A stretch of DNA of 64,000 nucleotides from Podarcis muralis (lineage: Eukaryota), in the NCBI RefSeq assembly GCF_964188315.1, contig NC_135662.1, positions 29,450,001 to 29,514,000 of the forward strand, given 5' to 3'. Of the stretch, positions 1 through 64,000 are shown one piece after another. Numbering within the stretch: the stretch's first letter is position 1; each line of letters starts with the position of its first letter. Position numbers and translations under genes: made by a program. Under the pieces are notes generated by a model that saw only the letters and a list, made by a program, of their open reading frames with translations, was not told the DNA's origin and did not search any database.

Positions 1-672
1 TTTCAGTCCCATGGTGAGGTGTGAATCCCGATTGGAAGGGATCCAAATGGTCCGCATCCTCCAGGCGTGCTTGGAGTTGTCTGGCAACCACCCGCTCAAT
101 CACCTTGCCCAAGAATGGTAAATTTGAGACTGGGCAATAGTTGGCCAAATTGGCTGGGTCTAAAGATGTTTTTTTAAGAAGCGGTTTAATGACCGCCTCT
201 TTCAGCGGGTCTGGGAAGGCTCCCTCACAGAGGGAAGCATTCACCACCCCACAGAGCCCATCGCCCAGCCCTTCCCGGCTCGCTTTTATCAGCCAGGATG
301 GGCAAGGATCAAGGAGACAGGTGGTCGGTTTCACTTGTCCAAGCAGCCTGTCCACATCCTTGGAGGTAACAGATTGGAATTGATCCCATGTAACAGGACT
401 AGACAGAACTCTAGCACTCTCCCACCCTGGCCCTGCTCCCACGGTAGAGTCTACCTCCTTCTGAATCTGAGCGACTTTATCTGCAAAAAACTTTGCAAAA
501 GCATTGCAGGAGATCTTGGGGTCCCTACCAGGCCCCGGTGGTGCAGGTGGTTCCAATAGATTGCGAACCACCTGAAAAAGTCTCCTGCTGCTGTTTTCTG
601 CAGATGCAATGGAGGCGGTGAAGAAGGCCCTCTTCGCCGTCGCCATTGCCAATATTGTACTAACAATGGATC
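1..672 (-). mobile_element. L2-clade LINE, ORF2 (reverse transcriptase N-terminal region), 5'-truncated, runs off the left edge
   Basis: Manual minus-strand translation is open from 670 to 1: ...TAKRAFFTASIASAENSSRRLFQVVRNLL...VKPTTCLLDPCPSWLIK...NASLCEGAFPDPLKEAVIKPLLKKTSLDPANLANYCPVSNLPFLGKVIERVVARQLQ...LDPFQSGFTPHHGTE. These are typical L2-type RT motifs. It is absent from the ORF track, presumably because no stop codon falls inside the window. Confidence 0.9.
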
Positions 673-1070
673 AGGACTACTAGGAGTCTAGTGCTTGTTG
701 TAAAATGGAGGTGTGGGGAGAGAAGTTGAAACAACTGGAAAAGCAGCCTGCCTACTAGCTTGGGTGTGGATTTGCATTACTTAGTAGGTATGAAAGCATT
801 AATTGTTGCACATACTTCAGATTAAATGTGATTATTCAAGCGTCCCTTATTAGGTACATACCTAGATTTCACTGTAATAATTTATGGTTTAATCCTTCAC
901 TAATTAAATATGAAGGTAAGTTTCTTTGGACTAAACTACACATACTCAAAATATGATTTGTACTGAAATACCTCATTATGTTTGAAATTTTGCATAATTC
1001 TCAGTCACTGAAGTTTTTGTTTTGTGCATCTGTTTAGAAAAGCTTTGTATGAGAATTTCTCTCAGCTTTA

Positions 1071-1386
1071 TAATAATAATAATAATAATAATTTTATTCA
1101 TGCCCTGCCCATCTGGCTGGGTTTCCACAGCCACTATGGGCAGCTTCCAACATATATAGCTGTGGCGGGAAGGTAAACGGCGTTTCCATTCTGGCTCTGG
1201 TTTCCATCATGGTGTTCTGTTGTGCCAGAAGCAGTTTAGTCATGCTGGCCACATAACCCGGAAAGCTGTCTGTGGACAAATGCCAGCTCCATCGGCCTGA
1301 AAAGTGAGATGAGCGCTACAACCCCATAGTCGCCTTTGACTGGACTTAACTGTCCATGAGTCCTTTACCTTTTCCCCTTTACCTTA
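1071..1386. mobile_element. Composite: L2 3' tail fragment (-) abutting a 5'-truncated Sauria SINE (+)
   Basis: 1071-1150 is (AAT)n plus ccctgcccatctggctgggtttccacagccact, the same tail as at 7770, 25200 and 60160. About 1160-1386 matches the 3' two-thirds of the SINE at 6021 and ends in accttt-like repeats. Confidence 0.75.
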
Positions 1387-4300
1387 CAGCATATATAAAA
1401 CATACCAGTGTAATGCTGGCATCCTTCCATACCCAGTTTAGTTCTGGATGGCCTCTTTAACAGCTGCAGTCAAGTTTATTAACAGATCAATTCTAAACTA
1501 TTCCTCCCCCTGCCCCCAGGCTTTTGGTTTGCTGACAGGTTTAAATTGATTCAAAAATAATATTAAATATAATTCAATAACTATTCTGATGAACCACTGC
1601 CAGACTGTGGTCACATTCGCAACTTGCATTTAAAGCTCTACAACACCACCTTTAAACAGTCATCGTCAATTCCCCCAAATAATTCTGGGAGCTAATTTGT
1701 TAAGATACCTCCGTTCCTCTCACAGAGCTATGATTCCAAGAGAAAGGCCTTTGATGGTTAAATCACTCTGGGAATTGGTCTATAGGAGGGGAATCAAGAG
1801 TCTAATGACTCTTTGGAGAAAGTTTCAACAAATTGGGATGTATTCAACTAATGTTTGCTCAGAGGCCCATAGAAATTAAGGGACCTAAGTTAGCTGCGGC
1901 CATTAATTTCAACGAATCTGCTCTGAGTAAAAGTTAGTTGAATGCAATCCATGTTTATGAGAGAGAGAGAGAGAGAAAGAGATGTCAGTAAACTGTCTCC
2001 TAGCCCCCACTCTAGTCATGTATTTCAAGTTCTGACCAGGGTGTAAGATCCTGCCAGAAACTGTGGAAGACCTGTGATGCTTTGTTGCATGGCTCAGCAA
2101 GCTTCTCCCCTCCTACTGAAAACTAGATGCAGACCTTGAAAATGGATGGGAGGAAAGTATGAAGTGGGAACAGTGTATGACTGAACCTAGTGGGAAGTGT
2201 TTTGGTGGTGCTATTTCAGATTGACTTGAATAGGAACACGAAATGGAATTTAATTTCTGGTAATCGGGGGTTGCTTTGAAGAAGCTGTGGAGAAGAAAAG
2301 GGGGGGGGGGAAACCCTAAAGGAATCAACTAGTCAAGAGAACAAGGGAATCAGTTGTGTGTTAACCTTGGCAAACATGCATTAAATAGTTCCTTTATTTG
2401 CTTTCCAGAACAATCATCCATGGACAGGAAATGTTTTGATCAAAACACTGCTGCTTTGTTGGATATTATTTTATATACTGCTTTTATACTATTGTCAATG
2501 CTTTTTAAGTAGAGAGCTTTCTTTGCGCACTGTTATTCAGGATAATTAAGGGCTGGCATTCAAGGCTAGAAACATCTGCAGATTGTGTGTGACCATAAGC
2601 AGGTCATTTAACTATTTCCTAACTCTGAATTGGATCTAAAAGTGTAGCTACTGTATAAATCTCCTTCTGTTATTTTTGTTTTTTGAATAGCTTATTCAAT
2701 ACTGTTTTATGCCATTTACAACAAAGAGTTGCATCGTACCTGGAAGACTTAACACATTTATTATGGCACAAGCTTTAGTGGCACAGATTAGACTTTATCA
2801 GATGCAATGAAATATACTTGCTGCTTAACATTCATGGTGTTAAAAAGACACGCTTGGTCTGGAACAAGTGAGCACTAGTAGCCCTGCACTCATTAAAGTG
2901 AGTTAAGGAAGTTTGGAAACATTTTCTTTTTTTAATCTATATGCAATTTGGGGGAGAACGGTAGCTTATGTGCTTATTGTGCAGTTTACAACTCCTGACT
3001 GCTTTTCAATTTAAAGCCCAAAATAGTAATTGATTGAATTCTGGTTTTTTAATGTTATTCAAAATTAAATATACATTCCATGATGAAAATACATATTGAA
3101 AAACTTAGTTTAAAAGGGGGGAAGCTAATATTTCTATATACATGCTTTAACATGCACTTTGCTTCATAATGAATTATTAATAAATATTCCTTATACACAA
3201 ATCCACTATTATAAAATATTAAAGTTTTAAATTTTTAAGTTTCAACCACTAGAACTAGGAGGACAGGCTCATGTTATTTTTTTTACTCTAAAAATACAAA
3301 TCTATTCCGTTCCCCAAAGTTCCTAATTCTGGTTTTATTTAGTGGGTTATGACATTGCAACTCTCTATATCTTCCCTATCTTTTTCTTGATCTTAAATCA
3401 TAATCACTGTATTCAGTTGTTCCCAAAACTTCCCTAAATAATTGGTTGAAATCTTATATATATAAGGAGGATAGGGCATGCCCATTCTACCAGTCTCACT
3501 CCATTAGTAATACTTCCACTAATTTTTTGGACAGAACAGTCCTTGGGGTTGGAGAAATGAGTCTAAGGAGCCTGTGGGTCCTCAGTCACCCCCCAAGAAT
3601 GGGCCACTGTAGCCCCACACCTGATGGAGCACCACTGGCAGAACACCTGTGTCCATTGAGAGTGCACTAGGTGCACCGATGCCATTTCACTGGCTGGGTG
3701 GCACTTAATGCCTCTTTCTATAGCCCATCTGCCTGAATGCTGTTTGTAGGATTGCAGCCTAGGTCCCTTCTGTAAACAACAAATCAGGATCAGCTAGCAG
3801 GTGCTGGGAAATATCTAGCCATTTCAAATGCCTGATAAAACACAGTAAGTTGTGTTGTAACTCTTAATGAAAATGCTTCCATGCATGAAACATAATTTAG
3901 AACTTGGCGTTTAAATAAGTGCCATTTATTGCAAAACCTGGGCAAAGTGTTCCATGACTCATTGTTTCCACATCTCCAGTGGTGTCTGATTTTGTTGCTG
4001 TTAATGCAGAAACTGGCTAAACCTTTAGCTGCAGCCAAGTTTGGGAAAAGCTGCTAGTTTGTTCAAAGACAATATCTAACGTTTATTCACTGCCAACAGT
4101 ATAGGAGCTGCTGGGCAAAGATGGCTGGCATTCTTCAGCATAGGACAGAGGTCACCAATCTTTTGGGAAGTGTCCTGGAAGTCAAGTCCAAGTAGGAACA
4201 AGCATGTAATGAATAGGAACACGAGGAGAGAGCTCTGCTGAAGTAGGCCAAAGGTGTGTCTAATCCAGCATGCTGCTTTCACAGTGGCGAACTCGATGCC

Positions 4301-4470
4301 TGTACAAAGCTCACAAGCAGGACATGGTGCCATATGGTTTTATTTATGTCTACCCTGCATTTCCTTCAAAGAGTTCAAGGTTTGTCCCCTCCCTCATCTT
4401 AACTTCTTGAAAAATTTGTTAGGTAGGCTTCTTATCCCACTCCAGCTATTATTCCCCAATGACAGAGAAA

Positions 4471-5054
4471 CAGTGGTACCTCGGGTTACATACACTTCAG
4501 GTTACATATGCTTCAGGTTATAGACTCCGCTAACCCAGAAATATTACCTCGGGTTAAGAACTTTGCTTCAGGATGAGAACAGAAATCATGTGGCGGCAGC
4601 AAGAGGCCCCATTAGCTAAAGTGGTGCTTCAGGTTAAGAACAGACCTCCAGAACGAATTAAGTTCTTAACCTGAGGTACTGTCGGACTTGCGTTCGACCA
4701 AGCGACTTCCAGTCGAGTCCTCCGACATGATTAATAACCTGAGCCTTTGATGAGGCTCCAAGCACGTTCCCCCATTACGCAGAGTATCCAGCATGCAGGG
4801 AAGGAGCCGAGATAGTATGAGCTACATTGCAAAGAGCGTTTTATTTCTAACTACGCAGACAGAAAAGAAATATACATCTCTCTGTAAAAGCAGAGAGCAG
4901 CTGAACAACAAAGGAACAGGAAACCAGTAACATCACATCCGTCTCCTGTCTTCTGTGAGACTTCCAATAGCCTGGAATCTCCGGAATGCAAAACAGAGTC
5001 TTGTGACTCCAAGCACTGCACAGTGGCACAAACAGAAACTAACAGGTACCACTG
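4471..5054. mobile_element. Tc1/mariner-type (Tigger/pogo-like) MITE, interrupted by a solo LTR
   Basis: Left end is CAGTGGTACCTC at 4471. The right end, GAGGTACCACTG-TA, is split into gaggtac (4673-4679) and ggtaccactg-ta (5045-5056). Confidence 0.8.
4680..5044 (-). mobile_element. Solo LTR (365 bp)
   Basis: TGT...ACA termini, a perfect 5-bp TSD GGTAC (4675-4679 and 5045-5049), and AATAAA on the minus strand near 4840. Confidence 0.75.
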
Positions 5055-6020
5055 TACACTATTTTGGAATGGTTTTGCCTTTTGTCTGCTGTAGTGGGAA
5101 GCTGGTGGAAGCAAAGATAAGGAGACAAGCCGTATGAGCTGGACTCTACTGGAACATGTTCAGGTCTTCCACAAACCACAGCTGCCTGGGGTGTGTTGGT
5201 TGGCCATTTATCTGTGACTGAGAGGGTGACGTAAAGATGAGAATCTTCTCTACCATACATTTGGTGGGGCACTTGTTTCCTAACTTATAAAAAGCAGTTT
5301 ATTACTTTTGAATAAAAGTGAACCAAAAACAATGCAGCATAGTAGTTTGGGGAACTAAAAAGACCCGAATTCAAATCCCCACTAAGCCATTCTTCTCAAT
5401 GAGGGGCATTGGACCAGTCAGCCTAACTAGGCTCTCAGGCATGTTTTAAGGATGAAGGAAGGGCAAGTGTGCATGGTGGCTGGAAGAGAGAGGTAATAAT
5501 AAAAACTGAGCCATGTTCCATCCGTCTTGACAAAGTATCTTAATATACTGGCACTAGTCTGACACAAGCTATTCTCATAACCTGTGGCCTATAGAAATTA
5601 ACAAATAAGGGCTGGAAATGTAGCCTTCATTCCCCTGAACTAAATCCAGCACTATATGTCTTCTTGCATTTCTGCAGCAGATAAAAAAAGGGCTATCCCT
5701 CTGGACCGATCCATTTCTGTGTATAAAATGAAGCAATATTTACATATCCTCAAAAAGAGGTTATGCCGATTTCCTCATGTAAGGGAGCCTAGCATGAGCA
5801 GATCTTCAAGCAAAAGTGGTCAAGCAAGTTTAACATTTGTTATTGAATTCAGAGTGCCACCTACAGGCCAGCAAAAATACCTCCCATCCTGTTTTTTTAT
5901 TAAAAAAAGACCTTTCACATGCATCTCTCAAACATATTAACTTGGTCCAAAGGCCGTTACCATGATGCAGGTGGTTGTTTCTAGAAGTTATAACAATTGC
6001 TTCAATCTAGCATTATTATT

Positions 6021-6396
6021 GGGATGCGGGTGGTGTTGTGGTGTAAACCACTGAGCCTTGGGCTTGCTGATCGGAAGGTCGGTGGTTCGAATCCCCACGA
6101 CGGGGTGAGCTCCCGTTGTTCGGTCCCAGCTCCTGCCAACCTAGCAGTTCAAAAGCACGTCAAAGTGCAAGTAGATAAATAGGTACTGCTCTGGCGGGAA
6201 GGTAAACAGCGTTTCTGTGCACTGCTCTGGTTTTGGTGTTCCGTTGCGCGAGAAGCAGCTTAGTCATGCTGGCCACATGACGCAGAAAAACTGTCTGTGG
6301 ACAAATGTCGGCTCCCTTGGCCAGTAAAGCGAGATGAGCGCCACAACCCCAGAGTCGTTCCCAACTGGACTTAACTGTCGAGGGTCCTTTACCTTT
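6021..6396 (+). mobile_element. Sauria SINE, full length
   Basis: tRNA-like head with B box GGTTCGAATCC, accttt tail, and 12-bp TSD AGCATTATTATT (6009-6020 and 6400-6411). Confidence 0.9.
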
Positions 6397-7071
6397 AGCA
6401 GCATTATTATTTTGCAGAGATTCCAGTATTTCATTAAAATGAGCAGGGCAGCTTTCCTTCTGAAAGCTTCAGTTGCACTTTGGAGCACAACGCAGAAAGG
6501 CTCTGTCTTTAAGATGGATTTCTAGAGTGTGATTTCCACCAATCTTACAAGATCTGTCCAGCAGTTATGTAGACCGCATGTATCTAATGCATCTATACTT
6601 AGAAGAAAGTCCCACTGAGTTTACACCCAAGTAGGACTGTATACTTTGACTCTACCTAAAGAAAAGCAACACCTGATCCACTATGATGCAATTCCTAGTT
6701 AATAAGACTTCAGCCTCAGCTTGCTTGCTTTGCACCTATCAGGAGAAACAACATTACCAAGCAACTTTTAGCTAGTTTTGGGGTTTCTTTGTTTTTTTAA
6801 AAAAGAAGAAATTGGAGACAGAGAGAGAACATGCCAAAATGTGCCATGACTCTATATATATAAACTGCAGAAAAATAATTTGCACCAATAGCATTTTAAC
6901 TTGCAATAATTTTTAAAATCATTTTCTCGAAGGTTTTCAACAGCTCATGCTTTCTATATCCAAAATCTATATAAATATACTTGTCATAGTGGATGCTGGT
7001 CAGGATTCAAACAGTTGTACACACAAAAGCTTTTTTAGGCTCTCCTGAATGCAGCCCCCCCCCCTACATAC

Positions 7072-7074
<3 letters not shown>

Positions 7075-7118
<44 letters not shown>
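7075..7118. repeat. (AC)22 microsatellite
   Basis: Perfect dinucleotide run. Confidence 0.97.
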
Positions 7119-7120
<2 letters not shown>

Positions 7121-7635
7121 CCAAAGGATCATTTACAGCAGAGGGAGCAGGTTTTCGAACTACACAATCTGCTTGTATTTGAACCTGGACATCCACCACC
7201 TAAAGCCAGGTACTAAAATACATATTTACAATAATTTACAGTGGCTCTGAGCTGCTGCTGAGCACAAGATTTGTTTTGAGTACTGTACCAGAATAGACCT
7301 CGGCTCACAATTCTTATCCAAGCTGCTTTCACTTAAGCAGTCAAATTTGCTATTATTGAACAACTTAAAACCAGAAATCTTTGCCAAATCTGTTGCAAGT
7401 CACCCAGAGATCTACCTACCTCCTGATCCATGTAAGAATTATTACTTGATGTTGGGCATGAGTGTCACATTTTCCAGGGTATTACATGATTAAGCATCAG
7501 TCATCAGGGTGAAGAAAATATGTGGTAACTCATCCCTAATAACGATGAACCAAAGCATAGGAGTATTAAGCCATATCAATATCACATCCTTTAAAAATAA
7601 TTTGTGTTACCATTGGCCAAGCTGGTTGGGACTGA

Positions 7636-7826
7636 GTGGCACCCTCCCATCAGATGTCAAAGAAATAAACAATTATCTGACTTTTAGAAGACATCTGAAG
7701 GCAGCCCTATTTAGAGAAGCTTTTAATATTTGATGAATTGTTGTATTTTAATATTTTGCTGGAAGCCACCCAGAGTGGCTGGGGAAACCCAGCCAGATGG
7801 GTGGGGTATATTATTATTATTATTAT
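7636..7826 (+). mobile_element. L2 LINE 3' end
   Basis: Encodes the ORF2 C-terminus (LTFRRHLKAALFREAFN), followed by the conserved tail cagagtggctggggaaacccagccagatggg and (ATT)n. Confidence 0.8.
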
Positions 7827-9703
7827 TCAAACAATATTTGAAGGGGCCAAAGGTTTCCCACCCCTGCTTTACAGCAAGATAGGAAAAACAATTGCCAAGT
7901 CAAACACAAATATTTTCGGACAATATATTTATTTGCACCTTCATTATCCAATCATCTGAAACCCAGTTCTGTTTCTACCAGGTCAAAAAAAAAATGACCC
8001 TGTTTGAAATTTGGTACTTCAAGTTATATAAATTATTCCATTGCAAAGTGTTTCATTCACGCCAGAAGGAAAAAAGAAAGAAACTGAATGAATGTAAGGA
8101 GGACATTTCAAAAGCCACAACCTTAAAAACCTATTAAGATTCTCCATTTGATAATAGGCATGGCAATATGAAAGGTTCAGTGTTAAAAGAAAGCTAAGTG
8201 GGAAGAGGGGAACAGAAGATTCTCGGCCATTCTTTGCTCACTATTCTCCAGCATGAAGTCAGCCCTTTGATTTAGTGGACTGCAACCTCCATATTAAAAT
8301 GGTTTGATAAAATCAGTTTTAAGTTGGCTGGTCACAAAACCAAACACCCATTATAAACTGGTTTATCAGCCTGCCTGCCCCCCCCCCCCCCCATCAAACA
8401 TGCTCCACTCAACTACCTTTGTTGGCTAAAATTAACTCCATTTTAGCAATCAAACACATGAAAACTCGGTGGAATTTAGCCACTTCTAGCAAGCCAAACT
8501 GTAGCCAGCATTTTAGACTGCAGAGCTCTTCATGTGTTATGTGCCTATACAAGACCCAAGTTGTCTTTCTATATATACGCTTGACAAAGATAGTGTGCTA
8601 GTCTTTAAGGTGCCACATCAGCCTTTGACTCTTCCATATAGGACCCCGAGTGAACAAGTAGCTACATGGGAAAAAAACTCCCATAGAAAGCAAAGAAATC
8701 CAACAGCACAAAACTCTGGCAGGACTTAGATAAATATTTTCACAACACACTCTAGGGATAGATGAATCTGCCAATTTTGGTGTCTCCCAGTTGTTGGTTT
8801 GTTAGATTTTAAAATAGGTTCATCATATTTCCAAATCGGTTTGTGAGGTTCTTCTGTTATACATATTTGTGAAGGCAATTTCTCCTAATGTAACACATTT
8901 TAATGCAAACTCTCTTAACAGACACATTTATTACACGTTTTGGTTGGAAAACTGCATTGCAAAATTCAGAAAAGTGCAAATATTGAAGGATAAGTGCATT
9001 TCGGCTTGTGTGTTGTTTGGGGAGGTGTGCATTAAAATGCAAACGAAATCAAATTTCTCCTTCATCTCTACCTAGTGGGACCAAATGGACCACGTATTCC
9101 AACGACTCCAAACTTGTTTGAAACTCTACAGAGGATGTTGCTCTATATTAGAAACATGCCTGCTCATACCATCCTCTGCAGCAAACAGGGTTTGCAACCT
9201 GTACAAGCAAAAGTCATTATGTATGAAAGAGGAAAAGCAACAGCCTGGGAGAGCTGCATATATCGGCTCTCAGCTTTGAAAGTTTCTATGGAACAGAACC
9301 AATTAATTCAGGTAATAAGCATGCATGCCTGTACCTATACACAGAGCTTTCAGAGTCAAAGGATAATACTGTGTAGTAGCAATAGACTACCCCAGTCAAT
9401 TTTCACCGGTAATATAAAAAAAATAATCAGATTTCTTCTGTATGAAAAAAGAAATTCATATGAGGCTGCATCTGAAGAAGGCGGCAAACTTCAAGTACAG
9501 GTCTTAAGTAATCCTGGCTCTCTTAAAAATACAGACACACACACACATATACATACATGTGTACATATACACATACATACAGACATAAAATCCCACCAGG
9601 GACCAATGCCGGACTGTATCAAACACAGCCATGCTCTGTATAAAACAAAACACTGTTCCATAAACTTCTTCCATGGCGTTACCCGTAACCCTGCAGATTG
9701 CTG

Positions 9704-12700
9704 TTAAGAAGCCCATGCCGCAAGCTGCTGCATATCATCTTCATCCTCCACCCTCTTCCTTGAAGATGCTGTAACAAAGAGATGTGCAAGAACTGTTAGA
9801 ATATAAAGACAAGGTGCAAACATGATGACTCAATGGGAAGTCTTGGCCATAGCCATCACGCACCCGATCCAAATTCTAATTATATCACTTGAAATACAAG
9901 ACTCATCATCATCATGGAGGATGTCAATAGAAGGTACACACTAGAACTGCTCACAGAGTGCCAGGTAAGACCCAGGTCTTTGGGTCTTGAACCTCAGTGC
10001 TAAAAAAACCCCTGTTCTTCACTTAGTGTATTCTGTCTCGATTCTTCCCACCCATCCAATCAGAAATCTTGACAGTTTCAGGATATATATACTAAAATTT
10101 ATTTCACCTGAATCATTCTATATCATATATCATTAGCAGACAGCTTAACATAAGAAATAAAAAAGTTTACCAGGATGGGAAGGCAGCGGCGTAGCTGGTA
10201 CACTTGGTAGTCGAACATTTGCCATTTTATTATTGAGTTCTTCTTGCTCCAGTTCTTCCAGTTCTGCCAACAGCTCATCCTGAAAGTTTTTTTTAAAAAA
10301 TGGAAGGTTATGTTTTGAGAAACAGGGTCCACCATCTCAAGAGACTAATAATGGCAGCCATGTAAACAGCCACTCACCTACTTGCCAGTAGCAAGTAAGT
10401 ATCTGCTCCAGTCAATCAGGGAGGGAAGCTTTATTAAACTGGAAAATGGGTTGTTGTCATGTCATGATGGCATAGGTCAGAGGTGGGGAAACTCTGCGCC
10501 AGGGGCCATATCTGGTTTGCCAGCCATCATTATTTGGTTCACAGGGCCACTGTCTCCATATCTCGTCCACCTGCTGCACACCTGATGTCATATGTGATAG
10601 CAGGTGTGGGGCAGGTGGAGATGCAACTGGACTGGCTGCTCATACAACTGATCCAAGCAGGAAGCATGATTTATGGCCCTACATGTCAGCTGATATACAG
10701 TGGTACCTTGGTTCTCAAACATAATCCATTCTGGAAGTCCATTCGACTTCCAAAACATTCAAAAACCAAAGCGCAGCTTCCGATTGGTCCAGGCACCCCG
10801 GAAACAATAGCCGACAATTGCATCAGACATTTGGCTTTCAAAAAACGTTTGAAAACCGGAACACTTACTTCCGGGTTTTCGGTGTTCGAGAGCAGAAATG
10901 TTTGAGTACCAAAGCATTCAAGAACCAAAGTTCCACTGTATATGGGAAATGGACTAGTATTATTTTTGACTATAGACTTATCTTCAGGACTCTACAATCA
11001 ATTACAAATCAAAGCACCACACCCATATGCACGTACAGAGCCTTTTTTGTAGTAGAGGCTTTGCTTTAGTTGAGATTCCTGCATTGCAGGGAATGGACTA
11101 GATGATTCTCAGGGTCCCTTTCCAACACTACAATTCTATGATTCAAAGACCATTAAACTTCACTGGGGGTCTGCATTAACATGTCTCGCATATAGTTCTG
11201 AAAATTTTCTTCAGGGAAGTACTGAGTCCAATTTCCCACCATTTAAACTGTTATCTCCTCAGTCAAACTGAGAACTGAAGTGCACTTAAAGACAGGTGTT
11301 AAGTGCTTGGCAACCAGCCTGACAAGATTTTATCGAGCATAAAATTAAGCAGTGATATTTAGTCTGCATCTAGTTTATGTCCTTAATTTCATTACCAACC
11401 TCATCAAAGTCATCACCAACTTTTCTAGTAAGAGCTTCTGTGATTTCCTGAGCGATATCTTGCTGTTCAGTGATATCTTGCATCATGTCGTCAATTTTGT
11501 CCAAGTCCCTGAAGAGACAAACATTGATTTAATGAACCTGTATACCACGCATGAACATTTTATAAAGTTACCAGGGTGGGACAGAAAACAGACAAAAACC
11601 ACAGAAGTATCATGAAGCACCAAAGAACAGCAGAATAAAGAGCAGCAATAAAAACAAGCAGAACATCTACAGAATTATAGAACTGTAGAGTTGAAAGGGA
11701 CTCTGAGGATCATCTAGACCAACCCCCTGCAATGCAGCAATAGATGTTAAAAAGCCCAGGAAAACAGCAGGTTCAGCTGGTGCCTAAAAGACTTTGGGTT
11801 GGAGTCAGACTTGGCACATCAGAGTTCTATTCACTATGGAGGAAGGGGCAAGATGATTTTTGCCTTTACTCTTTCCCCCTGCAGAGCCTGTTTCCCTCAC
11901 CACCTCCACACACAAAAATCTCTTCTGAGCTGCTGGAGGAGCATCCTGTTCAGCATCAAAGACAGCACAGGATCTCAGTCCCTTTAACTAGCAAAAGGGA
12001 CACTGTGGACGCAGCCTTCCAGCTTAAGTGTAAGGCAAGCCTCCCTGGTGAGAAAATGCCATAAGGGCTGCCACAACATTGGACCCTCACCCTAGTCACC
12101 ACGACCAATTTCAGAGCACAGGCAGGTTGATGTGAGGGAAGAGATTCCTTCTAGAACCCACATCCCAAGCCATATAGGGCTAAGCACCAGCACTCTGAAG
12201 TGTGCTCTGAAACAGAATGGTAGCTACCGGAGCTTTTTAAGCACAACTGAGATGTGTTTGCAATGGCCAGTTAGTATCCTAGCCGCTGCAGCTGGGCAGT
12301 TTCCAAAGGCAGCCCCACATACATTACACTGTAGTAGTCTAATACCACCAGAACATGAACTTGCTCACTTGTTTTGTTTTAGAATCATCCCTCCACACAC
12401 ACAAAGAAATTGGCCATAACCTAAAATGGAAAGGAAGGACACCCTTGTAGCTCACCAGTTCAGCACATGCTTTGCACACCAGAATCTCAGCGCAGCACAG
12501 ACTACAGTGAGCAGCTAGTCATGTTAATCTGGACTGCCACAGGGCCTGCAAAAACACCACAGGAGCCAAAAATACCACACTCAGCCCCTAATGTCTACCC
12601 ATAAAATCTTGCCACACCTGAGGATCTAACGAAAACAACAGCACAAACCAAAACAAACCCAATGGTAACCTTAACATTGAAGGGCATTTCCAATGGACAG

Positions 12701-15700
12701 TTGACAGTGTGTTTTCCACTTACATGTTTTCATGCACCTTTTTCATCGCTTGGGCTGCATAGCCCATGTTCTTGAACACTTCCGTGTTAGTGTAGGAATT
12801 TTCGAGGGCTTCGCGTTGGAATTCAATGGTGGAAAGGGTCCCATCAATTTGGGTCAACTGTTTCTCGTATCTCTTTTTCCTCTTCAATGCCTGCAGTGCA
12901 GCTGTTGGTGTAACAAGGAGAGGTTAGCAGGAGAGCTTTTCGTGATGCAGCTGCGGGGAACCTGTGGTCCTCCAGAGGCAGCTGGACTGCAACTCCCAGC
13001 ATACCCTGACCACTAGCTGGGACTGATGGGAGCTGGAGTCCAGCAATGTGTGGGAGGCCACAGGTTCCCCACCCCTGTCCTAATGCAGTGCAAATGGTGC
13101 TGCTTCACACCAAATAAGGCAGAGTAGCAGGTAAAAATAAAGAAAGGAAGAGGGCTTAGGAATCCATCAGGCCACACACACAAAAAAGCCCAGGGTCCCT
13201 CCATAGCTTTCAAGAGGCAACACAATCTATATGAGGAAAATGAGGCAACAACATTCTAAGGGATAAAATATTGTCAAGATAAAAGCAAGATGTTGATATT
13301 TCAGAGATAAGATACAAAAAGCACACACTTAGGATACTTTCTCCTCTACTGCAGAGGCACATTCCAGAGAAAGAAACAACTAATTCCACAATACCAGTAG
13401 GGCTTTCTGGCATTCACATCTCGAAATCTGACTCAATAGAAATTGGTTACAAAGCAAAGGAGGAGGGGGGCAGAAATAAATGGTGTTCAGTTGGGAAAAG
13501 TGGGAAAATCCCCTTGGATGAATGCAAGACTTACTTGTGAATTGTGGCTATTTGTTTTGTTTTCTGCTTTGTGAGTGTTTCCGCCCCAAAGCTTTACTTA
13601 AATCAGGTATTAGGGTCTCTACAAAAGGGCACAATTTAAGGATTCCAGAGATCATGCAGTTCCTTCCACTGTATTTCTTAGAAAAGGTCCCCTGCCCTAA
13701 ATGGCCCATCCTTTTATGAAGGATGCAACGGCCACATCAAAACACAAGCAGAGTGGTAGGAATTGGTTCATCAGCTTTGGCAAAGCTAGGTATCAGTAGC
13801 CCTATTAAGTCATTGTATGAACACTAGGACGGTGTGCCCGGAATCTGCTTTAACCAGAATCTGCCACAGATGCTGCTAATTCTGTATTTCTAGCATTGCT
13901 TCCAGAATGGAACTTCCCAGGACAAATCCATGGAAGTGTGATCAAAATAATTCCAGGGAATAAAACTAATTAGAAAATCTTTAAAATTGGTCCCAGCCCT
14001 GCTGCCCCCAATTTATTATCTGCAAAATTACACATTTGGAAAATCAGCAGGGAGACTGAAAGAGGCTACAGCCTAAAAAAAAAAAAAAAACTGGTGGGGG
14101 AGAGGGAGCAAATATTTTAGACTGCTTTTTTTATTTAAAAATGTCTAGGGGTACTCTCATTTTGACTCAAGAAAATCACCATTTTATAGTTCAAATTGGG
14201 AAAAATAAACACAGTAAATGGACAAAAGTACAAAGATTCACAAAATGTTTAGGGGTCTGAGTATCCCCAGAAAAAAAGGCACTGATTTTAGAACACCCTG
14301 CATCTCCACTGATCTGTTCTCTGAAACAAAGTGAAACTCTGAGCAGTATTGTACTTTGAACTCAGGAAACTGGGAGTGTCTCACAGAATAAAACAGCTCT
14401 GCTACTGTATTTGTGAAGGAGGCTGGTGAGGAAAAAGATCAGCCTTAATTCATTTCCTTAATGGGATCTAATGACAATGAAATGCTTAGAGATTTCACTG
14501 GAATGTGAAGTCAGTGGTGGGGGAGAAAAATAACTGCTGCATTCAACCCAAACGAAGTTGTTGAGCAGCAGGTGTGCATAAACAGAACTGGGATTTCTTT
14601 GGTTCATTGTGGCCAAAATAAGAGGATTCCATGCTTCAAGAACGACCCAGTTCAACCAGTCCAACAACTGCAGCATGGAATGAGTTCATGCCAGGAAACT
14701 CCATAAGAATCTGAACAGCTAGTGCCTTTATAATACGGATTTTTAGGAAGACAGAATCCATTCCCTTTAGCTTTATCATATGTACAGTCATTTTTACAAA
14801 TGGGTAAAGGTAAAGGTAAAGGGACCCCTGACCATTAGGTCCAGTCGTGGCCAACTCTGGGGTTGCGGCACTCATCTTGCTTTATTGGCCGAGGGAGCCG
14901 GCGTACAGCTTCCGGGTCATGTGGCCAGCATGACTAAGCCGTATCTGGCAAACCAGAGCAGCGCACAGAAACGCTGTTTACCTTCCCACCGGAGTGGTAC
15001 CTATTTATCTACTTGCACTTTGACGTGCTTTCGAACTGCTAGGTTGGCAGGAGCAGGGACCGAGCAACGGGACCTCACCCCGTCGCGGGGATTTGAACTG
15101 CCGACCTTCTGATCAGCAAGTCCTAGACTCTGTGGTTTAACCCACAGCGCCACCCGCGTCCCCCTACAAATGGGTAGATTTATCCAAATAAAAACATATA
15201 GTCATAGATATATGTCTTTGGATCATATGAATCTCCTTAAGCCAGTGGGGAACCTGTGGCCCTCCAGACTACAACTCTCATCATTCTTGACCAACAGCCA
15301 TGCCAGCTGAGCCTGATAGCAGCTGGAGTCCAACAAGGACTGGACAGCTATAGGTTCCTCATTCCTGCCTCCACAGGCATTTTAAAAACTCATGAAATTC
15401 GAAATCCAAAGCATCCTAAAACAGAGGCCTCTCCCTTCAGCTTGACCCTGAATTGTATACAGATAAATATACGAAACCATTATGCTGTTATACCAAAAAA
15501 ATTCTTCTCAGCCTTCTGAAGACTGTATGGCCCCATCCAGTCAGAAATCTAGACAGTTTCAGAATATATATGCAATATATAATGTAATTCCCCAAAATAA
15601 TAATAAAAAATACATTATATTGTATTTATAACTGGTTGTCAGAATGCCCCAGGTGAATTAAAGGAAAATAAAAAGTAGACATAGGACGGCCAATTGCAGA

Positions 15701-18700
15701 GGTGTGAAAGACTGACCGACACTCTGGAAAGTCAGGGTCCGAGCCTCTGTCTGTCTGCTTCACAACAGTGGATAAGACAGGCTCAAGAATCTGGCTTATC
15801 AGTACAACCATTTATTTATTAATTGGCAAATGCACATTTGTTGTTTACTGTACAGAAAATATAACCTAACCTGATGGTTTCACAATATTGGAGAGTAACT
15901 TACTTCACAGACAAGATATTCTGAAAGACCGGAAAAAGAAGGTTCCCACTCCAAAGATTTCAGAAACAGAAGAAAGCCAGAGAAGAAACAGAGAGTAATC
16001 TGAGGAAATAAACATAACATCACAGGTCGCAAGACTATATAGATTTATCTTTAGTTATTTATTTTTTACTTTAAGAGTGCTGCGATTTTAAAGAGTGACA
16101 ATTTCAAAATTGCAGTAGTAAGAGAAATATCAAGGGTGGAGTTTGATATTGGATACTTCTCTAATTACAGAAGTATTCATTTGGTACAACAGTTGTATTC
16201 AAAAAATAAAATGAAAACTTCCTTTAGAGAAAAAAAAATACAGCAAGCATACAGTCTAGTAAGGCAGAGGCTACAGTTGCATACACAAAACTGTACCCTT
16301 CAAACTAAAATGTAGAAGCAAATGGAAATGCAATGAATTCTCCACCAATCATTAAACCACAATTATTTCCACAAAACTCAATGGTCATGGCGTAACAACA
16401 GGCAGGATTCCAGAGAGTTCTGTTCCCCAGCAGCTATTTGTCAATTTTTTACTAGCTACAGCACACACACACACACACCAGAGGTTCCCCAATCTACTGG
16501 AGCAGGAATGAGGGGGTTTATTGGTGTGGAGAGGGTAAAGAACAAAAGCAACTACAGAAAGAAAAAGTTATTTCACATGAATAGGGCTCTACTCATGATT
16601 TGTTGGGATTTACTTTAATACATTTACAGTGGTACCTCTGGTTACGAACTTAATTCGTTCTGGAGGTCCATTCTTAACCTGAAACCGTTCTTAACCTGAG
16701 GTACCACTTTAGCTAATGGGGCCTCCCACTGCCGCCACACTGCCACCGCACAATTTCTGTTCCCATCCTGGGGCAAAGTTCTTAACCCGAGGTACTACTT
16801 CCGGGTTAGCGGAGTCTGTAACCCAAAGTGTTTGTAACCTGAGGTGTTTAAATTTCTATTAACACCCTTCTCATCTGATGATCACAGGTCCATTTACAAC
16901 ATAAAAACCACAGTAAAAAGATAGGAAAAAAGAGATTGTATAAATTTAAACTAAGTTTAATTTTTGTGAATCCAAAGAAGAGTATTAGTACATGATTGTT
17001 TTCATTTTTGTCAAATTAAGAGTGTGTATATTATGTATGTTATTTATGAATTTCAATAAAGTTATGTTAAAATAAAAAACAACATAAAAACACAAAAATA
17101 CATGACATAGTAACAAACAAAAACAATACCCCCTCCCACAAAATATCAACAGGCTTAAACCACATTCCCTTTCTTTCTTTCTTTCTTTCTTTCTTTCCAC
17201 CTGTTACTTAGAAAGAAAGAGTCTGTCAATTCAGTTTACACTTACATGTTGGCAAGGGCTACTTATGAGTGGAGGAAAAACTGATAACTTGGTGTTAGAG
17301 CATGTGCTTTGCATCTGGTTCAGTCTCCAGCATCTCCAAGCAGGCCAGGGAAAGACCCTTTGCCTGAAATCTTAGAGAGCAGCTGCCAGTCAGTGCAGAC
17401 AATACTGAGTTGGGTGGACTAAGTGTCTGACCCAATGTAAGGCAGCTTCCTATGTCTACTTCTGATACAGCCCATCTCATATGAGACAAAATGAAGCAAT
17501 GCTAGCATGTTCAGTATAAACTTAGGGGAGAAAGTTAACCAATGAAATGAGAAGGTTTCCACCCTCTATAAAGATAATATGTTTTTAAGCAAAGCTCACA
17601 GAGCTTCCTTTACCACAGTTCCAATGAACTCAATATTTACACTTAAAAGAAGTAGATCATACCATTTGACAAATATTTATCCTTAGGGCTCTTAACTCAT
17701 GTGTCAGGACTAGGAGGTGCCGACTTTGTACACCTCATGTGGACTGCCGCTGGATCAGTTCTGGAGTTGATTAATGGCTTAAAGACATTCATACTAAGGG
17801 AGAACTGATTATGGCTCCGAGTTGTGGCTTAAGGACAACTCTAAGGAACTAAGCCCTGTTTTCTCTTGGCATGAGATTAGAAATTCAGACAAAGTTTCCC
17901 AGCTGAAGTTATTACACAGGGTAACCTATTGTGTTACAAGAATAGCAGGAGCAGATCTGAGCCACTCCTGTTCTGAAGAAGGTGCTTTTTTCTTATAAAA
18001 CTCTCTGGAAGTTACAAAACAATTCTCTCAGTGGCTGAATCTGTCCATTATTGTTTCTCAGTTGTCCAGTCTTAAGTTCAATTCTTCACATTTCCACATC
18101 AGTTTGCATTTTTTTTTAAAAGGCCTCATGAAAATCCATCAATATTTTAGTACAATTTCCCCCCAATAAGCACATTTTTGTATGCATGTTTGCCTTTTTT
18201 ACACATTTTTGTAAAGTATTTTTGCTAATGTAATGGTATTTTCACGAATACAGTCATACCTTGGAAATAAAAAAGAATCCGTTCCAGAAGTCCGTTCGAC
18301 TTCCAAAACGTTCAACTTCCAAAAACGTGGCTCCTGATTGGCTACGGAAAGCTCCTGCAGCCAATCAGAAGCTGCGGAAGCCCCGTTGGATGTTTAGCTT
18401 CCAAAAGAATGTTCAAAAACTGGAACACTCACTTCCGGTTTTTGATCATTCGGGAGCCAAAACGTTCGACTCCTAAGGCGTTCAGGAGCTGAGGTACAAC
18501 TGTATACACTTTTTAGATAAACTTTCCCCTAATACGCACATTTACATGTGCATTACTTGTCTGGAGAAACTGCACTGCAAAATTCAGGAAAGTGTGAATT
18601 TTGAACGATGGTTGCCTTTGGTTTTGCACATTGTTTCAGAAAGTGTGGATTAGACAGGTTCACTCTTAAATGACAACCAATTTTAATTTCTGGTCCAGAG

Positions 18701-21700
18701 CAAGACAGGCAGTGGGCAGGGGAGTAAGGACTGCAGCAGGACTATGGTGCTGGAGTAACGGAGTCAAACTCTTCTCTTCATATCATTTTCCCAGCTAAAA
18801 TCTCACCCTTCCAAAGAAACAACAAAAAATCCAGGTACCCATTCGATACTTCAGTGTTTTGCCTGATGAAACAAATGAAGCAGCATTTTAATCAGGAAAC
18901 CAATCAAGAAGAAAGGCTTAATTCCCTTTTCCCCAGGACCATGATGGTCTCACTCTTAAGTCCCCCTCCCCACCAGTGGGCTGCTAATTTGACTTTTACA
19001 GACTACAGCAAATCCTGATGATGGATCTCCTGCTTCAAATCAAATGTGGTTCTTATGCACCAATGCATCAAATCTTGGGGAGAACCAATTGTGCATTTTA
19101 TAATAAGAAGTTCGTAAGCTATTGCCTCTTTTTATATTTTGTAGTTTGCAAATGAAGCTTACGAAGCGACTTCCTAGAAGACTGGAACAAAGCGGTATTT
19201 GGGATATTTATGGGTGCACGTCAGCCTCGCTATGGTGTTCTTAATAACATGTTGCTAGGCTTGTTCTACAGTAACATGAAACATTTGCATCATTGCCTGA
19301 CTCTTGCATTGCCCAACCTCAAGTAACAACAGTCAGGATGGCTAAGTCAAACACATGGAATGCGGATCACCATCATGAGACATGCAAAACACCACCAGCA
19401 GTACATACATTTTAATTATCTATTACCAGTCCCCCTAGGCTTGTTCTTTTAATCCCATGCTTCAACTTTACCAACAACTTGCTATGCATCTTCCAGACAA
19501 GAGTGTTGCTACATTTTCTGAGCAAATATCAACTATTAATATTTGGTGCAAGGAAAAATATATTGTTGGAAAATATGCCCATTGCTTTATGCAAATGCGA
19601 TTATTTTCTAATAACCTAAAGGACTTCAAATATCTAAAGGGCTGTCCCATGGAAGATGGAGCAAGCTTGTTTTCTCCTGCTCTGGAGGCTAGGATGGATT
19701 CAAGTAACAAGAAAGGAGATTCGAACTTAAACAACAGAAAGACCTTTCTGATAGTAAGAGATGTTTGGCAGTGGAATGGACTCCCATGAGAGGTGGTGGA
19801 CTCTCCTTCCTTGCCTTGGAGGTTGTTAAGCAGAGATTGGATGGCCATCTGTCATGGATGCTTTAGTTGAGGTTCCTGTATTGCATGAGGTTGGACTAGT
19901 TGACCTTCGGGATCCCATGCAACTCTACAATTCCATGATTCTATGATCTGGTTGTCATGGACATCTACCACATATAGGTTGATATAATTAGTGACAACAA
20001 TCCTTCTAAGCCTGTGCCACTCTATGAAAATTTATTTTTCTGGATTATTTATTTAGTAAATAGCCTTAAAAGGGTATCCAAGTTTGGGCTTTGTAGCCTC
20101 AAGAGGCTATTCAAGTGGCTTACAAAAGATTTACACAATGCAATTATATTCAAAGGGTGAGGACCACTTGTGCTGAATTGCTTGTGCAATTGATTTCTGC
20201 TTGTACAAAAATCCCCTTGAGCACTTGAGAAGCCTCTGCAGCAGGCTGAGGACAAGCAGGGACTGCAGAGGGAAGGAGGAATGGGAATGGGAATGGGGAG
20301 AGTGGGGTTGTGACAGTTTTGTTGTTGTTGTTCTTATGTATTTTGTGTTTTTACCTTATATTTTAATGTTGTTAACCGCCCTGAGGTCTATGGATGAAGA
20401 GCAGTAGACAAACAAACAAACACATGGAAACCACAATGTCCCCATGATTGCCACAATCCCTGAATCCAACAACAATCAAGACCCAGAGCTGGAGGCTGCA
20501 GAGGCATCAGCTAAGGACCCAGATCACATTCAGAGCTCTGAGATAACTGCTGGAGATCCAGGGAACCCTGTAATTGAGGGGGGCAGATAGAACTAGCAGG
20601 ACCAAACCCTGGACCCTCATGGGTGCCTTCCCAGAGGATCCAGATGCCTCCCATTACACCAGTCCAGTGACTAGCCCCGTGAAGAGCTTGTCTGAGGTCC
20701 AGGGCCAGAGTCTTGTTCTTGGCATGACAGCGTAAGTCCGGCGGGCCCCTGGCTGGGGCCCCCAAACAGCTTAGCCCTCCAAGGCAAGGGGCAAGTGTAC
20801 CCAGCTGCTCCACCACTCTGCACAAGCTTCCCAGAGACACAAGGAGGACATCAGTAGGGAGGCTAGGGAATAGAGGAGGAATGGCTGCCTCCAGGCCCAG
20901 GCCCTTTAAGCTCTCTGAAGTTCTCCATGAGACAGTGGAGCCTAGAGGAAGTAGTCTGTTTTTTAAGAGTTATTTATGGTTCTGCAACTTTTGAGAATAG
21001 GGAGGGAGAGGGTGGGTATGTGGAACCTAGCCTGTTGTGCAAAGGTAAAATTCACAGTCGCTGCTCTGCCCCACTTTTGCCTCTGGCCCTGTCCTCTGCT
21101 GACATTTGGCTCCCATAAAGGTTTCTCAGAAGGAAATGTGGTCCTAAGTTTCCCACCCCAGCCCTATAGCTAACATTTTAACTCAAAGGTTTTTTTATCT
21201 GCAATGTGTTCTTAAGCAGTTTCTCATCACAAAATTATTATCCCCATGTTCCTCTTTCTATTACACATGGAAGCATATTGCGGTTGTGGAAGCATCACGC
21301 AAAGCCTAATGGGCCAAGGTTTGATAGATTATGTGGAAAGCTGTAGAAAAACCAGTGTTTATATATTATTGAGTTCTGGAAGACGACTATGTCTGCATAA
21401 CTTTAAAGGCTGTTCCAACAACAAAACTGCAGGTGCCAACTTTGCCTTTGTTCCCTGGCTCCCTTTCTGTAAGTACAACAAAAGTTTTCTTATCTACAGC
21501 TCACACATCAGGGTAGATTTCCTTGACCCACTTCCTAGCTAAAAGCCTTTGTGAAATCTCTGCGTTTTTATATTCTTGTTTCACAAAACAACGGTACAGT
21601 CAAGCATTGCTTTGATATCAGTCTAAATTAAAGCACTCTTGGTCAAGATAAGGCAGCGTATAGGGCGATTGTTATTGTTACTTTTCTTTTACATAATCAA

Positions 21701-24700
21701 GAATAAATCTTAGGTTTTCAGTGTGACTTGTATGCTGTCTGAATCCATTCAACTGCCCTTGCCTTTCCTTTGCAATTATACCATGATCTACCAAGCATGC
21801 CCACAACATGGTCTTCAAACAATTCTATTGTCACCAGACTATTGCACCACCACAAGCTGCTCTCATTTCATTGATGTTGCAGTACTATACCCACTTACCC
21901 ATTGTACTTATAGTTTTGAGTAGGAGTGTATAGGATTGCTTTTGAATTATGGTGCTGGAGGAGACTCTTGAGAGTCCCATGGACTGCAGGAAGATCAAAC
22001 CTCTCCATTCTTAAGGAAATCAGCCCTGAGTGCTCTCTGGAAGGACAAATCGTGAAGCTGAGGCTCCAATACTTTGGCCACCTCATGAGAAGAGAAGACT
22101 CCCTGGAAAAGACCCTGATGCTGGGAAAGATGGAGGGCACAAGGAGAAGGGGACGACAGAGGACGAGATGGTTGGACAGTGTTCTCAAAGCTACCAGCAT
22201 GAGTTTGACCAAACTGCGGGAGGCAGTGGAAGACAGGAGTGCCTGGCATGCTCTGGTCCATGGGGTCACGAAGAGTTGGACACGACTAAACGACTAAACA
22301 ACAACGTATAGGATTGCATTGTAAGACTGTGGTCAAAAGAGATATTAGAGAATCAAGGCTTTCTGATAGAATTCACCAGCCACAAACATCTACAGGTTAA
22401 CAGTTTCACCCAGGTAACCATAACCAATGGAAGCACATAGCTTTTGTGGTTAGCTTGGAAGATCAGCCTATCTGTGCATTCGCTGACATGAGTGGCAGCT
22501 TTGCAACTGCCCTTCATCCTCATCCTCTCCCTCCCTCCTGCCACTGTTGACCTCTAACTCCATGTTGGGCAAAAGATTCCTGCATTGCAAGAGGTTGGAC
22601 TAGACAATCCTTGTGGTCTCTTCCAACTCTACAATTCTATGGTTCTATGACAACAAATGTTTGGATTGCCTCATGCCAGTTTCTGATGTAGCAATGCTTA
22701 TTCAGAAGTGAAACCCCGCAGAGTTCAATGAGGTTAACTCCAAAGAAACTACAGTATGTAGTGGCCTGCCCAAGTTCCCTTTATACTGAAGGTTGAAAGG
22801 GGAGCACTCTCACAAACCAGAAAGCCATTCTTCCAAAGTACTGTTATATAAATCTCAAACACACCTACATGACTTCATCCAGCTATTTTTATTGGCTAGC
22901 TAGGGTGGGTCTACGGATGCAGGCAAAAGAAACACTGAAATTACTGTGTACAGTTCTAATTCTAACTTATATTCTAGCCAAACAATGAAGACCAACAACA
23001 AATCTAAGAATATACTTCACTTCAGCACAGACCACACAATCATCTTCCGTTTATTTTTGTAACAGTTTATGCAGCAACTAAAAAAAAAAACCTAGTTGCG
23101 CAATACCGTACAATTACGGTAGATACAATAAAAAGTCACTAATATGCAATATTTCGTACATCTAGACCTACTCATAGTGTTGGAATATTTTAGAAACTTA
23201 AAACAATTATATATGATAGTCGCAAATGAGCTCTAGAGCCACTGCAATCTTAGCCTTCAGCCCATTTGTATAGGGTGATGTGCAATTCAAAGGATGTTTA
23301 CTCAGAAGGAAGTCCTGCTACATATAATGAAATTTACTCTCTGGCAAGTGTGTTCAGGATTACAGGACTAACAACCCAAAATCTAGAAGTGGTGTGGTCC
23401 CTTATAATACATATTGCAAGGTATCTTTTTTTATACAAAAGTATCTTCAAAACAATCTGCTTCTGCAGACCTTTGAAAACTAATTTTAATGATTGTTCTT
23501 GTTGTATATTTACTTATTAAACTAACAAAGATCAAAGTAACAAACTTTCTAGTAGGTATAAAGTTCACATTGTGATGCAGTGTGATTAGGAAATAAGAGG
23601 CTGTATACAAAGATAGTATCATATAGACACAGTTGGGGGGGTCATTATTGTGGAAATAGTTTCTCTATCTAGGAAATGGGTGTGAGAGCAGCCTAGGTAG
23701 AATTTCTAGGGAGCAAGCATCCTAGCTTGGCAACAGGAAAGGACATCACTTTCGTATAGGAAATAATGTATGTGTACATCCTGCACTCAGTTGTCACGTG
23801 GTATGATTGCAAAGAAGAATGGGAAGGAGCTTGTACTGGATACAATCACAGGGAGCAACAGCCAATTATGCCTTCTGAGTCAAAACCCAATGCACCATTT
23901 AGTTACTAAAATGCATACCCCACCTTTCAAGGCAAAACAACTCTCCAAGACAGCTTACAAAAACAAAATAAAACAAAGTTTAAATTGCAACATTCCAAAA
24001 ACCAAGTAATACGCAGCAGCAGTAGCATATATCAACATAAACAGAAAAATGTAAAAGGCAGATACAAGTGCGAAATTATTTAGCACATACTAATTTAGAG
24101 AGCTGTTTTGGACGGCAACTCCCATCGGATCTAGGCAGCATGGAAATGGTCAGGAATGACAGGACGTGTAGTCCAGAACTTCGAGAGGGAACCAGGTTGA
24201 GGAAGGTTCCTTTAAAGAAATGCAATACATTCCAGTAACCCAGCTGAAGCTGCCTCTGGTGCAATACACTTTATGACACAGCTGCCTTCTTCGGTCTCTC
24301 CACTCCACACACAACAGAATCGACAATTACATTCCTAAAGAGTGGGAAGCGAGAGAGCCGCAACAGCCAAAGCGACAATGTTTGGGGCGAAAGCGTTTGC
24401 ATTCTGCACGTGTTCAGAGGCACCGCTTCCTAAAAGCGCCTCCCCCACAAAGTTTGACCAACTTGACCCTGAAATCGTGCCTTTTAAGGCCTGCGCCGGT
24501 CCAAAGCTCACCTCGCTTGTCTCGGGTGCCGTGTTTCTTGGCCAGCGCCAGCTCCTTTTGGATCCTCGCCTCCAGATACTCCTGCTTCTTGGTCAGCATC
24601 TCCTCGGTCTCCCGCAGCCGGGCTAAAGCCTCCTGCGGGCTCGGGCCCCCTTTGCCTTTCCCCTTGGCGCCTCCTCCGCCCTTGAAAAACTTGTGGATCT

Positions 24701-24707
24701 TGCTCAT
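9704..24707 (-). CDS. CHMP4C: Charged multivesicular body protein 4C (ESCRT-III, Snf7 family), 218 aa
   Basis: Exons 24707-24512 (196 nt), 12901-12724 (178), 11508-11400 (109), 10279-10171 (109) and 9768-9704 (65). All introns are GT-AG and the frame is continuous (657 nt). Protein: MSKIHKFFKGGGG...PSPQEALARLRETEEMLTKKQEYLE...AALQALKRKKRYEKQLTQIDGTLSTIEFQREALEN...DDFDEDELLAELEELEQEEL...DEDDMQQLAAWAS. The 4C assignment rests on the sequence and the head-to-head position with ZFAND1. Confidence 0.96.
10698..10938. mobile_element. Tc1/mariner-type MITE in CHMP4C intron 3
   Basis: TA-CAGTGGTACC...TTCCACTG-TA, with a TA TSD. Confidence 0.8.
12948..13077. mobile_element. Palindromic hAT-type MITE just upstream of the CHMP4C exon 2 branch point
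   Basis: cag...ggggaacctgtgg and ccacaggttcccc...ctg inverted ends, with a decayed 8-bp TSD (tcgtgatg vs tcctaatg, 6/8 identical). Confidence 0.7.
14807..15164 (-). mobile_element. Sauria SINE, full length
   Basis: Reverse complement of the family at 6021, with 12-bp TSD TACAAATGGGTA (14795-14806 and 15165-15176). Confidence 0.92.
16627..16848. mobile_element. Tc1/mariner-type MITE, one end truncated
   Basis: TA-CAGTGGTACCTC start. The body is the reverse complement of the 4471 family. Confidence 0.7.
18251..18502. mobile_element. Tc1/mariner-type MITE nested in an older AT-rich repeat
   Basis: TA-CAGTCATACC...GGTACAACTG-TA. The flanks (about 18100-18680) resemble 8860-9060 and the reverse complement of 61560-61830. 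Confidence 0.75.
19615..19947 (+). mobile_element. CR1 LINE 3' fragment
   Basis: Decayed ORF2 C-terminus (FKYLKGC...LFS...WNGLP) plus the CR1 tail ggttggactag...caactctacaattccatgattctatgat. Shorter CR1 tails lie near 11070-11145, 11670-11735 (-) and 22575-22650. Confidence 0.8.
21940..22305 (+). mobile_element. RTE-BovB LINE 3' fragment, 5'-truncated
   Basis: Open frame FELWCWRRLLRVPWTAGRSNLSILKEISPECSLEGQIVKLRLQYFGHLMRR...RWLD, a (CAA)n tail, and 12-bp TSD GTATAGGATTGC (21928-21939 and 22306-22317). Confidence 0.93.
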
Positions 24708-25030
24708 CTTCGCCCCGCCGAGGACCAGCCGCCTTTGCCAGGGATACGATCGCGCCTCCTCGACGCCCCTAACTCCCCACCCGCGGAGCTCTTCCCTAGA
24801 AAACAAGCCCAGAGACGCGCCAGGAGGGGAAGGAAGTGGCTGCTGTTGCGGCGGCTCCCGAGGCCGACGGCCGAGCCACGTGACCCACACGTACCTGCGA
24901 CAGGTGTTGCCACCTGAGGAACGTGCGGCGCCCGCGGAGAGGCTCTTCTCAAACGGGAGCCCCAGCAGGAAGAACCAGCCAAACCGTGGGACAGCCGCTG
25001 CACTCTGCACATGCTCGCCAGCGCGCTCGT
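24350..25030 (-). promoter_or_regulatory. CpG island / promoter and exon 1 of CHMP4C
   Basis: GC- and CpG-rich block spanning the ATG, with an E-box GTCACGTGGC on the minus strand at 24875-24884. Confidence 0.75.
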
Positions 25031-25084
25031 TCTCATTCCTTCCCTACATTCCTGGGTTGAGCAGTGATTCGTTTGGGGCTTTAT

Positions 25085-25249
25085 CAGGTGTCAAAGATAT
25101 AAACTATCTGACGTTTAGAAGACATCTGATAGCAGCCTTGTTTAGGGAAGTTTTTAATGAATGATGTTTTTATGTATTTTTAATCTTTTGTTGGAAGCAG
25201 CCCAGAGTGGCTGGGGAAACCCAGCCAGATGGGCAGGGTATAAATAACA

Positions 25250-25250
<1 letters not shown>
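25085..25250 (+). mobile_element. L2 LINE 3' end
   Basis: Near-identical to 7636-7826 (YLTFRRHLIAALFREVFNE* plus the conserved tail). Confidence 0.8.
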
Positions 25251-25280
<30 letters not shown>

Positions 25281-25295
25281 CTTCTTCTTCTTCTT

Positions 25296-25325
<30 letters not shown>
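25251..25325. repeat. (CTT)25 / (GAA)25 trinucleotide repeat
   Basis: Perfect 75-bp run directly after the L2 tail. Confidence 0.97.
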
Positions 25326-25326
<1 letters not shown>

Positions 25327-25585
25327 GTGGTGGTACCTCTGGTTGCGAACGGGATCCGTTACGGAGGCCCATTCGCAACATGAAAAGAGCGCAACCTGAA
25401 GCGCCGTATGCGCAGGTGCGCGGCTTGATTTGGTAATTGTGCGAATGCGCGAAGCGCGATTTAGCACTTCTGCGCATTCGCGAGTGGCGAAACCCGGAAG
25501 TAACACTTTCCAGTACTTTCAGGTTGCGGCGGGACGTAACCTGAAAGAACGTAACATGAAGCGGATGTAACATGAGGTATGACTG
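25327..25585. mobile_element. Tc1/mariner-type MITE, CpG-rich
   Basis: GTGGTACCTCTGGTTGCG...GAGGTATGACTG-TA. Related to 52063-52310. Confidence 0.75.
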
Positions 25586-25659
25586 TATTATTATATCAGA
25601 GCCGGGTTGAAAACTTGGGAAACCTTAAGACCCTCGTGGTACCTAAATGCAAATAAGAC

Positions 25660-25693
<34 letters not shown>

Positions 25694-25694
<1 letters not shown>

Positions 25695-25837
25695 GCCTGG
25701 ATAGCTGGTTAGAGTGTGGGGCTGATAATGACAAGGTTGTAGGTTCAATCCCCATATGGGACAACTGCATATTCCTGCACTGCAAGGGGTTGGACTAGAT
25801 GATCCTCAGGGTTCCTCCCAACTCTATAATTCTATGA
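25694..25837 (+). mobile_element. tRNA-derived SINE with CR1-like tail (Squam-type)
   Basis: A-box-like tagctggttagag, B-box-like ggttcaatcc, then the CR1 tail ggggttggactagatgatcctcaggg...ctatgat. Confidence 0.75.
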
Positions 25838-26799
25838 TAAGCTTTCATGGGCTGCCGTCCATCAGAATCGAGGCTGGTCAACGTTACTCGCATTTTACGG
25901 ATTTTTAAGGTTTGACCCCACCCAACTCCCAAATTGTTGCATTAGGAAGGATCTGGATTCGGGATCAATCCAGCATGATGGTTTAATATTGCTTTATACG
26001 GAATACCTAATTTACGCGGTTCTTGCTTCGTTGAGGGGTACAATGAATCCAGCGTTATGTTAGAAAAAACTGAAAATAAACGTAAATATCCAGCAATATT
26101 AAGGATACCAAGACACGGGGAGCTAAGCATTTGTGCCATGACATCTTGCTTTAGTCATAAAGCTTACAATAGGCATGACTACCAAACAGCGTGCCTTGAT
26201 TAATCCTTCGCTTTACATGTATAGATTCAAAAGCCAAAGAGATCTCTAGGTAACTAATGTGTCATTTTAAATTGTAATGGCAAGGAAGATTCCTACTGAT
26301 CAGCGGTGGTCAGGAGAGCAGTTATGTCATGAACCCCACATGAGTCACCGCGTGTACCTGCAATGATTGACAGCACAGTGCAACGTATGCTTGCTCAGAA
26401 GTAAATCCCTCACATCTACTGGGGTTTAAGGTAGACTCTAAGTTATAGTTACTTAACTGGAAGCAACCCTCACTGACATAATTGGGCTCTTACTCTCTAG
26501 TAAACTGATTTTATGCCTAATAATGCAACTCTAGACATACCTACTCAGAGGTAATGCCCATTAAGTTTACTCCCGGGTAAGTGATATAGTAGTAATTTAT
26601 ACCGTCTAGGCGAGTGGGAAAGCTCTAGAATTTCTATTTATGACTTTTGTATGTCTCTGAATTTTTTTAAGGTCTCTGGAAGTTTTTAAGGACTTTAAAA
26701 CAAAATAAAAAGTAGAATATAAAACCATTTTTTAAAAGTGCGGTTGCAAATCTACCCACGTTTACCTGGGAGTAAGTCCCATGGAAACGGGCAAGACTT

Positions 26800-27240
26800 A
26801 AATAGGAGTAAGTGCGCTGTGCGCCCCCCCCCCCAAAGTACATCAGAAAGGGGGCAGACGTCACTTGACAGCGGGTAGGCGCTGCTCCTACACAGAGGCC
26901 GGCCCACCTATCCCTCAAGCTCCGCCCCTTAGATGACGCCCAATGTTATTTGGAATGCCGCGGCTCGGGAGGAGGAGCCCATTTTATCCTTTTAGAGCCG
27001 CCGGAACATGGTGGCGGGGCGCGCATGCGCCGTGCACCACCATGGCGGAACTGGAGATTGGACAGCACTGTGAAGTGGAGGACTGCGGGCAGCTTGGTAA
27101 GGAGCCCTTGAGCGGCAAGGGCAGACCATGGGACTCTCCGTGGCGGGGGAGGGGGAAGTGCATCTTCATGGCACCACTTCTGAGTCTCAGGTTTAAGCTC
27201 CGAGGGGCGAGTTGGCATTGGACGAAGAAGCAGCACCATG
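26800..27240 (+). promoter_or_regulatory. CpG island / housekeeping-type promoter of ZFAND1
   Basis: CRE-like GACGTCA (about 26857), GC box CTCCGCCCC (about 26920), ETS-like CCGGAA (27001) and NRF1-like GCGCATGCGC (27021-27030), all upstream of the ATG at 27042. Confidence 0.75.
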
Positions 27241-30200
27241 GAGATTCGAGGGTAGAGCGGCTTCCTGCTCCTGCCCTTCCGGAAGTGTAGCCTAATGTAC
27301 TGTTCTGCCGCTTTTTGCTTCTATGGGTGTGGAAGGCAAAGGGGAGGAGATAGTGGACAGTAACCAAATTAAGGGGCGTGGCTATTTCCAGAAGTGGGCG
27401 TGGACTGTTGCTTGGTAGCCAGTGGAGTTTAGCTAGCACTCTGGTTATCACTAAAGGCAAAAAGGTGTTTATCCTGTGGCAGATTTGCTTAGATAGAAAA
27501 GGACATGCGCTAGAGCTCACGTCTGCCAGGCCAAGTGTGCGTGCGTATATGTGTAGGAGAGTAGTTATCTTTTATTAAAGTTTTATTTTGTGGTCTTATC
27601 ACAAAACGTAGCTTGCACTCAATATAAAACCCTTTAATCAAGAACGGCCAGTCCTAGTGCTTTATTAAAGGAAGTTGGAGACTTACAGCAAATCAGTCCG
27701 CCAGTTCTTCTGGCCTTTGCAGATGCAGGACAGACTTCGCAGCAAGGAGATGGCTAGTCCGCGCCCAAGCAAAAGTGTCTACATTCTTTATACACAAAGC
27801 AGCATGTGTCATTTCACTTGACCCAAACCTTACAGATGGCTCCCCTTTCTGGCTCAGAGCCCATCACTCCAAGCCCACAGATAAGGATAACAGCAAAGCC
27901 AGCCAATTAGCTTATATCAAAGCAAGTGAATGTAAACATATATGAGCTCATTGCTACGACAACTACCAGTTAACTGTGGGGTTATCGTGACTACCAAGAT
28001 GGCGTTGGCAAAGCTTCCAGAACACTTCAGCTTTGGTTCAGCACAGGTGTTGATTAACATTGGAGATTATCTGTCTTATTTTTGTCACTGGTAATTGCAC
28101 CTGTAAAATGTATATAGATACGAACTCATTTAAATCACTTCTACAGTGCTTTACATTTCCAAAAACAGCTCTCTACAACCTCTCTTAAAAGATCAAATGA
28201 AATGTTACAAAATACCCACACACAAAAATTACAAATGAAAGTGAGATACAATAAAGATTCGCGTTTAAAACAACACGAGTAACCTAAACAGAAAAGTAAA
28301 AATATCAAAAATTCATTTGAGTGTTATCTTTTTCATTTTAGATTTTCTCCCTTTTGTCTGTGATGGCTGCTCAGGAGTCTTCTGGTAAGAAAGAATTTAT
28401 GCTACAATCCTGACTCCCCAGATATACCACATCCTAATCTCTCCCTGCAGGAATATCCTTCCCTGCACTTTAAACTGACATAGATGACTTGACCCAGGCA
28501 TATTTATTTATGGGTGCTGAGGGATAGCCCTGCTGGCTTAAGTCAAACCAGCAAGAGCAATGTCAGAGTAAATGCCCCAAAGGGCATGTCAAGGGTGAGA
28601 ATGGGAGTGGTGAAGTGAAGTGAGAAGGATAGACAAAGTTGCACTGCATCCTGACTCACTTTGTTCACTGGTCCTACCCACAAAGCTCAGTATAACATAT
28701 CAAAAAATGCAGGTGTAACTAAATTCACCCCATGGGAGACAATGGAAGGTCAGAAAATGAAAGCTTACACTGTCACCCACAATCTGGTCTTGATCCACTG
28801 GCCAGGAGCAGTTAGGATGCAGGAGATGCACTGGCTTAACTGCCTTCTGGAATATCTGTCTGTATAGGATTGCTCTGCTCTTCTTATTTGTACAGCACCA
28901 TCAGTTTTTGTGGCACTTAAAAGAAACAGAAGAACAAGAATATATATGAAATATTCCCCACCCCGAGGAGGTTAGAATCTGTAGTTGAACCAGGGATGGA
29001 GAACCTGTCACCCTTGAGATGCTGTTGGATTCTCAGCTCCCATCAGCCCAGCCAACATGACATCTGGTCAGGGCTGGTGGAAGTTATAATCTAGTTACAT
29101 CTGGAAGGCTACAAGTTCCACATCCCTGATTAAGTCATTTGGATGGATGGGCTGGGAAACAACATAGCTAACAAATAAACAGAGAGAAGAGAGGAATGAG
29201 CAAAAATATGCATGTTTATTATGTATTTTTAAAGCTTTGTTCAATTGAAGCTGTAGCATTCTTGATTAGTTTTGCTGAGATAACTTTTCAGAAAAAATGT
29301 GCCAAGTCTTTTTTTGTTCTCCTGTTAATTCACACACTAATGATGTGTTGGTCTTTATTTTTTGTAATTTTAAGTCTTCAGCACAGAAGTCGGGCTGCTC
29401 ATGGTTGTTCTGAGGTAAGTTGATAATTTTTAATCATCTGTAGCATTCAACACCTCTGGAATATTTTAGTTAACAGTGAAGTTCCCTTAAGCTCATTCTG
29501 AATAATTTTGCAAGCAATGCTTTGTAAGTTTTTGTTCAGCAATTCACATGATCTTTTTGCCAAATTATGTTTTAATTGTATGCTTGTAAATCACCTTGAG
29601 ACTTAGGTGAATGGCTTGGCTTAGCACGTCATCCAAACCAGAGTTCATGGTTTAGCTCTCCCAGACAAGCCACAAGCCATAATGCACAAGACAAACCTTG
29701 GTTACAGCTTGTGGTTCATCTGAAAACAGCTTAACCACAAGCCTGGGTTCAGATGGCATGCTAAGGCAAGACATGGCTTAGGTAAGTGCAGGGCAGCACC
29801 AAAATAACTGTGTTGGAACAAAGCAGCTGTGATCTCTTCCAGAGTCTGCAAGCTCTCATGTTCATCCTGACCCATAATATGTCTTAGCATGTCATGCAAA
29901 CCAGACCATTCTCTGCCTTTCCCCCCTAGGTTGCTTAGAGAGTATTTATTATTTACCTTAAGTTGTGAATTGGTTGCTTTTAGTTGCTGTTATTCTTTTA
30001 TGGTGTCCTTTTTCCTGCTTATAATTTACTGATAAATCATAGGCATTTAGTAAGCATGAGCACTTGTATTTTAGGTTAATGGCTTCTTTTAGTTCATTAG
30101 GAGTAACTTCCTGGACATATTTTATTTTACTCAGTCTCTTTCCACCTGGCATTTGGCAAAAGTGGTATTGTATTAAGAACATAATAATATCCTCTCTATT

Positions 30201-33200
30201 AAGAGAGAGCTACTAAATAGCTGTGATGCATGATGGAGAAAATGCCCAGTTATGTTTCAATAGAATTCAGGATGTGTATTTGTAAGTAACATGAATTTCC
30301 TTTGAAATTGTCTTAGGCAAATCTAAAAAGTGGGGCGGTGAAACCAGATCACCAAAAATCTTTCTTGTGCACATATAAAGGTTGTGATGGAAAAGAACTT
30401 GTACCTGTGTTGTGCCCTTCCTGTGAAAAGCATTTTTGCTTTCGGTGAGCAAATTAATTAATCTAAGCAACCTCACTCCTCGTTTTTCATTAGCTTGTAG
30501 ACTAACTACTGAGAGTTTCTTCATCTATTATTTTCAGTCACCGCCATGAACTGGACCACGAATGTGAAAAATTGGAAATCCCTAAACCTCGCATGGCTGT
30601 TACCCAGCAGCTTGTTAAAGATATTGTAGGTAGGTACAGTAAGACTTGCTAAAAATACAGTTTTCTGCTGCAGAATGTATGTGACTGTATGTAGACTTCT
30701 CCTTTCCTGTTGTGGGGACATATTGAAGAAACAGGGTAGCATTGGAGCCAGTAGATAAAGCACCCCTGGAATGCCCCATTTTACCTTTATTGCTATTGGA
30801 GCACTGACAGCACAGCTTTCTACACCCACGGTGGTAAGACTTCTTAGGGCAGGCTTCCTTTGCTCACGGACCTCCCTCTCCATGGCCGAGGTCCCTAGGA
30901 TGTCTTTTCAGGGGCCATAGGATTGTGCCCTTAATAAGGTTTCTGATACAGAAAGAGAATAAGAGAGGCTATGTTTTTCATATTTCATATTGTGTCCTGA
31001 AAGTAAGGCTGGGTCCTGCAACTTCCATCTCCTTGCTACAATTCCTAAAAGTAATTGACTTGTCCTATTTTTCTGTGTTCTTGAGCTACGTCTGGGTCTA
31101 CATCCTATGAGAGTTAAGTGGAAATCCTATGCAGGAATAAGTCGTTCTGTGCTAGCAAGATATAATGAAGGATTGGAACCACTTTCATTCCCACAAGTTC
31201 TCAACTGTAATTGAGCAGTAATTTTTTTATTGCCTGAAACCATCCCTGAGACAGGCCTGTGGGATCAAGTTGGTTCCTTCATATCTGAGCTCCCCTGAAC
31301 ATCTTCAGTTCTGTATATTGGTGTGGCCCATTCTCAGTGACACATGTTGATTACTGGCAAGCATATAGTACTCAGAGGTCGGAGAAAAGGTTCCATCCTA
31401 TGTACACAAGCAAGAGAAGGCTGCACATTGTTCCAGTGCACCCGTTCTGAAGAAGCTTTAACATTCATGCTGGTGCATATTTCATTTTTAGCAAAATGAG
31501 AGGGAAGGTGATAGCTACTAAAATGAGTCCATGCATAAATCTCAGATTCTAAGAAAGAAGCCACAGTGAGTAAAAGAGGCAGAGGAGCAAAGAACAGCGA
31601 AACAGCAGCAAAGGTGGCCCTAATGAAACTGAAAATGCACGCATCTGGGGATAAGTCCTTGGTGCAGGTAAGTCACGTTCATTTGTCTCCAAACACCATA
31701 CCTGTTTGTAGTTACTCCCATATTTAGTGAAGCAAAAGTGATCTCTGTACTTCTGCTATTGTGTTTGTTCAGGGTTTTCTAAAGTGGGGGCAGGGGGTAC
31801 CACCTTCCCTCGATAGAATGCAAGTGTAGGAGAGTGTTGTCTACTACACTGTCCTTGTAGAGCAATATAAATGACTGCAGGACCTGAAGGAAAGAGCAAT
31901 GAAGCCCCATTAGTAAAATCATCTTCCCACAGGGACTGTACATGCAGCAGCTTTGTATATTAAACTCTGTACAAATGTAAAATATGGTATAGGATAGAAA
32001 CACCTGGAATTGTGGGGAGAGCGAGGTAAGTGGATTCTAGATTGCTGCTGGATAGTTTTAGTGAATTTGTATCCTTGTCAACTGAGGTCCTCAAAACTCT
32101 CAATAACATTCAACTAATATTTGTATTTTATTTTTATTTATTAAATTTGCAAACCGCCCCACCCCTATACCTTTTTTTTTTTAGTTTCAATCTTTATCGA
32201 AAGTTCAAAAGGTACATAACCATACATGTGCCAACATGGTGAGACGCAAAGAGAGAGAAACAGAACCCATGCAGAAGGGAAAACAAAAAAGGGGGGGGGG
32301 ACCCAAAACTGTATATTTTACAAGTTTGTTATTGTACTTCACCAGATCTTAACCTATTACAGTATTTGTAAGAATGGATTACGAATATCATTGAATTTAT
32401 CCATGGCAAGTGTGTTTATATGCAAGTTGTTCATATGTTGCAAGTTTGTGTAAGTCTTTGATCCAATCGTAGTTTATTTTTCCAATTCATTAGTATCAGT
32501 CTTTTTGCTATGGTAAGGGCACGAAGAGTACATTTGTATTGTCCTTTTCTGAGGTTCCATGTGCTGGGTTCAAGAGGATATTTTCCTCTGTAAATGTAAG
32601 GTTGTTCCGTACAGTTCTGTTGATGGTTAGTTACATTCTGCCCAAGTGTCTTTCTATATCGGACAATGGAAAAACAAATGTCTTAGAGAAGCATTATCCC
32701 TATCAACCCGCCCCTATACCTGTAGATCTCAGGGTGGTTCGCAACATAAAATCACAATATAAAAAACAGAAAATACATAATAAAAACAAAAACATCCCAA
32801 TAACCCCCCCTTTCTACAACACATTTTTAAAGCTAATAAAAATGAAATGAAACCATCCCAGCTAGAGCAAGAGTAGGGACCTGATGTTTTCTTTGCCTGC
32901 CTGCCTCATGAACAGCTGGTGGTAGTGGCATTGAGGAGGGGACATTCTTTGTATGTTGTTTTTTACAATTGGAGAATATGTTGTTGTTGTTTTACCTTTT
33001 TTCTCTGGTTTACCTGACCCTGATTCTTTGTAAAGTTCCTTTCTGAGGAATATGTTCCTTTCTAAAGCCACATCAATGCCATTTTCTATTGCAGACAGAG
33101 AGAATCTACTTCCAAGTGTTTTTACCTAAAGAGAGTAAGGAGAAAAGCAAACCCATGTTCTTTAGTAGTAACTGGAGCATTGGTAAAGTGATAGATTTTG

Positions 33201-33533
33201 CCGCTTCCTTAGCAAACCTTAAGAATGATAACAACAAAACCACAGCTAAGGTAAATCAACTACAGCAACCATTTTTTATTGTTCAAATATTTTTAATTTC
33301 TTTAGAGAGCTGTGAAATAACAACAGGGTATCTCTCCCCCCCCCCCTTCTGTGGATTTTCAGAAATTACGACTCTGTCACCCGGCATCTGGAGAAGCTTT
33401 GCCTTTGGACCAGACACTGGCCTCTTGGATAAGCAACAGAGAATCCCCACTAAATAATGGTGGAAATGTGATCTTGGAATATCTTGATAATGAAGTCCAG
33501 TTTCTAGAAAATGCAACTTCATATATAGAGTAG
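27042..33533 (+). CDS. ZFAND1: AN1-type zinc finger protein 1, 268 aa
   Basis: Exons 27042-27096, 28342-28384, 29375-29414, 30317-30444, 30538-30629, 31546-31667, 33095-33250 and 33363-33533 (807 nt, all GT-AG). Two AN1 fingers (CEVEDC..CDGCSGVFCLQHRSRAAHGC; CTYKGC..CPSCEKHFCFRHRHELDHEC), the AAKVALMKLKMHA helix and a C-terminal ubiquitin-like region. Confidence 0.97.
27552..27938 (-). mobile_element. Probable solo LTR in ZFAND1 intron 1, antisense to the gene
   Basis: TGT...ACA termini with a 6-bp direct repeat TATATG (27546-27551 and 27939-27944). On the minus strand a TATA-like gtgtataaag (about 27800) precedes AATAAA (27661-27666), the order expected in an LTR. Confidence 0.55.
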
Positions 33534-33952
33534 TCGTGAAAAACATGCTGCATGTGATTGTCAGGCCTAACAAAAGACAGAGTCTGTTTATAGTTTCATC
33601 ATGTGTTATTTTGTATCACCTACATGAAGAAATTTATTAAATTCTGATTTATGTACATTTCAAAGTAGTCCAAGGAATTACTCATAAATGCACGCTCCTC
33701 AGTTGATGCCTTTTTGAACTAGAGCTTGTGCAAGACAATCAAATTATAATACTGAAATGATCGTTGATTGTCAAAGGAATCCTTTAATTACAGCTGTTAT
33801 GTCACTGGCAGCACGTTCGGATCTCGAGATTCTCGCTAAAAGCAAAGAAAATGTCATAAGAGTCAAGTTTTTGCACCGGCGCCACAAACAGCTACACCCA
33901 CACCCACACCCACTTGCCTTTGGCTGTACTCCAGATGCAGCTGATGTTTGTC

Positions 33953-34215
33953 CATAGCTGTCAACCTTCCCTTTTTTGTGGGAAATTCCCTTATTCCAGT
34001 GCTGCTTCCCGCTGCTATCCCGGATTGTTAGATATCCCGTAGACTGTCCCTGGGTCAGGTGAGGCTGCTGATCCCTTACTTTCGAGGCTGCTGTTCCCTT
34101 ATTTTCAAATCTGATCCCTTACTTTCGAGGCTGCTGATCCCTTATTTTCAAATCTGATCCCTTATTTTCGAGGCTGCTGACCCCTTATTTTCAAATCTGA
34201 AAGTTGACAGCTATG
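33953..34215. mobile_element. hAT MITE with internal tandem repeats
   Basis: Inverted ends CATAGCTGTCAAC / GTTGACAGCTATG, perfect 8-bp TSD TGTTTGTC (33945-33952 and 34216-34223), and alternating ctgatcccttactttcgagg / tcccttattttcaaat units at about 34065-34200. Confidence 0.88.
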
Positions 34216-35073
34216 TGTTTGTCCCGCTCTCCCTCCCAGCTGGCGTCTAAAGACGTACTCTATAAGCTCCTGCCCCCAAGAAACATCAGAACGCGCAAAG
34301 GCCAATAGGATGCCTCGGCTTGTGTGGCGCTAGCCAGCTTGTTATTAACTCCGGCACAAGCACCGTGATGGGACTAAAGGGCTGGCTTGCTTCCTTGCTC
34401 CGTGATTCTCATTCCCTGTGCCCCCCCCCCGTGCGTTAACTCCTTCCCTTCCTTCCTTGCTCCGTGATTCTCCTTCCCTGCTTCTCTCTCCCCCCCCGCC
34501 TCCCTCAGGCAGCATCCCATTCCACCCCGCTGCCAGCTCTGAGTGCAGCGGAGGCGGCAGGGCAGCATCTCCCTCACGTCCCCCCAGGAGCGCAGCGATC
34601 GACCATAATCAGTCTCAGGTTCCCCTAGTCATCGCGATCGACGTATATATGTAGCTCTGGGGTAACACAACAAAGCGGTTGCTGAAGTCAGCTGCAAACG
34701 TGCCATCAGTAATAACTTTAAAAGATAGAATAAAACTGAACCAGCTAAGCATCACATAGCCTGTTAGAGCTTGGTGTGCCAATATCTGCCTGCCTTCCCA
34801 TTAAAGAGAATAATAAATACCAGAAACCTCACAAAAAGAACCCACCCCGCCCCAAACATGTCAGCAAAGCCTTGCAAGACAAAAGGGAATTAAAGCGGGA
34901 AGGTCCCTTTGCAGGGAACCCGCCCGTCGCAAGTCGCTGTCTCCGTGTGTGTGTCCGTCCCCTCCCCGTTGGTCCTCCAAATGCCGCCGAACCTCAACTC
35001 CCATAAGCCTTAGCGAGCCCGGAGCATGTTGGGAGTTGTAGTCCAGCATCATCTGAACCCGGGCTACCTCCAA

Positions 35074-35211
35074 CAGCTGTTCTCAACCTGCGGGTCCCCA
35101 GATAATGTTGGACTACAACTCCCATCATCCCTGAGCTCTTGCCTTGCTAGCTAGGGGTGATGGGAGTTGTAGTTCAACAACATCTGGGAACCCACAGGTT
35201 GAGAAAGGCTG
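35074..35211. mobile_element. Palindromic hAT-type MITE
   Basis: cagctgttctcaacctg...caggttgagaaaggctg ends and an internal actacaactcccatca / tgatgggagttgtagt palindrome. No clean TSD. Confidence 0.7.
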
Positions 35212-35299
35212 CTCCAGAACAACCATAGTGTCTTTCTACCACTCTCATCTATTTCTAGTTATTATAAAAACCCAAAAAACCGTCGTCGGACTAGAATGC

Positions 35300-35783
35300 A
35301 CTCTGCATATGCTCAGGGGCATTTGCCAACCCTAACTGCGTATCTATCAAGGTCCTGAAGGGAAAGGTCGCCATTGCTTGAGAAGCAGCCTCCCTTTTTC
35401 ATAAGTGCGAGTCGGGCAAGCAGCCAACCTTCTGAGTCCCCAAGGGGTCTGCCGCCTGAGCCAGGAGGCTTGCTTGCTTGCCTGCCCGCCCGCCCATTGG
35501 GAAGGGAGAGCCACCCGCCCCTGCGCCTCTCCAGAGGCATCCCAGTGTTGCCAGGACGACGGTGGGATGCCGGCGAGTCCCTTCCTTCCGCTTTTAGCCG
35601 CGCCCCTTGGAAGAAAAAAATAAATACCGGTGGCTGCCTAAGAAAGAAAGAGGCGAGGAAGGAAGCACATAACGGAGAGAGGTGCAAAGGTCATCATTTT
35701 CCTCCCACGGAGGTTTTCGCCCGCCGGCTTTGTAGATTTCCGTTTGAGGAGTTTGATCTGAGCAGTGTTTCGATTTGCTGACG
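35300..35783 (+). promoter_or_regulatory. CpG-rich promoter and probable non-coding exon 1 of IMPA1
   Basis: CpG-rich block ending in a strong donor ACG|GTAAGC at 35783/35784. The first coding exon has an acceptor (cctag, 37215) only 6 nt before the ATG, so an upstream UTR exon is required. The start site cannot be fixed from sequence. Confidence 0.65.
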
Positions 35784-37221
35784 GTAAGCCCGGGGCCTGG
35801 TGGGGCTTCTCTTTAATGCATTTCCATGAGTTCCGGGCAGCCATGGTTTCCTTTTACTGCCCAGTTATTTCTGCTGCCTTCCGCCCCCACTTCGTGATGA
35901 GAATCAAGCACTCATGGGGTCGCCACCCCACCCACCCACAACTAAATATATAGCGGGGCTGGGCTGTGGCTAAGATTAAGCCCAAGGATGAGTAACAACT
36001 GAAAAATCGGGTTGTTTGTTTGTTTGGGGGCAGCTAAATACAACTCCTCTCCTTCCTTGTCAGGCATTCCTGTTAAAGCATGCAAAACTCAGAGGAATCC
36101 ATGTTTTGTGAAATTTAGACCCCCCAACAATATGCAGCTTCTTTATATAGTACTGAAATAACAGATAAATGAAAAGTGTAGCTTTCCAAATGCTATTGGA
36201 TTAACTTCCCCATCACCCCGGGCTATTGGCCACATTTGACTGGAGCTGATGAGAGAGGTGTTATGTGGGAACACTGAGGTTTTATTTTTATTGCTATAAT
36301 GATTTAATGCAGGGTTGATGTGAAATGTGTTGCTTATTATGTTAGAACTGTGTTGCTTATTACATTATAAATTATTATGCATTGGGTACCCTTGATGGTC
36401 ACGGCTGTCTTCCACACAATGCTCAGTATTGCTATGGGAATGCTTAGTTGAATGAAGAAAGTCGCATTTCCCTAGAAGCAAAACTCCGGTTTTAAGTGCT
36501 AGGAAAGTGCAACATCTACACAACACATTTGCTGGATCTTTCACAACAGCTAAACGTTAACAGCAACCTTGTAGCATATTAGGAACAGTTTGTCTGGAAG
36601 ACTGAAAGATTTGGAAAACATTGCAGAGATGCTATTGCTGGTCATCATGAGTAACAACTTTTCATACATTTTGGTCTCTGTTGGTTTATTAACTTTTATA
36701 TGTGCAGAAACATGCTAAGGGAGCCTACAGTGTGAAATTGCTAATAAGCTATAAGTGATCTTCTCACTGCAAGTTTTCCCATGTTTCACTTATACACATC
36801 ACTCTCTATCAGCTTTTATAATCTCTGCAATTGTGTGAACACAATACTTCTACTGCAAGTCACTGCCAGTTCTAGTCATCGGTGGCAAGGGCATGTCTCT
36901 TGCTACATTTATGCAGGAGCACAAATTTGTTCAGCATCTGCCTGACATTATGCAGGTTGGCAACATACAGGAAATTGTGTAGTTGCTGGGTAGCCCATAT
37001 TACAAAATAATGCATTGCTCTGGTCTGAAGAGAAGTTTATTTCCCAGTATTGTGCAATGTTGCAGCTTTGATATCAGCATTTTGAAACAAAATAATAGTA
37101 TTGTTTATGTTGAAATAGTTTGAACCTGCAGATTTAGCATTTTAACACATCTTCAGTGTTGTGCTGTTTGCTCTTTTGATTTGTATAATTTGGTGGTGTA
37201 TGTTCTGTTTCCTAGAGAAAG

Positions 37222-40200
37222 ATGGCTGATCCTTGGCAAGAATGCATGGATTATGCAGTTATTTTAGCAAGAAAAGCTGGAGAGGTATGTTTCAGGAAAT
37301 TTTTAATGTTTGATGTTTTATCATGTTTTTAATATTCTGTTGGGAGCCACCCAGAGTGGGGAAAGCCAGCCAGATGGGCGAGGTATAAATAATAAGTTGT
37401 TATTATTATAATATGCTTTGAATTTTTGTAAGCACATAATTATTCTGAAAAATATATATGTCTTGCTTGTACTTCTGTTTAGTACTTCAGCAGTATAAAA
37501 CGATGGGGTATTTGCAGAACAAATAAGGAGACCAACTCCATTTTAAAATATAAAAACAAAGGGAAGGTTTAGAAAAGCATGATCAGCTTTGCAAGGAAGT
37601 CCGAAAATATTGCAGTCTACAACATGCTGTACTTCCCTTCTGCTAGTCATTTTTGGATAGGCGACAATGATCACAATTGGCTGTGTTCAAGCCTGAGCAT
37701 GATAGCTGCTTTCAGATGAGCTGTTTACTATGGAATTGCCATTCCCCATCAACTCACCTTGAGAAGTCTTCCATATGACACTGTCATGCATTTGTAATCT
37801 TCCCATGGCCCTTTGTGGTTTCTGGCTTTTTTCTCTTTTTTTGTACCAGAAAGAATCTGATATGTTCTGAAAAGGCTGGAATAGTAGCACTTAGGTGGGG
37901 ATTGTTCATAACACCATTAAGTAGTCTTTGGAGAGGGCTTTGGATGTGTTAAGTGACATTGCTGGGGCAGAGAGAGCATGGCACCTCTCCTCATTTCTGG
38001 TGCATAAGCCCCTGAGCTTCTGCCTGTTCCACGAGGGAGGAAATGTTTTTGTGCAGCTGACTGAGTGCATTAACTTGTTTTCAAAAAGTGTCATGCAAAT
38101 AATTTTCTTTGCAGGTAGTCCGGGAAGCACTAACAAAGGACATAGCTATCATGATTAAAAGCTCTCCAGCAGATCTAGTGACTGTCACTGACCAAAAAGT
38201 AGAAAATATGCTTATTTCTTCTATAAAGGAAAAATACCCTTCTCACAGGTACAGAATATTTTAGATCTCAATTTTTTATTATCACAGGTATGAAACCTTT
38301 GATCCTGATGGCTCAAAATAAGCACAGGGAACCTGGCAAACTAATAACATAGTTTTTTCTACATTTTAAGCTGTGCTTGTCTCACATAAGCTCCATTTAT
38401 CACACTTCAATTCTAGTTAGGTAAGGATGGTAAAAGGGAGAATAATGGAATCTCCAACCCCTGTAGGCAGTAACTAAGGAAGCTTCTTTCAGTTATGGCA
38501 AAATGGCAGGATGACACAAGGGTGTGGTAGAAGCCAAGAGAAATGAATGACAGGCTATGCAAATATGAAGAGGTGGATCACAGAGTCAGCATGGTGTTAT
38601 GGTTGCTGCTTAGGCAGGGGTAGCCCATTTGCCCTGGATGCAGGCAAGCCATGATCATTTGCGGGTGAGTATACCAGTGATATCAGTCTCTGCAGGTCAG
38701 GAAGAGTCTTAATTGTAAGATGGTGCGCCATGCTATTAGGCCTATGTGGGAAGATTACGTTTTATTCCAAGTGTTGTGCGTGTAGAATGTGTGAAAGGTT
38801 GCCTGCTGTCTATAGAGATGGAGTTTGCAGCTCCTAAAAAAGTGGGAAGGTCAGATTATATCTAACTAGGTATGGTTGTGACAGCTTCATAGACCTGGAA
38901 CGTGGATTATAGGTCTGACATGTTTTTTCAGTGTGGTACAATATGAGAAGTGGGCTGCTCCTATTGGGAGAGATGAAATCACTGCCATGTGGGGAATAGC
39001 CAGGCAATGTGAAGGTGAGGCAAGTCTGGCAGAGAACAGCAATGTGCACATGGGCATCTTGTTTCTCAAGACAGAAGAGCAAGCCTGATCCAAGAGGTCA
39101 GGACTTCCCAACTGACCTGCTGTGACAAATCTAGCCCTCTTCTTTGGCCAGTGCTTAGGGGAGATACACAGGATAAATCTATTAACTGACACATCCTAGT
39201 TCTAGGACTCATTTTAGGTTCAAAGTCTCACATAGGTGCAAAGGAAGGATGCAAAATACCAGTGGTGGCAGAAGGGGCTCTCTCTACTTTAGCAAGTTCT
39301 GCTGGGTTATATGGGGAGAACCAATATAGTGGAGATTTCCAGTGCAACCTCATTGCTTACCAAGCATATATGACAGATATATAGCAGAAAGCGCTGTATC
39401 ATACAACACATAACTACTTTGTGCAATTCACTCCCACAAGATATTGTAATGATCTCTGGCTTATGTGACATGAAAAGGAGATCACAAAAAGACATGAAAG
39501 ATGGAGTTTTAGAGACACACCAGGACAGAGGCAGTAGTGGGGAAGGTTGTTGCATTCCTGCCGTCTTTGTGGGCTGTCCAGAGTCATCAAGCCCACAAGA
39601 CCACTGTGGGCTGCCAGGACCACATCCTGCCTAGTCTAGGAAGCTGAAATAAATCCGACAAGGCTTCTTATGGCTATCTATTTCCTGTGCATAAAATGAA
39701 TCCGTACCATGGAGAATGGGATGTTCTATAAACGATTTGTTGGATGAATGATCATTTTTGAAGTTGTGACATTTTAAGATCTATATGTGACAGGTGTAAA
39801 TCCTTATATGTTTGTTTGTTTGTTTGCTCATTATTTTTTTAAAATATCCCCATAGTTTTATTGGAGAAGAATCTGTTGCTGCTGGTGCAAAAAGTACCTT
39901 GACAGATAATCCCACTTGGATTATTGACCCTATTGATGGAACGACTAACTTCGTTCACAGGTATGTTTTTTGCATCTTTCTCTTAGAGTCACGGTGGGCG
40001 TGTTTAGGTGTCACATTAAATCACAAACCGATCACACCCACTTCACTCTTCCCCACTAGCACTGGGAAGAAACAAACTATGATCCCATTCTCAGCATTAC
40101 ATCAGCCAGAGAGTACAGTTTGGTTTGCTCCAAACAAACCACCATATCTAAGCAATGTTTCTTCTTGACTTATTGATCATAGTTGGGGGTTTTTTAAGTC

Positions 40201-43200
40201 AACTAAATTGCAGTCTTTGATTTGGACATCACATTAAGCTATGGTTTGTTTCTCGCCTGTGAAAATAGTGAAGTGAGCATGATTGACTTGTGCAATATAC
40301 CTCTGTGCTTTCCCTCCTCTGGAATCAGAGTAAGATCTTTGTGCTGTGCTGTGATATGGTCATCTTAGACTTTGCTTTCCAGTTTGTATTTGATTAGGAG
40401 TAGCTAGTTAAAATGTTGCCTTAGTTCTCTAATTTACAGTTGAACACATGCTGCCTGTCAATCATTAACATTATGCCTCTGAGCTTACAAGTGCAATATG
40501 CTTATCTCTTTGGTTTTCAAGGTTTCCCTTTGTGGCTGTTTCAATTGGCTTTGTTGTAAAGAAACAGGTAACTTATAATTTCTTTTTAACATACAGTAAA
40601 AAAGTAAAATACTACCATTGCAGCCTACACACAAAATGCAAACTTTTTTTTTGAAAGCATAACCCTCCCCCCTATGATATTTCATTTGTTTGGTTGCAGA
40701 TGGAATTTGGAATTGTATACAGCTGTGTAGAAGACAAAATGTACACCGGCAGGAAAGGGAAAGGAGCATTTTGCAATGGGCAAAAGCTCCAAGTATCAAA
40801 GCAACAAGGTACGGTTTTTGCATTAATATAGCAGTATGACTATACAAAATTGGGAAAGTGATGGGCCAGATTCAACTAACCTGGTGCCCCAGCAGAATGA
40901 CTTCCACTAGCACAACAGGGCTTCTCCACCTCTCACTGTGCCTCCCCCAGATCCTACTGTAAAGGGTAAAGTGAACCCTCAGGATAGTGCTCACGGGAAG
41001 GAGAGGGGAGATAGCTATTTCCAGCAAGCAGAAATGCTTATGCTGGCAGAATGGTCATCTTAGCACAATGTTGAATTTCACCCCGTGGATTGAGAATTGC
41101 AAAGACCCAATTGTTGACTTAAATCTATTTTGGATGTACAGTGGTACCTCGGTTTACGAACTTAATCCATTCCAGAAGTCCGTTCTTAAACCAAAACCGT
41201 TCTTAAACCAAGGCACGCTTTCCCTAATGAGGCCTCCCACCGCCAGTGCCCTTCCACCGTTCGGATTCCGTTCTTAGAATGAGGTAAAGTTCTCAAACCA
41301 ATACGCTATTTCTGGTTTTGCGGAGTTTGTAAACCAAATCGTTCTTAAGCCAGACTGTTCTTAAACCGAGGTACCACTATGTTAGAATAGAATTCATGAT
41401 TTCACCCAGAAAACGCTATGCTGGAGACTAGATCATTCATGTGAACAAAATGTAATGAGTGTTTTTCCATACTAGCTTCACTGTTCATTTTACGTATTAT
41501 CTGTAGGATAATAAACATACAATTTTCAGCTCAGAAGACCATAGAGAACCTTTGGGTGCATAGTGAAATCTGCTCCTTCAAGTAATGTTGAGGCAGCAGG
41601 GTTGGCCCATGTATCAGTCTTGTGCTTATTTTTTGATCTTATTAGAGACCATATGTTCACCAAAGGGCACTGTATAAATTCAGGTAAGTGCAGGAAGCAG
41701 AGGCCAAATCCTGACACCCCTAGTGTGTTACATGCAAATTTCTATTTATTTGCAGATTTATAAAGCGCTTCACAACCAAAAGCTATTGAAGTGGTGTACA
41801 GTAAAGTAAGATAAAAGTACAAAAGATCAGGAACTCTGTGAGCAAAAGGCAATAAAACCATTTGTATGAATATTGTATAACGGTTTAATGAGTTATATGC
41901 TGGGGGGGGGGGAACATTGTGTGAGTACTTTTCTTAAATACTCGCTGTTTTTCCTTTGAGCTACAACAACCAAATCTGAATTAAAGTAATGGTCAGACTT
42001 TTCTACCTTTCCTCTCTCCCCCCCCCAACCTCTCTACAGATATTACAAAAGCACTCTTAGTGTCAGAGCTAGGATCCAACCGTGATCCAGAGGTTATAAA
42101 AACTGTTCTTTCTAACATGCAAAGACTACTGAACATTCCTATTCATGGGTATGTCTTCTTCTTCTTGTTTGTTTGTTTATTAAATTACTCTACTGTCCTG
42201 CATCCGAAGGTCACAGGGCAGTTTATGCATGCCATTACCAAAAAACAATAACCCTCCCACAAACAGTTTAAAAGGTTGTAAAGGTAAAGGGACCCCTGAC
42301 CGTTAGGTCGTTGCGGACGACTCTGGGGTTGTGGCACTCATCTCACTTTATTGGCCGAGGGATCCGGCGTATAGCTTCCGGGTCATGTGGCCAGCATGAC
42401 TAAGCCGCTTCTGGCAAACCAGAGCAGCGCACGGAAACGCCATTTACCTTCCCACCAGAGTGGTACCTATTTATCTACTTGCACTTTGACGTGCTTTCGA
42501 ACTGCTAAGTTGGCAGGAGCTGGGACTGAGCAAGGGGAGCTCACCCTGTCGCAGGGAATCAAACCGCTGCCATTCTGATCGGCAAGCCCTGGATTGTTTA
42601 ATTAGCCAAAGGCTAATTAAAGAAGAGGAAAGTTTTTGCTTAGTGCCTAAAGAAATGTAATAAAGGTGTCAGGCAAGCCTTCCTGAGGAGAGCATTCCAC
42701 AAGTGGGGAGCCACCACACAAAGGTCCATTCCCATGTTACCGCCGTCCAGGCATCTCACAGACAAGGCCCACAAAGAAGGTCCTCAGATGATGATTGCAG
42801 GGTCTGCAGTGGTTCATATGGAAAGAGGTGGTCCTTGAGGTATTGTGGTCCTCAGCCGTTTAAGGCTTTATTGGTAAAAACCAGCGCTTTGAATTGAACC
42901 AGAAACCGATCGGCAGCTAGTACAGTCAGGCCACGATTGGTGTTATATGCTCAAACTGTCTTGCCCCGGTAAGCAACCTGGCTGATGAATTCTGCATCAG
43001 CTGAAGTTTCCGAACTGTGTTCAGAGGTACCCCACATATAACATGCTGCAGTAATCCAACCTAAAGGTCTATGCCCTGGCATAGACGACAGAAGTTAGGC
43101 TATCCCTGTCCTGATAGGGGCGCAGCTGGGCCACAAGCTGAAGCTGATGGAAGGCACTCTGGAGATCTGCATGGCACCAAAGAGGCTTGTTTAGAATGAG

Positions 43201-44583
43201 GCACAACTTAGTTTTTTTAACAAATAGTCTTTAAAACTGTAGTGTTGGCTATCCTTTCTTTAAAAATGTTTGCTTGTGTGTGAATAACAGCATATTTCAG
43301 TTGATGCAGGAAGGCGAGGGCAAGGCAGAGAACGTCAATGTTTGCAGCAGTTAAGTGAGCCTAATCTGGTGTTCTGTCGTGACCATGTCCTGGCCAAAAG
43401 TTCCACAAGGGGGCACTATTAAGAGGCCAAAAAGTCAGCTATTCTAAAGTGCTTAAGAGGTCAAACATAGTGGGGAGTTATATATAAATTAGGACATAAT
43501 GGAGGAATGATATGATGCAGCGTTGTGCTCCTATTAAAAAAATATGCAGCTATTGAGTTAGATCCAGACTGAGGATGCCTTCCTAAACTCACATACCGTA
43601 CTTGGGAATAAGCACTGTTCATCCCAATAGGATTTACTTCTGAGAAGACACGATTTCACAGAGACCTCTAAGTTGCATCACGACTAACTTATCTCACTGA
43701 TTTCACTGAAAGAGACCCAGGTCAAATGATTTTGTTTGCATCTGCTTCTTTTGCATTTCAAATGACTGGTGATTGCTGTGAATATTTTAATGTGAAACTG
43801 CAGGGTTTGAATTTGTTGCGATAATATACTTTCTCTGTTTTAGGATTAGAGCAGTTGGGACTGCAGCCGTAAACATGTGCCTGGTGGCGACAGGAGGAGC
43901 AGATGCCTACTACGAGATGGGCATTCACTGCTGGGATATGGCAGGGGCTGGGATTATCATTATGGAAGCGGGCGGAGTGCTGCTCGATGTCTCAGGTAAA
44001 ATATGTTGGGAATGTAACAAGACCAGTTAATTTCTGCTTTCTTAACTGAGCAATGTGCATTTGTGATGTGCAATTCTGATTGTGCCCTATGTCTTTAAAG
44101 GTTGTCAGTTTAGTAAACAGTAGGTGGAGCTTTAGAATTTGAGTGTATTCCATCCAGTGGGTTGTCAGGGTCTCAAGTTTTTGCAGGATTTAACCCACTA
44201 CTTTTGTCCTGGAAAACACACCAGATTAGTATGACTAGCAGACAGGGGTTGCCTGTACTGTAAACCACTATGCAATCTTCAGATGAAGGGTGGTATATTA
44301 TTATTATTATTATTATTAGGTTACTTTGGAGTGGTCCTTAATAAATTTTCACATGACTTATCCAGAGGATTTCGATAATTATAGCTAAAACTCTGCTTCA
44401 TAATATTAGTTCATAAATAACACTGTAAATCAGTTGTGTTTGTTGTTGTTTTTTTCGTCCCCAGGGGCACCATTTGATTTGATGTCAAGAAGAATAATTG
44501 CTGCAAATAGCCAAGTACTAGCAGAGCGAATAGCAAAAGAGATTCAGATCATTCCCTACCAAAGGGATGACGAAACAAATTAA
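37222..44583 (+). CDS. IMPA1: Inositol monophosphatase 1, 278 aa
   Basis: Coding exons 37222-37284, 38115-38248, 39856-39960, 40522-40567, 40700-40808, 42040-42148, 43844-43995 and 44465-44583 (837 nt, all GT-AG). [13 protein letters not shown] start. Catalytic motifs [17 protein letters not shown] and GIHCWDMAG are intact. Confidence 0.97.
41139..41379. mobile_element. Tc1/mariner-type MITE in an IMPA1 intron
   Basis: TA-CAGTGGTACCTCGGTTTA...TAAACCGAGGTACCACT inverted ends. Confidence 0.82.
42279..42590 (-). mobile_element. Sauria SINE, head partly missing, in an IMPA1 intron
   Basis: aaggtaaagg tail, with a body matching 14807-15164. Confidence 0.88.
42640..43150 (-). mobile_element. Older L2 LINE fragment
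   Basis: Decayed sequence resembling the minus-strand L2 at 60122-60550 (agcattccaca...ccaccac...ggtcctcag...gccgtttaaggcttta). Confidence 0.55.
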
Positions 44584-47500
44584 ATGTTATAATTGCACCA
44601 TCTCTGTTATGGACAATTCCTATCAGCTGGTCTGTATACTTAAAAATAGCTTTTAATGTGAAATGCACCCTTTGTGCTAGGGCACGTGATATAGATATGT
44701 TGCTGAATTCTGATATTTCAAAGCTTGATGCTTCAGTCCTTCCCAAAGTTCCTAGAAATGTGTTCTGTCTTGTGCAAACAGCACACAAGTATTTTTTAAA
44801 ATAATGTTTCATTACCTTGTTTATGTCTCTTAAAGGAGAACATATGGGGTGTGGTGGTGGGATTTCTCCTTCAAACATCTTGGGCCCAGAGACTCATTCT
44901 GTAATCTGAGGACCAAACTAGATGTTACCTTTGCAAATAAGTGGCCTCAAACTCATGTTTGTCAATACAATCATGGAGTGGGTGGGTGCAGGTGTTTGCA
45001 AGGACAGGTCAGCCAGCAGGTGGAGCAGATGCATAACTCCTGAACAGCCCACAGTTTCTCCTGCACAATTTCTGTAGACTCTCTCTACAGCCAAACACAT
45101 TTTCTGACACAAAGCTAGATGCGATCAGAACTTGCTGGGGAGAATCAGCAAGCACATATCTCCCTGCCAAGTCTTCCCTGCAAAGTTAGCATTACGATGG
45201 AAAAACTGCCCTGTTGTTTCCCTCGCAGTGTCCAGTTTGGCCACAAAACTTCTGCATTTGCCAACTTCTGTTTTCTGTATTTTCCACCTCATATTGTATT
45301 TCATATCAACCTTGTTGATACTGGCCTGATCAGTATCATCTTTGATATGCAGAGCACAGGATGTCAGAGTTGAAGTCAGGATCCAGTTAACCATTTTGAA
45401 AACATTGTGTGTGAAATGGTGGCATAAAAGCATATGCTTAAATCTCACCAACTGAAATCTATGGTACTTAAAAATGTTTAGCTTTGGCTTTATTATTCTG
45501 CAGCTTTTCACAGAATTGTGGTTTTTCCTTTCTCTTTCACAATAATTGTTAAAAGGTGGTTTAAAAGGGGAAATTATTACATAGATTCCAAATGCAAAAA
45601 TTAAATAAGACAGGCATGCCATGCCCTCTTTTGAATACCTAATTATTAAACTAGTGTAAAAATGTTTGGCCAAAAATCATGGAACCGTTATTGTCAATAT
45701 GAGAGTAAACATTTGGCTGAGTTTTACACTGAACATTCTTCACAGGAAATTTTTTTATAGCCTTATTTTGATAAGTTTATTTCCAGTTCCAGATATTTAT
45801 TTCTTGGTTTATTTTGGAAGTCAGTGTTTGATCAGCTGAAGTGGAGTAAGTAATGAAACAATACCTTTTTCAGGGGCAGCAGAAAGTCTTGTGGTGCATT
45901 AAAGAGTGACTTATGAATCAATTAGGGCATAAGCTTGTGTAGGTTGTTTGCAGAAAGCAAGCTATGGCGCAGAAAAGCTTCTCCTCTAATATATTTGTTG
46001 GTCTTCTTTAAGATGACATAAGACTTTTCGTTACATTTTCTGATTAACACTCATTCAGGGATTTATCTTTAAGCTGCATGTGTCAGTCTTACGTACTATA
46101 AAATATCTGACGTTTGCCATCTGTTAGAAAGAAAAGTTTAACTGTAAAGAAGCATTGGGAGGTGTAAGGAAGGTAGCCTTGTGGTGTCTAGAAATATTGA
46201 CTTGACTCATACATTAAAGCTTGTACCTGCACAGATGGAACTTTGACAGCCAAAACGCTTTCAGTATAAAATACAGGTCTCCTGATAGAACCATAGCTCT
46301 GTTACTAGCAGTTTTCTGTGATGATTCACTTGGTGATGCTATTTCAGATGTACAGGCAACCTGTTTGCAACCATGGAGAAGTGCCACCAATGTAATATTT
46401 GTAGGCACGTGGTTAATGGTCCTCTGGTCTTCCGTAATTAGAGCTTCCATTATGCTAGATCTTCTAGTTCAGCCATAACCAACAGGGCTTTTGGCCTAGT
46501 CACGTTAACCTCCGCCATTGTCCTGAAACATTAGGTTGCTAATCTGGCACCCATGGGTGCGCATATGGCCAGAGAAGGGCTTCCTAGCACCCACAGGGTC
46601 CTGTCTCAATTCCTCCCCCTGCTGAAATTAGGCTGCAAATAAGCCTAAACCTAATGGGATAATGAAAGCCTAACTTTTGCAAGGAGGTGTGCTCTTCCCA
46701 GAGATTGCTGGGGAAGGAAGGTTAGCCCTAGCTCCTCTCTCCAGGAAAATTGCCACCACCATTAGATTTTGGGGGTAGGGAGCAAAAACAATTCCATCAG
46801 GTATAATTGCTGGCGAGGAGGGAGGGTGTTAGTGAGTGTGCATATTCATGCAGGGTTGTGGTACCCACACAACACAGTTTCTCCATTTTGTACTTTTGCC
46901 CATAGGCCCAAACAAGGTTGGCAACCCCTTCACCTAGTGTATAGGATTTATCCCCAGTGTTTAGATTTTAGCAGTGCATGGACTATAGTACCAGTGCAAG
47001 GGGACAACTCAAGTGTAAGCTCTAGAGACATTTCCTGTACTCCAACCGTCTTCAGAATTTTACTTTTTCCAAGGTGCCAGAATGATTCTTTAGCATAGCA
47101 GGCCAGATAAATTCTGAGCTTTTGTATAAAATCATAGGGCGGGGGGCAGGTAATGCTAATATTAAGAAGCTTTACTTTGTAAAGTTGAGAATTGCTTTGA
47201 AAAGTGTTGTAGTAATATATTTAAAATAAAGTCCAGCTTTATTTTTGGCTTTAAAATGACCGTGACTATTCTTGCCCTTTATTTTCAGAAATTTGCATGC
47301 TCCAGCGCCGCCTTCACAGAGCAGTAATTAAAACATGTATTTCAGTGGTAGTTGTTTTCTTAAAAGCTAGTCTAAAATTGTATATCCAGCACCTGTGATC
47401 GAATGTCCTGTTGCAACATAATTGATGGGAGTAGCCTTGGCATTGTCCCATACGCATTGTTGCCTTTAACAAAAAACCAAGGAAGAGATGTACTTGAGAA

Positions 47501-49735
47501 GAGGCATTTGGAAACAATAAGAGGAAAAGGTGTGTAAAATAGTAAGGGTGTGCCTGTGCTTCTGTGCAAGGGAAGGGCTGGCTACGCTTGAGTTCATCGT
47601 TTTGAAAAAGAACTAATACGCATTCCTTTGCATGAGTTGCATCACTATTAAATCAGGCATGGCTAAAAATGAAGTGTCCTGTATAGTTGTTAGCCAGCCA
47701 GTAGAGGGACTCATTTCCCCAAGTTATAATGCTGTACATTGCTTCCTCTTACTAATATACTCTTACTTGTGCTAATACACCAATATGGTATGTTCACATT
47801 TCTAAAACAAACGGGCAAACACATTGTCTCTTTGGCTGTACATCAGTTTGTTGCTGTTGACATCCCTCAAGTAATAAAAGCCAGATAGCTTTACTTCGAG
47901 GGATTGGTTCTAGAGAATAAGATCCCATATTTGGGTGCTTTAGGATCCTGCTGTTGCCTGGCTAAATTCAGTATTTTCCAAGTCTCACTCATAGTAAAGG
48001 TCTGATATCAGGAATTGCCCTATGATGATGGCCTTTGGATTTTTTTTTCCTCGGGGGGAGCTCAGCTATCTTTGCTCTGTATTTCACATACTTTTCCAAG
48101 TGTGCTGTCTTGTAGACATTCACATATAAAAGTGTACAGTCTTGCATTTCAAACCAGACATTCCTCCACAGATTTCACAATAACGTAATCTTCACTTACA
48201 TTAAAAAGCAACGTGTTAATGTCTGCAAAATGAAGGGAAGCTTTAGTTAAAATGTTATATAAACTTTACTCAGATTGTTATCAGCAGAATAAAACTGGGT
48301 GATGTTTATGGCTAAGAGAGATAACGGGCTGAAAAATACTAACTGATAAGCATGGTATTTTTTCCAGCTGTGCTCGGCACTAGCTGGTACCATCTCCCTC
48401 CCCCATTCTTGAAAAATTGTTTGGGGTAAAGGACTTAGCGAAGAGATTAGAGTTGCAACAGCCTTATGGGCAACTCTACATGAAATGTGCTGCTCTCATC
48501 TGTGCAATTAACCATTTCTTTTTCAACAAGAAACATCAGCTCACAATAACACAATGACGACCAATACATCCATCTCATTTTAAACATGCAAGTCAATATA
48601 GGTTATCGAAATATCCTGATACATATCCAAAGGAAATTAGCATTTATAAGAAATGTGTTCAAACGTAGCAAGGGCAGTAAAGTCCCTGGATCTTTGTATA
48701 ATAGATGGTGGGTGTTCTGTGTCATTTCAGGCTTGAAGTATAAGCCTCTTGGCAGCCATAAGGGCTTGCAAAATCCATCTCTGTCCTACCATTAGTCCTC
48801 ACAGGAATATAATTTAAAAGTAGATGAACATCTGCAAATGAAAAGCATTTGTGCAATACAAAATGAATGCCAACAATGACTACAGACCAAAAAATATATA
48901 TCACTGGACATGCTCACATCATATGCCTCAATGTCACATTGAAATTAACAATTTCCATTTGGCAAGAGTAATTAACCTATATCTACATATAGGATTAGAT
49001 CCAAACAGTGTTTGGGTTTTTTTTTAACCCTCTTACTTATTTTGTTTATAGAACATAACACAACACAAAGCAAATAAGAAAGACAACCTCACAAAATAGG
49101 AAATGTATGCCTCTGCAATTTTTTTAAAATCAGAAAATGTTCCACCAAATATATCTGTGGGTTATGGATGGATTTAATTGTGTGCGCCTTTCTTTTCATA
49201 TATTCAATAGAGCTTTAACTATTTTGTCGAATAGTCCATTAATACTGGGTTCCAGTTTTGTTACAACCAAGAATCTTCTATTTTTTTTATTTATAACAAT
49301 ATTTATATACTTATATTTTATATACATTAAAAAATGTAAGTGGTTTACAAAAAGTATATATAAAACCATACAGTTAAAAAGTTTAAAACAGAAATCAGAA
49401 AATTACTGTGGAAAGAGCAGTTGAAATAAAAAATTGTCCAGTAGCACCTTCTGGATACCAACTAAGTTTGTTCTGGGTATAAGCTTTCATGTGCATGCAC
49501 ACTTCTTCAGATACTTCAGGTACAGCGTAGAGCTGGTTGGACTAATACTATGAGACAACTTCCTGTGTTCTTTAGCAGGCACCAGAAAGTTGACTCCAGC
49601 TTTCTTCAACCAGTGTCACGAACTGGCAGGACCATGGGGAGGGGAAAGAGGATCCAGGTGAGGGGTGTAGCCGTGACTGATACATACCGAGGCAAGCTGG
49701 GGATGGAGGAGGAGAGATTGGGGACATAGAAAGTA

Positions 49736-50278
49736 TGGCTTTTTGGCAAATGAAATCTTGAATAATTTTTTCAGCTCCTCATATACCTCATTCCAAAATT
49801 TCCCTACAATTTTACATCCCCACCATGTGTGATAAAAGGTTCCCACCTCCCTCTTACATCTCTAGCATAAGTTTGACTGCTTTTTGTAAATCTTAGCCAA
49901 TTTTTCCGGAGTGAGGTACCAGCGGTAAAACATTTTCATTGTGTTCTCTTTTATCGTATGACAGGTTGTGAAATTGATATCTACCTTCCACAACCTTTCC
50001 CAATTTTCCAATTGGATTGTATGACCAAAATCCTTTGCCCACTTTATCATTACTTCTTTGGTTGTTTCATCCTTCAATTCCACTCTAACAGCAAATTGTA
50101 CATTTTAGAGATGGTCTTCTTTTTAGGTTGTATTAATTCACTTTGTAATTTTGACACTTTTTGTTCAAAGCCCTTTTTATCCTGATTAAATCTCTGAACC
50201 ACTTGGTGGTATTGTAACCAGCTATAGTCATTTTTCTTTTTTCGGTTTTGGAAATAAAAAATTAAAAAAAGAAGAAAT
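49736..50278. mobile_element. L1-clade LINE insertion with inverted 5' segment
   Basis: 49736 to about 50230 reads on the minus strand as L1 ORF2 C-terminus (IKWAKDFGHTIQLENWERLWK...KMFYRWYLTPEKLAKIY...GTFYHTWWGC..FW). About 50231-50278 is a plus-strand T-rich/AATAAA/A-rich end. AAAGTA direct repeat at 49730-49735 and 50279-50284. Confidence 0.75.
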
Positions 50279-51657
50279 AAAGTACTCATGGGGGTCACGG
50301 CAAGGGGGTTGGTGTTGGTGTAAAGGACCAAAGCAGGGCCTATTGCCAGAGCCTGAGCCCCCCATCTCCATGAACATGGCGGGCTCTGAGCTATAGGGAG
50401 CAGTGGAAGGTGTGCTCTAGGAGGCGGAGGCCAGCAAGGGCCCACAGCCCAGCTCATGAGCTGATCAGATGGAGCTCACCAGCTGTGGGAGAAGGTTGTG
50501 ATTCCTCAGCTGGAGTGAGCTTGGAACAGGTGAGGGTCACATGCCTCATCTAGCCTAGAAGCTGCAATCAGCATGCAAGGGATAAATGGGAAGCAGAGGT
50601 GAGGTTCTGTGTCTGGTGGACTTCCCATGCAGATGGGCCTTGGCTTGGATATTCCAGAAGCAATTCAGGACTGTACTTTTTGGGACTGCATACACCAGTG
50701 GGGACTTGCCACCAGGTACGCCGGGGGTTGAGGACAGCCAGGTGCCTGCCAGATGTTTTGAACTTCAATCTCTATCAGCCCCAGCTAGCACAGCCAATGG
50801 TGAAGAATGATGAGCAACATCTGATGGGGGCGAGGTTGGGGAAGGCTGGTCTACACACCGGCAAGCATACGGATTATCAGTTTCCCACCAACTCAGACTG
50901 CGGCGGAATGATGCTTTACTTAAATAAGAGATTCTTTAAAAATTGGATCCAGCTACGGTGGGAAATGGAGCTACAAGGTCAAGAGAAGCTGGAAGGCTAC
51001 AATTGCCCATATCCCCAAAATAGCTTATGTAACAGAAGGGAGGAAATGCTTTTCTAATCCCCTATTCCTGTAAATTAAATTTTAATTGTTTTTAATTGCT
51101 GGATTTTAAATTGTGGTAGCTCACCTTAGGACCTGCTGGCAAAGAACAGATAACAATATCCAAATAACGTAGCCTGTGGGTCTAACGGTAGTTAATAATC
51201 CTGTTTTAATTTCTATTTCATTTATTAGTTTTGTTGAGGAAAGTTTGGTAACCCTCTCAAGGTGAGAGGGTGTGTGGACTAGCTAAACCTGGCAAGATTT
51301 CTTACTCTGTGGGTTTAACCCCCTAATGCATTAAATTGAGGTAAGCATGTTGGTTATATGAGGTTGGATTTATCCCGCAGGTCTTACTTCAGTATCTTAG
51401 TCACTAGAACTGTAGGCCATCAAGGCAGTGGATGGAGGAGGCAGTGTGCCTCTAAATACCCATTGCTGGGAGTCACAACTGGGGAGAGAATACTTCGCAC
51501 TCAAGTCCTGCTTGCAAGCATCCTGAGGACATCTGGTTCGCCACTGCAAGAATGATGCATTAGATGGAACTTTGGCTTGCGCCTGCAGGGCTCTTATGTT
51601 TTTATGCATTAGTTCTGTGCATTATGCATACAGCCAGATACCATAGCAGCAGCAGCA

Positions 51658-52032
51658 GGAGCAGGTGGCGCTGTAGTCTAGACCACTGAGCCTCTTAGGC
51701 TTGCTGATCAGAAGGTCAGCGGTTCAAAACCACACGACAGGGTGAGCTCCCATTGCTTTAGCCCAGCTTCTGCCAACCTATCAGTTCAAAAGCATACCAG
51801 TGCAAGTAGATAAATAGGTACTGCTATGGCGGGAAGGTAAATGGCCTTTCTGTGCGCTCCGTCACGGTGTTACGTTGTGCCAAAAGCGGTTTAGTCATGC
51901 TGACCACATGACCCGGAAAGCTGTCTGTGGACAAACACCGGTTCCCTCGGCCTGAAAGCGAGATGAGCGCCACACCCCATAGTCGCCTTTGACTGGACTT
52001 AACCATCCAGGGGTCCTTTACCTTTTACCTTT
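51658..52032 (+). mobile_element. Sauria SINE, older copy
   Basis: Full-length body, tail cctttaccttttaccttt, and 9-bp TSD ATAGCAGCA (51643-51651 and 52033-52041). Confidence 0.85.
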
Positions 52033-52062
52033 ATAGCAGCAAGTACCCCATTATTATCTCTA

Positions 52063-52310
52063 CAGTGGTACCTCTGGTTGCAAACAGAATCCGTACCGGA
52101 GGTCTGGCCGCATCCCGAGGAATTTGCAACTGGAGGACTGCTTCTGGGCATGCATGCAGCATGGTTTAGCGCTTCTGTGCATGTGCGTGGCACGTAGAGC
52201 GCTTCTGCGCATGCGCACAGGACAAAACACCGAAAAATACTTATGGGTTTGCCACATCCGCATCCCAAAGATTACATAACCAGAGGGAAATGTAAGCAGA
52301 GGTACAACTG
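52063..52310. mobile_element. Tc1/mariner-type MITE
   Basis: TA-CAGTGGTACCTCTGG...GAGGTACAACTG-TA. Confidence 0.8.
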
Positions 52311-53014
52311 TACTACTTTAAATTTAGCATAGGGACTTGTATGTACAGAGGAGAGAAAAGCACTCTGTACTTGGAAAACTGATATTGGCCTAGGTGCCTC
52401 CCTAATGTGCTAGCTTTTTTCATGCATCAAGCTTTGTGGGATTTATGTATGTTCAGAGTTGGGGAAGTACTTGATTGTCTGCTGTTTGGAATATATGGTT
52501 TGCCTCTTATTTAAATTCTCCCTAGCGTGTCTTTCATCCCAAAATGTAAACTGCAAACTCCACTGGACTTAACTTCAAGTTAGCCTTTACTGGATACCCT
52601 AAGTATATTATCATAACCCTTTAATCAACAGCTGCAGTTCACAGCCAGATTTGGGTAAGTAGCTTATTATACAGCCCGACTTCAAAGGGGCTTCTTGCTC
52701 AATAACACATTCCATCCGAATCTGGTAAGCTACAGCCACTGCCCCCTACACTGATTTGCATTCTGGTGCAAATATTCCTGGAAACTGGTGTGTCCGAAAG
52801 GAAAATGCTGAAATGCAAAATACACCTTTGCAATTAAGAATGTTCTTACATGCATGAAACTGTAACAAACTTAGTTTGCAAAAAGGAATTGTGTTCAATT
52901 TTGCAAAGTAAGCTTGTTCAAAGGGCATGTGTTTGTGTGTGCGGGTGACTGAGTATGAGTGATATGAAAGGCTGTCACTGAAGCAGCTTCCTTTAAGCCA
53001 ATTCCTTGAAATTA

Positions 53015-53020
53015 TTTATT
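53015..53020 (-). terminator. Polyadenylation signal of the minus-strand FABP gene
   Basis: AATAAA on the minus strand, about 90 nt downstream of the TGA at 53109. Confidence 0.6.
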
Positions 53021-53108
53021 TCAGTTCCACATAAGCGCTGTGCTCATTTATGTAACGCTAAACTAATATGCCGTAGGAAAAACAAGCTGAAATGGAAAGA
53101 TAATGTCT

Positions 53109-55153
53109 TCACACTCTTCCATAGACTCTGGTACAAATGATGTCATTCATGATACATTCCTAGCAAATGAAAAGAATAATAGGTTACAATCCATAGTCTT
53201 CAATCATCTTTATAGCAATGCTGGTGTCTTCTCAGTTGTTTCTATGTGTGGGGTTGTGATGCTGTTGCCAGTCACACTGGCCCAGTTTGCATGTTACATT
53301 AAACCATAGCTTATGACCAAGCAGCAGACCTGCACATGCTGTTGAAATCATGGACACACGAATCCTACCCTTCCTCATATACTTTGGGGGCTGTCTACTC
53401 ACTCCTTCTGTAACTGCCTCACAGAAAGGACATAGGGGTAGAATAGCAATTTGTTAACTTCAGAAGGGTGGTTGTCATAATACAATGCAGCTATCAAGGC
53501 TGTAGTGTCAAGAGCCAAGGAGAATGCTATTCTTCCCAATTTCTTCTTGTTTTTTCCCTTCCATGCTCCAGTCTGATGGGCGGGGAAGGTATACTATGTC
53601 CTAGTACTGGTGAAATCAACTTGATTGGGAAGAATAGCATTATCCTTGGCTCTTGACACTACAGCCTTGATTGCTGCAACTTTAAGCAAACAACAACAAC
53701 AACAGAACTGACTGCCTTAAAACCCCGGGTGAAACGTAATGAGCTGCCCTGCATAATCAGACCATTGGTCCATCTGGTTCAGTTCTGTCTCACACTGACT
53801 GGCAGGGACTTTCAGACAGAGGACCTTAGCAGCCCTAGCTGGCGATACTCAGGATTGAACCTGGAACTGTTTGAATGCTCCATAGGGTTGCTATATTCCC
53901 CCCAAACGTCAATTCCGCCTTTGAAATCCCTGTAATGTCCAACAGAATCCGGACATATGGCAGCCCTATCTTCCGCCACTGGACTATGGTCCTTCCCCTG
54001 GTCACATGGATGTATGAATGAAATGGAAAAAGCTTACCAACACCATAGTTCCATCTGCTATTTTTCGTTTGATGATAGTCTCGTTGCCATTCCACTTCTG
54101 CACTTGAATCAGAGTATCATTCTCTCTTGTTATAATGCTCTTAAAAATAATGATAAAAGTAAGAGTTATAAGGAGATGAATTTTTGGTTTTACCTGCTAT
54201 CTTTCTTCTCCCCCACCAACAGCAATATACTGTATTTATCTAATTGAAGTTCTGATTATTAGCAGACCCCTCTGTCAAGATACTGCACTTCCCACCATGG
54301 GAACCATTCCTAGGGGAAACAATAATATTCACCTTGGCACGCCTGTTATCCATTGTTATTTCCTCAAACTCTTGGTCTAGCTTGAAGGAAATCTCAGCAA
54401 CTTTAAAGACAGTCTCTGTTCTGATGGTGGCTACATCTTTGTCTGTGGTGATGATCATGGTGGGTTTGGCTAGGCTGGCCAGTTTCCTTTGGGCAAAACC
54501 TACTCCTGCAGATGAGAAGGAAAACAGAATTCCACCTTGGGAGACTGACATTACCCTGTCTCTCACCTAGGGCCACTCTCAACCATCTACCAACCCCATG
54601 AGTACACAATCCCTGGACCTTAACAAAGGCCCCCAAAATATGACCCAAAAGAAGAAGAAGAAAGCAAAAAACAGAGACAAAGAAAGGGGAAAGAAACAAG
54701 AAGATGGAAGGAGAGAGAAAGAGAAAATAGAAAAAGGAAAGGGAAAAAAGGAAAAGAAACATTAGAGAAAAATAAAAAGGACTTCTGATTCTCCATCTGC
54801 CAGTTACATAAAAACAGTGGGAGGAGAGTATTTAAGATATTCAGTCCATGATAACATCTATTTTCTGTTAAACAGTATTTCTTTTAAGCCAAAGTGCCTC
54901 AGACTCATTCTGAACAGTTTTCTTGTTGCCCCACTCCTTTCCCAGGGAAAACCTATTCTTTAGTGCTAAATCGGAGCAAACATCAATCCAGAGAAAATCT
55001 GCCGTTTCCTTGGATTGAATGCTAAAGAGCCATTTCCCCCAGGGGATAAGCCCTTAGTTTGTGACAAAATGTTTGCTTACCCAGTTCTTTCATATATTCA
55101 TCAAAATTTTCACTAGAGATGAGTTTCCAGGTTCCTGAGAACTGCTCAACCAT
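53109..55153 (-). CDS. Fatty acid-binding protein, FABP9/FABP12-like (FABP4/PMP2 subfamily), 132 aa
   Basis: Canonical FABP exons of 73/173/102/51 nt: 55153-55081, 54505-54333, 54139-54038 and 53159-53109, all GT-AG. Protein: [132 protein letters not shown]. Orthology is unresolved, so no symbol is given. Confidence 0.95.
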
Positions 55154-55469
55154 TATGTAAGAGTGATGGGGGGGAAATCCTCGTGAGTACTGCTGTATGG
55201 GGAAACATGATGATATTTTTTTGTAGGAAAAAGGTAGCTTTTGGCGGGCCAGCTCCAGATTTTTTTATGCCCTTGGCATGTTCAGACAGGGAGTTAGTTG
55301 CTACAGAATGTCGTCTCCTGGGCTGCCACCTGCCAAACTTATAAGGGTGGTGGGACTACCTAGAAGGTCCCTCTGCTGATCTGAGAGGGTATCTCAAATA
55401 TTTGGGGCCTCAGTCATTTAGACCTTTAAATAGTTGGGTTGCCTAGGGGTTCACTACTATCTCTCATCA

Positions 55470-55772
55470 ACTGATGACATATCCTACTACATTTCTCCGA
55501 TGAAAATAGGGACGTCCCAGTCCATAGTGATAATTTTACTATTTATACCCCACACATCCTACTGGCTTGCCCCAGCCACTCTGGGCAGCTTCCACCATAC
55601 ATAAAAACACAATAAAACAGTAAACATTTTTTTAAAAAACTTCCCTATAGAGGAAGCTTGGGGATCGGATAACTCCATATCCTCCAGCATTTCTCCAATG
55701 AAAATAGGGACAGCCTAAGGAAAAGTGGGACATTCCAGGATCAAATCAGAAACCAGGACGGCTTTTCTAAAT
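55470..55772. mobile_element. hAT-like (GGGAC-repeat) MITE fragments flanking an L2 tail
   Basis: atatcct..catttctcc.atgaaaatagggac occurs twice (about 55470 and 55677). Between the copies is a minus-strand L2 tail (ccccagccactctgggcagcttcc). Confidence 0.55.
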
Positions 55773-56395
55773 CAGGGACGTCCCTGGAAAAAAGGGACAC
55801 TTGGAGGGTCTGTGATGATGCTTCTCCTCGCTGCCAGCACATTTCCCTCCTCCTGCCTCTTCAGGCCCAATGTTCAAGGAGGAGGAAAACAGGAAACAGC
55901 ACTGCTGCTGTTCACTCATCTATTTGCTCACACTTTTCCCCTGGGCCTGATGCATGCAACTTGCATGTTTCAGCCTGGCAGAAGCTAGCTGCAAATTATA
56001 GCACTGACACTCTGTGTGGTCTGTCCTCCTCCGCTCCTCACTCCCCATTAACTTCCTTCTCTAGGGCCTGTCCTCGTGACATCACCAGGAGCATCTTGCC
56101 ATAACATGGCCAGGGCCCATCCCTAGGTCTCAGATTTGGGCCCTGAAATCTCAGGGTCTGAGATGCCCTTGACCTGGCAACCCTAGTGGCCTGCAGGCCT
56201 CTTCCAGGTCCTTCCTTTTAATGGTTCTTTATCTTTAAGCTGGCATTGGATCAGTTTTTCACACTGAGGGCTCCTTCAAAGAGAGGACAATGCCTCTAAA
56301 AATCAGGCCACATTATAGACACACACGGCCTAATCATTGCAAATAATCCATTTATTTTTTTTTACTGGGCCTTCCCTCTCTTTAGCAGCTGTATA

Positions 56396-56753
56396 AAAAG
56401 GTAAAGGTACCCCTGCCCGTACGGGCCAGTCTTGACAGACTCTGGGGTTGTGCGCCCATCTCACTCAAGAGGCCGGGGGCCAGCGCTGTCCGCAGACACT
56501 TCCGGGTCACGTGGCCAGCGTGACAAGCTGCATCTGGCAAGCCAACGCAGCACACGGAACGCCGTTTACCTTCCCGCTGGTAAGCGGTCCCTATTTATCT
56601 ACTTGCACCCGGGGGTGCTTTCGAACTGCTAGGTTGGCAGGCGCTGGGACCGAGCAGCGGGAGCGCACCCCGCCGCGGGGATTTGAACCGCCGACCTTTC
56701 GATCGGCAAGCCCTAGGCGCTGAGGCTTTTACCCACAGCGCCACCAGCGTCCC
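56396..56753 (-). mobile_element. Sauria SINE, CpG-rich subfamily
   Basis: Diagnostic cccgtacgggc and taagcggtccc motifs, with 13-bp TSD TAGCAGCTGTATA (56383-56395 and 56754-56766). Confidence 0.92.
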
Positions 56754-58335
56754 TAGCAGCTGTATAGCAGGCAATAATTCAACTGGTGAGGAACCGCCCC
56801 GTCAGTTGCATGCATATGCCGGAGGAAAGTAGCATTTGTTGGGTTTCTGCCTGTTATGTAGCTTGAGTAGAAAACTTGCTCTGGGGTAGAGGTGCAGAAG
56901 GTGGCAGGCCCATCCCGAAAGCATGGAAAAGAAAAGTGCTTGCAAATAAGTAGATAGATAGAAGCAATTTCAATCAAAGCAAATCATGTACTTGAAAAGG
57001 TCAGTGTTTCCCCAGAAACCTTTTTTAAAAGTTCACAGCTTACCTATACAGATATATTATCCTTAATACTGAGATTGCCAACACGGTGCTAAAGCCTTAT
57101 GGCTTCAAAACCTGAAATATTTCCAGGGTCAAAAGGGGCCCAAGGACTTTTTCTTTCTGGGTAGGTGACATTCTAGAAAGGTGATGGATAGAAACTTTGT
57201 GTTAGTAGTACAGAGCGTTGGCAGGTTAAATGCTTGTAAGCTAATGAGGGTATCCTCATGTGTTCTTAAATCTCACCCTGAAGTGAAATTTCAATCCAGT
57301 TACTCAATCTCTCCCTTTCCTTCTCTCCACCCACCCTAAACAGCCATGACACTTGGTACAGTCCTCTAATAGACTGAAAAGTGCAGCTAGATAAAAAAAA
57401 TGTCCGATACAAAACGCAGCAGGGAAGCAAAGCTAAAGTTGCTTTCTGGCCCCTGCGTGTCAGTGCACTTCAAATACTACATGTATTAGCAGAGAAAGTT
57501 GCTCTGGAAGTTTTGAAGGTTAATAAGAAAGCTGTGTGAGATAAAATGGTCATTACTGCTCCTTACCAGCATTTTCACAGAAGGAAACCACAATGATTAC
57601 ACTTAGGTCAAAGCAGAATAAATGAAAGAGAAAATAACTTCCACTGTGCAGTTGGATGCAAAATTTAGAGCTGGAAAAATGTGCCGTTAGAAAGCAACTG
57701 GCAATTGGAAAAATGGGCAGGGGCTGGGGATTATGACCCAATGTCAGGGACCACATGTACACAAATATAGGGCAGAATGCTTCAAAACAAACTGCCTAAA
57801 CTATGTGAAAGTACCATCATCTTCTGGGCCAGAACCTTCTCTTCTTCACCTACATCTTTGGGCAGGTAGCACTTTTCACATCTTTGTAAATAGTCTCAAA
57901 GTCCACCTGTTTGGGCCTGTTAGTTAATGAACTAAGGCAGAATCATAAATGAATCTTCACTGTACTGTAAATAAGCACTGACTGTTATGGAGAAATTGCC
58001 GCAGATACAGGGTGTAAGCAAGGAGCAGAACACAATTTATGTTGGTTCAGCTTCTTATTAGTGTGGAGTGTCTGATGGGGAATTTGAGCAGCTGGAAAAC
58101 CTGCTTTACTAAAAACAATTCTGCATTCAGTTAAGAAGCGGGTCAAGTTTGGATGCACAACTGATGCAATGTTGATGTAAAAAGCTATCCATTTGACACA
58201 AAACAATCCAAACAAACCTTTTTAACACCAGCAATGACTTCGCTATTATAGTGTCCCTTGTGGCTGTTACCTTTCTCCAGGCTGTGGGAATACTTCATGC
58301 CACTGTTGAATTTCTGCCTACTACTGTGTATAAAG

Positions 58336-58699
58336 GGACGCGGGTGGCGCTGTGGGTAAAAGCCTCAGCGCCTAGGACTTGCCGATCACATGGTCGGCGG
58401 TTCGAATCCCTGCGCCGGGGTGCGCTCCCGTTGCTCGGTCCCAGCGCCTGCCAACCTAGCAGTTCGAAAGCACCCTCGGGTGCAAGTAGATAAATAGGGA
58501 CCGCTTACCAGCGGGAAGGTAAACAGCGTTTCCGTGTGTGCTGTGCTGGCTCGCCAGATGCGGCTTTGTCACGCTGGCCACGTGACCCGGAAGTGTCTGC
58601 GGACAGCACTGGCTCCCGGCCTCTAGAGTGAGATGAGCGCACAACCCTAGAGTCTGTCAAGACTGGCCCGTACGGGCAGGGGTACCTTTACCTTTACCT
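58336..58699 (+). mobile_element. Sauria SINE, same CpG-rich subfamily
   Basis: Same diagnostic motifs, (ACCTTT)n tail, and 14-bp TSD TACTGTGTATAAAG (58322-58335 and 58700-58713). Confidence 0.92.
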
Positions 58700-60006
58700 T
58701 ACTGTGTATAAAGTTGAAAAAAGGAGAGGGTCAGTTAGAACAAGGAAACTTCAACTCCTTTTATCACCCATTTGTTTGCATCTGATATTTGCAATATCTG
58801 CCTCATTGTAAGATGATACCAATGAAAGTTGCATACTGTATTTGGTAGTTTGATCTCCTGTGGTGTCTCTGTACTATAAAGTTTCTGTCAACTTTAAGCT
58901 AGACTGGCAACCATCTTGCAGTAGCAAAGGTAATCTAACTCATTTGCTGAACTGTTCAAGAGGAAGCCTGCAACAATGTTGCCCTTCCTAATTACTTGTA
59001 ATTAAAAGCAGGAACGTCAAATACAAAGCAGCTGTAGGATAGAAATCCTGATAGCCAGGAAAAAGGAAACACCTGAGTTTGTGTTGTAATGTATCTCCAG
59101 TCTAAGCAGAAAATGTCTTGTTTACGTCTCCAGTGTATTCCTGCTGTTTATCAATTTTTCCAAGATGAAGATCAAACTTTGTGAAGTTCCTTTTTCTTAG
59201 CTGTAGGCGGTTTAATGTCAGTTCTTACAGAACGATTAGTTATATTTTTTAGAATAATATTCAACAGGACATTGACTAGCAGGGTTTTTAGAACTCTTAA
59301 AGATCTTTGTCATTGTATTAGCAAAGCTTAGCTGCAAATCATGCCTGAAATCAGCCTCAGTTCAGATTAAGTCCAAGAAAACCACCAGTCCTGAAACAAC
59401 ATAACAACAAAACAACAACAAGAGTTGCTACAGAGCTTCAAGATGAGTATGACTCCAGCCTACCATTTTAAGGAGCAAGCAGGAGCCTGGCTTGCCCAGC
59501 AAACCTGTTTCCCAGGAAGCAATCTTTGCAACGCCTGTTTAGATGTCTGGAACATTGTGGCATGACTTTGCCACCTACTCCCAGTCCATGCCAAGCTTGG
59601 TTTATGTACCTGCATAAAGCACTGAGTTCAACTTTTGACTCATAAATTACTTTCATGTGGATTACTAGCTGGGTTGTGAATCATGTTGCGCAGTGGTAGA
59701 TTCTGGAAGGCAGAAAGGACAAGACCTTTCCAACAGCTGCCCTATATGAAATACCATAAACTGAAGTCCTTGAGCTTCAGTCACCACTGCCTGAATGTCA
59801 GGAAAGCATAGAAGAGGCAGAATTGGTATGTTCTGCCTATTACAACTGGGGGAGTTTAGAGGAACTCCTTCATATATTCAAATAATGATGGGGGACTGTG
59901 TGGGCTAGCCCTCTGTTGCCACCATGCCTACACTGGCAATACATGTGGCAGTCATGTGCCCACCATCTGCACACTTGGCACACATTGTCTGCCAAAATAC
60001 ATGTGT

Positions 60007-60209
60007 GGAGCTCCTGGATAGCTCAGCTGATAGAGCATGGTGCTGATAACGTCAAGGTTTCAGATTTGATCCTTTTATGTGACAGCTGCATATTCCTGTA
60101 TTGCAGGGGTTGAAATAGATCAATAATAATAATAATAATAAATAATAATAATAATAATACCCCACCCAACGGGCTGGGTTTCCCCAGTCACTCTGGGCGG
60201 CTCCCAACA

Positions 60210-60252
<43 letters not shown>

Positions 60253-60595
60253 GCGATAAAACATCAAACATTTAAAACTTCCCTAAACAGGGCTGCCTTC
60301 AGATGTCTTCTAAAAGTCAGATAGTTGCTTATTTCCTTGACATCTGATGGGAGGGCGTTCCACAGGGCAGACGCCACTACTGAGAAGGCCCTCTGCCTGG
60401 TTCCCTGTAGCTTCACTTCTCGCAGTAAGGGAACTGCCAGAAGGCCCTAGGAGCTGAACCTCAGTGTCCGGGCTGAATGATGAAGGTGGAGACACGCCTT
60501 CAGGTATACTGGGCTGAGGCTTTAAAAGTCAGCACTGACACTTTGAATTGTGACACTCAGGGTCTTCCAACTCTAGAATTCTATGATTCTATGAT
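60007..60595 (+). mobile_element. tRNA-derived SINE with CR1-like tail, split by a nested L2 3' fragment (-, about 60122-60550)
   Basis: The head and body (60007-60121) match 25694. The tail tcagggtcttccaactctagaattctatgattctatgat resumes near 60555. Between them is a reverse-oriented L2 end with two (AAT)n tracts. Confidence 0.8.
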
Positions 60596-61268
60596 CTACT
60601 TACATGGAGGAGCTGTCTGTGCATGCATAGAACCCTTATCACATGAAGAAAACGGGCAACACATGACCTCATGTGTGAAGTGTTTATCTGACCACCCTGA
60701 CTGTGCTTTCTGGGAACTGCAGCTACACTTCCCAGCACTCTTAACAAACTACAGTTCCCAGTATTCTTTTTTTGGGGGGGGGGGGTGCTTTAAAATGTGT
60801 AGTGTGTACACAGCCTTCATAATGAGAAAAGCTTTGTTTGTTGAATATCTTCCCGTCATGAAGCTGATAAATTCACTGGAGTCCTGCCAAGAAAAAAGAA
60901 AAACCAGAACCCTACTCCTGTAAGGCTCTCCCAAGGGCCACGTAAACAAGAGCTGCTTGTCACAAAGAATAATAGAATAATTTCCCTCTATAAAAGCCCA
61001 GCTGTATAACTGAAAACTCATTTCCCCTCTTAAATGGGCAAAGAAGCAAGAGTCAAAGCTAGGAGCCAGCGAGAGGGAGGAAATGAAGGAACAAAGTTCA
61101 AAAAAAGACTGATTCCTTTCAAAAATGAGTGAAAGGTTGAATAATATTGTTAGGCGGCCTCAAAGGTCTCTCACCATCTAGCTTAAAGCAACACCAGTGC
61201 TATACACTAAAAGCACTGTGAAACTATTTCAACAAGCGTGAATTTCCCTAAAGAATCCAAGGTACTGT

Positions 61269-61439
61269 CAGTGGCGTAGCGTGGGTTGTCAGCACCCAGG
61301 GCAAGGCAAGTAATTTGCGCCCCCTAACCCGTGAATTTGCGCTCCCTAACCCGTGGATTTGCGCCCCCTAACCCGTGGATTTGCCCTAACCCCAGATGTT
61401 GCGGCCGGCCCCCCCTGCACCCCCCACGCTACGCCACTG
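61269..61439. mobile_element. hAT MITE with a 22-bp internal tandem repeat containing CCCTAACCC
   Basis: Perfect 17-bp TIR CAGTGGCGTAGCGTGGG / CCCACGCTACGCCACTG, perfect 8-bp TSD GGTACTGT (61261-61268 and 61440-61447), and about 3.5 copies of ATTTGCGCCCCCTAACCCGTGG. Confidence 0.9.
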
Positions 61440-61890
61440 GGTACTGTGCTTTGTTAAGGGTGCTGCTAAGACAAAAGCAAGGACTGCTTCAATCAGCACA
61501 TCGTCAGACTCTGGAACTGGCTTCTCCAAGATTCTGTTCACATATAAAGGAGAAGCTACCTAACTTGCATGTTCCAAAACAATGTGCAACCCAAAACACA
61601 GAAATCCTTTGAAATTTGCACATTTTTGCAGTGCAGTTTTTCAGCCCAGTATTGTACCAAAAAATAATAATAAAATCATATACTATAAAAATGCATTTAT
61701 TAGGGGAAATACCGTAACACAAAAATCTATATTAGGGGAAATTGCATGCCAAAGCATGCATATTTGGCAAAATCACATAGGTTTGGAAAAATGAGAAATT
61801 GAGAGAAACCAAATTACAGTTTTGCCCATCCCTAGCAAGAACAATTCTTCCTTTTCTTTTCTATTTGCATTTGTCCATAACAGCATAAAT

Positions 61891-62026
61891 CAGGCATAGG
61901 CAAACTCGGCCCTCCAGATGTTTTGAGACTACAAGTCCCATCATCCCTGACCACTGGTCCTGTTAGCAAGGGATGTTGGGAGTTGTAGTCCCAAAACATC
62001 TGGAGGGCCGAGTTTGCCTATGCCTG
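61891..62026. mobile_element. Palindromic hAT MITE (136 bp)
   Basis: CAGGCATAGGCAAACTCGGCCCTCCAGATGTTTT and its exact inverse, with a perfect 8-bp TSD GCATAAAT (61883-61890 and 62027-62034). Confidence 0.92.
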
Positions 62027-62167
62027 GCATAAATCCTAATCAGTGACATGTTTGATTTGTCCATTGATTTCACCAGATCTGTTCTGAGTGTGAACTGAGT
62101 GTGAATTAAAGGAGACAAGCCAGTTTAAGCTTCCAGTTCTATGCACACACATACAATGGAGTAAGTA

Positions 62168-62411
62168 AGGTAAAGATAAAGGGACCCCTGACCATTAGGT
62201 CCGGTCGTGGCCGACTCTGGGGTTGCGGTGCTCATCTCGCTTTATTGGCCGAGGGAGCCAGCGTACAGCTTCCAGGTCATGTGGCCAGCATGACTAAGGT
62301 GCTCCTGGCAAACCAGAGCAGCACACGGAAACGCCGTTTACCTTCCCGCCGGAGCTGTACCTACTTATCTGCTTGCACTTTGACGTGCTTTCAAACTGCT
62401 AGGTTGGCAGG
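62168..62411 (-). mobile_element. 5'-truncated Sauria SINE
   Basis: Lacks the tRNA head but is bounded by a 13-bp TSD AATGGAGTAAGTA (62155-62167 and 62412-62424), so it was truncated at insertion. Confidence 0.9.
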
Positions 62412-63204
62412 AATGGAGTAAGTACCATGCTAAAATTTCAGTGGGACAAAGTTTGGAGTAAGAATGCATAGGGTCTAGCCGTATGAGTGCACTTCTGAAA
62501 CTACTCACCCATGAATGGGCCTATGAACTTTAGTAGGCTAAGGCTGCAATCCTGTGCATATTTAGTAAGGAGTAAATCCCTCTGAACTGAATTTGGTCTT
62601 ACCTTTGAATAGACATGCACAGGACTGTAATGTGAATCAGCGTGACATGAGAGTTGATTGCATTCATTTTCTCATAGCCACTCTGATTCAAAAATCACTC
62701 CCATAACATTTACATGATATTGTAATAAGAATCTTTTGATTATCCAAGCTGCCACATCTGAGCAGCTTTGAAGATCACAGTCTTTGATCCACCTACCCAA
62801 GAGCAACTAAAGCAGCTCTTCTACCACCATGCATTTAAAGTTTTGGCATGCACCATTTAAGACAACTCAAGTATTTCTATGCTGCTGAGTTATGGAAGAA
62901 GATAGCACTGTGGGCCCCACTATCTTCTGAATGAACCATGCACAGGATTCCTCTGTTAGTAATTGTGAGTGTGTAATCATGTGGTGGCGAGGAGTCATTA
63001 CTAAATCAATGCAGAATAAAGGTTACAATATTTCCTCCCCAACCAGGAAAATTAATTAGGATGCAACAGCAGAAATTGCCACAGACACTCAAGCACAATA
63101 ATTAAGTGCTGACAATACAGTGATTTATATTGCAGTGACTAATAGTACTATGACCCACTGAGAAAGGAAGAAACTCTGGTAATTGGAGTCCTTGAGAGTC
63201 TCTG

Positions 63205-63260
63205 TTACCATTGGCTAATCTTTTGAGGGTCACATGTTCAGGGTTTCTTTTTAAAGTCAT
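63205..63260 (+). promoter_or_regulatory. Probable core promoter of the FABP4-like gene
   Basis: Inverted CCAAT (ATTGG, about 63210) and a TATA-like TTTTTAAAG (about 63248-63256), roughly 100 nt upstream of the ATG. Confidence 0.5.
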
Positions 63261-63351
63261 CATCTGGCTGTATAGTAGAGGTGCTGTGCTCTTTGTGGTG
63301 CTTAGTTAAACTTGTAAGAAGTTCCTCAGGAGACTTAGTTAATCCTACACC

Positions 63352-63424
63352 ATGTGTGAACAATTTTTGGGAACCTGGAAGCTTGTTTCCACTGAAAAAT
63401 TTGATGACTATATGAAAGAACTTG
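63352..63424 (+). CDS. FABP4: Adipocyte-type FABP (FABP4-like), coding exon 1 only; gene continues beyond the window
   Basis: 73-nt exon MCEQFLGTWKLVSTEKFDDYMKEL(G) followed by GTAAGT. The MC- start, position and strand fit FABP4, but one exon cannot exclude another paralogue. Confidence 0.75.
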
Positions 63425-64000
63425 GTAAGTAGGAAGCAATATTTTTTGTGGGTTTGGTTATGATGCTGAGTTTTTTGCTTTAGTTTTTTTATGTGTGAAA
63501 ATACTTTTTCCCCAGCCACATTGATAACTAAAAAACAAATTATCAGCTTCTGTTCTGTAAGTATATAGTTCTGAATTTAATATTAAGTTGCTGAGTTTAC
63601 TGGATTTAGACTTCTTTAATAAAGTGAGAGTCTGGATGGAATGCTGTAACTCAAATCAAGTTGTTGTTGCATAATCCTATGCATGCTTATTAAGCAGGTG
63701 CCACATTGTTATTTTGAATGATTTCCAAGTAAATTGCATGGTAATCCTAAAGAAGCTTATTAAGTAGTAAGACCTATTGTAAGCTCAGCCCATTTTCCAC
63801 ACAAAGGCTACAAGGGTACCATTTTTATCTGTTAATTTTTCTGTTTTTTAACTAGTACTAGAAAAAAGTCTGTAACACGGGACTATTCAAAAAATCTACT
63901 TAAAGTGTTTATAGTGCTAGGCCATTTTTTAAAAACTTATTGAAATCCTTTCTACTCATTACCATTTAATCATGTTGCTGAACTGATAGCTACCTGAATA

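Follow-up and report, generated by a model that had tools for sequence, protein, structure and literature searches.

The window analysed here is a 64-kb stretch of Podarcis muralis DNA (positions 29,450,001 to 29,514,000 of NC_135662.1, forward strand) in which a gene encoding a fatty acid-binding protein (FABP), hereafter the focal gene, lies between IMPA1 and the FABP4 orthologue. The order in P. muralis is IMPA1 (plus strand), focal gene (minus strand), FABP4 orthologue (plus strand) and PMP2 orthologue (plus strand); the focal gene is convergent with IMPA1 and head-to-head with FABP4, from whose start codon its own is 8.2 kb away. No further FABP exons or pseudo-exons were found in the 64-kb window besides those of the focal gene and the first exon of FABP4. 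The features are listed below in window coordinates unless otherwise stated.

39854..44583, plus strand: 3' part of IMPA1, with the CDS ending at 44583; the 278-aa product carries PF00459, and the region gives a tblastx match to the snake IMPA1 region.
53015..53020, minus strand: poly(A) signal AATAAA, 89 nt past the stop codon; read from the sequence and presumably used, the RNA runs having given no 3'-end reads.
53109..53159, minus strand: coding part of exon 4; 51 nt, residues 117-132 (with R127 and Y129), then TGA.
54038..54139, minus strand: exon 3; 102 nt, residues 83-116 including R107, with AG/GT flanks.
54333..54505, minus strand: exon 2; 173 nt, residues 25-82, with AG/GT flanks, a PF00061 match (E 3.3e-6) and RNA reads.
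55081..55153, minus strand: coding part of exon 1; ATG at 55153-55151, 73 nt (codons 1-24 plus 1 nt), donor GT immediately following, a Pfam PF00061 match and RNA reads in the bin 55062-55148.
55260..55269, minus strand: A-rich, TATA-like stretch about 110 nt upstream of the ATG; a putative core promoter, read from the sequence only.
63352..63424, plus strand: exon 1 of the FABP4 orthologue, 88-92% identical to squamate FABP4-like exon 1 and followed by GTAAGT; the remainder lies past the window, the gene ending at record position 29520396.
Record positions 29526984-29531368, plus strand: PMP2 orthologue of P. muralis, beyond the window.

The focal gene consists of four exons on the minus strand (53109-55153) with coding lengths of 73, 173, 102 and 51 nt, all introns being of the GT...AG type; the joined frame of 399 nt encodes 132 amino acids followed by TGA, with R107, R127 and Y129 present. 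The first-pass annotation, which was made from the sequence alone, had described an intact gene at this place with intact splice sites, ligand residues (R107/R127/Y129) and poly(A) signal, and the four-exon structure, the 132-aa frame, the GT-AG introns and the AATAAA at 53020-53015 bear this out. The FABP3/4/5/7/8/9/12 group is recognised by three introns that separate four exons, of which exon 2 measures 173 nt and exon 3 measures 102 nt (PMC7193176), and the focal gene has this exon number and these exon sizes. Database searches were run exon by exon, and the joined translation was compared with database proteins. Exon 2 scored 27.8 bits against the PF00061 profile (cut-off, 23 bits) and matched the solved structures of PMP2 and FABP4 with E values of about 1e-17, and exon 3 matched those of PMP2 and FABP9 with E values of 1e-8 to 1e-6. 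Over its 132 residues, the joined translation shows no difference from RefSeq XP_028592442 to XP_028592445, "myelin P2 protein-like [Podarcis muralis]", and the annotated gene range on OZ076961.1 (GCA_964188315.1) matches the coordinates of the focal gene exactly. The 90% cluster containing the identical protein, for the representative of which PF00061 is precomputed, also includes proteins of P. raffonei, P. lilfordi, Zootoca vivipara and Lacerta agilis. The focal gene clearly belongs to the FABP family; it is not new, having already been annotated with a generic name assigned automatically.

In mammals, FABP12 is found between FABP4 and IMPA1, and FABP9 between PMP2 and FABP4, FABP4 thus separating FABP9 from FABP12; in human, IMPA1, FABP12 and FABP4 are co-oriented. 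The position of the focal gene between FABP4 and IMPA1 in P. muralis, P. raffonei and a snake is that of FABP12. The coordinates of its neighbours agree with the earlier description of a gene in the FABP12 slot on the opposite strand, convergent with IMPA1 and head-to-head with FABP4; the FABP12-type orientation, in which the strand is shared with FABP4, PMP2 and IMPA1, is not the one found. With regard to the mammalian co-orientation on which that description drew, FABP12 and PMP2 were seen on the same strand in one species, Mus pahari (both on the minus strand of LT608287.1), and the human strands of IMPA1 and FABP4 are taken as general background. The focal gene and the PMP2-like gene of the lizard, unlike FABP12 and PMP2 of Mus pahari, are on opposite strands; the lizard gene and mammalian FABP12 are therefore oppositely oriented relative to PMP2. 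Read in the locus orientation of OZ076961.1, the annotated order is FABP(-)/focal gene(+)/IMPA1(-).

The same layout was seen in other squamates. P. raffonei is arranged as P. muralis, the orthologue of the snake Ahaetulla prasina is convergent with IMPA1, and that of the gecko Eublepharis macularius is head-to-head with a FABP4-like gene 12.7 kb away. The locus tags of Phrynocephalus are consecutive (012855, PMP2-like; 012856, FABP4-like; 012857, like the focal gene), which suggests the gene order of P. muralis if tags follow position. Since the orientation recurs in P. raffonei, the snake and the gecko, the arrangement dates at least to the squamate ancestor. The first-pass annotation had allowed for a local misassembly, which is rejected because independent assemblies agree on the orientation; it had also allowed for an orientation that is general and a gene that is already annotated, and this is what the three other species and the RefSeq identity reveal.

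The AlphaFold2 model of the protein, built from a 47-sequence alignment, has a mean pLDDT of 95.8 and comprises 10 strands and 2 helices, such that the ten-stranded beta-barrel and helix-turn-helix lid of the family are both present in the predicted structure. TM-scores are 0.98-0.99 against human PMP2 (61% identity) and 0.97-0.98 against FABP4 and FABP9, and the best match among solved structures is PMP2 (1PMP, E 1e-52). Across the 47 family members, R107 and Y129 are invariant and R127 nearly so, and F58, K22, R31 and K32 are conserved in at least 90% of them. The clade of the focal gene has substitutions of its own around the portal loop, for instance Val60 where other members have Asn, and these could shift ligand entry or membrane contact. 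The dN/dS ratio between the focal gene and its gecko orthologue is 0.28 (dS 0.54), which indicates purifying selection; between two Podarcis species it is 0.52, on only 9 differences. Identity between Podarcis and gecko or snake is about 76% for the focal gene, 90-92% for PMP2 and 83-85% for FABP4, and the focal gene thus evolves faster than its two neighbours.

Expression of the focal gene was very low in three stranded P. muralis RNA-seq runs, the tissues of which are coded: each placed 3-5 reads on it per about 12.7 million records. On the strand that a minus-strand mRNA should give, RNA depth fell in bins over exons 1-3, most reads being only partly aligned, and no splice junction of the gene rose above the listing threshold in the three runs. 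A few reads of the opposite strand map to introns 3 and 1 (53844-54017 and 54888-55061) and could come from repeats or antisense transcription, their number being too small to judge. Another run indexed as possible RNA gave DNA-like, even coverage of the introns and was not taken as RNA; contigs from it break at an inverted repeat in intron 3, the two 55-nt arms of which (53486-53540 and 53624-53678) are 96% complementary and 83 nt apart, probably representing the remnant of a small hairpin-forming transposon. Intron 1 harbors a long CT-rich low-complexity tract (54640-54790) at which RNA reads appear cut and within which 54711-54756 is flagged as a skipped repeat.

The scarcity of RNA reads and the Podarcis ratio are what one would cite for an unexpressed relic, or for a locus whose orientation is an artefact of assembly. 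We regard this reading as extremely improbable: the reads that were recovered lie on exons and on the expected strand, every species examined has an intact open reading frame and intact splice sites, the dN/dS ratio over the deeper comparison is low, and the orientation is the same in independent assemblies. Taken together, the intact structure, predicted fold, conserved ligand triad and selective constraint argue for a functional gene, for which fatty-acid binding and trafficking may be expected from its family. It would encode a 132-aa cytosolic lipid chaperone in which Arg107, Arg127 and Tyr129 would hold the fatty-acid carboxylate.

Geckos, iguanians (Sceloporus, Phrynosoma, Pogona and Phrynocephalus) and many snakes have full-length orthologues that are 70-80% identical to it, and the range for annotated orthologues becomes 70-96% when other lacertids are included. 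They are annotated either as "fatty acid-binding protein, adipocyte-like" or as "myelin P2 protein-like". For the orthologue of Lacerta agilis, the RefSeq model (260 aa) begins with 128 additional residues devoid of FABP similarity, which are likely a gene-model artefact. The orthogroup was already present in the squamate ancestor. Given the identical annotated RefSeq protein, the span of the orthogroup from geckos to snakes and the common orientation across squamates, the focal gene is not a local novelty. Among the matches, no protein of birds, crocodilians, Anolis, skinks, anguids or varanids grouped with it, though FABP4 and PMP2 of these taxa were recovered, which suggests lineage-specific loss or an annotation gap; either could explain why surveys based on anole and chicken missed the gene. 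Reviews and family surveys restrict FABP9 and FABP12 to mammals and list just FABP4, FABP5 and FABP8 in the anole cluster (PMC7193176, PMC6928644). Searches of the accessible literature returned no reptile counterpart of FABP12 and no description of the "myelin P2 protein-like" gene.

Turtles possess several relatives of the focal gene at 60-67% identity. These paralogues, labelled Ta, Tb1, Tb2, Tc and Td, are annotated as "myelin P2-like" or "FABP adipocyte-like". The cluster is strongly expanded in turtles (Chrysemys picta, CM062319.1, about 240.10-240.16 Mb; Dermochelys), where at least six FABP4/8/12-type genes are intact and differ in orientation; a FABP4-like remnant of exons 2-3 is also present. 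In the painted turtle, Td (135 aa) and FABP4 lie head-to-head at a distance of 2.7 kb. In Malaclemys, a neighbouring gene has a longer annotated isoform that spans Ta, and Chrysemys has upstream exon-like pieces that match. Within 10-kb flanks, neither IMPA1 nor PMP2 was reached as an anchor of the turtle cluster, and a search of the turtle and gecko loci for exons of IMPA1 found none.

Maximum-likelihood (ML) trees were built from 70 proteins over 132 columns under LG+C20+F+G4, and from a second set of 81 proteins with more turtle sequences; a quick tree of 96 rows had left the deep nodes unresolved. The trees were built without marsupial and monotreme FABP12 and without amphibian cluster genes, and the single available FABP5 sequence was dropped (branch length 1.78). 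A Gymnogyps californianus protein annotated as "FABP4 isoform X2" was left out of the tree set for behaving like a chimera; it fell at the base of the PMP2 clade and not with bird FABP4 (97/95), and it is possibly a chimeric read-through between neighbouring genes of the cluster.

In the 70-protein tree, the squamate clade of the focal gene was supported at 100/100, its union with turtle Ta at 91/72, and the larger group of focal clade, Ta, Tb1, Tb2 and mammalian FABP12 at 91/95. The amniote PMP2 clade (100/99) included a separate lizard PMP2, and FABP9 joined squamate FABP4 (86/89). The 81-protein tree again supported the squamate clade at 100/100, united amniote FABP4, squamates included, in one clade without the focal gene (90/87), set FABP9 apart (98/97) and gathered FABP12, the turtle extras, the focal clade and PMP2 in a starred clade (97/93). 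The free search on this second set placed the focal gene beside turtle Ta plus PMP2; a tree enforcing the focal gene with FABP12 and the turtle extras proved 0.42 lnL units better than the free search, so that in both data sets the best known tree contains this grouping. Two other assignments were rejected: an orthologue of PMP2 (FABP8), given the separate P. muralis PMP2 within the PMP2 clade, and FABP9, which lies on the other side of FABP4 and stood apart in both ML trees, although the AU test did not exclude its union with the focal gene.

In that test, none of three alternatives was rejected: the focal gene with squamate FABP4 (delta lnL 12.7, p 0.11), the focal gene with FABP9 (delta lnL 8.3, p 0.26), and FABP12 with mammalian FABP4 (delta lnL 12.4, p 0.15). 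The stems of the focal clade, Ta and FABP12 are long (0.16-0.28), and long-branch attraction between them is therefore possible. Pairwise comparison of residues gave a flat picture, the focal protein being about 58-62% identical to each paralogue group (FABP4, FABP9, FABP12, PMP2 and the turtle extras), with 60% for FABP9 and 58% for FABP12. FABP12 and PMP2 each have 6 derived states in common with it, the turtle groups have 6-7 and FABP9 has 3, and the residue comparison found no rare change common only to the focal gene and FABP12. Percent identity and derived residues thus do not discriminate among the paralogue groups. The mixed FABP9/FABP12 character read from the sequence at first pass thereby reduces to equidistance and is not a signal.

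That reading had been coupled to the proposal that the focal gene is a surviving pre-duplication orthologue of FABP9 and FABP12, that is, a single sauropsid gene equally related to both, the two having split later in mammals. The similar identities to FABP9 and FABP12 are in keeping with it, as is the p value of 0.26 for union with FABP9. The proposal nonetheless finds no support in the ML trees, where FABP9 and FABP12 were never sisters, FABP9 joining squamate FABP4 or standing alone and never accompanying the focal gene; FABP4 separates the two genes in mammals, and only half as many derived states link the focal gene to FABP9 as to FABP12 or PMP2. We consider this origin very unlikely.

A more serious competitor, to which we assign a lesser though real likelihood, is an independent duplication in sauropsids (or squamates): after the split from mammals, FABP4 or PMP2 would have given rise to an inverted tandem copy that came to occupy the same end of the cluster as FABP12 by chance, FABP12 being a separate mammalian duplication. 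Two of the AU results (p 0.11 and p 0.15) are compatible with such a history, as are the free search that put the focal gene near PMP2 and the choice of PMP2 as best structural match. The cluster has been dynamic in turtles, where at least six genes lie in both orientations, and a head-to-head layout is the product expected of an inverted duplication. The literature, too, calls FABP12 a mammalian tandem duplicate (PMC7193176, and Liu et al. 2008 as cited). Set against this, the best-likelihood trees of both data sets hold the focal gene, the turtle extras and FABP12 in one clade, alternative placements cost 8-13 lnL units, the amniote FABP4 clade excludes the focal gene, and its position between FABP4 and IMPA1 matches that of FABP12.

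The focal gene is thus probably, at a level of confidence around or just above even, the sauropsid counterpart (orthologue or co-orthologue) of mammalian FABP12. What speaks for this affinity is the 91/95 clade, the gain of 0.42 lnL units under enforcement and the slot between FABP4 and IMPA1; what speaks against it is an alignment of only 132 columns, the alternatives left standing by the AU tests, the long stems, the orientation and the lack of a rare shared change. Membership of the FABP12 orthogroup is, in other words, supported by position and moderately by trees, and fails on orientation. The grouping with FABP12, which the first-pass annotation had said would, if clean, help to refute its reading, was obtained in the best ML trees at the moderate support noted above, with alternatives left by the AU tests; together with the existing RefSeq entry and the squamate-wide orientation, most of what the first-pass annotation had named as refuting its reading has come about, the FABP12 grouping being moderate rather than clean. 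As a whole, the explanation that we prefer, a functional gene of the FABP4/PMP2/FABP9/FABP12 cluster that is most likely the counterpart of FABP12, is held with slightly better than even confidence. Under this explanation, the orthogroup would be as old as the squamate ancestor and would always lie between FABP4 and IMPA1, head-to-head with FABP4, and the mammalian and sauropsid arrangements would be one inversion apart, in either direction.

There is about an even chance that the FABP12 lineage did not originate in mammals: a gene of the FABP12 type would have stood between FABP4 and IMPA1 in the amniote ancestor, would survive head-to-head with FABP4 in squamates, and would have been expanded in turtles and lost in archosaurs and perhaps Anolis. 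If true, these losses would explain the "mammal-only" label that arose from chicken- and anole-based surveys, and the view that FABP9 and FABP12 are confined to mammals would require a modest correction. The focal gene is an ordinary, functional and already annotated gene whose evolutionary placement is mildly interesting; it brings no new mechanism or fold. A conserved third cluster gene in squamates and several relatives in turtles do mean that the history of the cluster needs redrawing, and the automatic names "myelin P2 protein-like" and "FABP adipocyte-like" hide an orthogroup. For the poorly understood FABP12, the gene offers a point of access outside mammals, and it advises caution when FABPs are annotated across species.

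Compared to known members of the cluster, the focal gene resembles mammalian FABP12 in subfamily, in its four exons and 132 residues, in its slot at the IMPA1 end next to FABP4 and in its grouping in the best ML trees. It differs in its strand, which is opposite with respect to FABP4, PMP2 and IMPA1, and in an identity of only 56-60%; it retains D77 and C118, where FABP12 has G and S, and the two have no diagnostic residue in common beyond a few also present in the turtle genes. Liu, Li and Godbout reportedly described mammalian FABP12 from retina and testis in 2008. With the turtle paralogues, the focal gene has 60-65% identity and membership of the same super-clade as FABP12, and Td is head-to-head with FABP4 as the focal gene is; turtles, however, have at least five such genes in mixed orientation where squamates have one, and the sister relationship with Ta in the 70-protein tree (91/72) is absent from the 81-protein free search. 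PMP2 (myelin P2, FABP8), from which the RefSeq name derives, has G34, L36, N99, M114 and C125 in common with the focal protein, whereas the lizard has a true PMP2 orthologue of its own, conserved at 90-92% among squamates versus about 76% for the focal gene. FABP4 and FABP9, finally, have the same fold, ligand triad and cluster, FABP4 being the immediate head-to-head neighbour; squamate FABP4, however, groups with amniote FABP4, and FABP9 never joins the focal gene in the ML trees.
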